DNA of 64,000 nucleotides from Candidatus Omnitrophota bacterium. Lineage in GTDB: Bacteria > Omnitrophota > Gorgyraeia > Gygaellales > Profunditerraquicolaceae. The translations under genes were made by a program, and so were the position numbers. The notes beneath the pieces were generated by a model, which saw nothing but the letters and a program-made list of their open reading frames with translations, ran no database searches and had not been told where the DNA came from. Below are positions 1 to 64,000 of this stretch, piece after piece. The stretch lies in NCBI GenBank assembly GCA_028717885.1, contig JAQUMX010000006.1:206-64205 (forward strand), written 5' to 3'. How positions within the stretch are numbered: the first letter of the stretch is position 1; the number at the start of each line of letters is the position of its first letter.

Positions 1-60
1 ATCATCAAGTTAGAAGATCGCGTTGCCAAGCTGGAAACAGAGGTAAAGAGAGCGAAATAG
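1..60 (+). CDS. 3' end of an unidentified upstream CDS (...IIKLEDRVAKLETEVKRAK*)
   Basis: Frame 1 open from window edge to TAG 58-60; charged heptad-like C-terminus; followed by an intrinsic terminator. Confidence 0.4.
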   Translation: MIKLEDRVAKLETEVKRAK

Positions 61-83
61 CGAAAGTATTTTTGTGAGATTTT

Positions 84-125
84 CCTCCTTTCCGCGTCAA
101 TTATAGCGGAAAGGAGGTTTTTTTT
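84..125 (+). terminator. Rho-independent terminator
   Basis: Perfect 12-bp stem CCTCCTTTCCGC (84-95) / GCGGAAAGGAGG (106-117), 10-nt loop, then T8 (118-125). Confidence 0.9.
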
Positions 126-138
126 AGGGCGAATTTGT

Positions 139-167
139 TTGACAGATAAAACCCTTAGCGTTATAAT
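139..167 (+). promoter_or_regulatory. sigma70-type promoter upstream of recA
   Basis: Consensus TTGACA (139-144), 17-nt spacer, consensus TATAAT (162-167). Confidence 0.75.
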
Positions 168-193
168 AATTAACCTAAAATTTTAATTAAAGC

Positions 194-213
194 GCCTGCT
201 TCATAAAGCAGGC
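194..213 (+). promoter_or_regulatory. 5'-UTR stem-loop just before the recA SD
   Basis: GCCTGCTT (194-201) / AAGCAGGC (206-213) with 4-nt loop, followed by AGAGAGGAAA and ATG 226. Confidence 0.4.
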
Positions 214-225
214 AGAGAGGAAACT

Positions 226-1260
226 ATGGTAATTAAAGAAAAAGAGAAGAAAGAGGAGAATAAGGACCTTTCCAACCGCCAGAAAGCGTTGGAATTGGCA
301 CTTTCCCAAATAGAGAAACAGTTTGGCAAAGGGTCAATCATGAAATTAGGCGGGGATGTAAAGGTAAACGTAGAAACTATTCCCACCGGCGCCCTTACGC
401 TAGACTGGGCTTTGGGCGTAGGAGGCTTACCGCGCGGCAGGGTAATCGAGATTTTTGGGCCGGAAGCTTCGGGAAAAACTACGCTTACTTTGACTGCGAT
501 CCGCGAAAACCAGAAAAAAGGCGGGGTAGCAGCGTTTATCGACGCAGAGCACGCTTTTGATTCTACTTATGCCAAATTAATCGGGGTTAACCTCGATGAT
601 TTGTTGATCTCTCAGCCGGATACCGGAGAACAGGCTTTGGAGATCGCCGAAACATTGGTGCGCTCCAATGCCGTGGATTTAGTGGTAATCGATTCAGTGG
701 CAGCGCTCACCCCCCGCGCAGAAATCGAAGGCGAAATGGGCGATTCGCATATGGGGCTGCAGGCGCGCTTAATGTCCCAGGCTTTAAGAAAATTAACCGG
801 CGCAATCAGTAAATCCCGCACTACCGTGATTTTTATTAACCAGATCAGGGAGAAGATCGGAGTAATGTTTGGCAATCCGGAAACTACTCCTGGCGGGCGC
901 GCTTTAAAGTTTTATTCTTCTGTGCGTTTGGATGTCAGAAGGATTGCTTCTTTAAAAGAAGGCGATAGCGTTATCGGCGGCAGAGTAAGAGTGAGGGTAG
1001 TAAAAAATAAGGTTGCTCCGCCGTTTCGCGAGGCAGAATTCGAAATCCTGCATAACGAGGGGATTGCAAAAACCGGTAGTATTATCGACGCTGGTTTAAA
1101 TTTGGAGGTCTTGGCAAAATCTGGAACCTGGATTTCCTGGCAGAATGAAAAATTGGGCCAAGGCAGGGACGCGGCAATCAAAACCTTGAAAGAAAAAGCG
1201 AAATTGCAGGATGATATCGAGAAAGAAATCAGAAAGAAAATAAATCAGCCTGAAGGATAG
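226..1260 (+). CDS. recA: Recombinase RecA
   Basis: 344-aa ORF; Walker [10 protein letters not shown], typical RecA blocks ([23 protein letters not shown]). Confidence 0.97.
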
Positions 1261-1273
1261 CGTGGAGGGGAAG

Positions 1274-2788
1274 ATGAAAAAGAGGATATTAATTTTCGGG
1301 GTTCCTTTGGTAGTTGGATTAATTTTGGGATTGGCCTTGACTGCGAAACTCGATTTGTTTTCCTCTGCGCAAAGCCAAAATGCCTCTCAGGCAGCAAAGC
1401 CAAGTTTCTCAAGCCAAGCTTCTTCCTCTTTTGAAGGTTACCGTATGGAAGACGCGGTAATCAATGTAGCTGCTACGACCGGAAAAGCCGTAGTATCCAT
1501 CAGTACGGAACACAAAGAAAAAATGGGAGGGGTGAAGCGTTTCTATTTCAATTCCCCATTTGGCGGCAATCAGTCGCCTTTTGGCGATGAAGATAATTTC
1601 AGCAAGTTTTTCGATGAGTTCTTCGGAGAGATGCCGCAGAGGGAATACCGGCAGATCGGTTTAGGCTCCGGAGTAATTATCAATCCCGAAGGCTATATTT
1701 TAACCAACCAGCATGTAGTCGAGGGCGCGGATAAAATTACCGTGACTTTATCCGACGACAGAAAATTTAACGGAGAGCTTAAAGGCCAGGACCCGCGCGC
1801 GGACCTTGCAGTAGTAAAAATCAATGCCGATAATTTACCGGTGGCCCTTTTGGGGGATTCCGATAATTTAAAGATCGGCCAATGGGTAGTAGCTATTGGC
1901 AATCCCTTCGGATTCGCTTTGGATAATCCTGAGCCTACGGTAACTGTAGGGGTGGTGAGCGCTTTACATCGTTCCTTGGGCAGGGCGCTTTCGCAGGAAC
2001 GTGATTATAATGATTTGATTCAGACCGATGCGGCAATCAATCCTGGTAATTCCGGCGGGCCATTGGTAAATTTAAGAGGAGAAGTTATCGGTATTAATGT
2101 CGCTATTTTTAGCACAAGCGGCGGATACCAGGGCGTAGGCTTTGCTATTCCTATTGCCAATGCCAAGAGAGTAATCAGCCGTTTGATTGAAGGCAAAAAA
2201 ATCGTTTATGGCTGGCTGGGAATAACGGTCCAGAATTTAAATGATGACCTGGTCAAATATTTTAATCTTTCGGATAGAACAGGCGTTTTAGTGGCAACAG
2301 CCTTAAAAGACGGCCCGGCAGAAAAAGCCGGAATTAAAGAAGGGGATGTGATCAAAAAGTTCGATGGCCAGGCGATTAATGCGGTAAGAGACTTATTGAA
2401 CTTTGTGGGTAAAACCGAGGCCGGGCGCAAAATAAAACTTACGGTAGTACGCGAAAAAAAGGAAATGAATATCGATGTAGTGGTGGGGGCGCGGCCCGAT
2501 GAAGCCGCGGAAACAGAAGCTCAGGCGCAGCCCGGCAGAGAAGAAGCAGCGCAAAAGTGGCGCGGCATAACTGTGGAGGCGCAAAAGGCAAAACCCGGCG
2601 TAGTTGTTAGTGATGTAGCTTCCGCTAGCCCCGCAGACGAAGCTGGGATAGTGCCCGGAGATGTGATTTTAGGTATTAATAGGCAGCCGGTAAATAATTT
2701 GGCGGATTATCAGCGTTTGACCAAAGGCCTTAAAGGCGATTGCCTGATTATGACCGGCCGAGGATACGTGGTAGTGAAAGAGAAGTAG
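1274..2788 (+). CDS. htrA: HtrA/DegP-family periplasmic serine protease with two PDZ-like regions
   Basis: TNQHVV, D(L)AVVKI and GNSGGPL catalytic-triad blocks; N-terminal membrane anchor; start set at ATG 1274 behind GGAGGGG (track start 1262 is a non-ATG codon). Confidence 0.9.
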   Translation: MKKRILIFGVPLVVGLILGLALTAKLDLFSSAQSQNASQAAKPSFSSQASSSFEGYRMEDAVINVAATTGKAVVSISTEHKEKMGGVKRFYFNSPFGGNQSPFGDEDNFSKFFDEFFGEMPQREYRQIGLGSGVIINPEGYILTNQHVVEGADKITVTLSDDRKFNGELKGQDPRADLAVVKINADNLPVALLGDSDNLKIGQWVVAIGNPFGFALDNPEPTVTVGVVSALHRSLGRALSQERDYNDLIQTDAAINPGNSGGPLVNLRGEVIGINVAIFSTSGGYQGVGFAIPIANAKRVISRLIEGKKIVYGWLGITVQNLNDDLVKYFNLSDRTGVLVATALKDGPAEKAGIKEGDVIKKFDGQAINAVRDLLNFVGKTEAGRKIKLTVVREKKEMNIDVVVGARPDEAAETEAQAQPGREEAAQKWRGITVEAQKAKPGVVVSDVASASPADEAGIVPGDVILGINRQPVNNLADYQRLTKGLKGDCLIMTGRGYVVVKEK

Positions 2789-3252
2789 TGGAAAAGAATT
2801 TAACTCTTTCCGAGAAAGCCAGGCAGTACGCTTTTTTACTTTTGAAATACCGGTTGCGCAGCGAATCAGAGCTGCGTTTTCGCCTAAAAAGAAAAAATTT
2901 TAGCCCCGGGATTATCGATTCCACAATCGAATTTTTAAAGGGAAAAGCTTTTCTCGACGATGAAGTTTTTGCCAAGGCATGGATATCTTCCCGTCTGCAA
3001 AAGCCTTTTGGTTTCAGGCGGCTGCGCCAGGAATTAAAGTTAAAGGGAGTAGGCAATAAGGTTATCGAAGCGCAAATCCAGCAGGCAAAAAAGGATTTTC
3101 CGGAAGAGGAAATTATTTTGTCGTTAGCTAAAGAAAAACTAAAAAAGTATAAGGGTGTTGAGCCGCAAAAAGCTAGGCAAAGAGTTTATGGTTTTCTTGT
3201 ACGCCGCGGATTTTGCGTAGAAAAAATTATCGAGGCAATGGAACAATTATGA
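2788..3252 (+). CDS. recX: RecX-like RecA regulator
   Basis: Helical-repeat protein (YAFLLLKYRLRSESELRFRL..., VYGFLVRRGF) in a recA neighbourhood; start uncertain: GTG 2788 overlaps the htrA stop, track ORF starts at 2740. Confidence 0.7.
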   Translation: MEKNLTLSEKARQYAFLLLKYRLRSESELRFRLKRKNFSPGIIDSTIEFLKGKAFLDDEVFAKAWISSRLQKPFGFRRLRQELKLKGVGNKVIEAQIQQAKKDFPEEEIILSLAKEKLKKYKGVEPQKARQRVYGFLVRRGFCVEKIIEAMEQL

Positions 3253-5822
3253 CCGCCGATGTATTAAGAGAAAAATTCCTGCAATTTTTCAAATCCAAAA
3301 AGCATAAAATCGTAGAAAGCGATTCACTGGTGCCTAAGGACGACCCGACTGTGCTCTTTACGCCTGCCGGGATGAACCAGTTTAAAAAGCAATTCTTAGG
3401 GCAAATTACGGGTTTTACCCGCGCTGCTACTTCGCAGCGCTGCCTACGCACGGATGACCTGGATAAAGTGGGAAAAACAACCGGCCACCACACATTCTTT
3501 GAAATGCTGGGGAATTTTTCTTTTGGCGATTATTTTAAGAAAGAGGCAATTACCTGGGCCTGGGAATTTTTAACCGGGGAATTGAAGATTAGCCCGGAAA
3601 AATTATGGGTTTCGGTTTATAAAGATGACGATGAGGCTTACGGAATCTGGAAGGATGAAGTTGGGGTTGCGCAGGAGAGGATCGTCAAATTAGGGGATAA
3701 GGATAATTTCTGGCCGGCAGAGGCGAAAGAAAAAGGCCCGAATGGGCCATGTGGGCCGTGCTCGGAAATTTTTTATGATTTCGGCAAGGATGTCGGTTGT
3801 AGAGAGAAAATTTGCGATCCATCTTGTAGCTGCGGCAGGTTTGTGGAGATCTGGAACCTGGTTTTTACCCAGTTTAACCGCAAAGAAGGCGGCCAATTAG
3901 AACCGCTGCCAAAGAAAAATATCGATACCGGTATGGGTTTGGAAAGGCTGGCTGCGGTAATGCAAGGGGCAAAAAACAATTTCGAGACGGAATTATTTCA
4001 GCCGATCATCAAAGCGATAGAGCAAGAGGCAAGCAGAAGTATTCAAGCGGCTAATGCTTACGCAGTGGCTGATCATTTACGCGCGATTTGTTTTTCAATA
4101 TATGATGGTGTAATACCGTCTAATGAAGAGCGGGGATATGTAATCAGAAAACTGATTCGTAAGAGTAGCCTACATATAAAAAGTATGGGGATTAAGAAAT
4201 TATTTCTTTATAAATTAGTTCCAATTTTGGCTGAAATTATGCAGAAGCCATATCCAGAATTAAAAGAGCGGCAGGAAAACATTGCGCAGATTATTTTAGA
4301 AGAAGAAAGAGCTTTTCTTGCGAACCTAGATAATAGTGAGCCCTTATTTGAATCTAAATTTCAGAATTTAAAAACCAATTCGGATCCGGATGCAGCAGGA
4401 AAAATTGCCTTTCAACTCTATGATACTTACGGGATTCCTGCAGAGCTTACTTTTGATTGGTTAAGTAAGCATAAAATCGAAGTCTCCAAAGATGCTTTTG
4501 AACGCGCAATGGACGAACAGAAGCAGCGCTCAAAAGCAGGCAGCGCCATGAAAGGCGATGTGTTCAGTTTAAAAGGCTTAAAGCTCGACGTAAAAGAAAC
4601 TAAATTTTTGGGCTACAAAACAACTCTATCTAAGGCAAAAATCTTAAAGATTTTTCAGGACGGTAAAGAAGTAAAAAAAATCAAGCAGGGGGATAGTGCG
4701 GAAATCGTGCTGGACCAGACTCCGTTTTATGCCGAATCCGGCGGCCAGGTTGCAGACATCGGAGAATTGGTAAAAGGAAAGAATATTTTTCAGGTCCTGG
4801 ACACGCAGAAAAACGGAAAAGTAACCATTCATCTGGGAAAAGTAACCAAAGGCGGGTTTAAAAAAGCCGATTCCTTAAACGCCCAAGTAGACAGAGAGCG
4901 CAGGCTCTCGATTGCCAGGAACCATACCGCCACACACCTTTTACAGGCGGCATTGCGTAAAGTTTTAGGGCCACACGTGCAGCAGCAGGGTTCTTTGGTA
5001 GCTGCGGAAAAACTGCGTTTTGATTTCACGCATTTTAAGGGCTTAAATCAGGAAGAGCTGGAGCGGATCGAAGAAGAAGTATACCAGTCTGTAATCGAAA
5101 ACTATTCCCTAAGTACGAAGATTTTAACCCTTGCTCAAGCAAAGAAGACAGGGGCTTTGGCATTTTTTGCGGAAAAATATGAAGGTAAAGTACGCGTAGT
5201 GTCTGTAGGGGAGGTTTCGCGAGAGCTTTGCGGCGGGACTCACCTTGCTGCCACGGGAAATATCGGGTTATTTAAGATCCTGCATGAAGGCTCAGTTGCC
5301 AGCGGCGTGCGCAGGATCGAGGCAGTTACCGGAAAATACGCTTATCAGCTCATAAAGGAAGAAAAAGAAAAACAGCAGGAGGAATTAGAAAAAGCATTTG
5401 GCCACCAGAGAGAGTTGGAAAAACAATTAGGCTCGCAAAAACTCGGGCAGGCAAAAAATTCCCTGAATGATTTGCTGGAGAAAATCGAGAATATTAATGG
5501 CTTAAAAGTAATCGCCCAGGTTTTGCCGGATTTAGATATGGGATTGCTGCGAAAAAGTGTGGATTTAATCAAGGAAAAATCGGATAATACTATCATTGCT
5601 TTAGGCTCTATTCAAAGCGCAAAAGCCTTATTAGTGGTGGCGGTAACTGCCGACCTTTGCGCTAAGGGGATCGATGCTACGAAAATAATCGTGGAAGCGG
5701 CAAAGCCAATCGGCGGAAGCGGCGGAGGGAGAAAAGATTTTGCCCAGGCAGGCGGCACGCAGCCGGAAAATTTCGAACAGGCTTTCGCAATAATTAAAAA
5801 AATAGCCAGCGAGGTAAAATGA
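3249..5822 (+). CDS. alaS: Alanine--tRNA ligase
   Basis: Class II AlaRS N-terminus (FTPAGMNQFK), editing-domain HTATHLL...CGGTH, C-terminal GGSGGGR; ATGA overlap with the recX stop (track start 3213 rejected). Confidence 0.96.
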   Translation: MTADVLREKFLQFFKSKKHKIVESDSLVPKDDPTVLFTPAGMNQFKKQFLGQITGFTRAATSQRCLRTDDLDKVGKTTGHHTFFEMLGNFSFGDYFKKEAITWAWEFLTGELKISPEKLWVSVYKDDDEAYGIWKDEVGVAQERIVKLGDKDNFWPAEAKEKGPNGPCGPCSEIFYDFGKDVGCREKICDPSCSCGRFVEIWNLVFTQFNRKEGGQLEPLPKKNIDTGMGLERLAAVMQGAKNNFETELFQPIIKAIEQEASRSIQAANAYAVADHLRAICFSIYDGVIPSNEERGYVIRKLIRKSSLHIKSMGIKKLFLYKLVPILAEIMQKPYPELKERQENIAQIILEEERAFLANLDNSEPLFESKFQNLKTNSDPDAAGKIAFQLYDTYGIPAELTFDWLSKHKIEVSKDAFERAMDEQKQRSKAGSAMKGDVFSLKGLKLDVKETKFLGYKTTLSKAKILKIFQDGKEVKKIKQGDSAEIVLDQTPFYAESGGQVADIGELVKGKNIFQVLDTQKNGKVTIHLGKVTKGGFKKADSLNAQVDRERRLSIARNHTATHLLQAALRKVLGPHVQQQGSLVAAEKLRFDFTHFKGLNQEELERIEEEVYQSVIENYSLSTKILTLAQAKKTGALAFFAEKYEGKVRVVSVGEVSRELCGGTHLAATGNIGLFKILHEGSVASGVRRIEAVTGKYAYQLIKEEKEKQQEELEKAFGHQRELEKQLGSQKLGQAKNSLNDLLEKIENINGLKVIAQVLPDLDMGLLRKSVDLIKEKSDNTIIALGSIQSAKALLVVAVTADLCAKGIDATKIIVEAAKPIGGSGGGRKDFAQAGGTQPENFEQAFAIIKKIASEVK

Positions 5823-7045
5823 AAATAGTCCGTAGCAGCAATAAGTCCTTGGAAAAAATTTATCAGCGCCAATTCATCCGTTCACGCCGCATCGAAGATA
5901 AGGTGAGGAAAATCATCGAAGATGTACGCTTGTTTGGGGATGACGCGTTGTTACGCTATACCAAGAAATTTGACGGGGTGAAATTCACGCCTAAGCAGTT
6001 AAAGGTTTCGCAAATTGAAATCAGCGGCGCTTATCAAAACATTACCCCGAATTTTGTTTCCAGCCTTAAAGTTGTAATCGAAAATGTAAATCGTTTTTAT
6101 CGCAGGACCCTGAAAAAATCCTGGAGGCTGAAAGCCGGGGAAGGCCTGGTTTTAGGGGAGAATTATCAACCGTTGGAAAAGATAGGGGTTTATATTCCGG
6201 CAGGGACCGCGCCTTTGGTTTCTACGGTTTATATGACGATGCTGCCGGCAAAAATTGCCGGAGTAAAAAGAATCACTTTAGCCAGCCCTCCGGATAAAAA
6301 CGGCCTGATCAATCCGCATATCCTGGTGGTAGCCGATCTTTTAAAAGTAGATGAAATTTACCGCATGGGCGGAGCGCAGGCAATTGCTGCTTTTGCTTAC
6401 GGCACAAAAACTGTGGGGCGCGTGGATAAAATCGTCGGCCCCGGGAATATTTATGTCAGCGAAGCAAAGCGGCAGGTTTTTGGCGTGGTAGATATCGATA
6501 TGATTGCCGGGCCAACGGAACTGGTAATTATTGCCAACCGCTACAGCGAGCCAAAATTGATTATTGCGGATCTGCATGCCCAGGCCGAGCACGCGCATGG
6601 CTTAGCGATTTTAATTACCAATTCGCGCAGCCTCGCCAAAGAAGTAAAAGCCCAGACCGAACATATTAACGGCTTGATTATTTTAGTAAAGAATTTGGAG
6701 GAGGCTGCAGCAGTATCAAACCGCATTGCTCCCGAACACTTGGAAATTTTGATCAAGAATCCGCAGCGGATCTTGCATAGCATTAAGAATGCCGGGGCAA
6801 TATTTTTAGGTAATTATAGCCCGGCTGCAGTAGGGGATTATGTTGCCGGCCCCAGCCATGTTTTGCCAACGCACGGCACAGCCAGGTTCTTTTCCGGGTT
6901 GTCGGTCTGTGATTTCTTAAAGAGCAGCCACATTATCAGCTATTCCAAAAAGGCCCTGGAGAAAGTAAGGGATCCTTTGGAAAAAATCGCCGGTATCGAG
7001 GGCTTGAGCAAACATTTGGAATCTGTAAAAGTGAGATTTCAATAG
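5819..7045 (+). CDS. hisD: Histidinol dehydrogenase
   Basis: 408-aa ORF with HisD blocks (IDMIAGPTE, HAQAEHA, APEHLEI); ATGA overlap with alaS. Confidence 0.93.
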   Translation: MKIVRSSNKSLEKIYQRQFIRSRRIEDKVRKIIEDVRLFGDDALLRYTKKFDGVKFTPKQLKVSQIEISGAYQNITPNFVSSLKVVIENVNRFYRRTLKKSWRLKAGEGLVLGENYQPLEKIGVYIPAGTAPLVSTVYMTMLPAKIAGVKRITLASPPDKNGLINPHILVVADLLKVDEIYRMGGAQAIAAFAYGTKTVGRVDKIVGPGNIYVSEAKRQVFGVVDIDMIAGPTELVIIANRYSEPKLIIADLHAQAEHAHGLAILITNSRSLAKEVKAQTEHINGLIILVKNLEEAAAVSNRIAPEHLEILIKNPQRILHSIKNAGAIFLGNYSPAAVGDYVAGPSHVLPTHGTARFFSGLSVCDFLKSSHIISYSKKALEKVRDPLEKIAGIEGLSKHLESVKVRFQ

Positions 7046-7070
7046 CACCCGGCCCTATAGGAGACAAATA

Positions 7071-7676
7071 ATGCGTAAAGCGCAGGTAGAAAGAAAAACC
7101 ACGGAAACAAACATAAAAATCGATCTCAATCTCGATGGCAGCGGAAAGGCTAAAATCGATACCGGAATCGGTTTCTTAGACCATATGTTGGAGCTTTTTA
7201 CTTTTCACGGGTTATTTGATTTAGATATTAGCGCCAAAGGCGATTTGAAAGTTGATATCCATCACACTAATGAAGATGTGGGCCTGGTTTTAGGGGAAGC
7301 ATTCCGTAAGGCCTTAGGGGATATGAAGGGAATTAAAAGGTTTGGTTCCGGCTCTGTGCCGATGGAAGACGTAGTCGCCCAAGTAACCGTTGATATTAGC
7401 GGCCGTTCGTTTTTTAAAGGAATAGAAAAAGAGCCTGCTGCAACAGAAGATGTAAAAGATGAGAGCGGATATTCTTTTAGTTACGCAAATCATTTCTTTG
7501 AAGGGTTGGTGAAAAAACTGGGTATGAATTTAAGCATTAAACTCTCCAGTAGGAATCCGGATTTGCACACGAACTTAGAGCCGGTATTTAAGGCCCTGGG
7601 TGTGGCTCTGGACCAGGCTACCCAAATCGATCCCCGCCGTAAAGGTGTTCCTTCTACAAAAGGGATAATTGACTAG
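7071..7676 (+). CDS. hisB: Imidazoleglycerol-phosphate dehydratase
   Basis: RKTTETNI, GIGFLDHML, HHTNED motifs. Confidence 0.95.
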   Translation: MRKAQVERKTTETNIKIDLNLDGSGKAKIDTGIGFLDHMLELFTFHGLFDLDISAKGDLKVDIHHTNEDVGLVLGEAFRKALGDMKGIKRFGSGSVPMEDVVAQVTVDISGRSFFKGIEKEPAATEDVKDESGYSFSYANHFFEGLVKKLGMNLSIKLSSRNPDLHTNLEPVFKALGVALDQATQIDPRRKGVPSTKGIID

Positions 7677-7678
7677 CG

Positions 7679-8290
7679 ATGATTGCGATTGTTGATTATG
7701 GTATGGGCAATCTGCATAGCGTAGAGAAAGCTTTGCAGTCATTCGGCGAAAAAACCCTGATCGCAGATACTGCGGCAGCATTAAAAAAGTGCGAAAAAAT
7801 CGTTTTGCCGGGAGTAGGCGCTTTTGATGACGCCATGGCGGAACTAAAAAAGAAAAAAATTGACCTGGCAATAAAAGAAGCAGTAAAAAATAAAAAAATA
7901 TTCTTAGGGATTTGCCTGGGTATGCAATTGCTTTTTGAAGAAAGCGAAGAAGCCAACAGCGAAAAAGGGTTGGGATTATTACTCGGAAAAGTTAATCGTT
8001 TCAGCGAAAAATCCGGGCAAAAAGTTCCGCAGATGGGCTGGAACCAGCTGATGATAGAACAGAAAAATTGCCCGCTTTTAAAAGGCATAGCCTCCGGAGC
8101 GCAGGTTTATTTCTGCCATTCTTTTTATCCGGCTCCGGCAGAAAATTCCGTAATAGCGGCTACTACAGATTACGGGATTAAATTTTCTTCGATTGTCTGG
8201 AAAGAGAATGTTTACGGCGTGCAGTTTCACCCGGAGAAAAGCCAGGAGATTGGTTTAAAAATCTTGAAGAACTTTGTCGAACTATGTTAA
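7679..8290 (+). CDS. hisH: Imidazole glycerol phosphate synthase, glutamine amidotransferase subunit
   Basis: IVDYGMGNLHS, nucleophile GICLGMQ, C-terminal GVQFHPEKS. Confidence 0.93.
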   Translation: MIAIVDYGMGNLHSVEKALQSFGEKTLIADTAAALKKCEKIVLPGVGAFDDAMAELKKKKIDLAIKEAVKNKKIFLGICLGMQLLFEESEEANSEKGLGLLLGKVNRFSEKSGQKVPQMGWNQLMIEQKNCPLLKGIASGAQVYFCHSFYPAPAENSVIAATTDYGIKFSSIVWKENVYGVQFHPEKSQEIGLKILKNFVELC

Positions 8291-9003
8291 TCATACCTGC
8301 AATCGATTTACAAGATGGCGCTGTTGTGCGATTCGTCCAGGGCAAGCTTGATAAAAAAATTTACTCCCGGGATCCGTTGAAAACTGCCAAGCATTGGGTG
8401 CGCCAGGGTGCCGCGATGTTGCACGTGGTGGATTTAGACGGCGCTTTTTCCGGAGGGCCCAAGAACCTGGCGATTGTAAAAGAGATTATAAAATCGATAA
8501 ATATTCCGGTTGAGTTTGGCGGCGGGGTGCGGAATATGGAACTGATCAAAGAATTGGTTTCTGTTGGCGTTGGTCGGGTAATTTTAGGCACCAAGGCAAT
8601 AGAGGATAATAGTTTTTTGAAAAAAGCCTTTGCCAAATTTAAGGAGAAAATTATTATCAGTATCGATAGTAAGGATGATAATCTTCTGGTTAAGGGCTGG
8701 CAGAGCACGCACAAAGGATTAGGGGTAGTGGAATTTGTCCAACAATTAAAAGAAATCGGTTTTGAAGAAATTATCTATACTGACATCACGAAAGATGGCA
8801 CCTTGGTGGGGCCCAACATCAAAGGCATAAAGAACCTTTTAAAGCAAACCGGGATGAAGATTATTGCTTCCGGAGGTATATCCAGCCTGGCAGACTTGGC
8901 TAAGCTGAAATTAATGGAAAAACAGGGAGTTACAGGTATAATTATAGGCAAAGCTTTATACGAAGGAAAATTTACGCTTAAAGAAGCGTTAAAATACAGC
9001 TAA
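8284..9003 (+). CDS. hisA: ProFAR isomerase
   Basis: IIPAIDL...G..VR, HVVDLDGA, ASGGISS blocks of the HisA/HisF barrel. Confidence 0.92.
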   Translation: MLIIPAIDLQDGAVVRFVQGKLDKKIYSRDPLKTAKHWVRQGAAMLHVVDLDGAFSGGPKNLAIVKEIIKSINIPVEFGGGVRNMELIKELVSVGVGRVILGTKAIEDNSFLKKAFAKFKEKIIISIDSKDDNLLVKGWQSTHKGLGVVEFVQQLKEIGFEEIIYTDITKDGTLVGPNIKGIKNLLKQTGMKIIASGGISSLADLAKLKLMEKQGVTGIIIGKALYEGKFTLKEALKYS

Positions 9004-9018
9004 AAGGGGGAGGGGAAA

Positions 9019-9465
9019 ATGGTAAAAAAAGTTGCAACACTGGTATTTTTGTCCGTGTTGGTAATCTCTCTGGCCGGTTGTGCTACTGGCCGCAAGCAAG
9101 GGGAGATGGAAGTGCAGGGATTAAAGAATCAAATCTCGGTTTTAGAAGCGCAGATTCAGTCAAAGGATGAAGAGATTAGCGGTTTAAGGAATGAAGTAGC
9201 TAAATTGCAATCAGAGGGTTCTATGAATTTTGCCGGTAAAGGCACTGTTGGTTCCGAACCAAAATCCCGGCCGAATACAAAACAAATTCAAACGGCATTA
9301 AGGAACGCAGGTTACAATCCGGGTAATATTGACGGAAAAATGGGCGCGCTTACTATGGATGCTATCAAAGCGTTTCAGTCGGCGAATAACCTGCCTGCAG
9401 ACGGCAAGGTAGGAAAAAATACCTGGGCAGTCTTAAGGCCATATTTACATAAGAAGATAAAATAG
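9019..9465 (+). CDS. Lipoprotein with coiled-coil segment and C-terminal peptidoglycan-binding (PG_binding_1-like) domain
   Basis: Lipobox LAGC at residues 18-21; heptad-rich middle; IQTALRNAGYNPGNIDGKMGALTMDAIKAFQSANNLPADGKVG matches the PG-binding repeat pattern. Confidence 0.7.
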   Translation: MVKKVATLVFLSVLVISLAGCATGRKQGEMEVQGLKNQISVLEAQIQSKDEEISGLRNEVAKLQSEGSMNFAGKGTVGSEPKSRPNTKQIQTALRNAGYNPGNIDGKMGALTMDAIKAFQSANNLPADGKVGKNTWAVLRPYLHKKIK

Positions 9466-9471
9466 TTTTGC

Positions 9472-10227
9472 ATGCTTACCAAGAGAATTATCCCCTGCCT
9501 CGATATCAAGGAAGGCCGGGTAGTAAAAGGCGTAAAATTCCTGGGGCTGCGCGATGCCGGAGACCCGGTCGAGGTAGCCAAAATCTATGATCAGCAGCAG
9601 GCTGATGAACTAGTTTTTCTGGATATTACTGCCAGTTTTGAAAACAGAAAGACTCTTGTAGAACTGGTTAAGGCAATTGCCATAAACATTTATATGCCTT
9701 TTACCGTAGGCGGCGGGATCCGCGATATCGATGATATCAGGGATCTTTTGAATGCCGGCGCGGATAAAGTTTCCCTCAATACCGCGGCAGTGAAATTACC
9801 GCAGTTAATTTCCCAGGCGGCAAAGAAATTCGGCAGCCAGTGTATAGTGGTGGCAATCGATGCCAAAAAAGAAGGCGATCATTGGGAAGTTTTTATCAAT
9901 GGCGGAAGGACCCCCACGGGAATAGACGCCGTGGAATGGGCAAGAAAAGCCGCTAAGTTAGGCGCAGGGGAAATCCTTTTAACCAGTATGGATTATGACG
10001 GTACCAAAGACGGTTATGATTTGCCATTGACCAAAGCCGTAACTGCGGCAGTAAATATCCCGGTAATTGCTTCCGGAGGAGCAGGCAAGCCAGAACATTT
10101 TGCGCAAGTCTTTTTAGAAGCGCAGGCTGATGCTGCGCTGGCTGCTTCGGTGTTCCACTATCAGGAGTTGACCGTAAAAGCAGTGAAAGAATACTTAAGG
10201 GAAAAAGGAGTAAATGTCAGGTTATGA
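9472..10227 (+). CDS. hisF: Imidazole glycerol phosphate synthase, cyclase subunit
   Basis: [34 protein letters not shown] blocks. Confidence 0.95.
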
Positions 10228-10559
10228 GTAAAATCGAAAAGGCAAGCCTCAACAGTTTTAAATTCGATAAACAAGGATTGATCCCGGCAATTATTCAGGA
10301 TTATAAAACCGGGAAAGTGCTGATGTTGGCTTATATGAATAAAGAATCGCTGCGCCGGACCTTGAAACTAAAGAAAACCTGTTTTTGGTCGCGTTCCCGG
10401 AAAGAATACTGGGTTAAGGGGATGACTTCCGGCCATTTTCAGTTTGTTAAATCAGTGTCCTTCGATTGTGACCAGGACGCTTTATTAATCAAAGTGCGCC
10501 AGGTGGGGGTAGCTTGCCATACCGGAAATCTTACTTGTTTTTACCGCAGGATAAAATAA
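10224..10559 (+). CDS. hisI: Phosphoribosyl-AMP cyclohydrolase (HisI domain only, no HisE)
   Basis: 111 aa; GLIPAI.QD, LMLAYMN.ESL, WSRSR...W.KG.TSG, DCD.DALL, CHTG motifs. Confidence 0.9.
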
Positions 10560-12046
10560 TGTATTACCCTCCATTAAAAGAATTTTTGAAATTAAGTAAA
10601 CAGGGCAATGTGATCCCCGTCTATAAGGAGATCAATGCCGACCTGGATACGCCGGTTTCTGCGTTCTTAAAGATCGAAAATAGCGAATATGCCTTTCTCC
10701 TGGAATCAGTGGAGGAGCAGGAAAATATCGGCCGTTATTCTTTTTTAGGCAGTAATCCGGCGCTGGTTTTCCGCAGTAAGGGTAAATCTATCCAGATTAT
10801 CCAGCCGCAAAAGAAAAAGATTTCGCGTTTTATTACCAAAACCGATCCTTTAGATGAAATAAAAAAGTTAATGTTTGAATTTAAGCCGGTACCGATCAAA
10901 GGATTGCCCAGGTTTTACGGCGGGTTAGTCGGTTACTTTGCTTATGATATGGTCAGGTTCTTCGAAGAAATACCGGATAAGAATGAAGATGCTTTAAAAC
11001 TTTCCGATGCGGTTTTTCTTTTAACCGATACTATCCTGGTTTTTGACCATATCAACCATACGATTAAAATCGTCACCAATATTATTCTTCCAAAGGATAA
11101 AAACGGGCTTTCACAAGGCTCCAAGACAAAATATTACCATGAAGGCTTGAAAAAAATCGAAGCGATCCAGAAAAAACTGGATACTTGTCTAAGTGAGAAG
11201 AAGCCGCAAAGCGCTAAAACCAAAGAGGTGAAAGTTTCCTCTAATTTTACTAAACAGGAATTCGAGAACATGGTTAAGCGCGCCAAGGTTTTTATTCAAA
11301 AGGGCGACATTATCCAGATGGTCCCTTCTCAGCGTTTTAGCCTGGTTACTCAAAAAAAGCCGTTGGATGTCTACCGGAATTTAAGGAGCTTGAACCCATC
11401 TCCTTACATGTATATTTTAAAATTGAATGATTGCGCAATCGTCGGCTCATCCCCGGAAATGCTGGTGCGTTGCGAAGATGGTGTCGTAGAAACCCGGCCG
11501 ATTGCCGGCACCCGGCCGCGCGGTAAAACACAGCAAGAGGACGAGAAATTGGCGGCAGAGCTTTTACGCGACAAAAAAGAAAGAGCTGAGCATATTATGC
11601 TCGTAGATTTAGGCAGGAATGATTTAGGCAGGGTCTGTAAATCCGGGACAGTAAAGGTGTCTGATTTTATGTCCGTAGAGAAATATTCGCATGTCATGCA
11701 CCTGGTAACGGATGTTTCCGGGCAATTGGATGAAAAATACGATTCCTTTGATGTCTTAAGGGCGTGTTTTCCCGCCGGCACAGTCAGCGGCAGCCCCAAA
11801 ATCCGCGCCATGGAAATCATCGATGAGTTGGAAAATTTACGCCGCGGCCCGTATGCCGGCTGCGTGGGGTATTTTAGTTTTTCCGGGAATATGGATACCT
11901 GCATTACGATCCGGACAGTCGTAATGAAGGATAATGTGGCATATGTCCAGGCCGGAGGGGGGATCGTAGCGGATTCGATTCCGGCAAAGGAATACCAGGA
12001 AACGGTGAATAAAGCCAAGGCTTTAATTGAATCGATTACCAAATAA
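10559..12046 (+). CDS. trpE: Anthranilate synthase component I
   Basis: LLES...GRYSF N-terminal block and chorismate-binding C-terminus (GTRPRG, YAGCVGYF, GGGIVADS); ATG 10559 shares one nt with the hisI stop (track start 10514 rejected). Confidence 0.82.
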   Translation: MYYPPLKEFLKLSKQGNVIPVYKEINADLDTPVSAFLKIENSEYAFLLESVEEQENIGRYSFLGSNPALVFRSKGKSIQIIQPQKKKISRFITKTDPLDEIKKLMFEFKPVPIKGLPRFYGGLVGYFAYDMVRFFEEIPDKNEDALKLSDAVFLLTDTILVFDHINHTIKIVTNIILPKDKNGLSQGSKTKYYHEGLKKIEAIQKKLDTCLSEKKPQSAKTKEVKVSSNFTKQEFENMVKRAKVFIQKGDIIQMVPSQRFSLVTQKKPLDVYRNLRSLNPSPYMYILKLNDCAIVGSSPEMLVRCEDGVVETRPIAGTRPRGKTQQEDEKLAAELLRDKKERAEHIMLVDLGRNDLGRVCKSGTVKVSDFMSVEKYSHVMHLVTDVSGQLDEKYDSFDVLRACFPAGTVSGSPKIRAMEIIDELENLRRGPYAGCVGYFSFSGNMDTCITIRTVVMKDNVAYVQAGGGIVADSIPAKEYQETVNKAKALIESITK

Positions 12047-12102
12047 GACACCCGGCCTTATCTGTTAGGCCGGTGTTCATTCGTATGAAAGGAGCAACAA
12101 AA
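12047..12102 (+). repeat. Family-3 cassette: GC hairpin plus conserved SD leader (copy 1, before rpsP)
   Basis: ACACCCGGCCT (12048-12058) / AGGCCGGTGT (12067-12076) then TCATTCGTATGAAAGGAG; near-identical cassette at 48455-48513. Confidence 0.7.
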
Positions 12103-12339
12103 ATGGCAGTACGTTTAAGGTTACGCAGGATCGGCAAGAACCCTAAAAAAAAGCCGCATTTCCGCATCAGTGTTTTTGAAGAGACACGCGGCAGGGACAG
12201 CTCATTTATCGAAGAGATCGGGTATTATAATCCGGTTAAGGGAGAGGTAAAATTCAAAAAAGAGCGCCTGGAGTATTGGGTGAAAAACGGCGCACAGGTT
12301 TCTCCGACGATAAAGAGCCTGGTGAAAAAAGCTAAATAG
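12103..12339 (+). CDS. rpsP: 30S ribosomal protein S16
   Basis: MAVRLRLRRIG N-terminus behind AAAGGAG; track start 12073 rejected. Confidence 0.93.
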   Translation: MAVRLRLRRIGKNPKKKPHFRISVFEETRGRDSSFIEEIGYYNPVKGEVKFKKERLEYWVKNGAQVSPTIKSLVKKAK

Positions 12340-12368
12340 GTTTAGAAAAAAAATAAAAGGAGTTATAA

Positions 12369-12665
12369 ATGCCTACGACACAAGTAAACCCTTTGATTAA
12401 CCTTTTTCCGTTAATCATTATTTTCGTAGTTTTTTATTTTCTGCTCATCCGTCCGCAAAAGGCAAGGGAAAAAGAGCACCAGAAGATGCTTTCTGCCGTA
12501 GCAAAGAATGACGCAATCGTCACTACCGGCGGCATCCATGGGACAGTGGTGAATGTGAAAGATAAAACCCTAATCTTAAGGGTGGATGATAATGTAAAGA
12601 TCGAGATCGAAAAAAATTGTGTGGCGTATGTAAAAAAGTCTCAAGGCAGCGAACAGGGGGCATAA
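12369..12665 (+). CDS. yajC: Preprotein translocase subunit YajC
   Basis: Single N-terminal TM then IRPQ.K..KEH..ML..(L/V).K.D.(I/V)VT.GG(I/L)HG pattern; directly upstream of secDF. Confidence 0.88.
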   Translation: MPTTQVNPLINLFPLIIIFVVFYFLLIRPQKAREKEHQKMLSAVAKNDAIVTTGGIHGTVVNVKDKTLILRVDDNVKIEIEKNCVAYVKKSQGSEQGA

Positions 12666-12666
12666 A

Positions 12667-14868
12667 ATGGGGAAAAGGCTCGCATATAAGATAATTTTTA
12701 TTCTCGCGTTGATCGGTTTATTTGCTTATTATTCTTTTCCTTTGCAAAAAAAGATTAACCTCGGCCTGGATTTGCAGGGGGGGATGCATTTATTGCTGAA
12801 GGTCGATACTTCCAAGCTATCGGATAAGGCCAAAGCTGACGCCGGCGACCGGGCAGTAGAGGTTATCCGTAACAGGATCGATGCCTTTGGCGTAAGAGAG
12901 CCTTCGATTCAAAAACAGGGGGAAGATGAAGTAGTGGTGCAGTTGCCCGGGATAACTGACCGGCAGCGCGCCCTGGATTTGATCGGTAAAACCGCACTTT
13001 TGGAGTTTAAGCTGGTTGTCGATGACCCTGAAAAATTAAAACTTGGCCTAGCAGGCACTGTTCCCGATGGCTATGAATTACTGCGTTCGGAAGAAGACAG
13101 CGAGCCGTTATTGATTGAGAAAACCGCAGCTTTGACCGGAGACGGCCTGGCAGATGCCTCAGTGCGTTTTGACCAAAGCTCTTTTAATCAGCCGGTAGTT
13201 TCCTTGCGTTTTAATCCGGAAGGCGCAAAAAAATTTGCCGAGATTACCGCTGCTAATGTCGGTAAAAGGCTGGCAATTGTCTTAGACGGAAAAGTGCAAT
13301 CTGCTCCGCGGATTAAGGAAGCTATTCCTTCGGGAGAGGCAGTGATTAGCGGCCGCTTTACCGCCGAACAGGCGCAGGATTTGGCAATTGTTTTACGTGT
13401 AGGCGCCCTTCCGGCACCAATGTATATCGAAGAAGAAAGGACTATCGGTCCTTTATTGGGTCAGGACTCTATCAACAGTGGAGTAAAGGCCAGCCTTATT
13501 GGTGTTGGGTTAGTTTTGGTTTTTATGGCAGTTTATTATCTTTTGGCCGGGTTGGTAGCGGACGTTGCTTTACTTTTAAACCTGCTTTTTGTTTTAGGCG
13601 GCCTTGGGATGCTTCCTTTTATTTTTCCCGGCATTTCTGCTACTTTAACTTTGCCCGGTATTGCCGGTATTGCCTTGTCTTTAGGTATGGCAGTGGATGC
13701 CAATGTCTTAATTAATGAAAGGATCAGGGAAGAAATTGCTACTGGCAAGCCGCTGCGCACTGCAATTGCCAATGGCTATGGCAGGGCTTTTAGCGCAATC
13801 TTTGACTCCAATATTACTACTTTGATCGCCGCGTTTTTACTTTTTCAATTCGGTACTGGCCCGATCAGAGGTTTTGCCGTTACTTTAACTATCGGTTTAC
13901 TGGCCAGCTTATTTACGGCAATTGTGGTGACCCGGACGATCTTCGAATCTCTGTTGAGTTTAGGATGGCTGAAATCATTGCCGATGTTGCATCTTATTAA
14001 GAATCCCAAAATAGATTATATTAGTAAGAGAAGGTTTTTCTATGCTTTGTCCTTGATTATCACTATTGCCGGAGTCGTGAGTTTATTCATGAAAGGCGAG
14101 AAAGCCTATGGTATTGATTTTACCGGAGGCCAGATTCAGGAGTATAGTTTTAAGGCCGCGCCTTCTGTAGATCAGGTCCGTAAGGTGTTGGATGAATTAA
14201 ATCTGGCTGATGCTTCGATCCAGCAGTTTAAAGATAACCCTCGCCTGGTCTTGATCAGGACTAGTGAAGATAAAAATAAACTCTTAACGGAAAAACTCCA
14301 GCAGACATTCCCTGATCAGGATATCCAGGTGATGCGTATTGAACGTGTAGGCCCGATTGCCGGGCAGCATTTAAAGAGTAAAGCAGTTTACGCTTTGGTT
14401 TGGTCTTTGGTGGGAATCCTGATTTATGTGGCATTCAGGTTCAAGCATTTTAATTTTGCAATCGCCGGTGTAATTGCCTTGCTGCATGATGTGTTGGTCG
14501 CTATGGGAGTTTTGGTAATGACCTCAAGGCCGTTGGACCTTTTAAGCGTTACCGCATTCTTAACCATTGCCGGTTTTTCGATCAACGACACGATTGTAAT
14601 CTATGACCGCGTAAGGGAGAACAGCCGCCTTTACAGGAAACTTAGCCTTTATGAATTGATTAATTTAAGCGTTAACCAATGCTTAGGTAGGACTATTCTG
14701 ACTAGCGGCGTTACCTTACTCTGCGTCTTATCGATTTTCTTGTATGGCGGAGAGGTTTTAAGCAATTTTTCTTTTGCATTGCTGGTTGGTTTCCTCTGCG
14801 GCGCGTATTCCACGGTTTTTATCGCTTCGCCGCTGGTGTTGGCGTGGAGCAAGAAGAATACAGTATAG
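12667..14868 (+). CDS. secDF: Fused protein-export membrane protein SecDF
   Basis: 733 aa; SecD periplasmic domain plus 6 TM, then a second periplasmic loop plus 6 TM (SecF half, FSINDTIVIYDR). Confidence 0.92.
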   Translation: MGKRLAYKIIFILALIGLFAYYSFPLQKKINLGLDLQGGMHLLLKVDTSKLSDKAKADAGDRAVEVIRNRIDAFGVREPSIQKQGEDEVVVQLPGITDRQRALDLIGKTALLEFKLVVDDPEKLKLGLAGTVPDGYELLRSEEDSEPLLIEKTAALTGDGLADASVRFDQSSFNQPVVSLRFNPEGAKKFAEITAANVGKRLAIVLDGKVQSAPRIKEAIPSGEAVISGRFTAEQAQDLAIVLRVGALPAPMYIEEERTIGPLLGQDSINSGVKASLIGVGLVLVFMAVYYLLAGLVADVALLLNLLFVLGGLGMLPFIFPGISATLTLPGIAGIALSLGMAVDANVLINERIREEIATGKPLRTAIANGYGRAFSAIFDSNITTLIAAFLLFQFGTGPIRGFAVTLTIGLLASLFTAIVVTRTIFESLLSLGWLKSLPMLHLIKNPKIDYISKRRFFYALSLIITIAGVVSLFMKGEKAYGIDFTGGQIQEYSFKAAPSVDQVRKVLDELNLADASIQQFKDNPRLVLIRTSEDKNKLLTEKLQQTFPDQDIQVMRIERVGPIAGQHLKSKAVYALVWSLVGILIYVAFRFKHFNFAIAGVIALLHDVLVAMGVLVMTSRPLDLLSVTAFLTIAGFSINDTIVIYDRVRENSRLYRKLSLYELINLSVNQCLGRTILTSGVTLLCVLSIFLYGGEVLSNFSFALLVGFLCGAYSTVFIASPLVLAWSKKNTV

Positions 14869-14899
14869 GCTGTGAAAATAAATAAAATAAGGTTTAAGA

Positions 14900-14943
14900 A
14901 AAATATCCTGATGAGGTTTTGCTGATCAGGATATTTTTCTTTG
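14900..14943 (+). terminator. Rho-independent terminator after secDF
   Basis: ATATCCTGAT (14903-14912) / ATCAGGATAT (14925-14934), flanking A-run/T-run, then TTTTTCTTT. Confidence 0.85.
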
Positions 14944-14956
14944 CAGAAAGGGAATT

Positions 14957-16105
14957 ATGGAAGCATTAAGCGCATTATGGACTTTTCCGGCGATTATTCT
15001 GGCTGCAATGCTGATTGCCTGGGCAGCGGAATGCGGGCAGTTTTTCATTTCTCAGGGGCTTGCCTTAGCGGTTTTAGCCTGGATCCAGACCCTTCCGGAA
15101 TTTGCCGTGGAAGCGGTAATTGCTTTGGAAGCGGCAAAAGACCCGTCAAAGGTACATTTGATTACTGCCAATTATACCGGTTCATTACGCCTTTTTGTCG
15201 GGTTAGGCTGGCCAATGGTTTATTTTGTTTCTTTATTTTTTTCCCGTAAGCACCGCCGGCCCGGTAAACCCCATACAATCGAGCTTGAAGACGAGCATGC
15301 AGTAGCAGTGTTATCGCTTTTGCCGGCGTTGCTTTATTTCCTGGTAATTTATTTTAAAGGCACGCTGAATATTTTAGACGGGTTAATATTAGCCGTAATT
15401 TATTTTGCCTATCTTTACCTGGTTTCCCGTACGCCTGCGCATGATGAAGAGGAAATTAGCGACTTAGGCAGGATTCCGAAATTAATCATGAAGCAAAAGA
15501 ACCCGGCGAATATTATCTGGATTATGATTTTCTTTTTGGCCGGTGGGGTGATTTTATATTTTGGCGCGCATCCGTTCCTTAATTCCATGTTGGCAATTGC
15601 CGTGGCAATGGGGATTTCGCAGTTTGTCTTTGTGCAATGGGTTGCCCCGTTTTTAAGCGAGTTTCCGGAAAAGCTCTCGGCATTTTATTGGGCAAAGAAG
15701 GTTACCAAAGCCCCCATGGCGCTCACCAATTTTGTTTCTTCTTCGATCAACCAGTGGACAATCCTGGTAGCGATGATTCCATTTATCTATTCTTTCGGGC
15801 TGGGAAAAATTTCTTTTGTGGCTTTTGACCCCTACCAGAAAAGTGAGATTCTATTAACGATCATTCAGTCTTATTTAGGGTTTCTTTTCTTGGCGAGCAT
15901 GGATTTTGGCCTCTTTGAAGCCGCTGCTTTGTTTATTCTATGGTTGGTTCAGTTCCTGGTGCCTGATGTTAGGCATCCGATTACCTGGGTGTATGGAGCC
16001 TGGGCAACAATTGAAACCGTGCGCTTAGTGCGTAATTTCGATAAGAGGAATGCTTTTACGGTTTTTCTAAAATTAAGCAAGTCAAACTTTAAACAGATAA
16101 AATAA
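14957..16105 (+). CDS. CaCA-like cation/proton exchanger family membrane protein
   Basis: 382-aa polytopic protein with two alpha-repeat-like motifs (QTLPEFAVE; FLSEFPEKL) in its two halves; assignment by pattern only. Confidence 0.5.
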   Translation: MEALSALWTFPAIILAAMLIAWAAECGQFFISQGLALAVLAWIQTLPEFAVEAVIALEAAKDPSKVHLITANYTGSLRLFVGLGWPMVYFVSLFFSRKHRRPGKPHTIELEDEHAVAVLSLLPALLYFLVIYFKGTLNILDGLILAVIYFAYLYLVSRTPAHDEEEISDLGRIPKLIMKQKNPANIIWIMIFFLAGGVILYFGAHPFLNSMLAIAVAMGISQFVFVQWVAPFLSEFPEKLSAFYWAKKVTKAPMALTNFVSSSINQWTILVAMIPFIYSFGLGKISFVAFDPYQKSEILLTIIQSYLGFLFLASMDFGLFEAAALFILWLVQFLVPDVRHPITWVYGAWATIETVRLVRNFDKRNAFTVFLKLSKSNFKQIK

Positions 16106-16107
16106 AG

Positions 16108-18015
16108 ATGTTCAAATCATTAAAAATTTATACGCAGGGTACTCTGGACCTGGGAAATGTGAGCAATGCCCTGATAGATTTAGGGTATAAAAGAGCGGAA
16201 ACCGTCCAGGAAGAAGGGGATTTTGCCCGGCGAGGCAATATCCTCGATATTTTTCCTTTTGCTTTTGAATTGCCTATTCGTATCGAATTGGATAATGACC
16301 GTATCGCAGCTATAAAAACTTTTAACCCCCAATCGGGACAGCCGCTCTGGGATCATAAAATGGCAATTATCCTGCCGGTAAAAAAGGCGCGGCATTTTAA
16401 AGCCGCCACCTTCAGCGAAGAGGTCCCGCTGGATAATTTTCTCGATTTGGATATCGGCGATTATGTGGTGCATAATCAGCACGGTATTGGCAGGTTCCTG
16501 GGCCTGGAGAAGATCAAGGCCGGAGATAATGCTAAGGACCATCTGGTGATTGAGTATGAGCGCCAGGAAAAGCTTTATGTGCCGATTGAGTCTATGCACC
16601 TGGTGCAAAAATATGTTGCCTTTGCCGCGCGCAGGCCAAAACTCTACAGGTTGGGCAGTAAAGAATGGCAGAGGATTAAAGACAGGGTAAGAAAAGGGAT
16701 TCAGAAAATGGCCTGGGAGCTTTTGTCTTTACAGGCAATGCGGCTTTCTGTGCCGGGTTTTAAATTCAGCACAGACACTCAGTGGCAGCAGGAATTCGAA
16801 GCCACATTTACTTATCAGGAAACCCCCGGGCAGGTTAAAGCAATGCAAGAGGTTAAGCTTGATATGGAGTCATCCCGCCCGATGGACCGCTTGCTTTGTG
16901 GAGATGTTGGCTATGGAAAAACCGAGGTAGCTTTACGCGCAGCTTTTAAAGCCGCTACTAATAATAAACAGGTGGCATTTCTTGTGCCGACCACAATCCT
17001 CGCAGAGCAGCACTATGAAAATTTTGCCGGCAGATTAAGCAATTTTCCGGTTAATGTGGCAGCATTATCGCGTTTTAAAAGCAAGGGCGAGCAGCAAAAA
17101 ATTATCCATGGGTTAGCTCAGGGCACGCTTGATATTGTGATCGGTACACACAGGTTATTATCCGATGATGTGGCTTTTAAGGATTTAGGGTTGGTGATTA
17201 TTGATGAAGAGCAGCGTTTTGGCGTGCGGGCAAAAGAGAAATTAAAGGCTTTGCGCTTAACCGCCGATGTTTTGACCCTTACCGCTACTCCCATACCGCG
17301 CACATTATATATGAGCCTGATGGGCGCCAGGGACCTTTCTGTTATCAATACCCCGCCGCAAAATCGGTTGCCTATCGATACGGTTGTGGTAGAATATGAC
17401 GAAGATTTGATCCGGCAGGCAATCCAGCGCGAAGTAGAAAGGAAGGGGCAAGTCTTCTTTTTGCACAACCGCATCGAGGATATCGAGAGGATAAAAGAGA
17501 AGCTTGCGAGGGTCCTTCCTGCCAATATCCGGCTGGCTGTGGCACACGGCCAGATGCACCCTAAGGCCTTGGAAGCAATCATGTATGAATTCCTCAAAGG
17601 GCAGATCGATTGCCTGATTTGTACGATGATTATCGAATCAGGTATCGATATTCCGAATGTAAATACGATTATCGTGAATAATGCCCACCGTTTCGGCCTG
17701 GCTGACCTGCACCAGTTACGCGGCAGGGTAGGCAGGTTTCAGACGCAAAGAAAAGCTTACGCTTATTTTTTAATCCCCAGGCATGAAGTTTTGGATAGCG
17801 ACGCGAAAAAAAGGCTCGCTGCCCTCGAAGAATATACCCAATTGGGTTCCGGATTCAGGATTGCCATGGAAGATTTAGAGATCAGGGGGGCGGGTAATTT
17901 ATTGGGAGAGCAGCAGCATGGTTTTATTACCGCAGTTGGGTTTGACCTTTATTGCCGGCTCTTAAGAGAAGCAATTGCTAATTTTAAACAGGTAGGTGTT
18001 ATCAATGCGAATTAG
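16108..18015 (+). CDS. mfd: Compact transcription-repair coupling factor (Mfd-like, 635 aa)
   Basis: CarD/TRCF block DYVVHNQHGIGRFLG...LYVP; SF2 motifs GDVGYGKTE, IIDEEQRFG, QLRGRVGR; ends shortly after the translocase. Confidence 0.8.
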   Translation: MFKSLKIYTQGTLDLGNVSNALIDLGYKRAETVQEEGDFARRGNILDIFPFAFELPIRIELDNDRIAAIKTFNPQSGQPLWDHKMAIILPVKKARHFKAATFSEEVPLDNFLDLDIGDYVVHNQHGIGRFLGLEKIKAGDNAKDHLVIEYERQEKLYVPIESMHLVQKYVAFAARRPKLYRLGSKEWQRIKDRVRKGIQKMAWELLSLQAMRLSVPGFKFSTDTQWQQEFEATFTYQETPGQVKAMQEVKLDMESSRPMDRLLCGDVGYGKTEVALRAAFKAATNNKQVAFLVPTTILAEQHYENFAGRLSNFPVNVAALSRFKSKGEQQKIIHGLAQGTLDIVIGTHRLLSDDVAFKDLGLVIIDEEQRFGVRAKEKLKALRLTADVLTLTATPIPRTLYMSLMGARDLSVINTPPQNRLPIDTVVVEYDEDLIRQAIQREVERKGQVFFLHNRIEDIERIKEKLARVLPANIRLAVAHGQMHPKALEAIMYEFLKGQIDCLICTMIIESGIDIPNVNTIIVNNAHRFGLADLHQLRGRVGRFQTQRKAYAYFLIPRHEVLDSDAKKRLAALEEYTQLGSGFRIAMEDLEIRGAGNLLGEQQHGFITAVGFDLYCRLLREAIANFKQVGVINAN

Positions 18016-18934
18016 GCTGATAAAAATCATTCTGATTTCAGGTTTTGTTTTAGCTTGCGGCTTACAACTTACGGCTTACGACTTGTTTGCCCAGGATAAG
18101 ATCATCGCCGTGGTGAATAGCGAAGTAATCACTCAAAAGGACCTGAATGACTTTATTAATTTTACGCGCATGCAATTGGCCCAGGAATATAAAGGTAAGG
18201 AGCTTGATAATAAGCTCCAGGAGATGAAGCCTGATCTTTTAAACAGGCTGATTGACGACCGGTTGATCTTACAGGAAGCAAAGAAGAGTAATATCAGGAT
18301 CTCCGATGAACGGGTAAAGCAAAAGGTAATGGAAATCAGGAAGCACTATACAAGCGACCTGGATTTTCAAAAAGACCTGGCAACCCAGGGGTTTGTCCAG
18401 GCAGACATTGAAAGCCGTATCCGCGAACAGCTTTTGACTTATGCGATCATCGATGTGAATGTGCGCAGCAAAATTACGGTTACCCCCAGCGAAGTGACGC
18501 AATATTACCAAAGTCATTTGCAGGAATTTAAGGTCCCGGAACAATGGGAGTTTACTTCCCTCTCTACGGAAGGTGCCATTCAGGCTAAACAAGCAGCAGC
18601 AGAATTAAGAAAAGGGGCAGAGATAGGATCATTGATAGAAAAACACGGGCTTTCCGTGGATAAGATCAAAGCTGCGCGCGGAGGCCAGTTAAAAAAAGAA
18701 CTGGAAGACGTGCTTTTTAAATTGGAAAAAGGCGAAGTTTGCGACCCGATTAAAGTAGGGGGTCAGTATTATGTTTTTAGGTTAGAGGGGATCCTACCTC
18801 CGGAACAAGAGGGCCTGCCGCAGGCCCAGGAAAAGATTACTATCTTGCTCACCAATAATAAATTGCAGGACGCCATGAATAAGTGGTTAAAAGATGTGAA
18901 AGAGCGCTCCTACATCAATATTTGCCAGAGTTAA
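18005..18934 (+). CDS. SurA-like periplasmic chaperone with degenerate parvulin-type region
   Basis: Signal/anchor then IIAVVNSEVITQKDL SurA-N pattern; C-terminal GEV..PIKV.GQYYVFRLEG; conserved surA-pdxA-rsmA order; ATG 18005 preferred over track start 17996. Confidence 0.65.
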   Translation: MRIRLIKIILISGFVLACGLQLTAYDLFAQDKIIAVVNSEVITQKDLNDFINFTRMQLAQEYKGKELDNKLQEMKPDLLNRLIDDRLILQEAKKSNIRISDERVKQKVMEIRKHYTSDLDFQKDLATQGFVQADIESRIREQLLTYAIIDVNVRSKITVTPSEVTQYYQSHLQEFKVPEQWEFTSLSTEGAIQAKQAAAELRKGAEIGSLIEKHGLSVDKIKAARGGQLKKELEDVLFKLEKGEVCDPIKVGGQYYVFRLEGILPPEQEGLPQAQEKITILLTNNKLQDAMNKWLKDVKERSYINICQS

Positions 18935-18945
18935 CCTAAACCACA

Positions 18946-19896
18946 ATGTCACAAGCCACAAGCCACAAGCCTAAAGTTAAAGTCGGGATTACTATCGGGG
19001 ACCCTTCCGGCATCGGGCCGGAGGTGGCTAAAAAGGCCCTAAGAAAATTAAAAGGCCTTGCGGATTTTACGGTCATCGGCGACGCCGCAGTATACAAAAA
19101 AGCAGCAGGCGAAAAATTCCTGGATTTAAATAATATAGACAAGAAAAAATTTGCCTACGGAAAAATAAAAGCTGAATACGGAAAAGCGGCAATAGAATAT
19201 TTAGATAAGGCCTTGGAGCTTTTAAGAAAAAGAGAGATTGATTGCTTGGTTACTGCTCCGATCTCCAAAGAAGCGATCAATCTGGCAGGTTTTCATTATT
19301 CGGGCCATACAGAGTACTTAAGCAAGAATTCCGGGTCGAAATTTACGGTAATGATGCTCTTAAACGATAAATTGAAATTTAGCCTGGTTACCAGGCACAT
19401 TCCTTTAAGCCAGGTAAGCGCAACAATATCCGGTAGAGAGCTGGCAAAAGTTATCTCTCTTACTAATCAGTCTTTAAAAGGCTTATTCGGTATAAAGAAG
19501 CCGAGGATCGTGGTTTGCGGGCTTAATCCGCATGCTTCTGACCACGGTATAATAGGTAAGGAGGAGGTAGAGCTGATTGCCCCTATTATAGGCAAGCTTA
19601 AACCGCATCTGTATGCTATTCATGGCCCGATTTCCGCGGATGTGGCGATCCATGAAGCAAAAGAGGGAAAATTCGATGCAATTATCGCGATGTACCATGA
19701 TCAGGCATTGATTCCTCTGAAGCTCTCGGATAGGGCCTCCGGAGTTAATCTTACGCTGGGGCTGCCATTTATCCGCACCTCGCCTTTGCATGGCACGGCT
19801 TTTGATATTGCCGGGAAAAATATTGCTTCTGCCGATTCGATGGCCGCGGCAATTAAACTCTCCATAAAATGCGCCTTAAACCAAAAAAATCCCTAG
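18946..19896 (+). CDS. pdxA: 4-hydroxythreonine-4-phosphate dehydrogenase
   Basis: GDPSGIGPE N-terminus, GHTE, NPHA.(D/E)HG, YHDQ blocks. Confidence 0.9.
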   Translation: MSQATSHKPKVKVGITIGDPSGIGPEVAKKALRKLKGLADFTVIGDAAVYKKAAGEKFLDLNNIDKKKFAYGKIKAEYGKAAIEYLDKALELLRKREIDCLVTAPISKEAINLAGFHYSGHTEYLSKNSGSKFTVMMLLNDKLKFSLVTRHIPLSQVSATISGRELAKVISLTNQSLKGLFGIKKPRIVVCGLNPHASDHGIIGKEEVELIAPIIGKLKPHLYAIHGPISADVAIHEAKEGKFDAIIAMYHDQALIPLKLSDRASGVNLTLGLPFIRTSPLHGTAFDIAGKNIASADSMAAAIKLSIKCALNQKNP

Positions 19897-20636
19897 GCCA
19901 GAATTTTCTTATTGACCGGAATATCCGCAAAAAAATCGTTTCTGCCTGCGATTTTAGTCCGGAAGATGTTATATTGGAGATCGGCCCGGGAAGAGGGGAG
20001 CTTACTGCGGAGATTGCACAGCAAGTAAAGAAAGTTTTTGCAGTCGAGATCGATCATCATCTTTGCGCGCAGTTAAAGGGCAGGTTTTGCGACGAGAAAA
20101 AAATCGAGATTATCCATGCGGATATCCTGAAATTCGATTTAAATAAGCTTAAACCGCAAAATAAAAAGATTAAAATTGTCGGTAATATTCCTTATTATAT
20201 CAGCACTCCTATTATTGAATATATCATTGAGCGCCGCGGCCGCATCGCGTCTGCCTATTTGACCGTGCAAAAGGAGTTTGCCGGGAGAATAGTCTCCGGG
20301 CCGGGCAGCAAAGAATTCGGCGCCTTATCATGTTTCGTGCAGTATTACCTGAAACCGGAAATAGTTTTTGACATAAAAAAGGGCTCATTCTTTCCCGTGC
20401 CTAAAGTAGCTTCCTCTTTTTTAAAATTAGAAGTGCGTAGCGCCCCTGCGGTTAAAGTAGAAGATGAAGAATATTTTTTCAAAATCATCAGGTCCGCATT
20501 TAACCAGCGCAGAAAAATATTGAGGAACAGCCTGGCAAAAATCTTAAGCGAAGAAAAATTAGGCAGCTTAAAACTTAAGCGGCCGGAAGAGCTTTCTCTG
20601 GAAGATTTTTCCGGGTTGGCCGGAGAAACAAATTGA
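19869..20636 (+). CDS. rsmA: 16S rRNA (adenine1518/1519-N6)-dimethyltransferase
   Basis: LGQNFL, EIGPGRGELT SAM site, GNIPYYIS motif. Confidence 0.93.
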   Translation: MRLKPKKSLGQNFLIDRNIRKKIVSACDFSPEDVILEIGPGRGELTAEIAQQVKKVFAVEIDHHLCAQLKGRFCDEKKIEIIHADILKFDLNKLKPQNKKIKIVGNIPYYISTPIIEYIIERRGRIASAYLTVQKEFAGRIVSGPGSKEFGALSCFVQYYLKPEIVFDIKKGSFFPVPKVASSFLKLEVRSAPAVKVEDEEYFFKIIRSAFNQRRKILRNSLAKILSEEKLGSLKLKRPEELSLEDFSGLAGETN

Positions 20637-20729
20637 CATTTTTCACGGAGCACAGAATTATTGCGGCGAAGGGGTCTGCAGCGATCTTACCGTAAGTTGA
20701 TCTTTCCTCCAAAAAATATAAAAAAAATA

Positions 20730-20757
20730 TTGACAAACTCCAATTTTAGTATATACT
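20730..20757 (+). promoter_or_regulatory. Strong sigma70-type promoter with A-rich UP-like tract
   Basis: TTGACA (20730-20735), 16-nt spacer, TATACT (20752-20757); preceded by AAAAAATATAAAAAAAATA. Confidence 0.6.
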
Positions 20758-20875
20758 TTAGTTTCTACATAATTCCCCATAAATCATTGTAGAGTTAAAA
20801 ATTCTAAGAATTTTACGATTTTTAGAAGGGTGGGTTTTTTTTATTCTATGGTAACAGTTCCCGTTGACTTCCTTT

Positions 20876-20948
<73 letters not shown>

Positions 20949-20977
20949 TAAAATAACGGGAAAAAGAGAGTAATTGC

Positions 20978-21127
20978 ATGCGTGAAACTATAACTTTAGA
21001 ATGTACGGTTTGCAAGAATAGAAATTACACCTGCACCAAGAATAAGAAATTGCATCAGGAGAGGCTGGAAATTTCTAAGTTCTGCCGTTTTTGCCACAAA
21101 CATACTGCGCATAAAGAAATTAAATAG
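20978..21127 (+). CDS. rpmG: 50S ribosomal protein L33 (Cys4 zinc form)
   Basis: 49-aa [27 protein letters not shown]...[15 protein letters not shown], below the track length cut-off; classic position before tRNA-Trp/secE. Confidence 0.9.
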
Positions 21128-21196
21128 GAGCGTCGGTTAATGGCAAACCAACGGTCTCCAAAACCGTGACTGCAGGTTCGAGCCCTGCCGCTCCTG
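21126..21196 (+). tRNA. tRNA-Trp (anticodon CCA)
   Basis: Hand-folded 71-nt cloverleaf: acceptor AGGAGCG/CGCTCCT, D GGTT/AACC, anticodon stem ACGGT/ACCGT with loop CTCCAAA, T stem GCAGG/CCTGC with TTCGAGC; first 2 nt are the last 2 nt of the rpmG TAG. Confidence 0.9.
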
Positions 21197-21225
21197 TAAA
21201 ACCGGAAGCGGCAAAGAAAAGAGAA

Positions 21226-21285
21226 TGACCCATTCGCAAAATTCGCTCAGGGTCATCCCGAGCGAATCAAAAGGACCGAGGGATG
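21226..21285 (+). repeat. Family-2 double-hairpin cassette (copy 1, ends in the secE start codon)
   Basis: TGACCC (21226-21231)/GGGTCA (21250-21255) and CATCCC (21254-21259)/GGGATG (21280-21285); ATG 21283 is the secE start. Confidence 0.65.
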
Positions 21286-21546
21286 AATTTTTTTACGAGT
21301 AATTTAAAAGCTATAATTTTAAGCGTCGTAGTAATCGGCATCGTTCTTTTGGTAGTTAAGAATTACAAGAAGATAAAGCAATTTTTAACCGAAGTGAAAC
21401 AGGAGCTGGAGAAGGTATCCTGGTCAACCCGGGAGGAATTAATCGGTTCAACTGTAGTAGTGATCACCATCACCGCAATCACTGCAGTATTCATCGGAAT
21501 AATCGATCTTTTTCTCTCCAAAATCTTGAGCGTAATGTTTAAGTGA
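21283..21546 (+). CDS. secE: Preprotein translocase subunit SecE (with an extra N-terminal TM)
   Basis: C-terminal half E.KKV.WP(S)..E pattern (ELEKVSWSTREEL) plus TM; position before nusG. Confidence 0.85.
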   Translation: MNFFTSNLKAIILSVVVIGIVLLVVKNYKKIKQFLTEVKQELEKVSWSTREELIGSTVVVITITAITAVFIGIIDLFLSKILSVMFK

Positions 21547-21692
21547 GGACACAAGTTATGGTGCATTATATTAAAAATAATATCAGCGACATAACTTGTA
21601 AGTCCGAACTTATCCTTGCACCAATTGGCGCAAGGATTAATTCGCATAGCAACTTATGTTCACTTACGTTCCATAAGTTGCGTGCTCATTAA
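21543..21692 (+). repeat. Family-1 structured intercistronic element (copy A, secE|nusG)
   Basis: GTGAGGACA...AAGTCCGAACTTATCC core; hairpins 21547-21605, 21612-21637, 21649-21681; embedded 44-codon frame 21558-21692. Confidence 0.75.
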
Positions 21693-22220
21693 ATGAAAAA
21701 CTGGTACGTCGTACATACACAAACCGGCGCGGAAGATAAAGTCAAAACGTTATTGGAAAGCAGGATTTCTGCCCAGGGTTTAGCCGAAACAATCTCGCAG
21801 GTAGTTATTCCCACCGAACAGGTTTCCGAAGTGCGTTCCGGGAAAAAACGTATCTCGCAAAGAAAGTTCTTCCCCGGCTATCTGATCGTAGAAATGGAAT
21901 TGAATGAGCAAACCTACCTTTTAATCAAGGGCACCCCGGGAGTAACCGGCTTTATCGGGTTAGGGAAAAAACCTTTAGCCTTACCGCAAACCGAAGTTGA
22001 TAATATTTTGAAGAGGACCGAAGAGACGCACGCTAAACCAAGCCCCAAAATCGTTTTTGAGAAGGGCGAACAGGTTAGGGTGACTGAAGGTCCTTTTGTT
22101 AATTTTAACGGCACTATCGAAGAAATCCATCCGGAAAAGGGTAAATTAAAGGTCAGTGTTTCCATTTTTGGCAGGTCAACGCCTGTTGAATTGGAATATT
22201 GGCAAGTTGAGAAGGTATAA
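21693..22220 (+). CDS. nusG: Transcription termination/antitermination factor NusG
   Basis: WYVVHT NGN start, FPGY(L/V).VEM, C-terminal KOW ([14 protein letters not shown]). Confidence 0.95.
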
Positions 22221-22645
22221 TGGCTAAGAAAATCGTCGCACAGATTAAATTACACGTTCCTGCAGGCCAGGCAAACCCTGCGCCTCCGGTTGGCCCGGCA
22301 TTAGGACAGCATGGCGTGAACATTATGCAGTTCTGCAAGCAGTTTAATGACCAGACCAAAGGCAGGGAAGGCTTGATTTTACCTGCGGTTATCAGTGTAT
22401 ATGAAGACAAGACCTTTACCTTTATTATTAAGAGCCCGCCGTCTTCAGTACTTTTGAAGCGTGCAGCAAACCTGGCAAAGGCTTCCGGCCAGGCAGGAAA
22501 AGAAACTATCGGTACAGTCACCAGGAAGCAGGTAGAGGAAATCGCTAAATTAAAGGCCAAAGATTTAAATACCGCTGACCTTGAAGAAGCGATCAGGATT
22601 ATCAGCGGTACAGCCCGCAGCATGGGCATTACGGTAGAGGGATGA
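22220..22645 (+). CDS. rplK: 50S ribosomal protein L11
   Basis: [26 protein letters not shown] block. Confidence 0.97.
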
Positions 22646-23322
22646 AGAAACCAAGCAAAAGATACCAGGAATCAATAAAGTTAGTTGACAAAGATAAGGC
22701 GTTTCAGCTTAAAGAAGCGGTTTCTATTTTAAAGACAATGAAGCCGACGAAATTCGATGAGTCTGTAGATTTGCATTTAAGTTTGAATGTAGACCCCAAA
22801 AAATCAGAACAGATGGTGCGCGGTACGGTAGTACTGCCGCACGGAACCGGCAAAAAGGTTCGGGTTGCGGTCTTCTGTAAAGGCGAGCATGAAAAACAGG
22901 CTAAGGATGCCCAGGCAGATTTCGTGGGCGGCCTGGAATTAATCGAAAAAGTAGGCGCAGGTTTCCTGGATTTTGACTGTGCAATTGCTACTCCGGAAAT
23001 GATGAAAGATTTAAGCAAGCTAGGTAAGGTCTTAGGGCCGCGCGGCCTTATGCCAAGCCCCAAGACTGGAACAGTTACCAATGACATTGTCAGGGCAATC
23101 GAAGACGTGCGCAAAGGAAAAGTAGAATTCCGCGTAGATAAGCAGGGCGGAATGCATTTAAGCGTAGGAAAAATTTCTTTCTCCGAGGACAAGATATTGG
23201 AAAATGCCTCAAGGGTAATCGAGGCAATTAACGAAGCCAAGCCCGCATCAGTAAAAGGAAAATTCGTGCGCAGCCTCTTTATTTCTACCACGATGAACCC
23301 GGGATTAAGGATTTCAACATGA
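22642..23322 (+). CDS. rplA: 50S ribosomal protein L1
   Basis: FDESVDL...L.VDP(K/R)K.(D/E)Q.VRG...LPHGTGK pattern. Confidence 0.96.
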
Positions 23323-23377
23323 CCCTTAAACAAACTGCTCGTGGGAATGGTGCGCGAGCAAAGCGAGTCGAACCATG
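23320..23377 (+). repeat. Family-2 cassette (copy 2, rplA stop to rplJ start)
   Basis: TGACCC...ATGGTGCGCGAGCAAAGCGAGTCGAACCATG; TGA is the rplA stop, terminal ATG is the rplJ start; 30/33 nt identical to 56265-56297. Confidence 0.7.
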
Positions 23378-23914
23378 AAGAAAATCGGACTTATAGTTAA
23401 GGAAGTTTCGGAAGCCCGTTTAAAGAACAGCCTGAAAGGCTCGAACAGTTTTTTTGTGGTGAAATATTCCGGTTTATCCAGCCCCGATATTACGGCATTG
23501 CGCCTTTCTTTAAAGGGTTCGCAAGCCGACTTTTTTGTGGTAAAGAATGCCGTAGCCAGGCGCGCTTTGAAAAATGCCGGGATGGAAAATGCGGTAAAGT
23601 ATATTGATGGCCCATGCGGGATAATCTTTGCTAAAGATGAGCCGGTAGATGTTTCCAAGGTTCTATATAATTTCCTTAAAGATCATGAAAAGTTCCAACT
23701 GGGCGGCGGATTTTTAAAGGACCAGATTCTGGAAAAGAAGGATATCGAAGCATTGGCAAAACTGCCTTCCAAACAGGCGTTGCGCCAGCAATTAGTCGTA
23801 GCTTTAAATGCCCCGATTTCCAAATTTGTCCGCGCGTTGAATGGTACCTTAAGCAAATTCGTAATTTGCTTAGATCAAATAAAAGAAAAAAAATCAAAAG
23901 AGGGGGGTAAGTAA
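23375..23914 (+). CDS. rplJ: 50S ribosomal protein L10
   Basis: 179-aa ORF in the L10 position with typical L10 pattern (LR..L...G..F.VVKN.(L/V)A.RA). Confidence 0.93.
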
Positions 23915-23915
23915 A

Positions 23916-24305
23916 ATGGCTAACGCAAAATTGGACGAATTAATCAAATCGATCGAAGGGATGACTGTCCTGGAGTTATCTGATTTGGTTAAGGCACTGG
24001 AAGAAAAATTCGATGTCAAGGCTAACATGCCGATGATGGCGATGCCTGCTGGCGGAGCTGCTGCTGGCGGAGCTGCTGCTGCTGCGGAAGAAAAGAGCAC
24101 ATTTACCGTAGTATTAGCAAGCGCCGGAGCGAATAAAATCGCAGTAATCAAAGAAGTCCGCACCATGACCAGCTTAGGCCTTAAGGAAGCTAAGGATTTA
24201 GTCGATGCCGCACCAAAGCCGATTAAAGACGGGGCGACCAAAGAAGAAGCTGAAGAGATGAAGAAAAAGTTGGAAGCTGCCGGTGCAACGGTAGAACTGA
24301 AATAG
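23916..24305 (+). CDS. rplL: 50S ribosomal protein L7/L12
   Basis: N-terminal dimerisation helix, Ala/Gly hinge, C-terminal K..VIK.VR..T.LGLKEAK.LV(D/E). Confidence 0.97.
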
Positions 24306-24347
24306 CCGTAAAATAAGCCGTAGTTTTTCAATAGAGGGAAAAGCGAA

Positions 24348-27300
24348 ATGATTAAGCGCAAGACTTTTGCGAAACTAAAAGAGGTTTACGAGCTGCCGAA
24401 TTTCCTCGATATCCAGCTGGAGTCATACAAAGACTTTCTCCAGATTGATGTCCCGGCCTCACAGAGAAAGCAAGTGGGGTTACAGGAAGTATTCGGCGAA
24501 ATCTTTCCTTTAGAAAATGCCGAGCGTTCGGTGAAACTGGAATTTTTAAGTTACACCCTGGGCAAGCCCAAATACAACCTCGCCGAATCCAAAAAGCGTT
24601 CGCTCTCATTTGCTGCGCCCCTGAAAGTTAAGTTCCGGCTCACTACTCCCAAAGAAACCAAAGAACAGGATGCCTATTTCGGCGATATCCCTTTAATGAC
24701 CGAAACCGGCACCTTTATCATTAACGGTGACGAACGCGTAGTCGTTAGCCAGCTACAGCGTTCTCCCGGAGTTTCTTTTGAGGAAGAAGAGCATCCTACC
24801 GGAAAGAAGATTTTTCACGGCAGGATTATTCCTTACCGCGGTGCGTGGCTAGAGTTTAAATACGATTTATCAGAGACGATCCTCGCTTATGTAGACCGCC
24901 GCAGGACATTCCCCGCAACCCAGCTGTTAAGGATTCTCGGGTTTTCTACGGATAGCGAAATACTCGCCAGTTTCAGCAAAGAATACCCGGAAATCGCCAA
25001 TACCTTAAAGAAAGACACTACTAAAAATAAAGAGGAAGCATATTTAGATTTTTACCGCAAGATGCGCCCCACCGAACCGGTAACCAAAGAAGCTGCGGAG
25101 ATGTTGTTCTACCGCTTATTCTTTGACCCGGCAAGGTATGATTTGGAGCGCGTTGGCCGCTTTATCCTCAACCGTAAATTAGGCATGGAAGTTTCTCTGG
25201 ATAAGCGTATTCTTGATTCTGCTACCGTAATTAGGGTAATTGAATACTTGATCCGTTTACGCGACGGCGAAGGCAAAATAGACGATATTGATCATTTAGG
25301 AAACCGCAGGATTAAGACTGTCGGCGAACTGGTACAGAACCAGGTGCGTATCGGTTTAAGCAGGGTAGAGCGTTCAATCAGGGAAAGATTAAGCATCTTA
25401 GGCGATTTTGATTCTTTGAATGTGCACTACCTGATCAATTCAAAATTACTTTCCAATCAAATCCGCGATTTCTTCGGCCGCAGCCAGCTTTCGCAATTTA
25501 TGGACCAGGTAAATCCTCTTGCAGAGATGACCCACAAGCGCAGGTTAAGCGCCTTAGGGCCAGGAGGTCTATCCCGCGAAAGAGCAGGTTTCGAAGTAAG
25601 AGATATTCATCCTTCGCATTATGGCCGCGTCTGTCCCATTGAAACTCCGGAAGGCCCGAATATCGGTTTGATTGCATCCTTAAGTACTTACGCCAGGATC
25701 AATCCTTTAGGTTTGATCGAAACTCCTTATCGAAAAGTTGAAGACGGCAGGGTTACCCGTAAAATAGAATACCTTACCGCGGATTTGGAAGAAGACAAAA
25801 TGATTGCCCAGGCAAATGCGCCTACCGATAGCGAAGGCCATTTCTTGGATAAAGAAGTTTCCTGCCGTTTTAAAGGTGATTTCCCCAAAGTGCCCCCGAA
25901 GCAAGTTCAATATATGGATGTTTCCCCGAAGCAATTAGTTTCCGTAGCCGCATCGATGATACCTTTCTTGGAGCATGATGATGCTAACCGCGCATTGATG
26001 GGGTCAAATATGCAGCGCCAGGCAGTGCCTTTGATGATTACCGAAGCGCCTCTAGTTGGTACAGCCATGGAAGGAAAAGTTGCGCGTGATTCCGGAACCG
26101 TGGTATTGGCTGAGGAAGCGGGCAAAGTCAACAGCGTGGATGTTGCCTCGATTACTATCGGAAAAAAGATTTACCATTTAAAGAAATTCCAGCGCACCAA
26201 TGCCGATACCTGCCTGAACCAGAGGCCGATCGTTAAATTAGGCGAGCATGTGGAAAAGGGCCAGGTAATTGCCGACGGAATCGGCACCAAGAACGGCGAA
26301 TTGGCGTTAGGCAGGAATTTATTGTGCGCGTTTATGCCTTGGAGAGGCTATAACTTCGAAGACGCAATTGTCTTAAGTGATAGATTAGTAAAAGAAGACA
26401 AGCTTACCTCTATACATGTTGAAGAGTTTGAAATCGAAGCTACTGAAACCCGCCTTGGTAACGAAGAAATTACCCGCGATATCCCCAATGTCAGCGAAGA
26501 ATCTTTAGGCAACCTTGATGAAACCGGAGTAATCCGTATCGGAGCAGAAGTAACTCCCGGAGATATCCTGGTAGGCAAGGTTACTCCTAAAACCGAATCC
26601 GAACTTTCACCGGAAGAAAGATTGTTGCGTGCTATCTTCGGCGAAAAAGCCGGGGACGTGCGTGATACTTCCTTAACCGTTCCTCCGGGGGTAGAGGGAG
26701 TAGTCGTGGATGTGCATGTATTTTCCCGCAAAGACCGCGGCAGAAAATCCAAGGAAGAAAAGAGTAAGGAACTTTCCAAGGTCAGGGAAATCCGCGCTTA
26801 TTACAAACAGGAAATCGAGTTTGTGCAGACGGAAAAAACCAACCGTTTAGCCCAACTCTTAGGCGTAGATAAGAAAAAAATCGAGAAGATGGATTTTAGC
26901 GACAATGAAGAGGCAAAGATTCTGGCCGCTTCATTTGATGAGCAGGTACAGGAATTATTAGCAGAAGAGCAGCAGGAAATCGAAAAAGTGCGCCGCGGAG
27001 ACGAATTGCCCCCGGGAGTTTTAAAAAGAGTAGTCGTCTACATTGCCACAAAGCGTAAAGTTTCCGAAGGCGATAAGTTAGCCGGAAGGCACGGAAATAA
27101 AGGTGTAGTAGCGCGCATCATTCCCGAAGAAGATATGCCTTTTATGCCTGATGGCACACCGGTAGAAGTAGTTTTAAATCCATTAGGTGTACCTTCCCGT
27201 ATGAACGTTGGCCAGATTCTTGAGACCCATTTAGGCTGGGCGGCAAAGGTGCTGGGTTTTCATTTCGATAGCCCGGTTTTTGACGGAGCCAGCGAAGAAG

Positions 27301-27752
27301 AAATCAAGGAAATGCTTACTAAGGCAGAGTTGCCTACGCACGGAAAAATCAAGCTTTATGACGGCCACACCGGAGAGCCTTTTGACCAGGAAGTTACCGT
27401 CGGCTACATCTATGTGATGAAGCTGATCCATTTGGTCGACGAAAAAATCCATGCCCGTTCTATCGGCCCATATTCATTGGTTACACAGCAGCCATTAGGC
27501 GGTAAAGCGCAATTCGGCGGCCAGAGATTAGGAGAAATGGAAGTTTGGGCATTGGAAGCTTATGGCGCGGCATTTACTTTACAGGAAATGCTGACTGTGA
27601 AGAGCGACGATGTTGCCGGCAGGACGCGCATTTACGAAGCAATCGTTAAGGGTGAGCAAAGATTAACCCATGGTACTCCCGAATCCTTCAATGTTTTGAT
27701 CAAGGAATTACAAGGATTAGGGCTAGATATCAGAACGGAGAAATTAAAATAA
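24348..27752 (+). CDS. rpoB: DNA-directed RNA polymerase subunit beta
   Basis: 1134 aa; [12 protein letters not shown] rifampicin-cluster block, [12 protein letters not shown](I)LE(T)HLG. Confidence 0.98.
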
Positions 27753-30700
27753 TGGAAGAAGTCATTACTTTTGATAGCATTTCGATCAAGATAGCTTCTC
27801 CTCAAATTATTAAGTCCTGGTCCAAGGGCGAGGTAAGGAAGGCCGAGACGATTAATTACCGTACCTTGAAGCCGGAAAAAGACGGCCTTTTCTGCGAAAA
27901 GATTTTTGGGCCGGTACGCGATTGGGAATGTAATTGCGGAAAGTATAAGGGGATTAAATTCAAGGGTGTTACCTGCGACCGTTGCGGTGTCACCGTTGAC
28001 CGTTCCTCAGTGCGCCGCGAGCGCATGGGCCATATAGAACTAGCGACACCGGTAACGCATATTTGGTTTTTTAAAGCTGTGCCCAGCCGCCTTTCGGCAT
28101 TATTGGATATCGGTTTAAGGGACTTGGAAAAGATTATCTATTATGAAGAATATGTGATTATAGACCCCGGGACTACGCCGTTAAAAAAGAACGAACTTTT
28201 AAGCGAAGAAAAATACCAGGAAGCCGTAAACAAGTACGGCACGAATTTCAAGGCTAAGATCGGCGCAGAAGCAGTTGCTGACTTGTTAAAGGGGCTGGAC
28301 CTGGATAGCCTCTGCCGCAAATTGCGCAGGGACCTGGAAAAGAATAAGGAATCCTTAAACAGCCGGAAAATTTTAAAGTCCCTGAAATTAATCGAAGATT
28401 TTAAGAAATCGGGAAACAAGCCGGAATGGATGATTATGGAGATCCTTCCCGTGATCCCGCCGGATTTAAGGCCGTTAGTCCCGTTGGACGGCGGCAGGTT
28501 TGCTACATCGGACCTAAATGATTTATACCGCAGGGTAATTAACCGTAACAACCGTTTAAAGAAATTAATGGAATTAAATGCGCCGGAAATCATCATCCGC
28601 AACGAAAAGCGCATGCTTCAGGAAGCGGTGGATGCATTACTCGATAACGGCAGGCATGGCCGCGCAGTAATGGGTGCTAATAACCGCCCGTTAAAATCAC
28701 TCTCTGATATGTTAAAAGGAAAGCAAGGCCGTTTCCGCCAGAATCTGTTAGGTAAGCGTGTGGATTATTCCGGCCGTTCAGTTATCGTGGTTGGCCCGGA
28801 ATTAAAACTGCATGAATGCGGGCTTCCTAAGCAAATGGCTTTGGAATTATTCGAGCCATTCATCATCAAAAAATTAAGAGAAAAAGGTTTTGTGCATACG
28901 ATCAAGGGCGCGCGCAGGATGGTAGAGCGCGGCAAGATCGAAGTTTGGGATATCCTTGATGAAGTTATCCAGGACCACCCGGTGTTATTGAACAGAGCGC
29001 CTACGTTACACCGTTTAGGCATCCAGGCATTTCAGCCGGTGCTCATCGAAGGAAAATCGATCAAGATCCACCCGTTAGTCTGTACTGCTTTTAACGCAGA
29101 CTTTGACGGCGACCAGATGGCAGTGCATGTGCCGCTTTCCCTGGAATCCCAGATCGAAGCCAAGATTTTAATGCTTGCGATTAATAATGTTTTCTCTCCT
29201 GCAGACGGCCGTCCGATTATCACGCCTACACAGGATATTATTTTAGGCGTTTCTTATTTAAGCAAAGAAAAATCCGGAGCAAAAGGGGAAGGAAAAATTT
29301 TCTCCAGTAGCGACGAGGCATTGATTGCCGAGGCTGACGGTGAAGTTGATTTGCACGCTTCGGTAAAGTTACGCGTGGATATTCTTTTTGATTTTGATGA
29401 GAAAAAGACGGTGAAAGAAAAGAAAATCATTCCCACTACTATCGGAAGAGTGATTTTTAACCAGGTTTTGCCGGAAGGTTTCGGTTTTGTTAACCGTGAA
29501 TTGAATAAATCGCGTGTCGGAGAAATCGTCGCGGATTGTTACAAGCGTTTTGGCCACAGCCGTACCATCCAGTTGCTCGATGATATCAAGCGTTTAGGTT
29601 TTAATTATGCAACTTTAGGCGGTATTTCCATCGGTATAGATGATTTGAAAATTCCTAAAGAAAAACATGATGTGATCAAGGAAGCCAGGGGCGAGGTAGC
29701 GAAAGTCGAAGAGCAATACCGCAGAGGTATTATTACCGACAGTGAGCGTTCCAATAAAGTTATCGCTATCTGGACGCACACTACGGATAAGGTTTCCGAT
29801 TTACTCTTTAAAGAGATGGAGCCTTTTAACCCGATCTTTATGATGGCAGATTCCGGAGCAAGAGGGTCACGCCTTCAGGTCAGGCAGTTAGCCGGCATGC
29901 GCGGTTTGATGGCAAAGCCTTCCGGTGAAATCATCGAAAGCCCGATTACCGCGAATTTTAGAGAAGGCTTAACAGTGCTTGAGTATTTTATTTCTACTCA
30001 CGGTGCGCGCAAAGGTTTGGCTGATACCGCGCTAAAGACCGCTGACGCCGGGTACTTAACCCGCCGTTTGGTGGATGTAGCGCAGGAAGTAATTGTAAGC
30101 GTTGCTGATTGCGGGACACTTAACGGGATTACGGTTTCGGCAATCGTGGAAGGCGACGAAGAAGTAGTAAGTTTAAAAGACAGGATTATCGGCCGCACTG
30201 CTTTGGATAACGTGGTCGATATTATTACCGATAATGTCATTGTCGAACAAGGTTCGGAGATTAATGAAGAAAAAGCAGAGATGATTGAGAGGTTGGGCAT
30301 CGAAAAAATCCGTATCCGCAGTGTTTTGACCTGCGAATCCGAAAGAGGCGTTTGTACCAAATGTTATGGCAGGAATTTAGCCACCGGCCGTCCGGTAGAA
30401 ACCGGCGAAGCAGTAGGGGTAATTGCCGCGCAGTCAATCGGTGAGCCTGGTACGCAGCTGACCATGAGAACCTTCCATATCGGTGGTACCGCTTCCAGAA
30501 TCGTCGAACAATCATTCGTCAAATCAAAAAATAAAGGTATTGTCAAATATCATGCTTTAAGGGTAACTGCCAAGAATAAAGAGTTTATCGTTTTGAACAG
30601 AAACGGTTCCATCAGTATTAACGATAAACAAGGCAGGGAACTTGAGCGCTACACTGTGCCGCAGGGTGCATTTATCAGTATTGCGGAGAATGAAGAGATT

Positions 30701-31801
30701 AATAAGGGTATAGCTTTTGTGCGTTGGGATCCTTATACCATCCCCGTCCTTACTGAAGTAGGCGGTAAAGTTAAATTCGAAGATTTAAAAGAAGATGTAA
30801 CTGTGCGCGAAGAATTGAATCCTGTTACCAAGCTGACCGAGCGCGTAGTCGTAGAACACAAAGCAGATTATCATCCGCAGATTATTATTCAGGATGAGAA
30901 GGGCGAAGTTTTAGGTATTTATCCGATTCCTATCGGAGCGCATATTCTGGTTAAGGACGGAGAAAGAACCGAAGCCGGAGATTTACTGGCAAAGATTCCG
31001 CGCCAGGTTGGCAGGACCAGAGATATTACCGGAGGCCTTCCGCGCGTTGCCGAACTTTTTGAAGTCCGTAGGCCCAAGGATCCGGCAATTATCAGCGAAA
31101 TCGACGGGTTCATTGAATTCGGCGAAACCAAAAAAGGCCAGCGCGTAATCATCGTAAAATCACCTACCGGAATGGAAAGAGAATACACTATTCCTCACGG
31201 TAAACACCCCAATGTTTACAAGGGTGATAAAGTAATCGCCGGCCAGCAATTAACCGAAGGCCCGGTAGTCTTGCAGGATATTTTAAGGGTCTGCGGCGAT
31301 AAAGTTTTACAGGAATATTTAGTGAATGAAGTGCAGGAAGTCTACCGCCTGCAGGGTGTGCGTATCAATGATAAGCATATCGAGTTGATTATCCGGCAGA
31401 TGTTAAAGAAGGTCAGAATCGAAGACCCGGGTGATACCGAATTTTTAGCCACACAACAAGTGGATAAGTGGAAATTCCAGAAGGAAAATGCCCGCGTGCT
31501 TAAGAAAGGGCAGAAGCCGGCACTGGCCACTCCGCTGTTATTAGGTATCACAAAAGCATCCTTAACCACAGAAAGTTTTATTTCCGCGGCAAGTTTCCAG
31601 GAAACTACCCGCGTACTTACCGATGCTTCAGCCAGCGGCAAGCACGACGAATTATTCGGCCTAAAAGAGAATGTTATCGTCGGCCATTTAATTCCTGCGG
31701 GTACAGGTTTTCGCACGCACCGCGATATCGAAGTAGTTAAGCTTTCCCAGGCTCTGAAAGAGCAGGCGCAAGATCGCGAAAAAGAAGGAGTAAAGATATA
31801 A
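27752..31801 (+). CDS. rpoC: DNA-directed RNA polymerase subunit beta'
   Basis: 1349 aa; zinc finger CNCGKYKG...CDRCGV, catalytic [12 protein letters not shown], bridge-helix and trigger-loop regions. Confidence 0.98.
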
Positions 31802-32182
31802 ATGCCAACAATCGCCCAGTTAATCAGGCACGGTAGGATTTTAAAAAGAAAGAAAACAAAATCTCCGGCATTAAAGGCATGCCCGCAGAGAAGAGGAGTT
31901 TGTTTGCAGGTGCGTACCATGACGCCGAAGAAGCCGAATTCGGCATTGCGTAAAATTGCCAGGGTAAGGTTGACTACCGGGATTGAAGTAACTTCCTATA
32001 TACCGGGCGAAGGGCATAATTTACAGGAACATTCCATTGTTTTAGTCAGGGGCGGGCGCGTTAAAGACTTGCCCGGTGTCAGGTACCATATCGTAAGAGG
32101 TACTTTAGACGCGGCAGGCGTTAACGCGAGAAAGAAATCCCGTTCCAAATACGGAGCCAAAAGGCCGAAAGAGGGCAAGTAG
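31802..32182 (+). CDS. rpsL: 30S ribosomal protein S12
   Basis: [33 protein letters not shown] blocks. Confidence 0.98.
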
Positions 32183-32184
32183 GG

Positions 32185-32655
32185 ATGAGACGTAGAAAAG
32201 CGCAAGAAAAAGAAATTTTACCTGACCCAAAATTTAATAGCAAGGTAGTTGGTAAATTCATCAACATGGTAATGATCAAAGGGAAAAAAGCAGTTGCCGA
32301 GAGGATTGTTTACGGCGCCTTTGATATCCTGACTAAGCAGCTTAATGAGCCGGATGTCCTAAAAGTTTTTTATAAGGCAATCGATAATGCCAGGCCGCGC
32401 CTGGAAGTTAAGCCGCGCAGAGTCGGCGGTGCCACTTATCAGGTTCCGATAGAAGTCAGGCAAGAGCGTGGTACTTCCATAGCCCTACGCTGGATCAGGG
32501 ACTATGCCAAGAGTAAAAAGGGAAAATCAATGGAAGACAAGCTTTCTGAAGAGATTGTAGCGGCATATAAAGGAGAAGGCTCCGCAATAAAAAAGAGGGA
32601 TGATACTCACAAAATGGCCGAGTCCAACAAGGCCTTTGCCCATTTTAGATGGTAA
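32185..32655 (+). CDS. rpsG: 30S ribosomal protein S7
   Basis: LPDPKFNS...KFIN..M..GKK..AE.I(V)Y.A and VGGATYQVP blocks. Confidence 0.97.
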
Positions 32656-32662
32656 TTTAAAG

Positions 32663-34759
32663 ATGATAAGAAAGATTCCTTTAGAGAAAATCAGGAATAT
32701 CGGGATAATCGCGCATATAGACGCTGGTAAAACTACTACCAGCGAGCGCATCCTTTATTATACCGGCAGGACCTATAAGATCGGCGAGGTGCACGAAGGC
32801 ACTGCAGTCATGGATTGGATGGTCCAGGAGCAGGAGAGAGGCATTACTATCACCGCTGCCGCTACTACTTGTACCTGGAACGACATTCATATCAACTTGA
32901 TCGATACACCCGGCCACGTGGATTTTACGATCGAAGTAGAAAGGTCGCTCAAAGTTTTAGACGGGGCAGTAGTAGTTTTCTGCAGCGTAGGCGGAGTTGA
33001 GCCGCAGTCGGAAACTGTCTGGCGCCAGGCTGACCGTTATAATGTACCGAGGCTGGCTTTCGTAAATAAAATGGACCGCGTAGGCAGCAATTTTCTAGAA
33101 GTCATCAACCAGATGCATAAGAGGTTAGGGGCAAATGCGGCGGCAATCCAGCTGCCTTTCGGCAAAGAAGCGGGCTTCACCGGTATAGTCGATATTGTAG
33201 AAAATAAATTGACCCTTTACAAGGATGATTTGGGAAAGAACCTGGAAGTTAAAGATGTCCCCGCAGAAATGCATGCGGAAGTGGAGAAATACCGTAATAT
33301 CCTGATTGAAAGGCTGGCGGAAGTCGACGATATAATTATGGAAGATTATTTGCACGGCAAAGCCATCAGCGCCCAGGAGATCAAGGACACGATCAGGAGA
33401 ACGACTATTGCCAATAAATTTGTGCCGGTACTTTGCGGCACGGCATTTAAGAACAAAGGGGTTCAATTATTGTTGGATGCAGTCAGCGATTATCTTCCGT
33501 CTCCGATGGATGTACCTGCGATTCAGGGGACAAGCCCAAAGAGTGGAGAATTCGAAGAGATCAAGGCTTCTGATAGCGCACCTTTCTGCGCTTTATGTTT
33601 TAAAGTTGCAACTGACCCTTTTGTGGGGAAGCTGAATTATATCCGTGTTTATTCCGGGACGCTGAATAGCGGCACTTATATTTACAATGCCTCAAAAAGG
33701 GAAAGAGAACGCGTGACAAAGATCGTCAAGATGCATGCCAACCGGCAGGAAATTGTCGAGAGCGTTTCTACCGGCGAAATTGCCGCGGCTGTCGGCTTAA
33801 AAGAAACCAAGACCGGAGACACTATCTGCACGGAAGCAAATCAGATTTTGATCGAAGCAATGCGTTTTCCTGAGCCGGTTATTCAGCAGGCAATCGAGCC
33901 AAAATCAAAAGATGCCCAGGAAAAATTAGGCATGGCTTTGCATAAATTAGAGGAAGAGGACCCGTCATTCCGCGTTTCTTACAATCAGGAAACCGGCCAA
34001 ACTATTATTGCCGGTATGGGCCAATTACATTTGGAGATTATTATCGACCGCATTATGCGCGAGTTTAATGTCGAAGCGCAGGTAGGGCAACCGCAGGTAG
34101 CTTACCGTGAAACTATTACTCAGCCGGCAAAAGTTGTCGGTAAATTTATTTCCCAGTCCGGCGGCCGCGGCCAGTATGGCCATGTAGTTTTAGAGATGGA
34201 GCCTCAGGAAACTCCCGGCACCGGCATTACTTTCGAAGATAAAATTAAGAGCGGAGCGATCCCGCGCGAATATATTCCGGCAGTCAAAAAAGGGATTATG
34301 GCTGCGTCAAAAAGCGGGTCAATGGCAAATTATCCGGTTACCGACGTAAAAGTAATTTTAGTCGATGGCTCATATCATGAAGTCGATTCTTCGGAATTGG
34401 CTTTTCAGATGGCAGCCTCCATCGGTTTTAACGAAGGTTTGAAAAAAGGCAAGCCCGTGCTTTTAGAGCCGATCATGGATATGGAAGTAATTGTCCCGGA
34501 AGAATTTATGGGTCAGGTTATCGGAGATTTAAGTAGCCGCCGGGCAAAAATAGTTTCGCTCGCACAGCGGCACAATTTGCGCACCATCCGCGCGAACGTC
34601 CCGCTGGCAGAAGTATTTAATTATGCTACAGCAGTAAGAAGCTTGACACAAGGCCGTGCATCCTATACAATGGAGCCTTCATTTTACGCTGAAGTGCCTT
34701 CACATATAGCGGAAAAAATTATTGCTGGTAGTACATCGGTTGCTGCAAGAAAATATTAA
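32663..34759 (+). CDS. fusA: Elongation factor G
   Basis: [17 protein letters not shown]1 motif, [13 protein letters not shown]; start at ATG 32663 (track start 32600 lies inside rpsG). Confidence 0.97.
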
Positions 34760-34789
34760 CAGTTTACTACTAATAGGGGAGGTGTAGTA

Positions 34790-35992
34790 ATGGCTAAAGA
34801 AAAATTTGTGAGGTCCAAGCCACACGTGAACATCGGTACCATCGGGCATATCGACCATGGTAAGACCACGTTGACCGCGGCGATCACGCACGTTTTAGCA
34901 AAATTGGGTAAGGCAACAGCAAGAGAATACGCGGATATCGCAAAAGGCGGAACAGTTAGAGACGAGACAAAGGTCGTAACTATTTCTGTTGCACACGTTG
35001 AGTATGAAACGGATACTCGCCATTACGCGCATATCGACTGCCCAGGCCACGCAGACTATATCAAGAACATGATTACCGGCGCAGCGCAGATGGACGGCGC
35101 TATCCTGGTAGTTTCCGCTGCTGACGGCCCTATGCCTCAGACCAGGGAACATATTCTTTTAGCCAGGCAGGTAAACGTGCCTTCAATGGTAGTATTCTTG
35201 AATAAATGCGACCTCGTTCAGGATAAAGAACTTCTTGATCTGGTAGAGTTAGAGACCAGGGATCTTTTGACAAAATACGGTTATCCGGGAGACAAAACTC
35301 CGATTATCAGAGGTAGCGCTTCTAAAGCAATGGCAGCATCGGATCCGAATAGCGAAGATTGCAAATGTATCATGGAATTAATGAAAGCATGCGATGAGTT
35401 TATTCCATTGCCTGTAAGAGACCTTGATAAGCCTTTATTGATGGCAGTTGAAGACGTCTTCAGCATTGAAGGTAGAGGTACTGTAGGGACCGGAAGGATC
35501 GAACGCGGTAAAGTAAAATTGAATGATACGGTTGAGTTGGTAGGTTTAAGGCCGGAAGTTCATTCTACCGTAGTTACCGGTATCGAAATGTTCCGCAAGC
35601 TCCTCGATGAAGGCCAGGCCGGTGATAACGTCGGTTTGCTTTTAAGAGGCGTTGACAAGAGCTCTATCGAGCGCGGCATGGTTATCGCAGCGCCGAAATC
35701 AATTACTCCTCACACCAAATTCAAAGGCCAAGTTTATATCCTGACCAAAGAAGAAGGTGGAAGGCATACCCCGTTTTTCAAAGGTTACCGCCCGCAGTTC
35801 TATTTTAGGACTACGGATGTTACCGGTTCAGTGGTTCTGCCGCAGGGCGCGGAAATGGTAATGCCCGGAGATAATGTTAATCTGGAAGTAGAATTGATTA
35901 TCCCTATCGCCATGGAAAAAGAATCACGTTTTGCCATCCGCGAAGGCGGGCATACGGTAGGTGCAGGAGTTGTAACGGAGATTATTGCTTAA
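34790..35992 (+). CDS. tuf: Elongation factor Tu
   Basis: [34 protein letters not shown]; SD GGGGAGG. Confidence 0.99.
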
Positions 35993-35993
35993 C

Positions 35994-36293
35994 ATGCAAA
36001 AGATTCGCATCAAACTAAAAGCCTATGACCATCGCCTGCTTGATCAGGCGGTAGCCGAGATCGTGGAAACTGTCCGGCGTACCGGAGCGAAAATTTCCGG
36101 GCCCGTACCGTTGCCCACGAAGCACGAGATTTATACGGTGCTGCGTTCGCCGGTAATCGATAAAAAATCCCGCGAGCAGTTCGAATTGGCGACACACAAG
36201 AGGCTGATTGATATTTTTGAACCTACATCCAAGACGATCGATTCCTTAAGGAAATTAAACCTTCCGGCAGGCGTGGATGTGGAAATTAAATGA
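35994..36293 (+). CDS. rpsJ: 30S ribosomal protein S10
   Basis: [16 protein letters not shown] start; ATG 35994 one nt after the tuf stop (track start 35985 rejected). Confidence 0.95.
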
Positions 36294-36401
36294 GGACATA
36301 ATTTATGGCGCGTAAGCGACATAAATTATAAGTCCGAATTTATCCCGCACAGCTTATATTAAAAGCTGTTGAGTGCGGGAATAACTTGCAAGGAAACTCA
36401 C
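36291..36401 (+). repeat. Family-1 structured intercistronic element (copy B, rpsJ|rplC)
   Basis: ATGAGGACATAATTTATGGCGCGTAAGCGACATAAATTATAAGTCCGAATTTATCCCG; hairpin 36294-36335 with GTAA tetraloop; second hairpin 36344-36379; mini-ORF 36305-36331. Confidence 0.75.
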
Positions 36402-37034
36402 ATGTTAGGTATTTTAGGAAAAAAACTAGGAATGACCCAGGTCTTTACGGAAAACGGAAGCCTTGTTTCCGTGACTGCCATCGAAGCCGGGCCATGCCCT
36501 ATATTAAAGGTAAATGAAAAGAGCCTGCAATTGGGTTTTGAGGCAATCGCAGAAAAGCATTTAAGTAAGCCGGTGCTTGGCTACTTTAAAAAACTGCAGC
36601 TTAATCCCTGCAAGGTGATTCACGAAGTGGTAAAGGACCCTTCCAAGGAATATAAGATTGGCGACCAGGTAAAGGTAGATATTTTTAAAGAAGGCGATTT
36701 CGTCGATGTGAGCGGAACTTCTATTGGTAAGGGTTTTCAGGGCGGGATGAAGCGTTGGCATTGGCATGGCGGGCCGCAAACCCATGGTTCGATGTCGCAC
36801 CGCAGGATTGGTTCTTTGGGGTCAAGTACCACCCCAGGCCGCACCTGGACCGGGCATCATTTACCCGGGCACTTGGGTAATACTCGGGTTACTACTCAGA
36901 ACCTGAAAATAATTAAAGTTGACCTGGAGAATAATATCCTCTTAGTCAAAGGTTCGGTACCGGGAAATAAAAATAATTATTTATTCATCAGGCAGGCGAA
37001 AAAGAAGAAGCCAAAGGCTGCTGCAACTAAATAA
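36402..37034 (+). CDS. rplC: 50S ribosomal protein L3
   Basis: MLGILGKKLGMTQVF is the canonical L3 N-terminus; AAGGAAA SD; track start 36369 lies inside the repeat element. Confidence 0.95.
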   Translation: MLGILGKKLGMTQVFTENGSLVSVTAIEAGPCPILKVNEKSLQLGFEAIAEKHLSKPVLGYFKKLQLNPCKVIHEVVKDPSKEYKIGDQVKVDIFKEGDFVDVSGTSIGKGFQGGMKRWHWHGGPQTHGSMSHRRIGSLGSSTTPGRTWTGHHLPGHLGNTRVTTQNLKIIKVDLENNILLVKGSVPGNKNNYLFIRQAKKKKPKAAATK

Positions 37035-37042
37035 GGTTAAAA

Positions 37043-37690
37043 ATGGAAGCAATTACATTACCAGTATATAATACAGAAGGCAAAGAAGTGGAAACAATCA
37101 AGCTTGATACCGCTGTTTTCGACGGCGAAGTTAATAGCGCGGCGATTCATCAGGCAATTACTGCTTACCGGGCAAATCAGCGCACAGGGTTGGCTGCGAC
37201 TAAAACCAGAGGCGAGGTATCCGGAGGCGGCCGTAAGCCCTGGAAACAAAAAGGCACCGGCCGGGCAAGGGTAGGTTCCACGCGTTCTCCTCTTTGGAGG
37301 CATGGCGGTGTTGTATTCGGCCCACACCCGAGGGATTTTTCCTATACCCTGCCGCAGAAAATCAAGTCTGTTGCTTTAAAATCAAGCCTGAATGCTAAAG
37401 TCAAAGAAAACAATTTTGTGGTTCTGGATACTTTGGAAGCCAAAGCAGTAAAGACCAAAGAAATGAATAAAGTTTTATCCAATCTAAAAGTGCTTCCGGA
37501 GAAACATAAAGCTTCGCGCGTGCTTTTATTGTCCGATAACCTGGATAATAACCTGAAGCTTTCTTTAAGGAATATAAATTTCCTGGATATTAACTTGACC
37601 CGGGATACCAACGTTTATGAAGTTTTATCTGCGCGCAAACTCGTGATTACCAAGAGCGGTTTAGCGCAATTAACCAAGAGGTTGAAATAA
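37043..37690 (+). CDS. rplD: 50S ribosomal protein L4
   Basis: SGGGRKPW.QKGTGRAR.GS.RSP.W..GG block. Confidence 0.96.
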   Translation: MEAITLPVYNTEGKEVETIKLDTAVFDGEVNSAAIHQAITAYRANQRTGLAATKTRGEVSGGGRKPWKQKGTGRARVGSTRSPLWRHGGVVFGPHPRDFSYTLPQKIKSVALKSSLNAKVKENNFVVLDTLEAKAVKTKEMNKVLSNLKVLPEKHKASRVLLLSDNLDNNLKLSLRNINFLDINLTRDTNVYEVLSARKLVITKSGLAQLTKRLK

Positions 37691-37965
37691 TGAATTCCTT
37701 CGATATCGTAAAATCAATCCTGCGCACCGAGAAATCTACGCTGGAAGAGCCTAAAGGCAGGTACCTTTTTTTAGTGGATAATAAGGCGAATAAAATCCAG
37801 ATTAAGCGCGCAGTGGAAGAAACTTACAAAGTAAAAGTAAAAGAAGTCAATACCGCGGTTATCCGCGGAAAATTAAAGCGTGTCAGGCATCAATTGGGAA
37901 AAACTCCTGATGTAAAAAGGGCTTATGTTACTTTAGTTGAGGGGCAGAAAATCGAGGCTGCTTAA
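37690..37965 (+). CDS. rplW: 50S ribosomal protein L23
   Basis: Size, position and (V/I)(L/I).P..TEK start pattern. Confidence 0.93.
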
Positions 37966-37970
37966 TTGCT

Positions 37971-38804
37971 ATGGGTATAAAAAAATTTAAACCAACTTCA
38001 CCTTCGCGCCGCTGGATGTCCGGCCCGGATTTTAGCGAAATTACCAAAGATACCCCGGAGAAATCACTGCTCCTGCCTTTAAAATCCAGAGCCGGCAGGA
38101 ATTCTTACGGCAGGATCACCGTTAGGCACCAGGGCGGCGGCCACAAGCGGAAGTTAAGGATCATTGATTTTAAGCGCGATATCTTCGAAACTCCGGCAAA
38201 GGTAGTAGCTATCGAATATGACCCGAACCGCACCAGCAGGATCGCCCTGGTTGAATATCCGAACAATCTTAAAAAATATATTATTGCTCCGGCAGGCTTA
38301 CAAGTCGGGGATGTAATTATATCTTCCAATGAAAAGGAAGCGGAAATCAAAACCGGAAATTGCCTGCTTTTAAGGCATATTCCTTCCGGTACAATGATTC
38401 ATAATATCGAATTAGCTAAAGGCAGAGGCGGGCAAATCGTCAGGAGTGCAGGTTCTTCTGCCCAGATCATGGCAAAAGAAGGCGACTTTGCGCATGTGAA
38501 GCTGCCTTCCGGAGAAGTGAGATTAGTAAGTTTAGATTGCCACGCAACCATCGGCCAGATCGGCAACATCGAACATGAAGCTGTGCAGATGGGTAAAGCG
38601 GGAAGAAGGCGCTGGATGGGGATCAGGCCTACGGTTAGAGGGCTTGCCATGAATCCTGTGGACCATCCGCACGGCGGTGGCGAAGGAAAATCCGGACAGG
38701 GTAATCCGCACCCGGTTACCCCCTGGGGTAAGCCTACAAAAGGCTACAAAACTCGCAGCCCTAACAAGTATTCGGATAGATTTATCTTAAAGAGAAGGAA
38801 ATAA
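37971..38804 (+). CDS. rplB: 50S ribosomal protein L2
   Basis: GRN..G.IT.RH.GGGHKR and [13 protein letters not shown] blocks. Confidence 0.98.
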
Positions 38805-38807
38805 AAA

Positions 38808-39095
38808 ATGCCGCGTTCATTAAAAAAAGGACCGTTTGTCGAAGAAAGATTATTGGAAAAAATAGAAAAGCAAAAACGTTCAGGCACCCGCCTGGCAATT
38901 AAGACCTGGTCAAGGCGCTCGACAATCACCCCGGATTTCGTAGGGCTGACCTTCGCGGTCTATGACGGAAAAAAGCATGTCCCGGTCTTTATTACGGAAA
39001 ATATGGTTGGCCACAAATTAGGGGAATTTGCGCCTTCGCGCATTTTCCGCAAGCACGGTGGTGTAAAAGCGAAGAAAGCGCTTGAGAAGACATAA
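38808..39095 (+). CDS. rpsS: 30S ribosomal protein S19
   Basis: [10 protein letters not shown], (V)Y(D/N)GK.H.PV.(I)[11 protein letters not shown]. Confidence 0.97.
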
Positions 39096-39099
39096 AAAA

Positions 39100-39438
39100 A
39101 TGATTGCAAGAGCAGAAAGCAAATTTTTAAGGATTTCACCGACAAAGGTCAGGCAGGTTCTGGAGCTTATCATCCTGAAGGATGCTGCCGAGGCACAAAG
39201 CATCTTGTTTCACCTGAACAAGCGGCCCAAGGAATTTTTATCCAAGATTTTAAAATCGGCTATTGCCAATGCTAAGGTCAAAGGTTTCCAGGCGGAACAG
39301 CTTTATGTTTCCCGGGCAATCTGTGATGTAGGCCCGATCTGGAAAAGGTATAAGGCAGGCGCGTTCGGCAGGGCTACACCGATAAAGAAGAGAACCGCAC
39401 ATATATTAATTGAATTGGATGTAAAGACAGGAGAATAA
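39100..39438 (+). CDS. rplV: 50S ribosomal protein L22
   Basis: MIARAESKFLRISP.KVR.V start; ATG 39100 follows the rpsS stop (track start 39082 overlaps rpsS). Confidence 0.93.
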   Translation: MIARAESKFLRISPTKVRQVLELIILKDAAEAQSILFHLNKRPKEFLSKILKSAIANAKVKGFQAEQLYVSRAICDVGPIWKRYKAGAFGRATPIKKRTAHILIELDVKTGE

Positions 39439-39442
39439 TTGC

Positions 39443-40138
39443 ATGGGGCATAAAGTTAATCCGTTCGCAATGAGGTTAGGGATAATCCGTACGTGGCACA
39501 GCCGCTGGTTTGCCAAACCGAAGGATTTTCCGCGTTTCATCGAGGAAGATTACAGGGTAAGAAAATTCATCAAAGAAAAATTTAAGCAAGCGGCGATTTC
39601 CAAGATCATTATCGAACGCCTGACCGAAAAGATCAGGGTGAGGATTTCTTCTGCGCGCCCGGGCTTGATTATCGGACGCCATGGCTCGGATATCGAGCGC
39701 CTGCGCGAAGATTTAAACGGCATGTTAAAGCGCGAAGTTTCTATCGATATCGAAGAAGTGAAGGACCCTGCAATCGATGCGCAATTGGTTGCAGAAAATG
39801 TAGCTTTACAGCTGGAGAAAAGAGTGGCGTTCCGCCGCGCGATCAAGCGTTCCATAGAGCATGCAATGAATGCGGGTGCAAAAGGGGTAAAGATTATGTG
39901 TTCCGGAAGGTTAGGCGGCGCAGAAATGTCGCGTACGGAGACCTTTAGGCAAGGCAAGATTCCTTTGCAGACTTTGCGCGCGGATATAGATTATGGTTTT
40001 GCGGAGAGTTTAACCACTTACGGCGTAATTGGGATTAAGGCCTGGGTTTATAAAGGCGATATCCTGGATAAGAATCCTCTGGTGTTCAAGCCTAAGGAAG
40101 AAAGAACCGAAGAAAAAACGGTAAATCAGCAAAGTTAA
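39443..40138 (+). CDS. rpsC: 30S ribosomal protein S3
   Basis: MGHKVNP...RLG, KH domain, GRLGGAEM(S)R.E block. Confidence 0.97.
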   Translation: MGHKVNPFAMRLGIIRTWHSRWFAKPKDFPRFIEEDYRVRKFIKEKFKQAAISKIIIERLTEKIRVRISSARPGLIIGRHGSDIERLREDLNGMLKREVSIDIEEVKDPAIDAQLVAENVALQLEKRVAFRRAIKRSIEHAMNAGAKGVKIMCSGRLGGAEMSRTETFRQGKIPLQTLRADIDYGFAESLTTYGVIGIKAWVYKGDILDKNPLVFKPKEERTEEKTVNQQS

Positions 40139-40150
40139 AGAGGTAATACA

Positions 40151-40567
40151 ATGGTAATGATGCCAAAAAGAGTAAAATACCGCAGGGCGCAAAAAGGGCA
40201 GCGTAGAGGCGTGGCAACTTCAGGCGCGGAATTGGCTTTCGGGGAATTCGGTTTGAAATCCTTGGAGAACGGCTGGATTAAAAATATCCAAATCGAAGCC
40301 GTACGCGTGATCCTTGCCCGGCAGCTGCATAAAGGCGGAAAACTTTGGATCAGGATTTTTACGGATAAGCCGATTACTAAAAAACCGGCAGAAGTGCGTA
40401 TGGGTAAAGGTAAGGGCGAAACCGATCACTGGGTAGCAATCGTAAAAAGAGGCAAAATACTCTTTGAGTTAGGCGGGATTCCGGAAGAATACGCCAAGCG
40501 CTGTTTCAGGCTCGCAGCATACAAGTTGCCTTTTCAGACTAAATTTATCACAAGGACGCACAGATGA
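40151..40567 (+). CDS. rplP: 50S ribosomal protein L16
   Basis: M(L)MPKR.K(Y)R block; the exact Met among MVMM (40151/40157/40160) is uncertain. Confidence 0.94.
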   Translation: MVMMPKRVKYRRAQKGQRRGVATSGAELAFGEFGLKSLENGWIKNIQIEAVRVILARQLHKGGKLWIRIFTDKPITKKPAEVRMGKGKGETDHWVAIVKRGKILFELGGIPEEYAKRCFRLAAYKLPFQTKFITRTHR

Positions 40568-40770
40568 AACATAAAATTTCGGATTTACGCAATCTTTCCA
40601 AAGAAGAACTCCTGCAAAAAGAAAAAACGCTTAAAGAGGATTTATTTAAGCTTAATCAGCAACGTTACAGCGGTAGGGTGGATAAACCGCACATGTTCTC
40701 ATTGGCAAAAAGAGATTTGGCGCGCATCCAGACGCTCTTGAACGAGAAGAAAGAGAATACAAATGGGTAA
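40564..40770 (+). CDS. rpmC: 50S ribosomal protein L29
   Basis: 68 aa, (L)R..S.(E)EL......LK.(E/D)LF.L pattern; position. Confidence 0.9.
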   Translation: MKHKISDLRNLSKEELLQKEKTLKEDLFKLNQQRYSGRVDKPHMFSLAKRDLARIQTLLNEKKENTNG

Positions 40771-41044
40771 GCAGAAAGAATATATCGGCACAGTAATTAG
40801 CAACAAAATGCAGAAGACCGTAGTGGTAAAAATCATGCATTTAAGCAAGCACGCCAAGTACGGCAAGATTATTAAGGGTTATGCCAAGTATAAGGCGCAT
40901 GATGAAAAATCAGAAAGCAAGCCCGGCGACACCGTGCGAATCGTGGAAACCAGGCCTTTATCAAAAGATAAGCATTTCAGGGTTGCGCAAATCGTAAAGA
41001 AAGCTGCAATCCCGGAAATTGCCTTAAAGGATGATGAGAAATGA
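40763..41044 (+). CDS. rpsQ: 30S ribosomal protein S17
   Basis: G.V(I/V)S.KM.KT(V)VV.(I/V) start, E.RP(L)SK.K.(F/W)R(V). Confidence 0.94.
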
Positions 41045-41409
41045 TCCAGCTTAGGACAATTTTGGATGTCGCCGATAATACCGGCGCGAAAAAAGCTTCG
41101 TTGATAGCGGTTTTAGGCAAGAAGAATTGCGACACCGCGCAGATCGGCGATGTGGTAAATGTCAACGTCAAAGAATCTGCTCCGGAGGCTGCGGTAAAAA
41201 AAGGGGAAGTAGCAAAGGCGGTAATTGTCAGGACCAAGCAGCCGATCAGAAGGGCTGATGGGACAGTATTGCGTTTTGACCGCAATGCCATTGTTTTTAT
41301 CGACCCTCAGCAAAATCCCAAAGGGACGCGTGTTTTTGGGCCGGTAGCCAGGGAACTCAGGGATAAAAATTTCACAAAAATCATTTCATTAGCGCCAGAG
41401 GTTATTTAG
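41041..41409 (+). CDS. rplN: 50S ribosomal protein L14
   Basis: MIQ..(T/S).L.VADN(T/S)GAK start. Confidence 0.97.
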
Positions 41410-41721
41410 ATGCTTAAAATCAGAAAACAAGATACGGTATTGGTAATCAAGGGGAAGGACGCCGGGAAAAAAGGCCGGGTATTGCAAATCCTTTCCGAAA
41501 ATAAAAAGGCCCTCGTAGAAGGGATAAATTTTGTCAAGAAACATAAACGCAAGACCCAGCAGGATCAGCAGGGCGGGGTAGTTTCTATCGAATCCCCGAT
41601 TTCCTTATCGAACTTGATGCTGATCTGTAAAGGCTGCAACCGGCCGACACGCGTAGGTTTTACCGTGCTTGCCGATAAAACCAAGCAGCGTTTTTGCAAA
41701 AGCTGTAAAGAGGTTATATAA
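41410..41721 (+). CDS. rplX: 50S ribosomal protein L24
   Basis: KOW block (I)(R)K.D.V.VI.GKD.GK.G.V. Confidence 0.94.
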   Translation: MLKIRKQDTVLVIKGKDAGKKGRVLQILSENKKALVEGINFVKKHKRKTQQDQQGGVVSIESPISLSNLMLICKGCNRPTRVGFTVLADKTKQRFCKSCKEVI

Positions 41722-41723
41722 AG

Positions 41724-42278
41724 ATGGCCACGAGATTACAGGATAAATACGTTCAGGAAATTGTCCCCAAGATGATGGAGAAGTTTTCACTGAAAAATAA
41801 ATTAGCGGTCCCCCGCGTCGAAAAGATCGTCATCAACATGGGTGTCGGTGAAGCAATTGCCGATGTGAAGATCCTGGAAAAAGCCATGGATGAGCTGGCA
41901 CAGATTACCGGCCAGCGCCCGGTAATGCGCAGGGCCAAAAAAGCGATTTCCAATTTTAAAATCAAGCAAGGCCAGGGGGTCGGCTGCAAAGTAACTTTAC
42001 GCAAAAAAATGATGTATGAATTCATGGATCGCTTGATTAATATTACCATGCCGCGTATCCGCGATTTCCGCGGCGTGCCGACGGCTTCTTTCGATCAGGC
42101 AGGTAATTATACTTTAGGCTTAAGCGACCAGAGCATCTTTCCGGAAATCGAATACGACAAGATCGGCCGCGCACAGGGCATGGATATTACTTTTGTGATC
42201 AAGAATTCCAAATCCGATACTCAGTCACGTGAATTATTAAGGTTTTTTGGTATGCCGTTCAAGGAGAACAAGGAATAA
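41724..42278 (+). CDS. rplE: 50S ribosomal protein L5
   Basis: PR(V)EKIV(I)NMGVGEA, RDFRG(V) blocks. Confidence 0.97.
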
Positions 42279-42279
42279 T

Positions 42280-42465
42280 ATGGCAAAGACTTCGCAAATA
42301 GAAAGATGGAGGCGGACACCGAAATTTTCTTCGCGCAAATATAACCGCTGCCCGCTTTGTGGCAGGTCAGGCGGTTACTTGCGCAGGTTCAAACTCTGCC
42401 GCATCTGTTTCCGTGAATTAGCCTGGAAAGGTATGATTCCGGGTTTAAAAAAAGCTAGTTGGTAG
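42280..42465 (+). CDS. rpsN: 30S ribosomal protein S14, zinc-binding type Z (61 aa)
   Basis: MAKTSQIER..., CPLCGR...CRICFRE Cys4, ends KASW; ATG 42280 follows the rplE stop (track start 42247 overlaps rplE). Confidence 0.93.
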
Positions 42466-42487
42466 CTTAGTAGTTTAAGGAGAAAAT

Positions 42488-42883
42488 ATGTCAAGAACCG
42501 ATTTGATTGCTGACGCAATTGCCATGATCCGTAACGCGATTATGGCCAAAAAAGAAAATGTCGATATTCCGGCATCCAATACTTTAAAGGCAATTGTAGA
42601 GATCCTCAAAAAGGAAGAATATATCGAGGCCTACAAGCCGATCGAAGATAAAAAACAGGGTATCTTAAGGGTTTACCTGAAATATTTATCCGGCAAATCG
42701 GCAATTATCAATATGAAACGGGTTTCCCGGCCGGGAATGCGGGTATACGTAAAAAAGGATAAGATCCCTAAAGTTTTAAGGGGTAGAGGCATGGCAATCG
42801 TTTCTAGTTCCAAGGGGATCATTACTGACAAAGAAGCCCGTGAAACCGGCTTAGGCGGGGAAGTAGTCGCATATATTTGGTAA
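42488..42883 (+). CDS. rpsH: 30S ribosomal protein S8
   Basis: D.IAD..(T/A).IRNA start, C-terminal GGE(V/I)(V/L).Y(I/V)W. Confidence 0.96.
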
Positions 42884-42895
42884 AGGGGTAAAGAC

Positions 42896-43441
42896 ATGTC
42901 TTTAATTGGTAAAAAACCTATTGCAATACCGAGTGGAGTAAAAGTACAGGCAGAAAACGGCCAGCTTATGGTAGAAGGGCCGAAGGGAAAAATTGCGCGC
43001 CCGTTTTCTCACCGTTTAAATTTGGAATTAAAAGAGAATCAGGTTTTTGTGAAGCGTGTAGGCGATTCCAAGCTGGATAAATCCTTGCACGGCCTCTTCC
43101 GCGCTTTGATTGCCAATATGGTTAAGGGTGTAACTGACGGCTACAGCAAAGAATTGGAAATTATAGGCACCGGTTTTAAAGCTCAGATACAGGGGAATAA
43201 ATTGGTCTTGACCGTGGGTTTTTCGCATCCGGTTAATTTCACGATCCCCGAAGGCATTAAGATCGAAGCGCCTAAAGCAACTCACCTGGTGATTAGGGGC
43301 ATTGATAAAGAAAAGGTCGGAGAGATCGCTGCGGAGATCCGCGCGGTTTATCCTCCCGAACCATATAAAGGTAAAGGTATCCGCTATGTCGGCGAATACG
43401 TGAAGAAAAAGATCGGAAAGGCACAAGCAACTACTAAATAA
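42896..43441 (+). CDS. rplF: 50S ribosomal protein L6
   Basis: S.IGK.PI.IP.GV start and EPYKGKGIRY C-terminal block. Confidence 0.96.
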   Translation: MSLIGKKPIAIPSGVKVQAENGQLMVEGPKGKIARPFSHRLNLELKENQVFVKRVGDSKLDKSLHGLFRALIANMVKGVTDGYSKELEIIGTGFKAQIQGNKLVLTVGFSHPVNFTIPEGIKIEAPKATHLVIRGIDKEKVGEIAAEIRAVYPPEPYKGKGIRYVGEYVKKKIGKAQATTK

Positions 43442-43553
43442 GTGAGGACATAATTTATGGAGCGTAAGCGACATAAATTATAAGTCCGAACTTATCCCGA
43501 GTCCAAAGAGATTTTATAGTTGTAAACGAGGGATCTAAAAAGGTCATAGGAAT
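43442..43553 (+). repeat. Family-1 structured intercistronic element (copy C, rplF|rplR)
   Basis: GTGAGGACATAATTTATGGAGCGTAAGCGACATAAATTATAAGTCCGAACTTATCCCG; hairpin 43446-43487 with GTAA tetraloop; mini-ORF 43457-43483. Confidence 0.75.
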
Positions 43554-43916
43554 ATGAAAAACCATAAAGAACAATTAAGATTAAAGAGGCACAAAAGGAT
43601 TTTGATGAAGATTTTCGGCACAGCCGAGCGGCCGCGCTTGGTCATCCGCCGCAGTTTGCAGAATTTTCATGCGCAATTAATAGACGATACGAAACGTAAA
43701 TCCATAATTTCCCTTTCTACTCTTGATAAGCAGGTAAAGGCAAAAGCGCCTTCGGGCGGAAATAATAAGGCTGCAGTTGCCTTAGGAGAAGTTTTAGCCT
43801 TGCGTTTAAAAGAAAAAGGGGTTACCCAGGTTATTTTTGACCGGGCAGGGTATTTGTACCACGGCAGAGTCAAGTCTTTTGCCGATGCTTTAAGAAAGGG
43901 AGGCTTGAAGTTTTAA
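43554..43916 (+). CDS. rplR: 50S ribosomal protein L18
   Basis: RH.R(I)...(I).GT.ERPRL.V.RS..(N)..AQ(L)IDD start, FDR.GY.YHGR(V)K..A(D)A.R..GL.F end. Confidence 0.96.
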   Translation: MKNHKEQLRLKRHKRILMKIFGTAERPRLVIRRSLQNFHAQLIDDTKRKSIISLSTLDKQVKAKAPSGGNNKAAVALGEVLALRLKEKGVTQVIFDRAGYLYHGRVKSFADALRKGGLKF

Positions 43917-44411
43917 ATGCGCGAACTTAATATCGAGCAACAACCGGAATTAATCGAAAAAGTCATTACCATTAACCGTGTCGCAAAAGTTACCAAAGGC
44001 GGTAAAAAGATGCATTTTAGCGCATTAGTCGTAGTCGGCGACACCAAAGGCAAAGTCGGTTTCGCTTTAGGCAAGGCTAATGAAGTTGCTGATGCCATTC
44101 GTAAGAGCCTGGCAAAAGCAAAGCGTGAGTTGTTCACCGTACCCATGGAGGGCACCACTATTCCCCATGAAATTATCGGCGAGTACGGAGCAGCCAAAGT
44201 CTTATTGAAGCCTGCTTCCGAAGGAACCGGCGTTATCGCTGCCGGCCCTGTAAGAGCGATTTGCGAGGCTGCAGGAATAAAAAATATTTTGACCAAGTGT
44301 TTGAGATCCAATAATCCCATCAACGTTATCAGGGCAACCGTTGCGGGTTTGAAAGGTTTAAAAATAGGAAAAGATAATGGAAAAGAAGACAGCGACAAAA
44401 AAGCAGAGTAA
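43917..44411 (+). CDS. rpsE: 30S ribosomal protein S5
   Basis: (I).INRV.KV.KGG(K/R)...F.ALVVVGD..G.VG.G.GKA block. Confidence 0.96.
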
Positions 44412-44952
44412 GCCTAAAGCCGTAGTTGCAGCTCCTAAGAAAAAAAAGGCCGTTACTAAAGTAAAAAAAGCAGTGCATGAAGCGCCGTTAGTGATTACCG
44501 GGCTGCATAACCTGCAGGTCCCGTTTGGCTCGCACAAAAAAAGAAAGCTTTTAGGCCGCGGCCCTGGCTCCGGCCATGGTAAAACTTCCACCCGCGGAAG
44601 CAAGGGCCAGACTTCGCGTACCGGACGGCATTTTTATGCCGGATTCGAAGGCGGCACCAGTCCCTTAATCCGCAGGTCTCCAAAGCGCGGCTTTACCTCT
44701 AAATTTAAAAAAGTTTATCAGATCGTGAATTTAAACGATTTGAACAGGATCAAAGAAACTAACATTAACCCCGAGCTCTTAGAGGCAAAGGGACTGATTG
44801 CTGACAAGGAAATGCCGGTAAAGATTTTAGGCGACGGAGAAATCAAGAATTCTATTATTATCCGCGCACATGCTTTTTCTAAAGGGTCTCTGGATAAGAT
44901 CCAGAAGGCCGGCGGAAAAACAGAAATCATAACCAATGCAATCGTTAGCTAA
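44377..44952 (+). CDS. rplO: 50S ribosomal protein L15 with Lys/Ala-rich N-terminal extension
   Basis: Canonical L15 core starts near residue 42 (L.NL.VP.GS.KKRK..GRG.GSG.GKTS.RG.KGQ); only in-frame ATG is 44377, overlapping rpsE by 35 nt; internal GTG starts possible. Confidence 0.85.
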
Positions 44953-46306
44953 TATTTTAAATTTAAGCCCTTTAATCAACGCTTTTCGAATCCCCGATTT
45001 AAAGCGTAGGTTAATAATTACCGGGGCATTGCTGGCAGTTTATCGTATCGGCTGCTATCTGCCTACTCCGGGGATTGACGGGAGCGCGCTTGCGGAATTT
45101 TTTAACCGTGTAGCGAAAACCCAGGGCGGAGCGCTCTTTGGCATTATTAATATGTTTTCCGGCGGCGCTATGGAAAGATTGACTATCTTTGCCTTAGGGA
45201 TCATGCCTTATATTTCCAGCTCGATTATCCTGCAGCTTTTGACCGCGGTAATTCCGGCGTTGGAAAAGTTGGCAAAAGAAGGCAGGGCCGGCCACGAAAA
45301 AATCAATCAGTTTACCCGCTACGGCACAGTAGTGCTTTCGATTATACAGTCATTTTTCATTGCTCTCTGGCTGGAGAATCCGGCACGCTTTGAGGGTTTA
45401 AAAATCGTCATGAGTCCGGGCTGGGGTTTCCGCGTGCTCACGGTATTGACCTTGACTACCGGCACGATTTTTATTATGTGGCTGGGTGAGCAGATCCAGG
45501 AAAGAGGCATTGGAAACGGAATCTCGCTGGTAATTACTGCCGGTATCATTTCGAGGATCCCCGCGGCCTTACAGCAATTATGGATCCTGGTTTCGCCTTT
45601 TGCTTCTTCGCGCAGGCAAATTCAGCCGGTTACGCTTTTGATTATGGCTTTCTTTTTTGTGGCAGTAGTCTTCGCGGTTATCCTGATTACGCAGGGGCAA
45701 AGGAAAATCCCCGTGCAATACGCGCGCAGGATCGTCGGCCGCAAGATCTTCGGCGGGCAAAGCACATATATACCTTTAAAGGTAGATACTTCGGGCGTTA
45801 TCGCAATTATCTTTGCGCAGTCGATTATTCTCTTCCCGGCGACGATCGCTTCATTTATCCCGAATCCGGCGTTTCAGAACCTGGCGCAAAGTTTGATCCG
45901 CGGGCATTTGCTTTACACCACGATTTACGCTCTTTTGATTATTTTCTTTTGTTATTTTTATACCGCGATAGTTTTTAATCCAATAGACTTATCAGAGAAT
46001 ATGAAAAAATACGGCGGTTTTATTCCGGGAGTCCGCCCCGGAGTTTCCACCGCTGAATTTTTAGATTATGTGATGACCCGTGTTACTTTAGCGGGCGCGA
46101 TCTTTGTAGCAGTAATAGCGATTTTTCCCGATTTTATCATGGCATGGTTGAAGGTGCCTTATTTGGTCGCTTCTTTTGCCGGCGGAACCAGTATCCTGAT
46201 TACCGTAGGTGTTATGCTTGATACGATCAAACAGATAGAATCGCATCTTCTGATGCATCATTATGAAGGTTTTGTCCGCTCAGGCAGAATCAGGGGCAGG
46301 AGATGA
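44936..46306 (+). CDS. secY: Preprotein translocase subunit SecY
   Basis: 10-TM protein, (L)..R(L)..T...L.VYR(I)G..(L)P.PGI start, GNGISL(V)I block. Confidence 0.96.
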   Translation: MQSLANILNLSPLINAFRIPDLKRRLIITGALLAVYRIGCYLPTPGIDGSALAEFFNRVAKTQGGALFGIINMFSGGAMERLTIFALGIMPYISSSIILQLLTAVIPALEKLAKEGRAGHEKINQFTRYGTVVLSIIQSFFIALWLENPARFEGLKIVMSPGWGFRVLTVLTLTTGTIFIMWLGEQIQERGIGNGISLVITAGIISRIPAALQQLWILVSPFASSRRQIQPVTLLIMAFFFVAVVFAVILITQGQRKIPVQYARRIVGRKIFGGQSTYIPLKVDTSGVIAIIFAQSIILFPATIASFIPNPAFQNLAQSLIRGHLLYTTIYALLIIFFCYFYTAIVFNPIDLSENMKKYGGFIPGVRPGVSTAEFLDYVMTRVTLAGAIFVAVIAIFPDFIMAWLKVPYLVASFAGGTSILITVGVMLDTIKQIESHLLMHHYEGFVRSGRIRGRR

Positions 46307-46965
46307 AAATCATCCTCTTGGGGCCTCCCGGAGCAGGAAAAGGCACGCAAGCAAAGGTTCTTTCTCAAAGATTGAATTTAGTGCATATTTCTACCGGCGA
46401 TCTTTTGCGGCAGAATGTTTCGAAGGCTACGCAATTAGGATTGGAAGCCAAGGATTACATGAATAAAGGAGCCTTGGTTCCCGACACGCTGGTGACCTCG
46501 ATGTTAAGCGAGAGGTTTAACCAGGAAGATGTGAAAAAAGGTTTTATCCTCGATGGTTATCCGCGCACTTTAAAACAAGCGGAATCACTCGACGTTCTTT
46601 TAAAAGAAAAACAATACAAGATCGACAAAGTTTTTTACCTGGATACCAGTGAAAAAATAGTGGTGCAGCGTTTGTCCGGAAGGCTTGTTTGCAGTAAATG
46701 CAGCGCCAACTTTCATAAGACCAATATGCCTCCGAAAAAAGATATGGTTTGCGATGCCTGTGGCGCAAGCTTGTATCAGAGGCAGGATGACAAAGAAGAG
46801 ACGATTAAAAAACGCCTTCAGGTCTACCAGCAAGAATCTGCTCCTTTGATAGAATATTATAAGTCTAAAGGAAAACTGGTGCGGGTTGATTCCGACCAGG
46901 ATGCCAATGTGGTATTAGAGGAAATTATCCGGCGCTCGAAAGAGAATGATACTCCTAAAGTCTAA
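46303..46965 (+). CDS. adk: Adenylate kinase (Cys4 zinc lid)
   Basis: GPPGAGKGTQA P-loop, ISTGD(L)LR, GF(I)LDG(Y)PRT, lid CSKC...CDAC. Confidence 0.96.
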   Translation: MKIILLGPPGAGKGTQAKVLSQRLNLVHISTGDLLRQNVSKATQLGLEAKDYMNKGALVPDTLVTSMLSERFNQEDVKKGFILDGYPRTLKQAESLDVLLKEKQYKIDKVFYLDTSEKIVVQRLSGRLVCSKCSANFHKTNMPPKKDMVCDACGASLYQRQDDKEETIKKRLQVYQQESAPLIEYYKSKGKLVRVDSDQDANVVLEEIIRRSKENDTPKV

Positions 46966-47698
46966 AGCAGATTTACTGATGCTTAGAGAATCAGGAAAGA
47001 TCCTGGGGAAGATTCTTAAAGCCCTGCAAAAGGCAATCAAGCCGGGGATAACCACAGCAGAAATTGACAAATTAGCGGAAGATTTATTGCTTAGTGAGAA
47101 AGTCCTGGCGGCATTTAAAGGGTATAAAGGTTTCCCTGCCAGTACCTGCGTTTCTTTGAACGAAGAAGTGGTGCATGGCATCCCCAGCGGCAGGGTGATT
47201 CAGGACGGGGATATTGTCAGCGTAGATTTCGGTTTAAATTACCGAGGGTATTTTTCCGACGCAGCTTTTACCTTAGGCGTAGGCAAGCTAGACAGCCGGG
47301 TAAAAAAACTGATGGCAGTGGCGAAAGCCGCCCTTTCGGAGGGGATCAAGCAGGCAGTGCCGGAAAATCATCTCTTTGATATTTCATACGCGATTCAGAA
47401 TTACGTGGAGAAGAACGGCTTTTCCGTAGTCAGGCAATTTGTCGGGCACGGGATCGGCCGCAACCTGCACGAAGAACCGGAGATCCCGAATTTTGGAATG
47501 AAAGGCAGGGGGCCGGTCTTAAAGAGCGGAATGGTATTTGCCATTGAGCCAATGGTGAATATGGGGACCTGGGAATGCGAGATCCTCGAGAATGGCTGGA
47601 CCGCAGTCACTGCGGATAGGCGGCCCTCAGCACATTTTGAGCATACCGTGGCAATCACCGAAAGCGGCCCGGAAATCTTAACGAGAGACGATGCCTAA
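46946..47698 (+). CDS. map: Methionine aminopeptidase type I
   Basis: HGIP, D(I)VS(V)D, GHGIG...HE.P.(I)PN(F), FAIEPM, (E)HT(V) metal-ligand blocks. Confidence 0.95.
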
Positions 47699-47909
47699 AG
47701 AAGAACTGATTGAAACAGAGGGTGTAGTTTTAGAAGCGTTACCCAACGCGATGTTTAAGGTACAGCTGGAAAACGAGCACGTGGTTTTGGCGCATGTCTC
47801 GGGAAAAATGCGCATGAATTTTATCAGGATCCTGCCGGGGGATAAAGTAAAGTTGGAATTATCTCCTTATGATTTAAGCCGCGGCAGAATAACATTTAGG
47901 GTGAAATAA
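47691..47909 (+). CDS. infA: Translation initiation factor IF-1
   Basis: E.EG.V.E.LPNAMF.V.LEN...(V)LAH(V)SGKMR.(N)(F)IRILPGD.V.(L)E(L)SPYDL.(R)GRI.(F)R. Confidence 0.97.
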
Positions 47910-47910
47910 A

Positions 47911-48024
47911 ATGAAAGTAAAAGCGTCAGTAACTAAAATTTGCGACCGTTGCAAAATTATCAAGAGAAGAGGGGTGGTGCGCGTTATTTGCACCAATCCT
48001 AAACACAAGCAGAGACAAGGATAA
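47911..48024 (+). CDS. rpmJ: 50S ribosomal protein L36
   Basis: 37-aa [40 protein letters not shown], below the track cut-off; canonical position infA-rpmJ-rpsM. Confidence 0.93.
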
Positions 48025-48029
48025 AACAT

Positions 48030-48455
48030 ATGCCAAGAATTTTAGGTGTGGACATCCCGAAGGAAAAAAGAATTGAGATCGCCCTGTGCTATCTTTTCGG
48101 CGTGGGCAGGTCTTTAGCAAACAACATCCTTAAAGAAGCGCAGATTTCTCCCGATAAGCGGGCAAAGGATTTAAGCGAAGAAGAGATTTTGCGCATTACC
48201 AACATCATTCAGAAAGGTTACCGCGTAGAAGGAGATTTACGCCGTGACATTTCGCAGAATATCAAGAGATTAGTCGATATCGGTTCCTGGAGAGGTTCGC
48301 GCCACAAAAAAGGCCTTCCTTGCAGAGGGCAGCGTACGCGTACAAATTCCAGGACACGTAAGGGCCCGCGTAAAGGCGGTATGGCGGTAATCAAGAAAGC
48401 GGATACCGCACCTAAAAAGTCAGCGCCTGCAGCAGCAAAGCCGGCCGGTAAATAA
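48030..48455 (+). CDS. rpsM: 30S ribosomal protein S13 (short Lys/Ala/Pro-rich C-terminal tail)
   Basis: M(P/A)RI.GVD(I)P..KR(I)EIAL.Y(L)(F)G(V)G start. Confidence 0.96.
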
Positions 48456-48513
48456 CACGCGGCCTTAATGGATAGGCCGGTGTGCATTTGTATGCAAGGA
48501 GGAATTAAGTTTT
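48455..48513 (+). repeat. Family-3 cassette: GC hairpin plus conserved SD leader (copy 2, before rpsK)
   Basis: ACACGCGGCCT (48455-48465) / AGGCCGGTGTG (48474-48484) then CATTTGTATGCAAGGAGG; matches 12047-12102. Confidence 0.7.
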
Positions 48514-48903
48514 ATGGCCACTAAAGATAAGGCAAAGAAGAAGAAAATAGCCAAGGGAGTAACCTCTGGCATTGCGCATATTCAAGCCAGTTTTAATAAT
48601 ACGATTATTACGATTACCGACAAGCAGGGCAACTGCCTGGCTTGGTCGGCGCCGGGGATTGTCGGTTACGGCGGAAGCAAAAAATCAACTCCTTTCGCCG
48701 CCCAGGTTGCCGCAACTGATGCAGCCAGGAAAGCGAAGGAAATCGGAATCAAGGAAGTGGAAGTCCGGGTTAAGGGGCCGGGATTCGGCCGCGAATCGGC
48801 AATCCGCGCATTGGCTGCCGCAGGCCTTACGGTAACTTCCATCAAAGATGTCACTCCTATTCCGCATAACGGATGCCGTCCGAAGAAAAAGAGGAGAGTA
48901 TAA
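48514..48903 (+). CDS. rpsK: 30S ribosomal protein S11
   Basis: G.AHI.A(S)FNNTI(I)TITD..GN..(A)W(S)(A)G block. Confidence 0.97.
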
Positions 48904-48906
48904 TAG

Positions 48907-49536
48907 ATGGCTAGATACACAGACGCAGTTTGCAGGTTGTGCCGCCGGGAAGTGGAAAAATTATTTTTAAAAGGCCCGAAATGCTACACGGAAAAATGCC
49001 CGGTTACCAAGCGCGCATTTGCCCCGGGGCAGCACGGCGAAGCCAGAAGGCAGAAGCTTTCTAACTACGGGTTGCAGTTAAGGCAGAAGCAAAAAGTAAA
49101 AAGAATGTACGGAGTCATGGAAAAACAATTCCGTAAATATTTTGCCATTGCCACCAAAACCAAAGGTGTTACCGGCAGGGTCCTGCTGCAATTATTGGAG
49201 CGCAGGATCGATAATGTGATTTTCCGTTTAGGGATGGCGGTTTCCCGCGCGCAGGCGCGCCAGGTCGTGCGGCATAATTTCGTTTATGTAAACGGCCGCA
49301 GGGTCAATATCCCGTCTTATTTGATCGACGCTAACGACGTGATTACGGTCAAAGCAAAAGAAAAATCGGAAAAGAAAATCAGGGAAAACCTGGAACTAAG
49401 CAAAGACCGCGATATCCCGAAGTGGCTGGAATTTAATTCCCAGGAATTACAGGGCAAGGTTTTAAGGTTGCCGGAAAAAGAAGATATTCCGATGACCATC
49501 CAGGAACAGTTGATCGTCGAATTGTATTCCAAGTAA
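48907..49536 (+). CDS. rpsD: 30S ribosomal protein S4
   Basis: MARY....C(R)LCRREG.KLFLKG.(K)C start, S4 RNA-binding domain RLDNV(I)FR(L)G. Confidence 0.97.
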   Translation: MARYTDAVCRLCRREVEKLFLKGPKCYTEKCPVTKRAFAPGQHGEARRQKLSNYGLQLRQKQKVKRMYGVMEKQFRKYFAIATKTKGVTGRVLLQLLERRIDNVIFRLGMAVSRAQARQVVRHNFVYVNGRRVNIPSYLIDANDVITVKAKEKSEKKIRENLELSKDRDIPKWLEFNSQELQGKVLRLPEKEDIPMTIQEQLIVELYSK

Positions 49537-49569
49537 TCTTTACAACCGTTTATCATAAGGGAGAAGAAA

Positions 49570-50559
49570 ATGGGTATAAAATGGAGAGATTTTCAGCTAC
49601 CAAAAAGATTAGAATGTGACGAGACCACATATACTAATACTTATGGTAAGTTTTTTGCCGCTCCTTTTGAGAGGGGTTATGGCGTTACTTTAGGTAATTC
49701 CTTAAGAAGGGTTTTATTGTCTTCGATCGAAGGCAGCGCCGTGACGAGCATAAAAATCGTAGGAGTCAGCCACGAATTCTCCTCGATCCCCGGCGTTTTG
49801 GAAGATATCCCGGAGATCATCCTGAATATCAAATCCCTGGTTTTAAATTCCCATTCCAAGATCCCGAAAACTATCTATATCAAGAAGAATGGCAAAGGCG
49901 ATATCAAGGCAAAGGATATCGAAAGCGACGAGACTATCGAGATAATCAACCAGGACCTGCATATCGCAACTCTTACAAAAGAAGCAAAATTCAACATGGA
50001 GATGGAGGTTGCGCGCGGCCGCGGTTATGTGCCGGCAGATTCGAATAAAAAAGAAGGCCAGGCTTTAGGGGTAGTTGCCATTGATTCGATCTTTAGCCCG
50101 GTAAAAAAGGTGAATTTCTCTATCGAGAATACCCGTGTTGGGCAGAGGACGGATTATGACAAACTGGTCTTGGAAATCTGGACTAACGGGGCCATTTCTC
50201 CGAAAGATGCTTTATTGTATGCTTCCAATATTTTACAGCGCCATCTGGATATCTTCGTCAGCTTCGGCCAATTGCCGGAAGAAATCGAAGAGGAGCCAGA
50301 GATGACTAAGGAAGAAGCAGCACTCTATGAAAAACTGAGGCTGCCGATTTCCGAGCTGGAACTTTCCGTGCGCAGCTCCAATTGCTTAAGGGAAGCTAAT
50401 ATCAAGACTATCGCTGAATTAGTGAAAAAGAGCGAAGATGAAATGTTAAGCTTCAAGAACTTCGGCAAAAAGTCCCTCACAGAAATCAAGGAACTGCTTG
50501 CCGGCATGGGCTTAACTTTAGGGATGCAGGTTGACCCGAAAAAAATAAAGAAGGCTTAA
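49570..50559 (+). CDS. rpoA: DNA-directed RNA polymerase subunit alpha
   Basis: (F).(A).P(F)ERG(Y)G.TLGN(S)LRR(V)LLSS(I)(E)G(S)A(V)T and C-terminal (L)ELSVR(S).NCL. Confidence 0.97.
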   Translation: MGIKWRDFQLPKRLECDETTYTNTYGKFFAAPFERGYGVTLGNSLRRVLLSSIEGSAVTSIKIVGVSHEFSSIPGVLEDIPEIILNIKSLVLNSHSKIPKTIYIKKNGKGDIKAKDIESDETIEIINQDLHIATLTKEAKFNMEMEVARGRGYVPADSNKKEGQALGVVAIDSIFSPVKKVNFSIENTRVGQRTDYDKLVLEIWTNGAISPKDALLYASNILQRHLDIFVSFGQLPEEIEEEPEMTKEEAALYEKLRLPISELELSVRSSNCLREANIKTIAELVKKSEDEMLSFKNFGKKSLTEIKELLAGMGLTLGMQVDPKKIKKA

Positions 50560-50563
50560 AAAA

Positions 50564-51142
50564 ATGAGACATGCAAAAGCAGGGCTACAATTCAACCGTT
50601 TTACCAGCTGGCGTGCTGCAACTTTAAAGAGCCTGGCAAGAAGTATCTTGGTTTATCAGAGCATTAAGACCACCAAGGTCCGGGCAAAAGCAGTCAAGCC
50701 TTTGGTAGAAAAACTGATCAGCCTGGCAAAAGAAAATTCTCTGGCGGCAAAAAGGCAGGCTAATCGGATTTTAAATGACCATCAGCTGGTTTCTCTTTTA
50801 TTTAACGAGATCGGCCCGCGTTTTGCCAACCGCGCGAGCGGCTTTACCAGGATTCTGGATATTGGCAAAAGGCGTGGAGATAATGCGGAAATCGTTATTC
50901 TTGAGTTAACGGAAATAAAGAAAAAAGAACCGAAGAAAATCAAGAAAGAAGAGAAATCCAAGGAAGAGCCGGTTTCCGGGCAGCCGCACGAACATGAACA
51001 CCCGCACGCGGAAAAAGAAAAACCCGCGCCGCATAAGCATGCTCCGGAAGAAAAAGAAAAGCCCGGATCAGAGAAAAAACCGCCGAAGAAATTCTTAGGC
51101 GGCATTCGCGGCATATTTAAGAAAGAACGCGATTCTTTATAA
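50564..51142 (+). CDS. rplQ: 50S ribosomal protein L17 with ~70-aa charged/His-rich C-terminal extension
   Basis: MRH...G..(F)(N)R...(W)R.A(T)L(K)(S)L start; canonical L17 core ends about residue 120, ORF continues to 192 aa. Confidence 0.93.
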   Translation: MRHAKAGLQFNRFTSWRAATLKSLARSILVYQSIKTTKVRAKAVKPLVEKLISLAKENSLAAKRQANRILNDHQLVSLLFNEIGPRFANRASGFTRILDIGKRRGDNAEIVILELTEIKKKEPKKIKKEEKSKEEPVSGQPHEHEHPHAEKEKPAPHKHAPEEKEKPGSEKKPPKKFLGGIRGIFKKERDSL

Positions 51143-51170
51143 AAATTGTCGTTAACGGATATTAACGATC

Positions 51171-52346
51171 ATGCGCATAGATACACGGTTGGCAGAGCGC
51201 TTAAAAAAAATAAATCCTTCCTCGACGCTCGCCATTACCAGTAAAGCAAAGAAATTAAAATCAGAAGGCCGGGATATCGTTAGTTTCGGAGCCGGCGAGC
51301 CTGATTTTGACACTCCTGATTTCGTAAAAGCCGCTGCAATAGAGGCAATCAACAGCGGCTTTACCAAATACACTCCAACCACCGGCACGCCGGAATTAAA
51401 AAAAGCCATTTCCGAAAAATTCAAAAAAGAAAATTCCCTGGATTACAATCCTTCGCAAGTTGTAGTCTCCTGCGGGGCAAAGCACTCTATTTTTAATATT
51501 CTTTTTGTTTTGATTGACCGCGGTGACGAAGTTCTGATTCCTTGCCCTTACTGGGTAAGCTATCCGGAGATGGTTAATCTCTGCGAAGGCTTGCCTAAAT
51601 TTGTCAAGACCCGCCCGGAAAATAAATTCAAAATGACAATCGAAGATCTGGAGCGCTGCCTTAACCCAAAAACGAAAATCCTTATCCTGAACAGCCCGTC
51701 AAATCCAACCGGTTGTGTTTATTCCGAGCAGGAGCTAAAACAAATCGCCCAGCTTTGCGTAAAGAAAAAAATCTTTGTGATTTCCGATGAGATCTACGAA
51801 AAGATTATCTATGATTCGGCAAAACACATCTCGATTGCCTCTTTAGGCAAAGATATTAATGACCTGGCGATTACGGTAAACGGCATTTCCAAAAGCTATT
51901 CCATGACCGGATGGAGGATCGGCTATCTGGCAGGCCCGCAGGATATTGTGGATGCGATTTCTAAATTGCAGGATCATACTACATCCTGCCCGTCTTCGAT
52001 CAGCCAGAAAGCAGCCGTAGCAGCGTTAAATGATAACGGCGAATTTGCCAAAAAGATTACTTTGGAATTTCTAAGGCGCAGGAATTATTGCATCAAGCGT
52101 TTAAACGCCATGCCTAAGGTTAGCCCGGTTGTCCCGGAAGGCGCTTTTTATATTTTTTGCGATATTTCCAAAACAAAATTAAAGTCTTTGGACTTTGCTA
52201 CCCGTTTATTGGATGAGGCGATGGTGGCGGTAATCCCCGGAAATGGTTTTGGCAGGGATGATTATATGCGTATCAGTTTTGCTACCAGTATGGAACAATT
52301 ACAAAAAGGCTTGGACAGGATAGAGGAGTGGTTGAAAAAACTTTAA
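51171..52346 (+). CDS. Class I PLP-dependent aminotransferase (aspartate aminotransferase-like)
   Basis: FGAGEPDFDTP, NSPSNPTG, PLP-lysine block SKSYSMTGWRIGY. Confidence 0.85.
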   Translation: MRIDTRLAERLKKINPSSTLAITSKAKKLKSEGRDIVSFGAGEPDFDTPDFVKAAAIEAINSGFTKYTPTTGTPELKKAISEKFKKENSLDYNPSQVVVSCGAKHSIFNILFVLIDRGDEVLIPCPYWVSYPEMVNLCEGLPKFVKTRPENKFKMTIEDLERCLNPKTKILILNSPSNPTGCVYSEQELKQIAQLCVKKKIFVISDEIYEKIIYDSAKHISIASLGKDINDLAITVNGISKSYSMTGWRIGYLAGPQDIVDAISKLQDHTTSCPSSISQKAAVAALNDNGEFAKKITLEFLRRRNYCIKRLNAMPKVSPVVPEGAFYIFCDISKTKLKSLDFATRLLDEAMVAVIPGNGFGRDDYMRISFATSMEQLQKGLDRIEEWLKKL

Positions 52347-53599
52347 TGGGTAAGACAATCGCGGAAAAAATTTTAAGCAGCCACTCCGGCAAGGGCCTTT
52401 CAGCCGGAGATTTTGCAATTTGCAAAGTAGATTTTACTTTCGGACAGGACGGCACTTCTTCGATTATTATTGACCGGGTCAAAGAGCTGGGCGCGGATTC
52501 CTTAAAAACTAACTTTTGTATGGTGATTGACCATAGCGCGCCATCTCCCAGCGAAGGCGTTTCTCGCGTGCATAAAAAGATGCGCGGGTTTGCCCAGGAT
52601 TATAAAGTTTTTCTTTATGATATCGGCTGCGGAGTCTGCCACCAGGTAATTCCCGCTTCGGGAAAAATCCTCCCCGGAGATTTAGTACTGGGAGCTGATT
52701 CACATACCTGCACTTACGGCGCATTAAGCGCATTTTCTACGGGTGTTGGCTCAACTGACCTGGCAATTGCCGCTGCTACGGGAAAAAACTGGTTTAAGGT
52801 CCCGGAAACAATCAAAATTATCGTTAAAGGAAAAATTCCTAAGGGTATTTTTGCCAAAGATATCATCCTGCATATTATTACCAGTATTGGAGCAGACGGG
52901 GCTACTTACAAAGCAGTAGAATTTTCCGGCCCGGTAATCGATAATTTAAGCATGGATGCGCGCCTTACCATTTGCAACATGGTAGTAGAGATGGGCGCAA
53001 AAGCCGGGTTTATGCCGGTGGATAAAAAGGCCGTTGATTGGCTGAAAGCGCGCGGAGTGCCGGCGAATAAAATCAAGAAAATTGCCGCAGATAAAGATGC
53101 GCATTATGCGCAAGTCCTGGAATACGATATTTCCCGCTTGACACCGCAGGTAGCCAGGCCTCATAATGTAGATAGCGCAGTAAGCGTAACTGCCCTTAAA
53201 GACGTTAAAATCCAGGAAGGCTATCTTGGTACTTGCACTAACGGCAGGCTGGAAGACTTAGAAATTGCCGCTAAAATCTTAAAAGGAAAGAAAGTTTTTC
53301 CCGGAGTGCGGTTTATTATCGCCCCGGCATCGCGGGAAATTTATTTGCAGGCATTAAAAGAAGGCCTGGTCGATATTTTTGTCAAATCAGGTGCGGTGAT
53401 TGTTTCACCCGGATGCGGCCCATGCGTAGGCACGCATAACGGCGTTCCGGCAGACGGAGAAGTAGTAATTTCCAGCGCCAACAGGAATTTTAAAGGCAGG
53501 ATGGGTAATCCCAATAGCTTTATTTATTTGGCATCACCGGCAACCGTCGCAGCGTCGGTCATCAAAGGGAGGATAAATGATCCGAGAAGATGTTTCTAA
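52346..53599 (+). CDS. Aconitase-family dehydratase, large subunit (3-isopropylmalate/homoaconitate dehydratase type)
   Basis: ~417 aa; GADSHT, GTCTNGR and PGCGPCVG Fe-S ligand blocks; ATG 52346 shares one nt with the upstream stop. Confidence 0.82.
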   Translation: MGKTIAEKILSSHSGKGLSAGDFAICKVDFTFGQDGTSSIIIDRVKELGADSLKTNFCMVIDHSAPSPSEGVSRVHKKMRGFAQDYKVFLYDIGCGVCHQVIPASGKILPGDLVLGADSHTCTYGALSAFSTGVGSTDLAIAAATGKNWFKVPETIKIIVKGKIPKGIFAKDIILHIITSIGADGATYKAVEFSGPVIDNLSMDARLTICNMVVEMGAKAGFMPVDKKAVDWLKARGVPANKIKKIAADKDAHYAQVLEYDISRLTPQVARPHNVDSAVSVTALKDVKIQEGYLGTCTNGRLEDLEIAAKILKGKKVFPGVRFIIAPASREIYLQALKEGLVDIFVKSGAVIVSPGCGPCVGTHNGVPADGEVVISSANRNFKGRMGNPNSFIYLASPATVAASVIKGRINDPRRCF

Positions 53600-53615
53600 A
53601 GTAGGGGGGTCGACC

Positions 53616-54662
53616 ATGGAGATCAAAGACCTGTTAATGCTTTGTATCGAGAAACAAGCTTCGGATTTGCACCTTACCGAAAATGAGCCGCCGATCCTGC
53701 GTATCGACGGGAAATTGATCCGCACGGAATTCCCGGTAATGAACCGCCATGATTTAAAACGCATGGTTTATAGCGTGCTCTCCAACCCGCAAAAAGAATT
53801 ATTCGAAAAAAATTTAGAGCTGGATTTTTCCCTGGCATTTCCCGGGATGGACCGTTTCCGCGCCAATATACATATGCAAAAAGGGTGTGTGGAAGTGGCA
53901 TTCCGGCGCGTGCCGATTACCGTGCCCAGCACCGATGAATTAGGGTTGCCTCCTATGCTCGCGGAATTAGCGCGTAAGCCTAACGGCCTGGTTTTGGTTA
54001 CCGGCCCTACAGGCGTAGGAAAGACTACAACCTTGGCTGCATTAATCGAGCAAATCAATCAGGAAAGAGAAGCATTGATTATTTCTATCGAGGACCCGAT
54101 CGAGTTTGTTTTTACAAACAAGAAGAGCGTGATTAAACAAAGGGAAGTTTACGCGGATACGCATTCTTTTTCCGAAGCATTAAGGCACGCTTTGCGTCAG
54201 GACCCCAATGTTATCGTTGTAGGCGAAATGCGCGATTTGGAAACTATTTCTACCACACTTACCGCTGCAGAAACCGGCCACTTGGTTTTAGCTACCTTGC
54301 ACACCCCGGATGCGCCGCAGACAATCGAAAGAATTATTGACGTATTCCCGCCGCACCAGCAAACGCAGGTAAAATTGCAGTTGGCAGACTGTTTGCAAGG
54401 GGTGGTTTCCCAGTTGTTGCTCCCGCGCGCAGCCGGAAAGGGGCGCGTGCTTGCCTGTGAAATCATGGTGGCAACCCCTGGCATCAGGAATATGATCCGC
54501 GAGCAGGAGATCGAGCAGATCCCTACGGCAATGCAAACCGGCAGCCAATTCGGGATGAAAACCATGGACCGCTCATTAAAAGATTTATTCCAGCAGGGAA
54601 TTATCACCTTGGACGCCGCTTTATCAAAAGTTAAAAACGCAGAGGAATTCAAGCACTTATGA
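53616..54662 (+). CDS. pilT: Type IV pilus retraction ATPase PilT-like
   Basis: ASDLHL, Walker A GPTGVGKTT, Walker B VIVVGEMRD, His box TGHLVLATLHT, PilT-type GIRNMIRE; ATG 53616 behind GGGGGG (track start 53577 overlaps the upstream gene). Confidence 0.88.
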   Translation: MEIKDLLMLCIEKQASDLHLTENEPPILRIDGKLIRTEFPVMNRHDLKRMVYSVLSNPQKELFEKNLELDFSLAFPGMDRFRANIHMQKGCVEVAFRRVPITVPSTDELGLPPMLAELARKPNGLVLVTGPTGVGKTTTLAALIEQINQEREALIISIEDPIEFVFTNKKSVIKQREVYADTHSFSEALRHALRQDPNVIVVGEMRDLETISTTLTAAETGHLVLATLHTPDAPQTIERIIDVFPPHQQTQVKLQLADCLQGVVSQLLLPRAAGKGRVLACEIMVATPGIRNMIREQEIEQIPTAMQTGSQFGMKTMDRSLKDLFQQGIITLDAALSKVKNAEEFKHL

Positions 54663-55159
54663 AATTATCCGGCAAGGCAGTTAAACTAGGCGATAATATC
54701 AATACTGATTTTATTATTTCCGGCCGTTATAAATTCGCCATTACTGACATGAAGGAACTGGCAAAGCATATTATGGAGGATATTGACCCGGAGTTTCCTA
54801 AAAAGATTGTCCCCGGTAAAACTGTTTTGGTCGCAGGAAATAATTTTGGCATGGGCTCATCGCGTGAACAGGCTCCTTTGGTAATTAAAGAATCCGGGAT
54901 TATTGCTTGTGTAGCTACTTCTTTTGCGCGGATTTTCTACCGCAATGCTTTTAATATCGGGCTGCCCTTGATCGAATTAGATACTGTTAAGATCGACGAA
55001 CAGGACGAGCTGGAAATTGACCTTGATCACGGGGTGGTAAAAGATTTAACCAAAAATAAAGAATATAAAATCAAGCCTTTGCCTCCGTTTATGCAGGAAT
55101 TATTAAAAGAAGGCGGAGTGGTGAATTATATCAAGAAATATAAAGAGCTTAAGGTTTAA
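54659..55159 (+). CDS. Aconitase-family dehydratase, small subunit (LeuD/HacB type)
   Basis: 166 aa; [26 protein letters not shown] block; ATGA overlap with the pilT stop. Confidence 0.82.
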
Positions 55160-55160
55160 G

Positions 55161-56240
55161 ATGCATAAAATAACTTTAATCCCCGGTGACGGGATCGGGC
55201 CGGAAGTAGCAGATGCAGCCAGAAGGTGTATCGACGCTACCGGAGTAAAAATCGAATGGGAAGAAGCAATTGCCGGGCAATTGGCTTTGGAAAAACAAGG
55301 AAGCCTTTTACCGGATAGCGTGATTGCTTCGATCAAAAAGAATAAAGTCGCGTTAAAGGGGCCGATTGTTACGCCTATCGGCACGGGTTTTCGCTCGGTG
55401 AATGTTGCTATTCGCCATGCTTTGGATTTATTTGCCTGCGTGCGCCCGGCAAAATCATACGCCGGTGTGCGAAGCAATTACCGCGATATTGATTTGGTGA
55501 TTGTGCGTGAGAACAGCGAAGATTTATACGCAGGGATTGAGTTTGAGGAAGGTAAGTCGGAAACGATAAATCTGATTGAGCAAATAGAAAAATACAGCAA
55601 AAAGAAAATTCGCCCGGATTCCGGGATTTCAATTAAGCCGATTTCCAAGACCGCTTCCGAGAGGATCGTGCGTTTTGCTTTTGAATATGCCTTAAAAAAT
55701 AACCGGAAAAAAGTTACTGCCATTCAAAAAGCAAATATCATGAAATTTACCGATGGCCTTTTCCTGAAAGTTGCCCGCGAAGTGGCAAAAGAATATGAAG
55801 GAAAGGTAGTTTTTGAAGAAGGCCTGGTAGATAATATGTCCATGCAGCTGGTGCAGAAGCCGCACAATTACGATGTGTTGGTATTGCCTAACCTTTACGG
55901 AGATATTCTTTCCGATCTTTGTGCCGGATTGATCGGAGGCTTAGGTATTGCTCCGGGCGCAAATATCGGAGAAGAGGCAGCGGTTTTTGAAGCGGTACAT
56001 GGATCTGCTCCCAAATATACCGGCCAGAATAAAGTTAATCCTACGGCAATGATTCTTTCCGGAGTGTTGATGCTGCGCCATATCAAAGAAGAAAAAGCCG
56101 CAGACAAATTAGAAGCGGCGGTAAAGGCAGTGTTAGCAGAAGGTAAATCCGTTACTTACGATTTAAAGCCTGACCGTAACGATCCTACCAGTGTAGGCAC
56201 ACGGGAAATGGCTGACGCAATCATTGCGAAACTAACATGA
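55161..56240 (+). CDS. Isocitrate/homoisocitrate dehydrogenase-like beta-decarboxylating dehydrogenase
   Basis: [15 protein letters not shown](I)R..LDL(F)A.VRP, (V)(I)VREN(S)EDLY(A)[10 protein letters not shown](L)..GL(I)GGLG blocks. Confidence 0.85.
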
Positions 56241-56297
56241 CCTTCCGCAAAACTTTGTTTAGGGTCATGGTGCGCGAGTGAAACGAGTCGAACCATG
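56238..56297 (+). repeat. Family-2 cassette (copy 3, ICDH-like stop to mdh start)
   Basis: TGACCT...AGGGTCATGGTGCGCGAGTGAAACGAGTCGAACCATG; CATGGT (56266-56271)/ACCATG (56292-56297). Confidence 0.7.
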
Positions 56298-57215
56298 AAA
56301 ATTTCTATTATCGGTGCCGGAAATGTCGGCGGAACTGCAGCTATGCGCCTTGCCCAGGAGGGTATAGGCGATATTTTTTTAATTGATATCGCTAAGGGCT
56401 TAGCACAGGGAAAAGCTTTTGATTTGGACGACGCTCGCCCGATTCTAAAACATCATTACCATATTACAGGCACCGAGGATTTCGCAGCAGTAAAAGATTC
56501 GGAGATTGTGGTGGTTACAGCCGGCTTGGCAAGAAAACCCGGAATGACCCGCGAGGACCTTTTAAATAAAAACGCCGCGATCTTAAAAAGTATCTGCCTG
56601 GATTTAAAAAAACTCTCTCCCAAGGCAATCCTTATTATTGTTACTAATCCGCTGGATATTATGACTTACCTGGCATTGAAAGTAACCGGCTTTAAAGCGA
56701 ACCGGGTAATTGGCATGGGAGTCAGCCTTGACGCTGCAAGGTTTGCAAATCTCATTAGCCAGGAATTAAAGGTTTCCAGTGCTGATGTAGAGGCAATGGT
56801 AATCGGCGGCCACGGAGAAGGGATGTTGCCTTTAGCGCGTTTTAGCAATATTAAAGGTGTGGCGTTGGATGAATTTATCGGCGAAGATAAAATTAATGAG
56901 TTAGTGCAGCGTACTTTTGACCGCGGAAAAGAAATTGTTTCATTATTAGGCAGCGGCAGCGCTTTTTATGCTCCTTCTGCGGCAATTGCGCAAATGGTAA
57001 AAATCATTGCCAAGGATGAGAAGCGTACTATCGGCGCCTGCGCCTACTTAAACGGCGAATATGGATTAGAAGACCTCTGTATCGGAGTACCGGTGCGTTT
57101 AGGCAATAATGGCATTGAGGAAATTATTAAATTAGATTTGAATAAACAGGAAACCGAAGCCCTTCTTAAAGCAGCGGATCAAATTAAGGAACAATATAAA
57201 AACTTAACCATCTAA
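56295..57215 (+). CDS. mdh: Malate dehydrogenase (LDH-like family)
   Basis: IIGAGNVGG Rossmann motif; substrate-loop AGLARKPGMTRED has Arg at the position that is Gln in lactate dehydrogenases; catalytic (I)GGHG. Confidence 0.9.
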   Translation: MKISIIGAGNVGGTAAMRLAQEGIGDIFLIDIAKGLAQGKAFDLDDARPILKHHYHITGTEDFAAVKDSEIVVVTAGLARKPGMTREDLLNKNAAILKSICLDLKKLSPKAILIIVTNPLDIMTYLALKVTGFKANRVIGMGVSLDAARFANLISQELKVSSADVEAMVIGGHGEGMLPLARFSNIKGVALDEFIGEDKINELVQRTFDRGKEIVSLLGSGSAFYAPSAAIAQMVKIIAKDEKRTIGACAYLNGEYGLEDLCIGVPVRLGNNGIEEIIKLDLNKQETEALLKAADQIKEQYKNLTI

Positions 57216-57224
57216 ACTTAAACG

Positions 57225-58484
57225 ATGGATTACGACCTGATTATTATCGGTGCAGGCTGGGCAGGCTTTAATGCAGCGCTTGAAGCTAAAAAAGCCGGCC
57301 TAAAAACAGCACTGGTAGAAAAAGGCGAAGTTGGCGGTACTTGCCTTAACCGCGGATGTATTCCTACCAAATCTTTAATCAATAGCGCCAAGGTTTTTCA
57401 ACTCTCCAGATGTACCGGTTTAAATCTCTACAAGCTTCAGGAACGTAAAGAGCAGATTATTACACAGTTGCGCCAGGGGATTACCTTTAGCCTCAAAGGC
57501 ATTGATCTGCTCTCTGGTGAAGCGGAAATTCTATCCTCTACTCAAGTAAAAATCTCCGAGAAAACCCTAACCACGAAATCCCTGCTGATTGCTACCGGCT
57601 CAAAGCCGGTTCAGATCAAGGGATTGGAGTTTGATGGGAAAAAAATAATTTCCAGCGATGAGATCTTGAATTTAAAAGATGAGATCCCGCGCTCGCTTTT
57701 GATTGTAGGAGGAGGAGTAATCGGCTGTGAATTCGCTTCTTTGTTCAATCATTTAGGAACTGCAGTCACGATTGCCGAAAAAATGCCGCAGCTATTGCCT
57801 AATGAAGAACGAGAAATTGCCAAAAAGCTGGAAAACATTTTTAAAAAAAAGGGGATCAAGGTTAACACCGCAATTGACGCAACCACAATTAACCTAAAAG
57901 ATTTTTCTTTGGTGTTAGTTTGTGTAGGGAGGGTTCCGGTTGTACCAAATTTAGAAAAAGCCGGGGTGATCCTTGAGCGAAATCGCATTGTGGTAGATGA
58001 ATACCTGCGTACGAATATTCCCAATATCTACGCAGCAGGCGATTGTACCGGAAAGATTATGTTAGCGCATTACGCAGCTTACCAGGGAAAAATTGCCGCG
58101 CACAATATTGCCCAGCCAAATGCTCTGCAGAAAGCTGACAATCCGAATGTGCCGAATTGTATTTTTACCAGCCCCGAAATCGCCAGTGTCGGCTTAAACG
58201 AAGAAGCGGCAAAAGCCAAAGGCATAGAGGTAAAAGTCAATAGGTTTGATTTTCTCGCTTCAGGGATGGCGCGTATCCTTGAGGAAACCGATGGGTTCAT
58301 TAAAATCATCTCCGACTCTAAAACTGATAAAATTCTCGGCGCCTCCATTATCGGCCCGCGCGCCACAGAATTGATCGCTACTCTGACTTTAGCAGTTTCT
58401 TGCCAGCTTACGCTAGTTCAAATCCGCGAAACTATCTTTGCGCATCCGACGATTTCAGAAGCCATACACGAAGCCATAAGTTAA
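57225..58484 (+). CDS. lpdA: Dihydrolipoyl dehydrogenase-like flavoprotein disulfide reductase (short, 419 aa)
   Basis: GAGWAG FAD motif, redox CLNRGC(IPTK), second Rossmann GGGVIGCE, C-terminal HPT(I)SE. Confidence 0.75.
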   Translation: MDYDLIIIGAGWAGFNAALEAKKAGLKTALVEKGEVGGTCLNRGCIPTKSLINSAKVFQLSRCTGLNLYKLQERKEQIITQLRQGITFSLKGIDLLSGEAEILSSTQVKISEKTLTTKSLLIATGSKPVQIKGLEFDGKKIISSDEILNLKDEIPRSLLIVGGGVIGCEFASLFNHLGTAVTIAEKMPQLLPNEEREIAKKLENIFKKKGIKVNTAIDATTINLKDFSLVLVCVGRVPVVPNLEKAGVILERNRIVVDEYLRTNIPNIYAAGDCTGKIMLAHYAAYQGKIAAHNIAQPNALQKADNPNVPNCIFTSPEIASVGLNEEAAKAKGIEVKVNRFDFLASGMARILEETDGFIKIISDSKTDKILGASIIGPRATELIATLTLAVSCQLTLVQIRETIFAHPTISEAIHEAIS

Positions 58485-58487
58485 ATT

Positions 58488-59144
58488 ATGGAAGTAAGAA
58501 TATTCGATTTAGGCCTGGTTGATTTTAAAAGCGCCTGGGATTTTCAGCATCAGGTTTTTGCGCAGGTTAAATCCGGCGAATTTAATTTTGCCTTAATCAC
58601 CTGTCGGCATCATCCGGTAATTACCTTAGGCAGAAGCGCTAAGAAGGGGAATATTTTAGCTTCTTGCGAAGAATTAAGGCGGCGTAATGTCGAAATTTTT
58701 GAAATCGAGCGCGGAGGAGACGCAACTTTTCACTATCCCGGGCAATTAACGCTTTATCCAGTCTTTAATTTAGCGTACTTAAAAAAAGATATCCATTGGT
58801 TTTTGCGGGAATTGGAAGAAGTGATTATTGACAGTTGTGTTGATTGCGGATGCTTCTTGCAAAGGAAATCCGGCTTAACCGGCGTTTGGTCCGGCGAGAG
58901 AAAAATTGCCTCTATCGGTATTGCTATCCGGCACTGGATTACTTTTCACGGGGTAAGCCTGAATATTAAGCCGCATGGATTGGAAGGTTTTAATTTAATC
59001 CGGCCGTGCGGTATGAATATAGAAATGACAACATTGGAAGAAATCTTAGGCAGAAGTATTGAAGTTGATGAAGTCAAGAATAACCTGATTGAGAAGATGA
59101 AAGGGGCCTGCTATGACAAAAGTAATGTTGCCGGAGTTAGGTGA
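58488..59144 (+). CDS. lipB: Octanoyltransferase LipB
   Basis: RGGDATFHYPGQL(T)(L)YP and catalytic-region RPCG blocks. Confidence 0.88.
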   Translation: MEVRIFDLGLVDFKSAWDFQHQVFAQVKSGEFNFALITCRHHPVITLGRSAKKGNILASCEELRRRNVEIFEIERGGDATFHYPGQLTLYPVFNLAYLKKDIHWFLRELEEVIIDSCVDCGCFLQRKSGLTGVWSGERKIASIGIAIRHWITFHGVSLNIKPHGLEGFNLIRPCGMNIEMTTLEEILGRSIEVDEVKNNLIEKMKGACYDKSNVAGVR

Positions 59145-59349
59145 AGGAATCGAAAAAGCTACAGTTTCCTATTGGTATTTCCAAGAGGGCGATAAGGTTA
59201 AGGAAAAGGACGATTTAGTTGAGCTGACCACTGACAAAGCCACTTTCAATTTACCCAGCCCGGTAACAGGTACGCTTTCTCAGATCGTGATGCAGGAAGG
59301 CGACATTGCTCATGTTGGGGAGTTATTGGCAAATATAGAAGAAGGATAG
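59113..59349 (+). CDS. Free-standing lipoyl(biotinyl)-attachment domain protein (78 aa)
   Basis: MLPELGEGIEKATV..W...EGD.V, attachment motif ELTTDKATF, P..G.L..I...EGD; no catalytic E2 or H-protein extension. Confidence 0.8.
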   Translation: MTKVMLPELGEGIEKATVSYWYFQEGDKVKEKDDLVELTTDKATFNLPSPVTGTLSQIVMQEGDIAHVGELLANIEEG

Positions 59350-59353
59350 GCCA

Positions 59354-61333
59354 ATGCCTATTAAAGCTAAGCTTTTTTTATTTTTAATTTTCTTTTCTTT
59401 TTCATCTTTTGCTTTTGCCGACAATCTGATCAAAAATCCGGACATGGAACAAGGGTCCCCTACAGCCTGGACCAGTTCTGTGAACAAAACTGCCAATCGA
59501 GCGCTTTACGCTTCTGACAGCTATCATTCCGCTGCGCGTTCCCTAAAAATCATCAATACGGTTTCCGGTATTTCCAATTGGAAAGGTAATCGCTATACTT
59601 TTAAATCAGGATCTCGGCCCAAAAAAATCTATTATTCCGCCTGGGTAAAAGGAGAGAATATTTCGGTTACAGGCGCGGTTTTTTTAAACCTGGTAGTAAC
59701 CTTTACAGACGGCAGGAGGCAGGTTATTAGTGACTTAAGGTTTCCTTCCGGCACCTATAATTGGACACAGGTGAGTTTAAATAAAACTTTTACCAAGTCG
59801 GTAAAATCCTTCCAGCCCTATTTTTATTTTTCCGGCGGCATCGGTACAGCCTGGTTCGATGACCTATCTATTGGCACGAACGGCTCCAATAATTATGCTT
59901 TGAATCCGAATATGGAGGAAGGCAAGCCCCTTAATTGGGCTGCTTATACTACATCCTCAAATAAAGCGCTTTATGCTGCAGATAATTTTCATTCCGGAGC
60001 GCGTTCTTTGGAGATCATTAATTTATTGCCGCGAGTTTCCTATTGGAAAGGGGATGTTGTTAAGTTTAGTAAGCCATACCCAAAACAATTTAAGGCTTCG
60101 GTTTGGGCAAAAGGCGCAAGCATTTCTGCTAATTCTATAGTGGCAATGTACTTCAGGGTAGTTTTTGATAATAATTCTTCCAAGGCCTTTTACGCTGACC
60201 AAAGATTCCCTTCCGGCACTTTTGATTGGATTGAAAAGCAAGACATTAAAACCTTTACCAGGGGGATAAAATCCATTCAGCCGTGTGTTTATTTTAGCGC
60301 AGGTAGAGGCACAGCCTGGTTCGATGATTTTAGCCTTTCGACACAGATTAATACTAATCCGCAGATTACAAATGTAGTTCCTGAAGATAATTCGGATATC
60401 CTCCTGGGCGCTAATGTCAATATTACTGTTATTGCTACAGATAGCGATAATGATGTATTGGAATACCAATTCTCTATTGCCGGCACAGTTAAGCAGGCGT
60501 GGTCAAGCGCAAATACTTATGCCTGGGTTACTCAAACTTCTGACCTTGGCTTAAACAGCGTTTTATGCGAAGTGCGGGATAACAAAGGAGGCACGGACTC
60601 AAAAACCATTAGCTTACGCGTGCTCAATCCAAGCGTAGAAGAGATCTTGCAGAAAGTAGCCAATAATTATGCTTTAGTCTCTGACTTAACCGCAGATATG
60701 ACCTTAACCTCAACTCTTAACGGCGAGCCTTTTGGACAAACAGATTACTGTAAATATTATTTTAAAGCGCCGAGCAAAGAGAGGACTGATTCTTTCTCTG
60801 ATGCCACACGTTTAACTAAGGTCGAAGCTAATATTATGAATGGCTCTAATATGTATTTGATAGATACAATAAATAAAATAGTACAGCCGGTTGATCTTCT
60901 GAATGAAGCAGGAATCAATAGTGCGCAATTTAGCCAAATGGACTTGTATTATAACCAGAGTAATTTCTTAGATAACCATACGGTTACGAAAAACACAGAA
61001 AAGTCGGATTTAGTCAATTTCGTCGTGACTTTTGACGCCGTTCCTAAAGAGCAGAATAATCTTTACTCGAAATTAGAGTTATATATTGATTATAAGAAAG
61101 GATTATTGAAGAAGTCTTGTTTATATAAGCAGAATACCTCCGGCCAATCAGAATTGCTACAGACTATCGAAACCGTCGAATCTCAGCAGATGCCTAATGG
61201 AGCGTGGGTTGTAAAGAAAATGCAAAAAACTCCAGTTTTAAAATCAGGAAATTTAATCGATACTGCAAGCTACGAGAACCAACAAGTAAATATCGGCTTA
61301 AACGATACAGATTTTGATCCAGAACAACAATAG
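59354..61333 (+). CDS. Secreted multidomain protein: 2 x jelly-roll/CBM-like repeat, Ig-like domain, LolA-like C-terminal domain
   Basis: Signal peptide ...FAFA-DN; two ~155-aa paralogous repeats ending GTAWFDD(L/F)S(I/L); PKD/Ig-like ATDSDNDVLEYQF segment; C-terminal domain pattern resembles lipoprotein-sorting/LolA-like proteins (tentative). Confidence 0.6.
   Translation: MPIKAKLFLFLIFFSFSSFAFADNLIKNPDMEQGSPTAWTSSVNKTANRALYASDSYHSAARSLKIINTVSGISNWKGNRYTFKSGSRPKKIYYSAWVKGENISVTGAVFLNLVVTFTDGRRQVISDLRFPSGTYNWTQVSLNKTFTKSVKSFQPYFYFSGGIGTAWFDDLSIGTNGSNNYALNPNMEEGKPLNWAAYTTSSNKALYAADNFHSGARSLEIINLLPRVSYWKGDVVKFSKPYPKQFKASVWAKGASISANSIVAMYFRVVFDNNSSKAFYADQRFPSGTFDWIEKQDIKTFTRGIKSIQPCVYFSAGRGTAWFDDFSLSTQINTNPQITNVVPEDNSDILLGANVNITVIATDSDNDVLEYQFSIAGTVKQAWSSANTYAWVTQTSDLGLNSVLCEVRDNKGGTDSKTISLRVLNPSVEEILQKVANNYALVSDLTADMTLTSTLNGEPFGQTDYCKYYFKAPSKERTDSFSDATRLTKVEANIMNGSNMYLIDTINKIVQPVDLLNEAGINSAQFSQMDLYYNQSNFLDNHTVTKNTEKSDLVNFVVTFDAVPKEQNNLYSKLELYIDYKKGLLKKSCLYKQNTSGQSELLQTIETVESQQMPNGAWVVKKMQKTPVLKSGNLIDTASYENQQVNIGLNDTDFDPEQQ
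59423..60364 (+). repeat. Intragenic tandem duplication of a ~155-codon domain
   Basis: Residues ~24-176 and ~181-337 align colinearly (NP.ME.G.P..W...., ALYA.D..HS.ARSL.IIN, WKG, RFPSGT(Y/F).W, GTAWFDD). Confidence 0.8.
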
Positions 61334-61348
61334 GGGAAAGGATAAAAT

Positions 61349-61903
61349 ATGAACCGTATTGCATTAAAGGCAAGCTTAATAATAGGTGTAGCTTTTTTTC
61401 TAGGTTTTTATTTGATTTTACCATTAAGGCTTTTTATTCCTTCATATGGAGTTTTAGCATTAGTAGACATAGTTTTTTTTATGGCAAGTGGTCAATTTTA
61501 TATAGGAATAGGTTTATCTTTCTTGGTTGGATTATTTTTCTATTTCTTTTTTAAATATTTAATAATAGGAAATATTGCGAAGAAATATCAATATTGGTTG
61601 TTAGTCTTGATGTCCATTATTGTTTTGATAATTGGATTTTTCGTTTATATTCCGGTCCAAGATTTTATTAGCAAAAGGCAAGTACAAGCAAAAAAAGAAG
61701 GTGTGTGGAAAATTGATACAAATAATGACGGAAAAACCGATAGATGGGCATATTATGATGCTAATGATAAATTAATAAGAGTTGATTATGATACTAATTT
61801 TGACGGAGAGGTTGACATTCGAGAATATTATAAGAATAATAAAATCATTGAGAAAGAAATTGATTCTGATTTTGATGGAACATTCGATAAGATAGAAAAA
61901 TAA
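61349..61903 (+). CDS. Membrane protein with C-terminal triple DxDxDG calcium-binding-like loops
   Basis: ~4 predicted TM segments then DTNNDGKTD, DTNFDGEVD, DSDFDGTFD; [11 protein letters not shown]. Confidence 0.55.
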   Translation: MNRIALKASLIIGVAFFLGFYLILPLRLFIPSYGVLALVDIVFFMASGQFYIGIGLSFLVGLFFYFFFKYLIIGNIAKKYQYWLLVLMSIIVLIIGFFVYIPVQDFISKRQVQAKKEGVWKIDTNNDGKTDRWAYYDANDKLIRVDYDTNFDGEVDIREYYKNNKIIEKEIDSDFDGTFDKIEK

Positions 61904-64000
61904 TGAAAAAACTTATAAAAAAATTCTACCTTATAATTATTAGTTATATAGCTTTGAGTTTATTATTTTTATCATCATGTTTTGCTCAAGTTTCAAAAAA
62001 CTGGAATGATTCAGATGTCTATAGGCCTGCTCCAATTTTATTTTTACATGGTTTTGCTAGCGGGAATCCGCATACTTGGGATCAAGTAACCGCAAGTTTT
62101 CGTGACTATTTTTCGAAATATTACTCAGGTTATGATTCCGATCCTACAGTATTACCGGCTACACATTTTCCATATCTCGAAGTTATAGATTTTGGCCCAG
62201 GACTAGTTAATTGTAATAGTTCAGTAGATACCTATAGAGCCGGAGACCATTATGTTTTAACTGGTCAGAGAAATCCAGGGGATCAGGGGTGGTCCGATAA
62301 ATTGAATTCAGCCATAGAAACTTTAAGACAATATTACCAAAATGCAGACAATTCTTCCCAAAAAGTTATATTAGTCGCTCATTCTATGGGAGGATTGGCT
62401 GCAAGACAATATCTGAAGAATTATGGTTATACAGCCCAAAAAATTGAAAAGGTTATACTGATTGGGACACCTAATTTAGGTTCTCAATGGGCCACCAATG
62501 CCGTTTTTTTGCATAGGAATCGAAGATGGGGGGTTTATATTCCTGCACATGGCTGGCTATCTCCATCTCAAATTGAAAATATGGATAAATACCTAGAACA
62601 AAAAAAATTAATTGATATTGATGGTGATGCAGTTTGGGATATGGATGAAACTGATACAGGTAGCGGATTCATTGATGAGCTTAATGACCATTACCCAAAC
62701 AGCATTGCCCATTTTGTTATAGCTGGAAAACATTTTTCATCTTTTAATGGAGGTGATACGATTGTCTCTTTGGAGAACCAATTAGGTAAAAACGTATTGG
62801 TATTAAAAGATCAGAGAACAATTAATGCTCTTCATTGGGACGAGCCTGCAGCTTCTGTTTCCGGAGACAATCCGCTTCTCAAATTCCTCGATCCTGCTTG
62901 CGAAATTAATATTACCTATCCTAACCCAGATGTTATTACTGAAATTTACGAGCCCTCAACTGACCTTCAGGGGTTAGTCTATAAAGAGTACTTACCCGCT
63001 GACAGTAAGCTCCATATCAAGATTATAAGAACAGATGATAATTCGTCCGTTTTAGATGAATATAGGGTAAATTCAGTTAGACCTACCTTGTCCTGGGTCC
63101 CTAATAATCCTGATTCCCCGGTAGCAGAATTTAATCAGCCGATTACTTTTCCTGGCCCCGGCACTTACAAAATTTCCTGTTCAGTCAAGAATCCTGCTGA
63201 AAATGAATCAGATATAAAAGATGTATTTGTAAAGGTTACTCTTACAACTGACGCCTATGTTATTGTGCATTGCCATAATCCAGAAGGTATAGAAATTAAC
63301 AGTATTGATGGTATGAAGGGAAATGCTTATAATTATAGGGCCAAAATTTTTTGCGATACTATGCCTCTCGGAATTTCTCCGCAATACCCTAGCCAGCACA
63401 ATCAGGCTAAATTAATTACTTCCGGAACGCATACCATTAAGGCAACTTTTAATGGTATGACTAAAGAACAGGTTATTTCAGTTACTCCAAATGAAACTAA
63501 AGTCATAACTTTTGTTTTTGATAGGGCAATTCATGATTTTAAAGACTTTTGGTATCTTTCGCCAACTGGTTCTGCATCAGCAAATGGAGCAGGATCAGGG
63601 ATAGTAGTTGGGGATATGGGGCACCTAATTTTTAGTAAAGCATTCTCTTCACCATTTATAAATATTTCTGGGTCAGTTTATTCGCTTGGTGTAAGTACCG
63701 TAGAGTACGATGTTTCCGGAGAAGGCACAGTAACAGTTAGTACAAATTCATTTAGAATGCAAGGAAGTATGAGCGGGAACATAAACATAAGAGCTGGCCG
63801 TGGTGAAGCTTACGTATATATGGTAACAGAAACAAATAAATACTTTGATATTCCTAATCCTCAGGCAGAAGGTTACGCAACTTGGTTTTATCAACAGGAG
63901 TATAGTGATGGGGTTTATGGGGGAGTTATTGCAAAAGGGGAATGTCATTCAAGCGAAATTGCTTCTGCGAGCGCAAAAGCATATTTAGGCAATCCTTCCT
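61903..64000 (+). CDS. Secreted/lipoprotein alpha/beta-hydrolase (lipase-like), 5' partial, runs off the window
   Basis: Not in the ORF track (no stop in window). I translated frame 1 from ATG 61903 (TAATG overlap) to 63999 with no stop. Signal with LSSC lipobox-like site, HGFASG, nucleophile elbow AHSMGG, IGTPNLGS; ~400 further residues of beta-rich sequence. Confidence 0.75.
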   Translation, partial: MKKLIKKFYLIIISYIALSLLFLSSCFAQVSKNWNDSDVYRPAPILFLHGFASGNPHTWDQVTASFRDYFSKYYSGYDSDPTVLPATHFPYLEVIDFGPGLVNCNSSVDTYRAGDHYVLTGQRNPGDQGWSDKLNSAIETLRQYYQNADNSSQKVILVAHSMGGLAARQYLKNYGYTAQKIEKVILIGTPNLGSQWATNAVFLHRNRRWGVYIPAHGWLSPSQIENMDKYLEQKKLIDIDGDAVWDMDETDTGSGFIDELNDHYPNSIAHFVIAGKHFSSFNGGDTIVSLENQLGKNVLVLKDQRTINALHWDEPAASVSGDNPLLKFLDPACEINITYPNPDVITEIYEPSTDLQGLVYKEYLPADSKLHIKIIRTDDNSSVLDEYRVNSVRPTLSWVPNNPDSPVAEFNQPITFPGPGTYKISCSVKNPAENESDIKDVFVKVTLTTDAYVIVHCHNPEGIEINSIDGMKGNAYNYRAKIFCDTMPLGISPQYPSQHNQAKLITSGTHTIKATFNGMTKEQVISVTPNETKVITFVFDRAIHDFKDFWYLSPTGSASANGAGSGIVVGDMGHLIFSKAFSSPFINISGSVYSLGVSTVEYDVSGEGTVTVSTNSFRMQGSMSGNINIRAGRGEAYVYMVTETNKYFDIPNPQAEGYATWFYQQEYSDGVYGGVIAKGECHSSEIASASAKAYLGNPS

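Follow-up and report, generated by a model that had tools for sequence, protein, structure and literature searches.

In a stretch of 64,000 nucleotides from a Candidatus Omnitrophota genome (hereafter the window), the sequence directly upstream of secE can be drawn as two hairpins, the second of which contains the secE start codon. This raises the question whether the sequence is a structured RNA acting on secE or an element of another origin. The 60 nt at 21226-21285 are identical to the sequence quoted in a first-pass annotation of this DNA and lie downstream of tRNA-Trp. The local gene order is a promoter-like site (20730-20757), tRNA-Thr, rpmG, tRNA-Trp, the sequence in question (copy C), secE, a 146-nt repeat of another family, nusG, rplK, rplA, a 52-nt spacer and rplJ, and the same architecture is present in the one other assembly with an identical secE locus (GCA_028706935.1). 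The features of the locus are the following:

21125-21197, plus strand: tRNA-Trp, located next upstream; the left TGA does not terminate an ORF
21226-21286, plus strand: copy C of the repeat, 61 bases that begin with the left TGA and end with the right ATGA, delimited by sequence, covariance model and nhmmer
21225-21228, plus strand: left ATGA, opening a 25-codon out-of-frame mini-ORF
21226-21231, plus strand: hairpin 1, 5' arm TGACCC, pairing with 21250-21255
21250-21255, plus strand: hairpin 1, 3' arm GGGTCA, the last two bases of which are common to hairpin 2
21254-21259, plus strand: hairpin 2, 5' arm CATCCC, of the arm type CCC/GGG (15 metagenome copies among the matches listed)
21280-21285, plus strand: hairpin 2, 3' arm GGGATG, containing the secE ATG
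21241-21248, plus strand: alternative central hairpin, 5' arm ATTCGCTC, part of the predicted minimum-energy fold
21260-21267, plus strand: alternative central hairpin, 3' arm GAGCGAAT, including the conserved GAGCGA loop motif
21271-21275, plus strand: AAGGA, a degenerate Shine-Dalgarno-like (SD-like) motif 7 nt before the secE ATG, where the family consensus has AAAGGAG
21225-21302, plus strand: mini-ORF of 25 codons (MTHSQNSLRVIPSESKGPRDEFFYE) from the left ATG, ending 17 nt past the secE ATG in another frame
21283-21546, plus strand: secE, 87 aa, starting with the right-hand ATG of the element; Pfam SecE is assigned to an identical protein

The first-pass annotation placed the two stems and the secE ATG correctly, and TGACCC/GGGTCA as well as CATCCC/GGGATG are perfect over 6 bp. 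The start codon at 21283 is backed by alignments over residues 1-87 to the SecE proteins of three relatives (L001, L003, L018), all of which align from residue 1, and does not have to be reassigned. As C21254 and A21255 are common to both stems, the two hairpins cannot both form at full length simultaneously. The alternative complements ATTCGC (21232-21237) and GCGAAT (21262-21267) that had been pointed out are present, and a second ATTCGC at 21241-21246 extends to a perfect pairing of 8 bp between ATTCGCTC and GAGCGAAT (21241-21248 with 21260-21267). This central hairpin is the predicted minimum-energy fold of copy C with -19.7 kcal/mol as RNA, compared to about -12 kcal/mol for the two-hairpin plan. 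Of that plan the existence of both stems therefore stands, but the stems overlap by two bases and do not represent the predicted ground state. It had been overlooked that an ATGA direct repeat lies on both sides, the TGA of the element (21226-21228) being part of the ATGA at 21225-21228 and ATGA recurring at 21283-21286, so that copy C is bracketed by it; that the left ATGA corresponds to the ancestral start of secE; and that hairpins 1 and 2 are reverse complements of each other.

A cis-regulatory RNA, i.e., a translational operator, a leader or a thermosensor that sequesters the start codon of secE, rplJ and mdh in hairpin 2, would account for an ATG in the 3' arm of a stem with covarying arms and for a position just 5' of essential genes, as known for ribosomal-protein leaders. 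It would also agree with the fold energy of copy C, which is modestly lower than that of shuffled controls (z = -2.1), although another fold is predicted as the ground state of this copy. What decides on this explanation is the distribution of the element, within the window, in metagenomes and in related genomes.

Two further copies are present in the window:

23320-23378, plus strand: copy A, between rplA (stop TGA at 23320-23322) and rplJ (ATG at 23375); covariance model 29 bits, E = 1e-6
23319-23378, plus strand: mini-ORF of copy A, 19 codons, from the left ATGA, with its stop exactly in the right ATGA
56238-56298, plus strand: copy B, between an isocitrate/isopropylmalate dehydrogenase gene (stop TGA at 56238-56240) and a malate/lactate dehydrogenase gene (ATG at 56295); 46.8 bits, E = 1e-11

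The covariance model was built on 32 copies that include copy C, which scores 69 bits (nhmmer E = 1.7e-14), but not copies A and B. Both methods group copy C with the rplA/rplJ and the icd/mdh copies, as the claim of a third family member had it. The E-values of the window copies range from 1e-6 to 1e-18 and nothing beyond copies A, B and C was found by the model in the 64 kb. That these sequences resemble each other by chance, as low-complexity palindromes that form no family, can be practically dismissed: the motif GAGCGAA alone is indeed not over-represented in the window (10 found, 11.8 expected), but these E-values, the lack of other matches in 64 kb, the identity of copies B and C at 38 of 62 ungapped positions and more than 100 near-identical copies elsewhere stand against it.

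In metagenome contigs at least 120 copies were found with a scan pattern that fixed only hairpin 1, the CAT and part of loop 2, and the left half of copy C is nearly a base-for-base match to their consensus. The GC content of the host contigs is bimodal among the matches listed, with groups at 0.34-0.50 and 0.60-0.72 (34-72% overall) and with the CCC arm occurring mostly in the high-GC group, and because there are two such groups the hosts belong to several unrelated lineages. A scan of the window at the Rfam gathering thresholds and of eight loci with canonical copies at E <= 1 yielded only tRNAs and one chance match to a Thr leader. BLAST searches with two consensus variants against the plasmids of PLSDB and the phages of INPHARED gave no match, and the only pattern match in a viral contig (L202) was rejected as a chance hit in coding DNA that lacks the right arm. 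In the literature, the sequence strings of the repeat and the motif of its junk peptide retrieved only unrelated primers, and no description of the family was found in work on MITEs or repeats at stop and start codons or on repeats in Omnitrophota.

The replacement of CATGGT/ACCATG by CATCCC/GGGATG had been interpreted as covariation. This was analyzed with 108 unique copies that were selected by their 5' half only and in which the 3' end was located by the generic pattern GA-NSS-ATGA, found in 83 of them. Among the matches listed, the 3' arm is complementary to the copy's own 5' arm in 81 of these 83, with four arm types (numbers likewise among the matches listed):

arm type CCT / AGG: 43 copies
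arm type GGT / ACC: 19 copies
arm type CCC / GGG: 15 copies
arm type GCT / AGC: 4 copies

Compensated arms outside this pattern were found by the covariance model:

L088: TGATCC/GGATCA with TCATAC/GTATGA
L055, 672-721: TAATCC/GGATTA with TAACCC/GGGTTA
L127: CGACCC/GGGTCG with TCGCCC/GGGCGA

At the loop borders GAG[CT]G...[TC][CT]GA, perfect flanking complements of 5 bp were observed 77 times, compared to 3 expected by chance, and comprise at least six recurrent stem sequences. The change in copy C is thus a true compensatory one and it is family-wide. As the repeat is dispersed and its arm types are subfamilies, there are only a few independent compensatory events; the covariation separates these subfamilies and does not track secE regulation.

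Three further candidates for structural evidence were set aside. The pair count on one alignment (A2) is no evidence, since its units had been preselected for a perfect 3' arm, and the unbiased table of 83 copies was used instead. The central hairpin pairs in 83% of the alignment cells but does not covary and is disrupted in copies with GGT or CCC arms, while an outer TTCGAC/GTCGAA pairing is broken without compensation in GCCGAA variants.

The orthologous sites were compared in the 80 best NusG relatives, all of them Omnitrophota MAGs with 59-85% identity. The element is absent from the rplA/rplJ and the tRNA-Trp/secE sites in 79/80 to 80/80 of these loci, and the empty sites consist either of a plain ATGA stop/start overlap (L002, L003, L008, L017, L036 and others) or of a short purine-rich leader followed by ATGAAT. 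At rplA/rplJ most relatives have the ATGA overlap or a spacer of a few bases (L008: ACTCATGAAAAAG; L002 and L003: ATATGAA), where the window reads AACATGA[CCC...CCATGA]AGAAA. Between tRNA-Trp and secE the relatives have the purine-rich leader and ATGAAT, in L027 for example GGGGAAAAGAGATGAATATA directly after tRNA-Trp, where the window reads AAAAGAGAATGA[CCC...GGGATGA]ATTTT. Deletion of the bracketed 56-58 nt gives back the ancestral arrangement at both sites, and the empty sites reconstructed for the window copies read ...AACATGAAGAAA... and ...AGAGAATGAATTTT.... Given the empty orthologous sites, the copies of the window are insertions specific to this lineage, and they went into an (A)TGA that was already present. 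The left ATGA at 21225-21228 is the ancestral start context of secE, a purine-rich leader followed by ATGA-AT.

The only other genome of the set that carries copies is L055, with one copy (4496-4568, stem CATCCT/AGGATG) in the secE/nusG junction, which in most relatives is the ATGA overlap TTTAAATGAAAAA. Copies A, B and C and this L055 copy are flanked by (A)TGA on both sides, and in the relatives ATGA is present only once at each of rplA/rplJ, secE/nusG and the secE start, as expected for a target-site duplication with single-copy empty sites. A 3-nt target duplication and an insertion beside a TGA by an element that itself ends in TGA would leave the same flanks and cannot be told apart. In either case the TGA is part of the element or of its target and is not placed as a stop codon, in line with the earlier view that its use as a stop is secondary.

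Taken together with the empty site in 79 of 80 related genomes, which contradicts the implied reading of a conserved structured RNA at the secE locus, the cis-regulatory explanation is highly improbable. The same element occurs 5' of unrelated genes in contigs of 34-72% GC (among the matches listed), has no Rfam match even at E <= 1, and consists of a hairpin 1 that is the reverse complement of hairpin 2, which recognition at the RNA level would not need. The hallmarks of leader RNAs, such as orthologous conservation and a curated model in case of the L10 leader, were not found for it. The sequence upstream of secE is instead one copy of a very widespread palindromic selfish repeat of roughly 45-60 bases and not a secE-specific regulator. 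We consider it about 80% probable that 21226-21286 is a short non-coding, non-autonomous, REPIN/MITE-like palindromic repeat that was inserted into a pre-existing (A)TGA in this Omnitrophota lineage.

Separately from this family, many relatives (L011, L015, L020, L021, L033, L035, L043, L046, L048, L050) carry a structured insert of 100-450 nt after tRNA-Trp, and these inserts end in a second copy of the tRNA 3' end, e.g., GTCCTGCCGCTCCTG. They resemble an element that integrated into the 3' end of the tRNA, or a small RNA linked to the tRNA.

The consensus of the repeat, TGACCC(A)TTCGAC-N3-GCTCAGGGTCATCCTGAGCGA(ctgaaagg)AGTCGAAGGATGA, is composed of two inverted modules of about 24-30 nt, TGA-NNN / TTCGAC...GCTCA / N'N'N'-TCA and then TCA-MMM / TGAGCGA...GTCGAA / M'M'M'-TGA. 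Hairpin 1 (TGACCC / ATTCGACTTCGCTCA / GGGTCA) and the minimal hairpin 2 (CATCC / TGAGCGAAGTCGAA / GGATG) are twins related by reverse complementation, with loop 1, ATTCGACTTCGCTCA, being the reverse complement of the minimal loop 2, TGAGCGAAGTCGAAT. In this way the element contains the same module twice in inverted orientation and has a REPIN-like layout. Because its halves are inverted repeats, the predicted minimum-energy fold of the consensus is the long central hairpin, a single one with z = -5.5. The ends form terminal inverted repeats, the left TGACCC(A)TTCGAC matching the reverse complement of the right end, TCATCCTTCGAC, and the same copies are matched by the covariance model on their minus strand as well.

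The central nine bases, GGGTCATCC or a variant of it, are the reverse complement of right end, TGA and left end read together (GGA+TGA+CCC), so that both TGAs compete for the same central TCA. This rule relating ends and centre is kept in variants in which the triplet has changed:

CGA ends, centre TCG: L127; also nested in L087
TCG ends, centre CGA: nested in L138
CGC ends, centre GCG: L161
TTAA ends, centre TTAA: L055, 672-721

In longer copies extra modules are nested in loop 2, and nested insertions sit in the TGA or CGA of another copy's loop; in L110 a whole element lies within the TGA of the loop of another copy, GAGCGAC|TGA|AAGGAG. Cargo between the two ends was found in none of the 120 loci listed. 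The variant at 672-721 of L055, a 48-nt unit with TTAA on both sides and in the centre, lies in frame within a 275-codon ORF without Pfam match, to which it adds VNPSITLRINPERSRR.

The placement of the copies relative to genes is exact to the nucleotide. The right ATG starts a real gene in all three window copies, and the left TGA is the stop codon of the upstream gene in copies A and B. Among the matches listed, an ORF of 60 codons or more starts at the right ATG in 61 of 82 copies (control frames: 20 of 164), one ends at the left TGA in 42 of 82 (control frames: 24 of 164) and the base preceding the TGA is an A in 67 of 108. This enrichment at gene boundaries could partly be due to survival and not to targeting. 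In 49 of 91 copies (among the matches listed) one of the SD-like motifs AGGAG, GGAG, GAGG or AGGA is found 4-18 nt ahead of the right ATG, while copies A and B have only GAG. No promoter-like site was found inside copies C or A in a consensus scan, the nearest strong one being the site at 20730-20757 upstream of tRNA-Thr. A terminator was considered and rejected, as neither hairpin is followed by a T-run and the element contains no terminator-like site. As regards the window as a whole, TGA is used as stop codon by only 12 of 65 long ORFs, and six ATGA stop/start overlaps (5819, 10224, 22642, 41041, 46303, 54659) are still unoccupied and represent potential target sites. The apparently ORF-poor window end (61.9-64 kb) is one long ORF that runs off the end.

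Some REP and ERIC elements have been proposed to stabilise or process polycistronic mRNA. The repeat could accordingly be a domesticated module between cistrons that is useful to the host, in which a relay mini-ORF and its own SD preserve or tune translational coupling, or which acts in mRNA stabilisation or processing. In copy A the 19-codon mini-ORF starts in the ATGA of the rplA stop and stops in the ATGA of the rplJ start, resulting in two successive ATGA overlaps, and in copy B a mini-ORF of 14 codons from the left ATG ends 13 nt before the mdh ATG. In the 53 metagenome copies with a left ATGA (among the matches listed), the mini-ORF stops cluster at -16 (16 copies), +1 (15 copies) and -23 to -25 (6 copies) relative to the right ATG. 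Together with the SD-like motif in about half of the copies and with the report that REPs located at most 15 nt from a stop codon affect translation (PMC12306157), this speaks for such a module. On the other side, the ends of the mini-ORFs follow from TGAs in conserved motifs and the mini-ORF runs on into the gene in 10 of the 53 copies (again among the matches listed), so that selection on a relay is not demonstrated; moreover, the relatives do without the element and the six intact ATGA overlaps of the same window are unoccupied. A translational relay via the mini-ORF is possible, but a host-useful module as explanation of the family is unlikely.

For a mobile repeat of the REPIN/MITE-like kind, the sequences suggest how insertion could be tolerated. 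Insertion into an ATGA overlap, or into the ATG-A of a start codon, would leave TGA on the left and thereby keep the upstream stop, and on the right it would restore an ATG-A that is in the original frame, in many cases accompanied by AAGGAG in loop 2. Copies would persist within essential operons since both neighbouring genes stay intact (TGA on the left, ATG-A in frame on the right, with an SD or none). Translation of the downstream gene would then proceed via the SD-like motif of the element and/or via a short relay ORF from the left ATG to a stop at or near the right ATG. The element may move as folded single-stranded DNA with an enzyme supplied in trans, and its central triplet may help to define the target in a manner resembling the guide-to-target pairing of IS608; in this mobility model a circle junction would read GGATGACCC / GGGATGACCC.

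A motif scan of all loci for a transposase gave only two RAYT-like ORFs (L099, L196), which are flanked by different repeats, and no TnpA/Y1 (HUH) gene was found next to copies in the loci scanned. These RAYT-like (Y1 transposase) genes are bracketed by short repeats of their own (L099: 91-128 and 830-866; L196: 13310-13345 and 13915-13960). As a tentative and rather speculative extension, the repeat might represent an undescribed class of ultra-small mobile element of 45-60 nt in stop/start junctions. Its central guide triplet would pair with both ends and select TGA, or CGA, TCG and TTAA in the variants. Movement would probably involve single-stranded DNA folded into a dumbbell, on which an HUH-type or similar enzyme acts in trans, and the element would carry a stop/SD/start cassette and sometimes a relay mini-ORF.

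Among known systems, REPIN/BIME elements and very small MITEs come closest to the way in which the element works. REPINs, i.e., REP doublets (BIMEs), are thought to be mobilised by RAYT tyrosine transposases. As in REPINs, which are defined as inverted doublets of short palindromic units (PMC3116915), such units form an inverted doublet that is predicted for the consensus to fold into one long hairpin, with loop 1 and the minimal loop 2 being reverse complements, and the repeat is non-coding, present in many copies at gene ends (3 in 64 kb, at least 120 in metagenomes), found as singlet modules as well, and free of cargo. The tags GTAG or CGTC that define the two REP super-families (PMC3733652) are, as GTAG/CTAC and CGTC/GACG, absent from the consensus and from copies A, B and C. 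Compared to the REPINs of that study, in which the two conserved 16-mers alone start 71 bp apart (PMC3116915), the element is much shorter; it is positioned to the nucleotide at TGA/ATGA together with a start codon, and the RAYT-like genes in the loci are themselves flanked by other repeats. With MITEs it shares terminal inverted repeats, a short sequence on both sides with single-copy empty sites, the non-coding nature and nested insertions. However, 45-60 nt is at or below the usual size range of MITEs, a parent IS with the same ends was not seen (none of the 120 loci listed has ends separated by cargo), and the repeated flank co-varies with the centre of the element, unlike an ordinary target duplication.

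Hairpins at both ends and a short flank or target complementary to an internal sequence are also found in the IS200/IS605 'peel and paste' elements and in PATEs. The target of IS608, a tetranucleotide, is recognised through base pairing with a guide inside the element and is open to reprogramming (PMC5934647, PMC3201880). In the repeat, flank and centre triplets are complementary and co-vary (TGA/TCA, CGA/TCG, TCG/CGA, TTAA/TTAA), a pattern that would equally arise if these triplets were just the outermost pairs of the stems. In contrast to IS200/IS605 elements, its two modules are inverted, a single central sequence serves both ends, the pairing is ordinary Watson-Crick pairing as part of hairpin stems, and TnpA was not found at the loci.

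Neisseria REP2 and the Borrelia IR are dispersed repeats just upstream of genes that contain a ribosome-binding site, an ATG and two internal stem-loops (PMC3184786). Similarly, the gene that follows the element starts with the element's ATG (in 3 of 3 window copies and in 61 of 82 of the metagenome copies listed), and an SD-like motif is present in 49 of 91. REP2 has a promoter, whereas none is predicted within this element, which unlike REP2 and IR also supplies or keeps the upstream stop codon, has no visible sequence relation to them and resides in very different host genomes. Rickettsia palindromic elements (RPEs) lie in frame inside ORFs (PMC10969869), as does the 48-nt variant of L055, but they are about 150 bp long and mostly intragenic, whereas this family is mostly found at gene boundaries. 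Repeats that bring a ribosome-binding site together with an ATG (Neisseria REP2, Borrelia IR) and in-frame palindromic elements (RPEs) are thus already known. The very small size, the nucleotide-exact use of the ATGA junction, the content of stop, SD and start, and the complementarity between ends and centre that changes with the flank look new compared to the literature searched.

Other repeats are present in the window. Copies of a second family ('family 1') are located at 21544-21692, 36291-36368 and 43439-43553; it also begins at a stop codon (TGAGGACA...) and its hairpin loop GAGCGTAAGCGA resembles the loop GAGCGAAGTCGA of the family upstream of secE. Its copy at 21544-21692 occupies the junction between secE and nusG, where most relatives simply have the overlap TTTAAATGAAAAA, and sequences related to family 1 are a module upstream of secE in L055 and an 88-nt insert at rplA/rplJ in L074. 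Both families probably belong to the same superfamily of modular hairpin elements. Furthermore, two intergenic elements (12047-12100 and 48455-48513) are 82% identical and contain a GC-rich hairpin ACACCCGGCC...GGCCGGTGT, followed by a second, small one that closely precedes the Shine-Dalgarno sequence of the following gene and in which the arms differ in a compensatory way (TTCAT-TCGT-ATGAA versus TGCAT-TTGT-ATGCA).

If the repeat is read correctly, gene callers and searches for RNA motifs would have to expect inserts of 45-60 nt at ATGA junctions, and unrecognised inserts would yield false 'conserved structured leaders', spurious small ORFs and junk peptides from translation of the repeat. 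The rplKAJL and secE-nusG operons would provide a natural experiment, in which a junction is stretched by 56-58 structured nt without loss of expression, and this stretched junction would bear on termination-reinitiation and 70S-scanning models of translational coupling. The co-variation of flank and centre would hint at a base-pairing target rule in a very small element, similar to the reprogrammable targeting of IS608. If the repeat indeed constitutes an undescribed class, its spread over hosts of 34-72% GC would place it among the more widely distributed unnamed bacterial repeats, and its portable cassette would make insertion into essential operons harmless.

What the first reader, a model, noticed from the sequence alone, without database searches (positions are those of the whole stretch)
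21543..21692. Family-1 copy A shows compensatory stem changes, and its ORF runs 44 codons to abut the SD-less nusG start
Relative to copies B and C, the 9-bp helix changes from TAATTTATG/CATAAATTA to CAAGTTATG/CATAACTTG. Two base pairs are swapped on both arms, while GGAC/GTCC and the A-vs-TAA internal loop are retained. This is the signature of selection on RNA structure. The GNRA cap is replaced by a 29-nt AT-rich insert. The ATG in the 5' arm (21558) now opens a 44-codon frame (MVHYIKNNISDITCKSELILAPIGARINSHSNLCSLTFHKLRAH). Its TAA (21690-21692) is immediately followed by the nusG ATG (21693). No GGAG-like SD precedes nusG, so a translational-coupling relay secE -> small ORF -> nusG is plausible. 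Two more perfect hairpins follow: ATCCTTGC/GCAAGGAT (21612-21637) and GCAACTTATG/CATAAGTTGC (21649-21681). The arms of the last hairpin differ from those of hairpin 1 at one position only. Mutually exclusive long-range pairings between the two hairpins, attenuator-like, are therefore possible.
Basis: partly seen in the sequence, partly recalled or inferred. Interest (0 to 1): 0.7.

Follow-up and report, generated by a model that had tools for sequence, protein, structure and literature searches.

The report
Mobile palindromic repeat inserted before nusG
The structured 150-base spacer between secE and nusG is a very recent insertion of a small, non-coding mobile DNA repeat that is abundant in Omnitrophota and lands on TAA stop codons between genes. 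Its hairpins are real family features, but its 44-codon reading frame is not conserved.

Summary
The interpretation needs re-framing.

**What copy A is**
- Copy A (21543-21689, flanked by TAA on both sides) is not a locally evolved secE-nusG leader. It is a 147-bp insertion.
- The five closest relatives (NusG 98-85% identical) have no spacer: secE's stop overlaps or abuts nusG's ATG (ATGA in four, TAATG in one).
- Deleting the element plus one TAA from the window recreates that junction.
- It belongs to a family of more than 150 copies in Omnitrophota genomes and metagenomes.

**Family features**
- About 21-23-nt terminal inverted repeats and two mirror-image hairpin modules.
- A variable central hairpin.
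- Placement almost always directly after an upstream gene's stop codon, in sense orientation, and 2-18 nt before the next start.

**Claims tested**
- Stem covariation is abundant family-wide, so structure is selected. No strand bias points to RNA rather than DNA.
- The 29-nt "insert" is the commonest cap form. The GNRA cap of B and C is a minority short-cap form.
- The relay ORF is intact in only 15 of 89 full copies, and total length mod 3 is uniform. ATG becomes ACG, with compensation, in 4 of 19 unselected copies.

A facultative role for the relay ORF at nusG is not excluded. The mobilising enzyme is unknown.

The parts
21283..21546 (+). secE. Its last codon and stop (AAG TGA) now run into the element; the TGA at 21544-21546 is supplied by the element's first bases (G-TGA).
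   Evidence: 87-aa ORF. SecE Pfam annotation on the orthologues. Junction comparison.
21540..21542 (+). Left TAA: the target trinucleotide, or the left copy of a 3-bp target duplication.
   Evidence: The left flank is T98/A96/A100 over 128 copies. The empty site in L130 carries a single TAA.
21543..21689 (+). Copy A body (GTGAGG...CTCAT), 147 bp: a non-autonomous palindromic mobile element.
   Evidence: Absent from L130-L134. More than 150 family copies.
21690..21692 (+). Right TAA: the right copy of the target and the stop of the 44-codon frame. It directly abuts nusG's ATG.
21539..21561 (+). Left terminal inverted repeat. It contains TAA, G-TGA, GAGGA (SD-like) and the ATG at 21558.
   Evidence: I1 (23 nt, 78% complementary to 21671-21693). 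By eye, 16 of 21 positions match between the commonest left- and right-end sequences seen; this figure was not computed.
21671..21693 (+). Right terminal inverted repeat (CCATAAGTTGCGTGCTCATTAAA).
   Evidence: I1. Right-end base frequencies.
21540..21612 (+). Module 1 / hairpin 1: outer helix UAAGU/ACUUA, GA/GA tandem mismatch, GGAC/GUCC, a 10-bp helix with a 2-nt bulge, and a 29-nt AT-rich cap with its own small hairpin.
   Evidence: Folds. Covariation.
21612..21637 (+). Central hairpin 2 (ATCCTTGC/GCAAGGAT). This is the variable, exchangeable module of the family.
   Evidence: I2. Different hairpin-2 sequences in other copies. L101 has modules 1 and 3 joined with no hairpin 2.
21638..21692 (+). 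Module 3 / hairpin 3 (UUAAU-UC-GCAU...GUGC-UC-AUUAA): an inverted copy of module 1.
   Evidence: The module-3 HMM hits module 1 on the opposite strand 55 times. Covariation.
21558..21692 (+). 44-codon frame (MVHYIK...KLRAH*). Not conserved across the family and probably not a gene.
   Evidence: No Pfam match.
21693..22220 (+). nusG. It has no SD, and its start overlaps or abuts the secE stop in relatives that lack the element.
36291..36380 (+). Copy B (rpsJ|rplC): short-cap module 1 plus hairpin 2. The right module is degenerate, and AAGGA lies before the rplC ATG at 36402.
43442..43534 (+). Copy C (rplF|rplR): short-cap module 1 plus hairpin 2. The right module is degenerate, and AGGA lies before the rplR ATG at 43554.

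Best explanation
Copy A is a recently inserted, non-autonomous, palindromic mobile DNA element, MITE-like or REPIN/BIME-like, from a large undescribed family in Omnitrophota.

**Architecture and insertion**
- The element has two mirror-image hairpin modules of about 70 nt. Their outer 21-23 nt form terminal inverted repeats, and they flank an exchangeable central hairpin.
- It inserted at the TAA in the ancestral junction ...TTTAA|ATGA..., where secE's TGA overlapped nusG's ATG. A TAA now sits on each side.
- Because the element begins G-TGA, secE keeps its Lys-stop ending.

- The stems are conserved by compensatory change across the family because pairing, in single-stranded DNA or RNA, is needed by the element. 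The most likely need is mobilisation; this step is inferred.
- The differences between A and B/C are therefore subfamily differences carried in from the source copies. They were not selected at this locus.
- The SD-like GAGGA and the ATG are parts of the helices. The 44-codon frame is a by-product that most copies have lost.
- nusG lacks an SD because it depended on termination-reinitiation coupling with secE. How it is translated across 150 nt now is not shown.
For: **Insertion at this locus**
- L134 (NusG 98% identical), L130 (93%), L131 (89%), L132 (88%) and L133 (85%) have secE and nusG overlapping or abutting, with no spacer.
- L130 reads gagtgtaatctttaaATGaaaaattgg. The window minus 21543-21692 reads gagcgtaatgtttaaATGaaaaactgg.
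- The flanks are nearly identical to those of L134.

**Family**
- 9 loci in 7 Omnitrophota MAGs (two of the seven are labelled Planctomycetia in their records).
- 153 module-1 and 213 module-3 HMM hits in 0.89 Mb.
- Contexts are unrelated: ribosomal-protein operons, groESL, rpoBC, his, fts, tad and others.

**Ends**
- The 23-nt terminal inverted repeat.
- Left flank TAA in 96-100% of copies; right end CTCATT[A/T]AA.

**Placement**
- The upstream flank codes on the same strand in 77 copies, against 1 on the opposite strand.
- The upstream stop is the flanking TAA in 67 copies and the element's own TGA in 17, of 91.
- A downstream ATG follows within 2-18 nt.

**Recurrent and recent mobility**
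- Independent insertions at secE|nusG occur in L039, L060 and L100. Their NusG is only about 79% identical for L039 and L060 (not measured for L100), while closer relatives are empty.
- The window's own rpsS|rplV junction (acaTAAaaaaATG) is empty, whereas L005, L035, L097 and L103 are filled.

**Structure**
- Covariation.
- The same fold is obtained with DNA parameters, z = -7.7.

**ORF not conserved**
-.
- ATG to ACG with CAT to CGT compensation in 4 of 19 copies that were not selected by the search word.
- GGAC/GTCC is replaced by GGCC/GGCC, GCGC/GCGC, GCAC/GTGC and others, which destroys the SD-like GAGGA.
Against: - No autonomous partner (a transposase gene between matching ends) was found in 0.89 Mb. 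Mobility is therefore inferred from insertion polymorphism only.
- The apparent 3-bp duplication cannot be told apart from insertion next to a fixed TAA by an element that itself ends in TAA. A few copies have non-matching flanks (L025, TGA left and TAA right; L096).
- Stem covariation is unusual for sites bound as duplex DNA by DDE transposases.
- The frame from the left-end ATG is the only one ever open to the right end: 20 copies, against 0 and 0 in the other two frames.
- Intact relays exceed a module-shuffling null (15 observed, 6.9 +/- 2.3 expected, P = 0.0015), although the copies are not independent.
- Placement at stop codons (74%) exceeds a crude expectation of about 27% from TAA/TTA counts in the non-coding parts of the window. 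Some selection or targeting beyond a TAA preference is therefore likely.
Confidence: 0.8

Rival explanations
1. Translational relay. The element is tolerated at SD-less, translationally coupled junctions because ribosomes that terminate at the upstream stop re-initiate at the element's own SD and ATG. They then translate through the hairpins, terminate on the terminal TAA and re-initiate at the adjacent start. In copy A this would be what keeps nusG expressed.
For: - The geometry in copy A is ideal: secE's TGA overlaps GAGGA, the ATG lies 8 nt after it, and the TAA abuts nusG's ATG.
- nusG has no SD of its own, and its start overlaps or abuts the secE stop in all five relatives.
- 3 of 4 independent secE|nusG insertions keep a frame that ends on the terminal TAA: window 44 codons, L039 45 codons, L100 11 codons.
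- Only frame 0 is ever open to the right end (20, 0 and 0 of 89), and intact relays exceed the module-shuffle null.
- Intact relays are somewhat commoner at SD-less junctions (26% against 11%).
- The decayed copies B and C have SD-like motifs before rplC and rplR, as expected if hosts later evolve their own SD.
Against: - 74 of 89 full copies lack the relay.
- 24 of 43 SD-less abutting junctions have an early stop.
- Total length mod 3 is uniform.
- L060 at the same junction is broken and has no SD.
- The ATG and GAGGA are lost with compensating stem changes in unselected copies.
- The enrichment tests are non-significant or are confounded by shared ancestry.
- About half of the genes in the window lack a strict SD anyway (35 of 68 have one).
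Confidence: 0.22
2. An exapted RNA element. The transcribed hairpins act on the operon mRNA, for example as RNase III or RNase E processing sites, as 3'-end stabilisers of the upstream cistron, or as a brake on termination at the stop codon at the foot of hairpin 1. That benefit would explain the sense-only placement at stop codons.
For: - Strict sense orientation and placement at stop codons, above a crude neutral expectation.
- Very stable folds.
- The conserved GA/GA tandem mismatch and the bulge are typical protein-recognition features.
- From memory, REP, ERIC and Correia elements are known to influence mRNA stability and processing.
Against: - The insertion is absent from the closest relatives, so no host function is needed at this locus.
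- There is no sense-strand signal: G-U use is equal on both strands and the antisense fold is slightly more stable.
- Orientation follows automatically if the target is the asymmetric triplet TAA and short spacers contain little besides the stop codon.
- No terminator-like or promoter-like site was found.
- No Rfam family matches.
Confidence: 0.12
3. A locally evolved cis-regulatory leader or attenuator of nusG, or a real 44-residue protein gene.
For: - Alternative pairings between hairpins 1 and 3 exist (I1 and I6).
- The ORF has an SD-like motif and an ATG.
Against: - The spacer is missing in five relatives.
- The same sequence sits in dozens of unrelated operons.
- The peptides have no Pfam match and are not conserved in frame or length.
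- No Rfam match.
Confidence: 0.03
4. Rival for the mobility step only. The family is a REPIN-type system moved by a single-copy REP-associated tyrosine (HUH) transposase that acts on single-stranded hairpins, rather than a TIR-type MITE moved by a DDE transposase.
For: - Two mirror-image hairpin units form a doublet, with a minimal doublet lacking a central module in L101.
- Stems are maintained by covariation with conserved mismatches.
- No internal transposase gene.
- RAYT genes (NF047646, 85.5 bits) are common and syntenic in Omnitrophota.
Against: - The RAYT lineage examined is flanked by a different repeat (GGGACACTTCTCCGATTGG...). The module-1 and module-3 HMMs find nothing in the RAYT flanks at E <= 10; the only hits, two module-3 matches in L135, lie about 1.7 kb upstream.
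- The units lack the GTAG or CGTC tag that defines REP super-families (PMC3733652) and are about 70 nt long rather than 20-40.
- The TAA on both sides looks like a target duplication, which HUH transposition does not make.
Confidence: 0.25

Closest known systems
REPINs / BIMEs (REP doublets forming hairpins; bacterial interspersed mosaic elements) of Proteobacteria (PMC3116915, PMC3733652)
   Same: - Short, non-coding, highly repeated palindromic units.
- Units paired in inverted orientation with a spacer, and mosaic combinations of modules.
- Located downstream of coding regions between co-directional genes, and plausibly transcribed.
- Stems kept by compensatory change.
   Different: - Units are about 70 nt rather than 20-40 nt, and there is no GTAG or CGTC tag.
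- TAA lies on both sides.
- The left end sits exactly on the upstream stop codon and the right end a few bases from the next start.
- The one RAYT lineage checked in these bacteria is flanked by another repeat.
Bacterial MITEs that sit inside operons, such as Correia/NEMIS of Neisseria and ERIC/IRU of enterobacteria (from memory)
   Same: - 100-200-bp elements with terminal inverted repeats and no transposase.
- AT-rich short target.
- Co-transcribed with flanking genes and folding into long hairpins.
- Presence/absence polymorphism between strains.
   Different: - The target here is TAA rather than TA.
- The architecture is three hairpins with a swappable centre.
- Orientation is almost exclusively sense and the position is on the stop codon.
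- The left end carries stop, SD-like and ATG motifs.
Tourist-type MITEs / PIF-Harbinger and IS5-family (IS1031-group) elements with 3-bp TNA/TAA duplications (from memory)
   Same: A 3-bp TAA on both sides of a small element with terminal inverted repeats.
   Different: - No related transposase was identified here.
- The ends carry self-complementary hairpins that covary, which is not a described feature of those families.
Translational coupling by termination-reinitiation at ATGA/TAATG overlaps (reviewed in PMC12548453)
   Same: The empty secE|nusG site is a classic 4-nt overlap with no SD. The element's ORF could in principle act as an intermediate cistron.
   Different: The intermediate ORF is not conserved among copies. 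No natural 'relay cistron' carried by a mobile element is known to me.

Membership tests
MITE (non-autonomous TIR transposon) | Small size (under about 500 bp) and no coding capacity | tested here: met
   Copy A is 147 bp and copies range from 80 to 330 nt. No long internal ORF. The peptides have no Pfam match.
MITE (non-autonomous TIR transposon) | Terminal inverted repeats | tested here: met
   A 23-nt repeat, 78% complementary, in copy A (I1). The ends are conserved across copies.
MITE (non-autonomous TIR transposon) | Target-site duplication shown by comparing filled and empty sites | tested here: inconclusive
   The empty site has one TAA and the filled site has TAA on both sides. Because the triplet is invariant, the right TAA could belong to the element. 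L025 and L096 have non-matching flanks.
MITE (non-autonomous TIR transposon) | Many dispersed copies, with insertion polymorphism between close relatives | tested here: met
   Absent in L130-L134.
MITE (non-autonomous TIR transposon) | A cognate autonomous element with the same ends that encodes a transposase | tested here: not met
   None among 129 copies or among end pairs 350-3500 bp apart in 0.89 Mb. Whole genomes could not be searched.
REP / REPIN-RAYT system | A 20-40-bp palindromic unit with an unpaired GTAG or CGTC tag (PMC3733652) | tested here: not met
   Units are about 70 nt and begin TAAGTGAGGAC. No GTAG or CGTC tag at either end.
REP / REPIN-RAYT system | [quoted passage not shown] | tested here: met
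   Module 3 is an inverted copy of module 1: 55 opposite-strand HMM hits. L101 has a doublet without a central module.
REP / REPIN-RAYT system | A RAYT gene flanked by the same repeat | tested here: not met
   The RAYT in L104 and L135-L140 (NF047646, 85.5 bits) is flanked by GGGACAC...-type repeats. There are no module-1 or module-3 hits in its flanks. Only one RAYT lineage was examined.
IS200/IS605-derived palindrome-associated elements | Subterminal hairpins, no terminal inverted repeats, no duplication, insertion 3' of a fixed short sequence in one orientation | tested here: inconclusive
   Consistent: hairpins at both ends, a fixed TAA on the left and one orientation relative to TAA. Against: the two ends are mirror images, not direct copies.
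Conserved leader or relay ORF (translational coupling cistron) | Start, frame and stop position conserved among homologous copies | tested here: not met
   15 of 89 intact; length mod 3 is 36/27/26. ATG lost in 4 of 19 unselected copies. L060 is broken at the same junction.
Cis-regulatory structured RNA of the secE-nusG / ribosomal-protein operons | Present at the orthologous position in related genomes, or matches a curated RNA family | tested here: not met
   The five closest relatives have no spacer. Rfam at gathering threshold and at E <= 10 gives only tRNAs and hairpin noise.

The most novel reading that the evidence does not exclude
The family is a transposon lineage specialised for living inside operons.
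- It targets the TAA stop codon of the upstream gene.
- It brings its own stops in two frames (TAA, G-TGA), an SD and an ATG.
- When newly inserted, it also brings an open frame that ends on a TAA next to the downstream start. Translational coupling of essential genes such as secE-nusG would then survive the insertion.
- Hosts would later evolve their own SD while the relay decays, as in copies B and C.

This would be a mobile 'coupling adaptor', a strategy not described for bacterial repeats.
Probability: 0.2. Interest if true: 0.7.

Novelty: new member of a known kind. Interest (0 to 1): 0.45.

Why it matters
**For annotation**
- These spacers in Omnitrophota ribosomal-protein, rpoBC, groESL and sec operons are mobile repeats. 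They are not riboswitch-like leaders or small genes, and the covariation in them should not be read as evidence for a local regulatory RNA.

**For mobile-DNA biology**
- This is an abundant, recently active, undescribed repeat family in a poorly studied phylum.
- It has an unusual, nearly exclusive placement on stop codons of co-directional genes, and its mobilising enzyme is unknown.

**For translation**
- It provides natural experiments. Classic 4-nt overlap junctions of essential genes are suddenly separated by 150-250 nt of stable hairpins, yet the genomes persist.
- How the downstream gene is then initiated can be tested directly with reporters.

Tried and rejected
1. **Rfam** at gathering and permissive thresholds gave only two tRNAs and miRNA-type hairpin noise.
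2. **Promoter and terminator scan** of 21200-21800 found none.
3. **Pfam** on three element peptides found nothing meaningful.
4. **Autonomous element.** No copy has an internal gene. The two 'long' left-right end pairs are neighbouring elements or span a tRNA and a host gene.
5. **RAYT link.** tblastn with recalled IS200 and RAYT sequences found a genuine RAYT in L104. It is single-copy and syntenic in several Omnitrophota genomes. Its flanks carry a different repeat, so the link is rejected for this lineage.
6. **Strand test for RNA-level selection** (G-U against A-C, and sense against antisense minimum free energy) showed no sense bias. The test is weak here, because each element contains the unit in both orientations.
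7. **Association of an intact relay ORF with SD-less junctions** was not significant.
8. **K-turn reading** of the GA/GA mismatch plus the 3-nt loop was rejected by inspection. The tandem G-A pairs are separated from the bulge by a 4-bp helix.
9. **Literature searches** for Omnitrophota repeats, or for MITEs at stop codons or coupling junctions, found no description.
10. **Not done:** whether B and C are also absent from close relatives.
Full report
**1. Context and check of the observation**

The window comes from a Candidatus Omnitrophica/Omnitrophota MAG; its NusG is 100% identical to P0001. The region reads tRNA-Thr, rpmG, tRNA-Trp, secE (21283-21546), a 146-nt gap, nusG (21693-22220), rplK, rplA, rplJ, rplL, rpoB, rpoC and so on.

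- The perfect 10-bp hairpin 21551-21560/21590-21599 has a 29-nt cap. The hairpins at 21612-21637 and 21649-21681 are also present.
- The ATG at 21558 opens 44 codons that end at TAA 21690-21692, next to nusG's ATG.
- There is no SD-like motif before nusG.
- Copies B (36291-36346, between rpsJ and rplC) and C (43442-43498, between rplF and rplR) carry TAATTTATG/CATAAATTA with a GCGTAAGC cap.

The folds are far more stable than shuffles, with z = -9.1, -6.5 and -5.2. They also reveal an outer helix UAAGU/ACUUA and a GA/GA tandem mismatch reaching down to the upstream stop codon. That helix covaries in copy B (AAAU/AUUU).

**2. What it is: a dispersed repeat family**

A 25-nt internal pattern found 9 loci in 7 Omnitrophota MAGs.

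After removing duplicates there are 129 copies, 93 of them with a recognisable right end.

The architecture, from left to right, is:
- a flanking TAA;
- GTGAGGAC-ATAAGTTATGG, a cap, then CGACATAACTTAT-NN-GTCC-GA-ACTTA (module 1);
- a variable central hairpin, with several recurring sequence types (absent in L101);
- TTAAT-TC-GCAC-...ATAACTTACG, a loop, then CGTAAGTTAT-GTGC-TC-AT (module 3);
- a flanking TAA.

Module 3 is an inverted copy of module 1: the module-3 HMM hits known module 1 sequences on the opposite strand 55 times. The outer 21-23 nt therefore form terminal inverted repeats. In copy A these are 23 nt and 78% complementary (I1).

No copy contains a gene.

**3. Copy A is a very recent insertion**

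NusG homologues were used to fetch the same region from relatives.
- In L134 (NusG 98% identical), L130 (93%), L131 (89%) and L132 (88%), secE and nusG overlap by 4 nt (ATGA). In L133 (85%) they abut as TAATG.
- L130 reads ...gagtgtaatctttaaATGaaaaattgg. The window with 21543-21692 removed reads ...gagcgtaatgtttaaATGaaaaactgg.
- The flanks of L134 are almost identical to the window's.

So 147 bp plus a second TAA were added to an ancestral ATGA coupling junction. Because the element starts G-TGA, secE still ends Lys-stop.

Elements also sit at secE|nusG in L039, L060 and L100 (a minimal single-hairpin form). NusG in L039 and L060 is only about 79% identical to the window's and to each other (L100 was not measured), and their central hairpins differ. 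With the closer relatives empty, these are independent hits at the same site.

Conversely, the window's own rpsS|rplV junction (acaTAAaaaaATG) is empty, whereas four other genomes have an element there.

**4. Placement**

- The left flank is TAA in 96-100% of 128 copies. The right end is CTCATT[A 67% / T 26% / G 6%]AA.
- The upstream 240 nt code on the element's strand in 77 copies, against 1 on the opposite strand.
- The upstream gene's stop is the flanking TAA in 67 copies and the element's own TGA in 17, of 91.
- A co-directional gene starts 2-18 nt after the right end. About 43 copies abut an ATG with no SD, and 37 have GGAGG-type SDs between element and start.
- A crude count in this window gives 41 TAA stop codons among 150 non-coding TAA or TTA triplets, which predicts about 27% at stop codons. 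About 74% is observed.

Part of this excess follows from the asymmetric target: a sense-strand TAA fixes the orientation. Part follows from very short spacers. Some additional selection or targeting is likely. The 19-mer search word may also favour well-preserved copies.

**5. Structure is selected, but not demonstrably as RNA**

Hairpin 1 over 142 unique module-1 copies:
- Double-sided changes occur at seven pair positions, for example T-A 137 / C-G 5, G-C 124 / C-G 11 / T-A 2, and A-T 125 / C-G 5 / G-C 2. There are very few mispairs.
- The GA/AG tandem mismatch is kept in at least 132 of 142 copies.
- The 5' 'bulge' A pairs with a T, and the remaining 2-nt bulge is free to vary.

Copies not selected by the search word show GGAC/GTCC replaced by GGCC/GGCC, GCGC/GCGC, GCAC/GTGC, GGTC/GACC, AGCC/GGCT and CGAC/GTCG.

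The hairpin 3 core covaries even more, with T-A 40 / C-G 38 at one position.

Copy A's helix is within one pair of the family consensus (ATAAGTTATG/CATAACTTAT), and B and C are the more derived subfamily. Because the insertion is recent, these differences arose in source copies, not at this locus.

A strand test gives no sign of sense-RNA selection.
- G-U pairs make up 4.5% of pairs in both sense and antisense folds.
- The antisense strand is slightly more stable: its fold is the lower-energy one in 55 of 89 copies.
- Core mismatches are 4 G-T against 7 A-C.

This test is weak, because each element carries the unit in both orientations. DNA parameters give the same fold.

**6. The cap**

Cap length peaks at 26 nt (40 copies) and 29 nt (37 copies). 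The '29-nt insert' is therefore the commonest state, not a replacement of a GNRA cap.

**7. The 44-codon frame**

In 89 full-length copies:
- The frame from the left-end ATG reaches the terminal CAT-TAA in 15, or 17%.
- The first stop falls in module 1 in 21 copies, in hairpin 2 in 26, and in the linker or hairpin 3 in 22. Five read through.
- Total length mod 3 is 36/27/26, so length is unconstrained.

Points in favour of some constraint:
- Frames 1 and 2 are never open to the end, against 20 copies for frame 0.
- Shuffling modules among copies gives 6.9 +/- 2.3 intact frames against 15 observed (P = 0.0015). However, copies at orthologous junctions are not independent.
- Module-1 length keeps the DITYKSEL frame in 65 of 89 copies, largely through two major length classes.

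Points against a required relay:
- Among SD-less abutting junctions, 11 of 43 have an intact relay and 24 of 43 have an early stop. Among SD-containing junctions, 4 of 37 are intact (Fisher p = 0.15).
- L060 at the same secE|nusG junction stops at codon 33 and has no SD.
- In 4 of 19 unselected copies the ATG is ACG, with CAT changed to CGT on the partner arm. The SD-like GAGGA changes whenever its helix partner changes.
- The peptides match no Pfam family.

The ORF is therefore not a conserved feature.

It is still noteworthy that three of four independent secE|nusG insertions (window, L039, and L100 with 11 codons) end on the terminal TAA. nusG also lacks an SD in four of the five empty-site relatives (L132 has an AGGA just upstream of its ATG). 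I keep a facultative relay at roughly 0.2.

**8. Mobilisation is unknown**

No transposase lies between matching ends.

A REP-associated tyrosine transposase (NF047646 at 85.5 bits, above its cut-off of 80; Pfam Y1_Tnp) lies 1.7 kb from an element in L104. It is single-copy and syntenic, between a sigma-factor-like gene and the H+-pyrophosphatase gene, in most of the other loci fetched (L135, L136, L139, L140; in L138 two further genes intervene before the pyrophosphatase, and L137 has a different context). Its flanks carry a different repeat (GGGACACTTCTCCGATTGG...) and no module-1 or module-3 hits.

Evidence pointing each way:
- Terminal inverted repeats and TAA on both sides favour a TIR-type MITE.
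- Hairpins kept by covariation, a doublet architecture and a mosaic centre recall REPIN/BIME elements (PMC3116915, PMC3733652).
- The units lack the GTAG or CGTC tag and are longer than REPs.

I therefore file the element as a new family of small non-autonomous palindromic mobile DNA, without assigning it to either mechanism.

**9. Verdict**

- structure selection: yes;
- a locus-specific regulatory RNA: no;
- a relay ORF: not conserved, possibly facultative.

The finding is best described as a recent insertion of an undescribed Omnitrophota repeat into a translational-coupling junction. It is of moderate interest, mainly for mobile-DNA biology and as a natural test of how coupling survives such insertions.

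Noticed in passing
window 23310-23374 and 56228-56294: A second short intercistronic repeat. It runs from AACATGACC at the upstream stop to ATGGTGCGCGAG(C/T)(A/G)AA(G/A)CGAGTCGAACC directly before the ATG of rplJ (23375) and of the ORF at 56295. The two copies are 83% identical over about 75 nt, and the 22-mer occurs twice against 0 expected. Like Family 1, it fills the whole stop-to-start spacer.
   Followed up: partly
L104 3546-4073 (- strand); L135, L136 and L138-L140 at 3001-3483: A single-copy REP-associated tyrosine transposase gene (NF047646, 85.5 bits). In most of these Omnitrophota contigs it lies between a sigma-70-like gene and the H+-pyrophosphatase gene. It is flanked on both sides by its own inverted repeats of the type GGGACACTTCTCCGATTGG...AAGAAACGGTCC. 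This is a separate REP/RAYT-like system. That repeat is absent from the window.
   Followed up: partly
L121 39-60 and L091 7690-7712: The element's left end alone (TAAGTGAGGACATAAGTTATGG) serves as stop, SD and ATG of a real gene: rpsR in L121, and a membrane protein starting MELQFLL in L091. No other part of the element follows.
   Followed up: no
L027 about 1640-1870 and L011 1166-1313: Nested insertion of another small palindrome (CCCGAATGAAGTT...CATTCGGGAT) inside the 3' arm of hairpin 1, at TTAT|AAG. Central hairpin 2 modules are likewise bounded by AT...AT. The mosaic centre may therefore itself come from insertions of other mini-palindromes.
   Followed up: no
L011, L111, L117, L064, L060 (between hairpin 2 and hairpin 3): An extra recurring module of about 60 nt (TCGTCCTTCGCTTCGCTCTAGGACTCGATTGGACGATCCTGAAACGAAGTGAAGGATCTCGC) is present in a subset of elements.
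   Followed up: no
L100 (element sites near 7205-7247 and 7624-7667, - strand): Minimal single-hairpin elements, with the left end joined directly to the right end (about 65 nt). One lies between secE and nusG, and one is followed by a sequence resembling the start of tRNA-Trp in the window, suggesting an rpmG|tRNA-Trp position. In the secE|nusG copy an 11-codon frame still ends on the terminal TAA.
   Followed up: partly
window 36381-36401 and 43535-43553: Downstream of copies B and C the right-hand module is degenerate (remnants ATAACTT...CTCA in B, GGTCAT in C). SD-like AAGGA and AGGA motifs precede rplC and rplR.
   Followed up: no
L133 12260-12320: A relative with an empty secE|nusG site carries a partial element (hairpin 2 plus module 3, followed by GGAGG) between rplJ and rplL. 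The window has only a 1-nt spacer at that junction.
   Followed up: no

Follow-up and report, generated by a model that had tools for sequence, protein, structure and literature searches.

Small palindromic inserts within operons (MITEs such as ERIC, Correia/NEMIS, RUP and BOX) are co-transcribed with their neighbors, form structures in the mRNA and may affect expression; they use duplications of TA or of other sequences, and their positions do not coincide with stop and start codons. To our knowledge, none of them rebuilds an ATGA overlap or carries a relay ORF of the kind considered below. REPs lie after the 3′ ends of genes and are lineage-specific, and the genome holds a cognate RAYT gene, usually flanked by REPs. 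A conserved GTAG or CGTC tag marks one end of these repeats (Di Nocera et al., 2013, PMC3733652). The miniature elements of the IS200/IS605 type (PATEs) insert in a specific orientation beside a fixed tetra- or pentanucleotide, leave no other scar, excise seamlessly, and have subterminal hairpins instead of terminal inverted repeats. At the level of translation, genes that overlap at ATGA or TGATG are coupled by termination-reinitiation (Huber et al., 2019, PMC6728339). The 64-kb stretch of DNA analyzed here as a whole (the window), from a Candidatus Omnitrophota bacterium, contains a small mobile hairpin element that has features of each of these systems and is apparently undescribed. It is referred to as the ATGA element. 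No description of it was found in the literature, although coverage was incomplete and an earlier description is therefore possible, and no Rfam family matches it in the window or in 20 canonical loci, at gathering or relaxed thresholds (E ≤ 10).

In its canonical form, the ATGA element is a pair of hairpin units in inverted arrangement, ATGAyCC-TTCGAC-[x]-GCTCA-GGrTCAT followed by ATGG-TGAGC-GA-[mini-hairpin]-GA-GTCGAA-CCATGA. In the best-kept copies, unit 1 reads (CC)ATGAyCC-TTCGAC-[2-3 nt or variable hairpin]-GCTCA-GGrTCAT, and unit 2, which overlaps it, reads ATGG-TGAGC-GA-[G Y GAA R C]-GA-GTCGAA-CCAT-GA. At their cores, the two units are reverse complements of each other, and the central GGGTCATGG is complementary to both element ends. 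The element measures 52-58 nt in these Omnitrophota genomes, and two-module copies elsewhere span 53-125 nt from ATG to ATG. Metagenome contigs were scanned with the pattern ATGGTGNGCGAG-N(3-7)-CGAGNNNAACCAT, in which ATGG...CCAT is fixed, so that the sample is biased to start-codon copies (the core without the S2 arms is TGAGCGA-N-GAGTCGAA); an earlier contig scan with GGTGCGCGAG-N(3-7)-CGAGTCGAACC had returned only chance matches in high-GC coding DNA. At least 120 contigs, ranging from 31 to 71% GC, hold matches. Among the matches listed, 103 distinct copies have the canonical core and 13 matches are coding look-alikes. One copy with a GC content of 65% (L077) was assigned to Omnitrophota by its S9 homologues. 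A covariance model, R1, was built from 40 copies and detects three copies in the window.

The stems covary. In 76 sense-strand matches, the third pair of stem S1 is C-G in 42 and U-A in 21, while the closing pair of the mini-hairpin is C-G in 44 and U-A in 27. Over the whole aligned set, antisense-strand matches included, 95% of the cells are paired vs. 73% in shuffles, a comparison that favors structure because the alignment was fitted to the model. Compensatory variants of stem S2 occur as ATCCC/GGGAT (secE copy) and ACGG/CCGT (Nostoc copy), and stems also carry paired insertions (GAACCC/GGGTTC, GAGCC/GGCTC). A four-way-junction fold combining TTCGAC:GTCGAA with GCTCA:TGAGC is not supported, since most of the variants found at these positions disrupt the pairing. 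Four loci hold nested or tandem elements (L024 3584-3649, L046 1651-1772, L085 968-1034, L050 1122-1241): a whole ATGA element sits within the variable loop of another unit, and adjoining elements have an ATGA in common. These arrangements suggest that the variable loop may itself be an insertion site. Unit 1 of a high-GC copy (L042 146-208) gave a sub-threshold Rfam match to the S15-Halobacteria leader (16 bits vs. 49 required), which was judged to be noise; it may be due to chance, or some candidate leaders could be repeats of the ATGA-element kind.

Two of the window copies lie between the genes for L1 and L10 (rplA|rplJ) and between those for isocitrate dehydrogenase and malate dehydrogenase (ICDH|mdh, identified by NCBIfam). 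An earlier note on this DNA had read the two spacers as one cassette running from stop to start codon, and this holds. A 33-nt core, ATGGTGCGCGAG..A.CGAGTCGAACCATGAA, found at 23347-23379 and 56267-56299, is identical at 30 of 33 positions (0 matches in 100 dinucleotide-preserving shuffles); both upstream genes end in ACA TGA (rplA, 23320-22; ICDH, 56238-40), and the downstream ATGs at 23375 (rplJ) and 56295 (mdh) are each embedded in ACCATGA. The rplA|rplJ copy extends from the left to the right ATGA over 23319..23378 of the forward strand (R1 66.7 bits), with the rplA stop TGA (23320-22) at its left end and the rplJ start ATG (23375-77) at its right. Its unit 1 (23321..23346, forward strand, alignment A1) is decayed, reading GACCC-TTAAAC-AAACT-GCTCG-TGGGA for the canonical GACCC-TTCGAC-x-GCTCA-GGGTC. 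Unit 2 (23347..23376, forward strand) reads ATGG-TGCGC-GA-[GCAAAGC]-GA-GTCGAA-CCAT; its S2 stem pairs 23347-50 with 23373-76, and ATGGT at 23347-51 is complementary to ACCAT at 23372-76, as had been pointed out.

The ICDH|mdh copy (56237..56298, forward strand, R1 74 bits) is bounded by the ICDH stop (56238-40) and the mdh start (56295-97). Folding places its unit 1 hairpin, CATGACCTT...AGGGTCATG, at 56236..56269 of the forward strand, with the S1 stem extended across the central CATG, and by alignment unit 2 (56267..56296, forward strand) reads ATGG-TGCGC-GA-[GTGAAAC]-GA-GTCGAA-CCAT. The likeness had been described as one of two whole cassettes, and in this respect the earlier account needs amending. 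The 5′ halves of the rplJ and mdh copies have only ATGACC...GGG in common, because they are decayed versions of the conserved first hairpin unit; relative to the canonical sequence, the window copies carry TTAAAC or TCCGCA in place of TTCGAC, and TGCGC in place of TGAGC. Furthermore, a third, more diverged copy is present between tRNA-Trp and secE (21225..21286, forward strand; R1 33.9 bits, E 5e-8, match span 21221-21290). Its left ATGA occupies 21225-28 and its right ATGA, at 21283-86, contains the secE start; unit 1 reads GACCC-ATTCGC-..-GCTCA-GGGTC and the S2 stem of unit 2 is ATCCC/GGGAT. Over the whole window, Rfam reports two tRNAs only. The lack of a Shine-Dalgarno sequence before rplJ, also remarked on earlier, extends to mdh: the anti-SD duplexes are -4.4 and -2.5 kcal/mol, respectively, vs. 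-6 kcal/mol or below for 30 of the 62 window genes.

The L10 protein encoded in the window has a 100% identical counterpart in a Candidatus Omnitrophica MAG. Three sites were found both filled and empty in related genomes. The rplA|rplJ site is filled in the window; in L019 (GCA_028688215.1), whose L10 is 88% identical, the two genes overlap as ...GTCATATGAAGAAAATC with zero spacer, and L021, L022 and L070 (L10 81% identical) carry a variant cassette. At ICDH|mdh, the relatives L143 (98% amino-acid identity in MDH) and L144 (85%) have a bare ATGA overlap, AAACTAAGATGAAGATTTCC, where the window reads AAACTAACATGA, then 57 nt ending in ...GAACCATGA, then AAATTTCT. The rplK/rplA overlap is an empty target site in the window (ATGA at 22642..22645 of the forward strand, within GTAGAGGGATGAAGAAACC) and is occupied in the sister population L083, which reads GTAGAGGGATGA, a 52-nt insert CCCGTTGACC...GACGAACCATGA, and then AGAAACC, with flanks identical to those of the window. 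At all three sites, the sole difference between the alleles is a clean insert of 52-58 nt with ATGA on both sides. This can be read as a target-site duplication, and it fits equally well an insertion between AT and GA without duplication, the element being then described as GACCC...CCAT. The comparisons therefore identify the cassette as an insertion, a mobile element whose presence varies between near-identical genomes, which lay beyond the view of the earlier note. Judged from these alleles, at least two of the three sites are recent gains, and the clean empty rplA|rplJ site of L019 among filled relatives may represent a precise loss.

The window contains other repeats. A second cassette family occurs at secE|nusG, rpsJ|rplC and rplF|rplR (21540-21692, 36284-36347 and 43436-43499). 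It reads TAAGT-GAGGA-[10-bp stem capped by GA-GC-GUAA-GC-GA]-AGTCCGA-ACTTA, has a layout like that of unit 2 of the ATGA element, and shows compensatory stem changes between copies. In L083 and L019, secE and nusG simply overlap at ATGA, and the second-family cassette is therefore also an insertion. Model R1 does not match this family, and no copy was seen in the 149 loci examined. A third repeat (12048-12097 and 48455-48504, 82% identical) forms a GC-rich hairpin, ACACCCGGCC...GGCCGGTGT, located directly 3′ of a gene end and followed by the AAGGAG Shine-Dalgarno sequence of the next gene. A direct repeat with 78-80% identity (59731-59862 and 60196-60327, 465 nt apart) lies in a 659-aa ORF (59354-61333) and is probably an internal protein repeat.

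Beyond the window, the ATGA element is associated with gene starts of many kinds. Among the matches listed, CCAT is followed by G in 81 of 103 copies, and of the 72 copies that could be evaluated, 62 have a 3′-end ATG that begins an ORF of 60 codons or more, compared with 38.5% of random ATGs on the same contigs. All nine downstream ORFs tested agree exactly with the protein calls of public collections. The 62 downstream proteins from the matches listed fall into 52 BLAST clusters, so the element is not gene-specific; to judge from their N-terminal sequences, they would include ribosomal proteins, ABC-transporter ATPases and products of other housekeeping genes. The portable, generic module postulated in the earlier note is thus borne out, with at least 120 copies before unrelated genes. 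Of 38 two-unit copies, 24 have a left TGA that serves as the stop of a long upstream ORF. ATGA is still present in the remaining two-unit copies and in the secE copy, and must therefore be part of the element or of its target, not merely a sequence selected as a stop. About two-thirds of the copies in this pattern-biased sample are at gene starts, vs. roughly 40% expected from the ATGA sites of the window. A minority of metagenome copies lie antisense, directly past the stop of a gene. Four copies without a 3′ ATG are antisense to a gene (L043 4192-4221, L054 10697-10726, L066 1279-1310, L051 529-558); there, the stop of the gene abuts the CCAT end (TAATGG on the gene strand), which constitutes a second insertion context.

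Relatives in other phyla were found by a PLSDB search with the canonical sequence. Plasmid pn2 of Nostoc sp. UHCC 0926 holds one two-unit copy that is not at a start codon (L148 1500-1550). It reads TGACCC-TTCCAC-TGC-GCTCA-GGGTCA-ACGG-TGAGC-GAA-GCCGAA-CCGT, with TTGAC on both sides and ACGG/CCGT as its S2 stem. In Sphingomonas parapaucimobilis YK209, an extragenic repeat of about 100 nt is present in at least 214 places over nine replicons (L147 1488-1592; L149 24709-24790, 41549). Its sequence is GCC-TTCGAC-TTC-GCTCA-GGC ... GCC-TGAGC-GAA-GTCGAA-GGC, and no copy is annotated. The hairpin unit is therefore cross-phylum, and the form associated with ATGA and start codons appears so far in Omnitrophota-type contigs.

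Like REPs and REPINs, the ATGA element is non-coding and non-autonomous, is built of short imperfect palindromic units arranged as an inverted doublet (S-TTCGAC-x-GCTCA-S′, then S-TGAGC-x-GTCGAA-S′), and has covarying stems, a fixed core, and copies whose presence or absence differs between close relatives; dispersed copies are many over the metagenome matches, and within one genome three lie in the 64 kb of the window. In contrast to REPs, its ends are ATGA.../...CCAT(GA), without a GTAG or CGTC tag, it lies within operons exactly between stop and start, and its core is conserved across phyla. The core strings are absent from the paper by Di Nocera et al. (2013, PMC3733652). Nor was a RAYT found: a crude Y1-transposase regex applied to 815 kb of loci revealed no transposase or RAYT-like gene near any copy, and E. 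coli RayT gave no tblastn match against the Sphingomonas records with the related repeat. With PATEs, the element appears to share orientation-specific insertion beside a fixed tetranucleotide without any other scar, subterminal hairpins, and an internal TCAT, within GGGTCATGG, that is complementary to target and ends. It differs from them in that no TnpA was found and in that the putative guide pairing is plain Watson-Crick, of up to 9 nt. The strand- and ATGA-specific insertion, the absence of any other scar and the complementarity of TCAT to the target point to a single-strand, structure-guided mobilization of the IS200/IS605 or REP type, a resemblance and not a demonstrated membership. Operon MITEs are likewise small palindromic inserts that fold in the transcript; unlike them, the ATGA element is placed on stop and start codons. 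The loci examined showed no candidate for a parent IS from which it might derive.

Insertions, copy number, conserved architecture with covarying stems and generic downstream genes are all matters of observation. As a whole, they are probably best explained by a non-autonomous mobile element that inserts at ATGA and whose insert has been selected for ribosome relay. The element would insert in a single orientation at the tetranucleotide ATGA of gene starts, mostly at stop/start overlaps. Insertion into an overlap would rebuild both codons: since ATGA is found on both sides afterwards, the upstream gene retains its TGA and the downstream gene its ATG, which would make the element tolerable inside essential operons. 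Ribosomes terminating or initiating at the left AUGA would read a short ORF that crosses the hairpins, terminate on the right AUGA or no more than 25 nt 5′ of it, and then reinitiate at the true start. The weak stem S2 over the start and the competing S1 both use the central GGGTCATGG, and in this way downstream translation would stay dependent on upstream translation. The proposal resembles known coupling in that the ancestral junctions are ATGA overlaps and termination-reinitiation would be kept, but here it would run through an inserted, structured relay ORF of 18-40 codons. We infer that the transcribed insert is tolerated, and has been shaped by selection, because of this relay.

The evidence for a relay lies in the reading frames. 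The old rplJ Shine-Dalgarno sequence, AAGGA (23307-11), which serves the start in L019, is now 7 nt 5′ of the left ATG, and the rplJ copy encodes a mini-ORF of 19 codons whose TGA overlaps the rplJ ATG. The mini-ORF of the mdh copy (56237-56281) stops at the loop TGA, 13 nt 5′ of the mdh ATG. In 45 distinct two-unit copies among the matches listed, the ATG-to-ATG distance modulo 3 is 2 in 27, 1 in 14 and 0 in 4 (9:7:2 by distinct lengths), and the copies are related by descent, so that these and the following frame statistics overstate independence. In 25 of these copies, the mini-ORF opened by the left ATG stops exactly on the right ATGA; in 8 it ends at the loop TGA (-16), in another 8 at the TGA of GGTGAGC (-24/-25), and in only 2 does it read past the true start. 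Loops of 5 nt are TGAAA in 8/8 of the class with remainder 1 vs. 5/25 of the class with remainder 2 (Fisher p 9e-5); in the former class, the TGAAA loop supplies the in-frame stop. Within the variable unit 1, 2 stops are in frame vs. 22 out of frame, and 0 vs. 17 in the class with remainder 2. This suggests that ribosomes may start at the left AUG and reach the real start, preserving termination-reinitiation coupling. Two copies speak against a relay: the left ORF of the secE copy continues for 25 codons within secE in another frame, and the mini-ORF of the rplK|rplA copy in L083 stops after 3 codons. Two other ideas about the translation of the insert were discarded, namely translational bypassing (hopping), which would fuse L1 to L10, and a conserved small protein on either strand, since variation in loop length shifts the frame and the second copy has an early stop.

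A purely selfish DNA repeat of REPIN/MITE type, with no role at the RNA level, is a less likely alternative. The ATGA junctions would then be harmless sites and the downstream gene would be translated despite the insert. Presence or absence between near-identical genomes is what such a repeat would give, as are the Sphingomonas units, which are ordinary extragenic repeats away from starts, and the copies antisense directly past a stop. Variation is also symmetric, with TTCGRC in unit 1 and GYCGAA in unit 2, as expected of inverted DNA copies; the TTCGGC and GCCGAA variants are mostly independent of each other, and the long-range pairing TTCGAC:GTCGAA is thus without covariation support, which hints that the two units may be recognized at the DNA level instead of folding together into a single RNA structure. 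However, a repeat acting only as DNA would not readily account for the depletion of in-frame stops, for a left ORF that in nearly every copy ends no later than the real start, or for the excess of copies at gene starts, and the mismatches in the stems are G.U wobbles on the sense strand only.

It is improbable that the element is a cis-acting RNA switch or processing site, whether it acts by a hairpin that sequesters the start, through RNase cleavage, or as a small self-cleaving ribozyme that would free a leaderless mRNA for the downstream gene. The core TGAGC-GA...GA-GTCGAA, with its tandem GA beside the capped mini-hairpin, is conserved beyond the needs of a simple stem, GGGTCATGG is able to pair with either end, and the start lacks a Shine-Dalgarno sequence, all of which would suit such a device. 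Against it, the mini-hairpin is dispensable (L076 and L130 read ATGG-TGAGC-GAA-GTCGAA-CCAT), the element is missing from close relatives, and no Rfam family matches; hammerhead, twister, pistol, hatchet and HDV-like models gave nothing on the 20 canonical loci at gathering or E ≤ 10. A hammerhead-like reading of GA-[stem]-GA was also dropped, as by eye the CUGANGA/GAAA core is absent. The sequestration of the start codon proposed in the earlier note finds little support. Stem S2 over the start, though conserved, has a length of only 4-5 bp, and the stronger upstream S1 hairpin competes with it for the central CATGG; the L021 copy has its ATG outside the stem, 2 nt past the ACCAT arm. In predicted ensembles the rplJ start codon is unpaired with a probability of 0.76-0.88, and the mdh AUG is partly paired, so sequestration appears weak in these folds. 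What survives of the translation-control module of that note is the constraint apparently acting at the level of translation, visible in the frame and stop pattern of the mini-ORF.

Little credence is given to a self-guided mobile unit in which GGGTCATGG would position a cut and rejoining at AT|GA, at the level of single-stranded DNA or, more radically, of RNA. This 9-mer could pair with the element's own two ends (CCAT and GACCC) and with the ATGA target, and insertion and excision would be seamless; at the RNA level, the AUGA overlap would be restored in the mRNA as by a minimal bacterial intron. An L10(L12)4 autoregulatory leader or other gene-specific ribosomal-protein leader, which the cassette had been thought to replace, shares with the element only the position 5′ of rplJ and is refuted: the Rfam search proposed in the note gave no L10_leader (RF00557) match at gathering, nor at E ≤ 10 on 23200-23480, without likeness in sequence or structure, the element also stands before mdh, secE and dozens of other, unrelated genes, and the rplJ site is empty in L019, where the ATGA overlap of rplA and rplJ leaves no room for a leader.

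Compared with REP/REPIN doublets and transcribed MITEs, the closest kinds, the new features of the ATGA element are its exact placement on stop and start codons, the rebuilding of both and, apparently, a relay reading frame. A mobile element can thus colonize the most constrained sites of a compact genome, the 4-nt stop/start overlaps within ribosomal-protein and central-metabolism operons, in that it rebuilds both codons and, apparently, hands ribosomes across the insert. It thereby offers a natural and portable system for testing termination-reinitiation coupling. In annotation, spacers of this kind easily pass for leaders or riboswitches, and metagenome-assembled genomes may wrongly list translations of the mini-ORF as small hypothetical proteins. 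The element also points to a putative insertion machinery with specificity for ATGA in an uncultivated phylum, and units related to those of the element occur in Alphaproteobacteria and Cyanobacteria.

Follow-up and report, generated by a model that had tools for sequence, protein, structure and literature searches.

A modular palindromic repeat family, probably mobile, at stop/start junctions of Omnitrophota ribosomal protein operons

Results

Three gaps in a ribosomal protein array hold the same folded module

The window, the whole 64,000-nucleotide stretch of DNA analyzed here, contains a ribosomal protein array in which three intercistronic gaps on the + strand share one module: secE|nusG (copy A), rpsJ|rplC (copy B), and rplF|rplR (copy C). 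This confirms the starting point of an earlier sequence-only reading of the same DNA. Each conserved half of the module matched three times, against 0.13 and 0.00 matches expected from shuffles. Copies B and C are 94% identical across 64 nt, and compensatory changes distinguish copy A from both. Folding z-scores were −8.5 for copy A, −6.5 for copy B, and −4.5 for copy C, and folding reproduced the pairing described earlier, with its GGAC/GTCC helix, its 9- to 10-bp helix, and its apical stem. Also borne out was the claim that this conserved, strongly folding intercistronic element begins at the stop codon of the upstream gene or overlaps it.

At rpsJ|rplC, the first hairpin of copy B (HP1, short variant) occupies positions 36287–36342 of the + strand, is supported by sequence, fold, and family covariation, and scores 75.8 bits against the HP1 model (R1). 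Its true 5′ limit is the TAA at 36287, 4 nt before the start originally proposed. The outer helix P0 (36287–36291 paired with 36338–36342) had been missed. Tandem GA loops lie next to P0, followed by the GGAC/GTCC helix (36294–36297 with 36332–36335). What had been drawn as an internal loop with A opposite TAA consists of two tandem GA/GA 2×2 loops and a 2-nt 3′ bulge. The rpsJ stop codon, TGA, lies inside HP1 (36291–36293), as does an 8-codon frame (36305–36331) that is not conserved among short variants. A nested GC-clamped palindrome, HP2 (TCCCGCAC...GTGCGGGA, 36343–36380), recognized by its fold and by cross-genome HP2 families, begins right after the P0 TTA (36340–36342); the second, 3′ TTA that full-length copies have is missing from copy B, and so is the third hairpin, HP3. 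The gap ends in a unique spacer before rplC (36381–36404) with a Shine-Dalgarno (SD) sequence, AAGGA, at 36390–36394 and the ATG at 36402. Downstream of copy B, AAGGAAACTCAYATG is common to three other loci (L045, L046, and L047) whose upstream inserts differ.

Copy C is built in the same way. Its HP1, again a short variant, spans 43439–43494 (+ strand; 79.1 bits with R1, and by fold), and the rplF stop codon TAA (43439–43441) is its first P0 strand. HP2 (TCCCGAG...CGAGGGA, about 43495–43533; fold and HP2 families) and a spacer together fill 43495–43553, where an SD-like AGGA precedes the rplR ATG at 43554.

Copy A is longer and complete. Its HP1 (21540–21612, + strand; 72.5 bits with R1, and by fold) is a long variant with an AT-rich apex, and it contains both the secE stop codon TGA (21544–21546) and an SD-like GAGGA (21545–21549). 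HP2 (TCCTTGCACCAATTGGCGCAAGGA, 21613–21636), identified from its sequence, its fold, and HP2 families, has TTA on each side. It is followed by HP3 (TTAAT-TC-GCA...GTGC-TC-ATTAA, 21637–21692), an inverted homologue of HP1 by fold and by opposite-strand match: R1 matched the − strand at 21634–21692 with 40.8 bits and gave no + strand match there, and a − strand pattern match also agrees with the inverted HP3. The terminal TAA (21690–21692) abuts the nusG ATG at 21693. A 44-codon open reading frame, MVHYIKNNISDITCKSELILAPIGARINSHSNLCSLTFHKLRAH (21558–21692), runs through HP1, HP2, and HP3 and ends at that terminal TAA.

HP1 covaries almost exclusively through Watson-Crick pairs

Across the family, the HP1 module is ∼56–73 nt long. 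P0 is an outer 5-bp helix in which TAART pairs with AYTTA, and its R/Y pair covaries (54 GC, 28 AU). The base of HP1 is strongly conserved (TGA-GGAC, GTCC-GAAYTTA, and TTAYGGAG/CGACRTAA). Changes on both sides occurred in 17 of 22 pairs, and none of 500 shuffles reached the observed covariation score. Of the paired cells, 94% are Watson-Crick, with 20 G:T against 24 A:C. Compensatory change that is massive yet almost only Watson-Crick points to a palindrome maintained at the DNA level. An RNA-specific helix was rejected, since G:U was no commoner than A:C mismatches.

Other features seen in copy B do not generalize. About two thirds of short copies have ACG in place of the ATG of its 8-codon frame, and among short variants the frame ranges from 3 to 20 codons. 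The MARKRHKL mini-ORF is thus a nonconserved feature whose ATG position is simply a covarying T-A/C-G pair. The GTAA (GNRA) tetraloop is confined to copies B and C of the source genome, and apices across the family are many and different. On the family alignment we therefore rejected a conserved 8-codon mini-ORF with a GNRA cap. An embedded SD and frame had been proposed from copy B as archetype; they fail there but exist in a long subfamily that includes copy A, where GAGGA-N8-ATG is open through the element. The second hairpin, regarded as copy specific, falls in nested-palindrome families common to several genomes.

The full element is an inverted pair of hairpins around exchangeable palindromes

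The full unit consists of HP1, then nested palindromes (HP2), and then an inverted HP1-like hairpin, HP3, ending CTCATTAA. Its consensus can be written TAA | RTGA-GGAC...GTCC-GAAYTTA | HP2 | TTAATTC-GCAC...GTGC-TCAT | TAA, with HP2 optional and TTA-flanked. HP3 matches the HP1 model on the opposite strand at 35–65 bits, and a same-strand match is absent. The element accordingly has terminal inverted repeats, TAA-RTGAG-G-AC on the left and, when reverse-complemented, TTA-ATGAG-C-AC on the right. Between HP1 and the inverted HP3 lie 0 to about 200 nt of HP2, an arrangement that qualifies as a REPIN-like inverted pair. Elements range from 112 to 390 nt, the smallest being an HP1+HP3 form without HP2 (L068). 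HP2 units are bounded by duplicated TTA. Modules are exchanged between close relatives: in L045, at 96% L3 identity, the HP1 base and HP2 are the same but the inner hairpin is another one. The upstream stop codon nearly always coincides with the first bases of the element (TAA-R-TGA), and 27 of 41 full-length copies have their right-end TAA ≤2 nt from the following ATG.

Copies are spread patchily across Omnitrophota

An exact-pattern scan of one genome per species returned 43 loci, 42 of them in about 24 Omnitrophota or mislabelled PVC metagenome-assembled genomes (MAGs). The single non-PVC match (L014, Labilibaculum) was taken as chance because the covariance model gives no match there. That model found about 55 HP1 copies in the pattern-scan loci, up to five per 8 kb (L004), and further copies in orthologous metagenome loci. 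Copies per genome are multiple, with three in the 64-kb window and at least six in the MNVP01 contigs. Far from being restricted to three junctions of one ribosomal array, HP1 occupies at least 15 different ribosomal protein junctions in different genomes, together with nonribosomal sites at groES|groEL, gyrB, carA, argB, ndk, and pth. The secE-rplQ cluster holds 19 of the 55 copies. Of about 52 copies that could be evaluated, 44 have a TAA or TGA that terminates an ORF running in the same direction, and only about two are antisense to both neighbors. IMG/VR gave no matches, and a viral origin was rejected on that ground.

HP1 sequence is conserved across genomes whose ribosomal proteins share only 45%–78% identity. 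Such cross-genome conservation is unusual for a selfish MITE, and it also fits selection by the host for some function, or a conserved protein that recognizes the sequence.

Filled and empty junctions indicate derived insertions flanked by TAA

Comparison of 20–60 orthologous loci showed that orthologous ribosomal protein junctions mostly measure −4 to +20 nt, with sporadic expansions of ≥60 nt. At rpsJ|rplC, most relatives have an ATGA overlap or a TAA plus a few nucleotides. The same element family fills this junction in the window and in L045, L074, L082, L084, L041, and L126, and some other relatives have unrelated repeats there instead. At rpsS|rplV, empty sites read TAA-N-ATG, and filled sites read TAA[RTGAG...CTCAT]TAA(N)ATG. 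Since orthologous junctions are mostly empty, the copies appear to be derived, patchy insertions flanked by TAA.

TAA stands on both sides of nearly all full-length copies and is invariant and paired into the terminal helices. Because the flanking TAA pairs into P0, where the adjacent R/Y covaries, duplication of a target TAA is inseparable from a built-in TAA or from insertion 3′ of TAA. Moreover, empty rpsH|rplF sites have SD spacers of 9–12 nt that filled sites are missing, so simple insertion at a stop codon does not account for every case.

Across about 0.94 Mb of loci, no transposase or autonomous copy was found between element ends (RTGAGGAC...GTGCTCAT + TAA). Just one inverted pair of ends was widely spaced (L027, 4558–7921); it was rejected as a composite element, since it encloses rnpA and yidC beside parA and is not a transposon. 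A phmmer search for Y1/RAYT enzymes covered first 1013 and then 3001 ORFs from the same loci and had no hits in either set, with low power from two queries (IS608 TnpA and E. coli RAYT). Mobility is thus inferred from distribution. The distribution is MITE-like (many copies per genome, patchy at orthologous junctions, with inverted repeats and TAA flanks), much as the sequence-only reading had named among the outcomes that would speak against its proposal. Compensatory substitutions are abundant.

No known RNA family accounts for the element

The earlier impression that the module belongs to no recognized RNA class agrees with our searches. Rfam 15, applied to the whole window at gathering score, returned two tRNAs only. 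At E≤10, copy A and a full-length copy in L042 produced only subthreshold hairpin and miRNA noise. A ribosomal protein leader or autoregulatory site was rejected given the occurrence at 15 or more junctions and in nonribosomal operons, the lack of the module in most relatives at each junction, and the absence of an Rfam leader. A SECIS-like "TGA + hairpin" reading fails because the in-frame stop in most copies is the preceding TAA. With no Rfam model, and with no paper on Omnitrophota intergenic repeats in a full-text literature search, the repeat family is, as far as these sources extend, previously undescribed.

Long variants carry an open frame that usually ends close to the next gene

Members of the long subfamily, copy A among them, have a frame of 44–80 codons opened by GAGGA-N8-ATG. 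In copy A itself the ATG lies 15 nt after the stop codon, and the 44-codon frame crosses the whole element. In 21 of 22 long copies the distance from the ATG to the GAA is divisible by 3 (42, 45, 48, 54, or 90 nt). There are no in-frame stops in 21 of 23 ATG-long HP1 copies, and the other two frames have one to four. Frame 0 reaches the right end uninterrupted in 12 of 17 long copies versus 1 of 19 ACG-short copies. For 12 of 18 long copies, the ORF stops between −5 and +15 nt relative to the ATG of the following gene, and 10 of these 12 following genes are missing an SD. The nusG gene has no SD of its own, although most genes in the window have one. Gene callers have predicted ORFs of this kind in 341 protein clusters of 42–86 aa with conserved ends and hypervariable middles; protein-database matches are biased to intact ORFs, and the relay evidence as a whole comes from about 20 independent copies. 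About 11 short full-length copies have neither the frame nor a visible SD for the downstream gene.

To judge from these sequence features, the long-variant frame has the appearance of a translational relay linking the upstream stop with the SD-less downstream start. A full-text search combining MITE, translational coupling, and stop codon retrieved no paper, and to our knowledge there is no described precedent for a coupling ORF supplied by an inserted repeat.

Discussion

A non-autonomous mobile repeat is the preferred reading

We consider it probable that this family is a modular, palindromic, non-autonomous mobile repeat of the MITE or REP-dimer kind, specific to Omnitrophota, and that the frame of copy A serves as a relay. 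Anatomy and junction comparison suggest that the element would use TAA as its target, either duplicating these 3 bp or, to the same effect, inserting 3′ of them. In compact genomes a permissive TAA would usually be the stop codon of a tight stop/start junction, so that the left TAA or the in-element TGA would become the stop of the upstream gene. The right TAA would maintain the original 0- to 2-nt relation to the downstream ATG. Once in place, the element would probably be co-transcribed in sense within operons and fold into very stable hairpins.

The three copies in the window would represent two outcomes. Copies B and C appear to be short HP1+HP2 forms in which HP3 was lost or never present; the genes that follow them seem to use their own SD, and both copies would best be regarded as structured spacers that are tolerated. 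Copy A would be the full-length long variant, with its 44-codon frame ending at the TAA that touches the nusG ATG. That frame would relay ribosomes, preserve translational coupling, and keep the insert translated, and a translated insert would be protected against Rho-type polarity.

More tentatively, the long variant may be a "translationally transparent" mobile element, a proposal to which we would give somewhat less than even chances. It would land on a coupled stop/start and bring its own SD, its own ATG, and an arbitrary open frame whose stop re-creates the junction. Ribosomes would reinitiate, melt the hairpins, and pass to the SD-less gene, so that coupling is kept and polarity avoided. 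Short variants may reach the same outcome through folding that either leaves an internal SD ahead of the terminal hairpin or draws the stop and start close to each other.

Alternative explanations

A less likely alternative concerns the mode of movement. The repeat could travel in single-stranded form, mobilized by an HUH/Y1 enzyme (RAYT- or IS200/IS605 TnpA-like) that inserts the DNA 3′ of TAA without duplication, as opposed to a DDE transposase that duplicates TAA. IS608 employs pairing between a guide and the cleavage site, and the conserved TAA just outside the hairpin foot, pairing with an internal TTA, is reminiscent of it. Bulges and mismatches conserved in the terminal hairpins fit such an enzyme, and if insertion took place 3′ of a stop codon in one orientation only, the sense bias would need no selection to explain it. 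The inverted-dimer layout resembles that of REPINs (PMC3116915, PMC3337134), REP termini are known to supply the stop codons of flanking ORFs (PMC3733652), and a GTAG-tagged palindrome family is present in related genomes. However, the element is missing the GTAG/CGTC tag, HP3 is a true inverted copy, as TIRs would be, and HP2 units also resemble TTA-duplicating insertions. The low-powered search found no Y1 transposase in the 3001 ORFs.

It is unlikely that the element is instead a cis-regulatory or processing RNA of the host. On that account, HP1 would be the site for a conserved factor (a nuclease of the RNase III/E/Y type, a ribosomal protein, or another RNA-binding protein) that sets the relative expression or mRNA stability of cistrons, and the copies would be held by selection rather than by transposition. 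The strongly conserved sequence of the hairpin base, the asymmetric features kept across distant genomes (two tandem GA loops and the 2-nt bulge), the sense orientation of nearly all copies, the very negative folding z-scores, and the enrichment in ribosomal protein and highly expressed operons (the 19 of 55 in secE-rplQ, and groES|groEL) would all be expected of such an RNA. Against it stand the patchy occupation of at least 15 junctions, each empty in most relatives, and the presence of copies at unrelated genes. The inverted HP3 puts its GA loops on the non-transcribed strand. Near-exclusive Watson-Crick pairing, with G:U not above A:C, is atypical of selected RNA helices, and unrelated palindromes are nested in while whole modules are swapped.

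Still less probable is a family of genes for small proteins of about 45–55 aa (ME.YIK.N..DITY.SELI...RKLCAH) with a function of their own, to which the palindromes would be secondary. A correctly spaced SD, an ATG that no long variant lacks, indels that keep the frame, avoidance of in-frame stops, and the 341 gene-caller clusters could be read in this way. But the peptides conserved at the N and C termini coincide with hairpin arms that are themselves constrained as nucleotides, the bulge position varies freely in the residue it encodes (K, M, Q, L, V, R, or T), and the middle is encoded by interchangeable HP2 palindromes that vary in length and sequence. Furthermore, a Pfam domain is absent, and the element's short variants are entirely devoid of an ORF.

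We can largely dismiss an intrinsic terminator, attenuator, or internal promoter that divides ribosomal operons: GC-rich HP2 stems occur in some copies and TTGACA-like hexamers in some HP2 types, but the hairpins are followed by no T-run, no terminator-like or promoter-like sites were called on the + strand within copies A, B, and C, and the elements lie between cistrons that need equimolar expression.

Significance

Ribosomal protein operons are among the most compact and conserved of bacterial DNA, and here they have been colonized repeatedly, by up to five copies per 8 kb, by one family. The hosts belong to a candidate phylum of mostly uncultured, small-genome bacteria. Recognizing the repeat would clean the annotation of Omnitrophota MAGs, where gene calls on it have produced hundreds of "hypothetical proteins" of about 45 aa. 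It also offers a marker for strain-level variation and a natural experiment on how well a coupled operon tolerates untranslated structured RNA. A functional relay ORF would mean that mobile DNA has adapted to translational coupling in a new way, and it would also provide a ready-made design to insulate or bridge cistrons in synthetic operons. If the "translationally transparent" reading is true, it would reveal a new way for selfish DNA to inhabit the most constrained operons of a genome.

Comparison with known systems

It is useful to contrast this family with several better-known systems. Translational coupling through stop/start overlaps (ATGA, TAATG) and termination-reinitiation is familiar from ribosomal protein and trp operons. 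Coupling via short ORFs likewise places a stop 0–2 nt from, or overlapping, the next start, with a downstream gene that has no SD; unlike in known cases, however, the ORF would come from an inserted repeat, and its amino acid sequence appears irrelevant. The palindromic elements of Rickettsia (RPE), reported by Ogata et al. in 2000, are said to be inserted in frame inside host proteins and to become part of them. Both families are palindromic mobile repeats open in one frame, whose translation makes insertion in expressed essential genes tolerable. In contrast to RPE, the Omnitrophota copies are all intergenic, with the upstream ORF ending at their TAA or TGA, and the long variant would form a mini-cistron that has an SD, a start, and a stop of its own.

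Bacterial MITEs are known from operons, among them Correia/NEMIS in Neisseria, ERIC/IRU in enterobacteria, and RUP, and Tourist-like elements have TAA/TTA duplications made by transposases of the IS5/PIF-Harbinger type. The Omnitrophota family shares with bacterial MITEs a unit of non-coding size (110–260 bp), inverted repeats at its termini, many copies per genome, and, by prediction, co-transcription with neighbors and long RNA hairpins; the short AT sequence found at both ends is a candidate for a similarly repeated target. It differs in that its terminal repeats are imperfect, each is itself a hairpin, and differences between stems are compensated locally (GGAC/GTCC versus GCAC/GTGC). The family is also conserved in sequence across a phylum, and its insertion sites coincide with stop codons. 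A cognate IS with the same ends, part of the definition of a MITE, was not found within the roughly 0.94 Mb surveyed.

Another close parallel is with the RAYT-associated repetitive extragenic palindromes and their dimers, REPINs and BIMEs (PMC3116915, PMC3337134, PMC3733652). As in those systems, short imperfect palindromes with conserved mismatches often form two inverted units around a spacer and mosaics with other small motifs. They lie just downstream of coding regions in transcribed DNA, their termini can give the stop of a flanking ORF, and they persist for long periods within a bacterial lineage. REP palindromes, however, have a conserved GTAG (or CGTC) tetranucleotide at one end (PMC3733652), whereas the boundary of the Omnitrophota element is TAA-RTGA, with neither tetranucleotide in the consensus. 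The Omnitrophota units are about twice as long (56–73 nt), with a three-tier stem, and no RAYT was found near them. Unlike REPs, they are almost always in sense and dense in ribosomal protein operons, and one subfamily has a predicted translated frame. In related genomes, a separate GTAG-tagged palindrome family coexists with the element.

A conserved hairpin in the ribosomal gene array

Inspection of the sequence bore out the sequence-only reading of three related stretches, all on the + strand: copy A between secE (21283-21546) and nusG (from 21693), copy B between rpsJ (35985-36293) and rplC (from 36402), and copy C between rplF (42896-43441) and rplR (from 43554). Each half of the module (TGAGGACAYAAKTTATGG on the 5' side, GCGACATAAMTTRTAAGTCCGAAYTTATCC on the 3' side) has three + strand matches in the window, against 0.13 and 0.00, respectively, expected from shuffles. 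Over 64 nt, copies B and C share 94% identity, and copy A differs from both by paired stem changes (CAAGTTATG/CATAACTTG versus TAATTTATG/CATAAATTA). The gaps have folding z-scores of -8.5 (A), -6.5 (B), and -4.5 (C). Copy A (21540-21692) is full length and has three hairpins: a first hairpin (HP1), nested palindromes (HP2), and a third hairpin (HP3). Copy B (36287-36380, followed by a spacer to 36401) and copy C have HP1 and HP2 only. At rpsJ, the original end was ATT-AAA-TGA, and its A-TGA has been replaced by the element's R-TGA, so the C-terminal Lys of S10 is kept. The three copies contain no terminator-like or promoter-like sites. The proposed Rfam search matched only two tRNAs at the gathering score, none at the elements, and sub-threshold hairpin noise only at E<=10; the claim of a real feature outside any known RNA class held. 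Two tRNA genes (20876-20948 and 21126-21196) flank rpmG just upstream of secE, and tRNA-rpmG-secE-nusG is the usual arrangement.

Scanning one genome per species with a pattern built around the base of the hairpin gave 43 loci, 42 of them in ~24 Omnitrophota or PVC-labelled MAGs; the sole outlier did not match our covariance model of HP1. Two alignments were evaluated: A1, a MAFFT alignment of 46 copies, and A3, with 85 model-aligned copies that include metagenome copies chosen without the pattern. The 46-copy consensus reads TAA-R-T, GA, GGAC, AT NNN TTAYG, GA, and a variable stem-loop, followed by a second half of GA, CRTAA NNN AT, AA, GTCC, GA, AYTTA, and TCC. RNAalifold predicts an outer helix between TAART, whose TAA is the stop codon, and AYTTA; the R/Y pair of this helix covaries (GC:30, AU:14). 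Standard pairs make up 96.4% of cells in A1 and 95.4% in A3. Cells changed on both sides number 143 in A1 (47 in shuffles) and 278 in A3 (84 in shuffles), involve 10/22 and 17/22 pairs, and give a covariation score that 0/500 shuffles reached in either alignment; GGAC/GTCC also covaries in A3. The suggested covariation check thus found paired changes far above shuffles, and HP1 is a real hairpin under pairing constraint. Its unconstrained parts are the loop, the "NNN," the bulge, and the apex.

Element architecture and insertion sites

Downstream of HP1, many copies carry at least one GC-clamped palindrome (HP2, of several families common to different genomes) and then HP3, which reads GGATTAATTCGCAC, an inner hairpin, and GTGCTCATTAA. 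The HP1 model matches HP3 on the opposite strand at 35-65 bits, including window 21634-21692, with no same-strand match. HP3 is therefore an inverted homologue of HP1, and the element ends are imperfect inverted repeats, TAA-RTGAG-G-AC ... GT-G-CTCAT-TAA, whose G/C difference is compensated inside each hairpin (GGAC/GTCC versus GCAC/GTGC). The next gene's ATG lies 0-2 nt after the element in 27/41 copies. The minimal element, HP1 and HP3 without HP2, is 112 nt (locus L068). Where present, HP2 sits between two TTA, a placement that resembles nested insertion at a central TTAA. Further nested GC-rich palindromes occur in the HP1 apices of L004 (an rpsH|rplF copy) and L084 (9798-), both resembling CCTGCCTGCCGTCAGGCAGG; the L084 insert is 42 nt, and its long-variant ORF stays in frame. 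L045, a close relative of the source (96% L3 identity), shares the HP1 base and HP2 of copy B and has a different inner hairpin. At L002, L020, L022, L033, L036, L037, and L044, HP3 is replaced downstream of HP1+HP2 by a module AGATTGCTTCG...CTCGCAATGACA, in some cases in tandem.

For comparison, 80 orthologous loci were retrieved from metagenomes with RplC as query. Junctions of the secE-rplQ cluster are each -4 to +20 nt in most genomes, expansions of at least 60 nt are sporadic, and, counted across genomes, at least 15 distinct junctions carry HP1. At rpsJ|rplC, most relatives have either overlapping genes (ATGA) or TAA and a few nucleotides; the junction is filled by the element in the window, L045, L074, L082, L084, L041, and L126, and by unrelated repeats in L046/47, L054, L058/68, and L088. 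Tandem TTAACCAA repeats fill it in L058 and L068, another example of rpsJ|rplC as an insert hot spot. At rpsS|rplV, the empty site reads ...ACA TAA N ATG and the filled site ...ACA TAA[GTGAGG...CTCAT]TAA N ATG, which indicates TAA duplication or insertion 3' of TAA. Distances from the right-hand TAA to the ATG (-1, 0, 1, 2) mirror natural stop/start junctions. The copies are insertions, not an ancestral leader, and they are not restricted to ribosomal genes: other sites include groES|groEL, gyrB, carA, argB, ndk, pth, and infC|rpmI. Among ~52 evaluable copies, 44 have a co-oriented ORF whose stop codon is the element's TAA (~3 in 4) or TGA. About two copies (L031, L027) are the only ones that run antisense to the neighboring genes. 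In L027 (4558-7921), two elements of opposite orientation, one of them the antisense copy, flank rnpA-yidC beside parA, a chromosomal origin neighborhood. The 10-nt rpsH|rplF spacer of L062 is exactly GTGAGGACAT, the element's first 10 nt, with ATG directly after; it may be what a deletion left behind, or else an SD spacer of natural origin mimicked by the element's 5' end.

The element is phylum-wide and found at many junctions. Archetype B is a short, probably decayed copy of this apparently mobile repeat and not a dedicated rpsJ/rplC regulator. The GNRA cap and 8-codon ORF singled out in B proved incidental: the GTAA loop is a local variant present in B and C, and the mini-ORF ATG is the T-A state of a covarying T-A/C-G pair.

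A putative translated frame in the long variant

Short HP1 forms have a 4-bp apical stem and a triloop, with pair state ACG/CGT in ~2/3 of copies. Long forms have a ~27-nt AT-rich apex, always have the ATG, and carry GAGGA-N8-ATG 15 nt past the upstream stop. Four observations indicate that this frame is maintained. The ATG-to-GAA distance in long forms is 42, 45, 48, 54, or 90 nt, a multiple of three in 21/22 copies even with a nested 42-nt palindrome. In-frame stops are absent from 21/23 ATG-long HP1, whereas the other two frames have 1-4 stops each, and in-frame stops are present in long-apex copies that read ACG. Frame 0 runs without a stop from HP1 through to the right end in 12/17 long versus 1/19 ACG-short copies; for frame 1, as for frame 2, the figure in long copies is 1/17. 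The frame stops -5 to +15 nt from the next ATG in 12/18 full-length long copies, typically as CAT-TAA|ATG or ATGA, and 10 of those 12 downstream genes are not preceded by an SD.

Copy A is the more interesting copy in the window, with the full three-hairpin element and a pass-through ORF (21558-21692, + strand) of 44 codons whose TAA touches the nusG ATG. Unlike most genes of its operon, nusG has no purine-rich SD. A profile of 12 long-variant peptides matched 341 clusters of 42-86 aa "hypothetical proteins," database matches that are biased to intact ORFs. In these proteins the hairpin arms code for conserved N- and C-termini. Interchangeable HP2 units code for a middle part that is free in length and sequence, and there is no constraint on the residue at the bulge. 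On the simplest reading of these sequence patterns, translation of the frame matters and the identity of the peptide does not. The frame is proposed to act as a relay, which would restore translational coupling across the insert and keep it ribosome-covered. Among short full-length copies, ~5-7 have an SD after the element, 5 have AGGAGG just before the terminal hairpin, and ~11 have no visible SD arrangement. L125 (GCA_041643025.1, 9983-10162) has a long-variant element with a 53-codon ORF between groES and groEL, and this groEL retains a GGAGG of its own downstream of the element.

Probable DNA-level constraint and mobility

The 1810 paired cells comprise 1707 Watson-Crick, 20 G:T, and 24 A:C. 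RNA helices under selection usually accept G:U much more readily than A:C. Since G:T is about as frequent as A:C here, the counts point to a palindrome kept at the DNA level, where upkeep would be by hairpin/cruciform recognition or by templated correction. The inverted HP3 also puts GA/GA loops on the non-transcribed strand, a DNA-repeat property. Against a DNA-only view stand the asymmetric features, which are conserved, and an orientation that is almost always sense: the transcript, its translation, or an orientation-specific insertion mechanism must matter as well.

No transposase was found in the loci examined, and no end pair encloses one. Two kinds of mover would fit the ends. TAA/TTA flanks would suit IS5/PIF-Harbinger-type DDE enzymes. 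The structured ends, and the pairing of TAA with an internal TTA, fit an HUH/Y1 enzyme; a Y1 search, a weak test, found no match in 3001 ORFs of the loci. No viral copies were found in IMG/VR.

REP dimers, REPINs, and BIMEs have inverted palindromic units, mosaic structure, sites downstream of ORFs, and stop-codon-supplying termini (PMC3733652, PMC3116915), all of which the element shares. MITEs in operon transcripts (Correia, ERIC) are also among its closest analogues, and the putative translated frame recalls the Rickettsia RPEs. However, the element falls outside the REP definition for want of a GTAG or CGTC tag, it has no demonstrated cognate IS, and its frame is a separate mini-cistron within the element, unlike that of RPEs. 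It is therefore best placed as a new form of the palindromic mobile-repeat kind, outside any named family.

Other repeats and sequence features

A GTAG-tagged palindrome, GTAGGGACTGTCCC, occurs at L046 150-163, L047 3239-3252, and L063 16849-16862 and is absent from the window. In relatives it occupies rpsJ|rplC or rpsH|rplF, and it resembles a classical REP family that is also present in the phylum. The window has a second intercistronic repeat family at 12048-12097 and 48455-48504 (82% identity over 50 nt). It consists of the hairpin ACACNCGGCC...GGCCGGTGT with AAGGAG after it, and the second copy begins at the stop codon of rpsM, ahead of rpsK. A 33-nt repeat, ATGGTGCGCGAG..CGAGTCGAACCATGAA, lies at 23347-23379, where it contains the rplJ start codon, and at 56267-56299 (91% identity). 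Over the last 4 kb (60001-64000), G+C falls from ~0.45 to 0.35-0.38, and at the edge of this stretch (59731-60327) are two direct repeats, 35 nt and 81 nt long, with a spacing of 465 nt.
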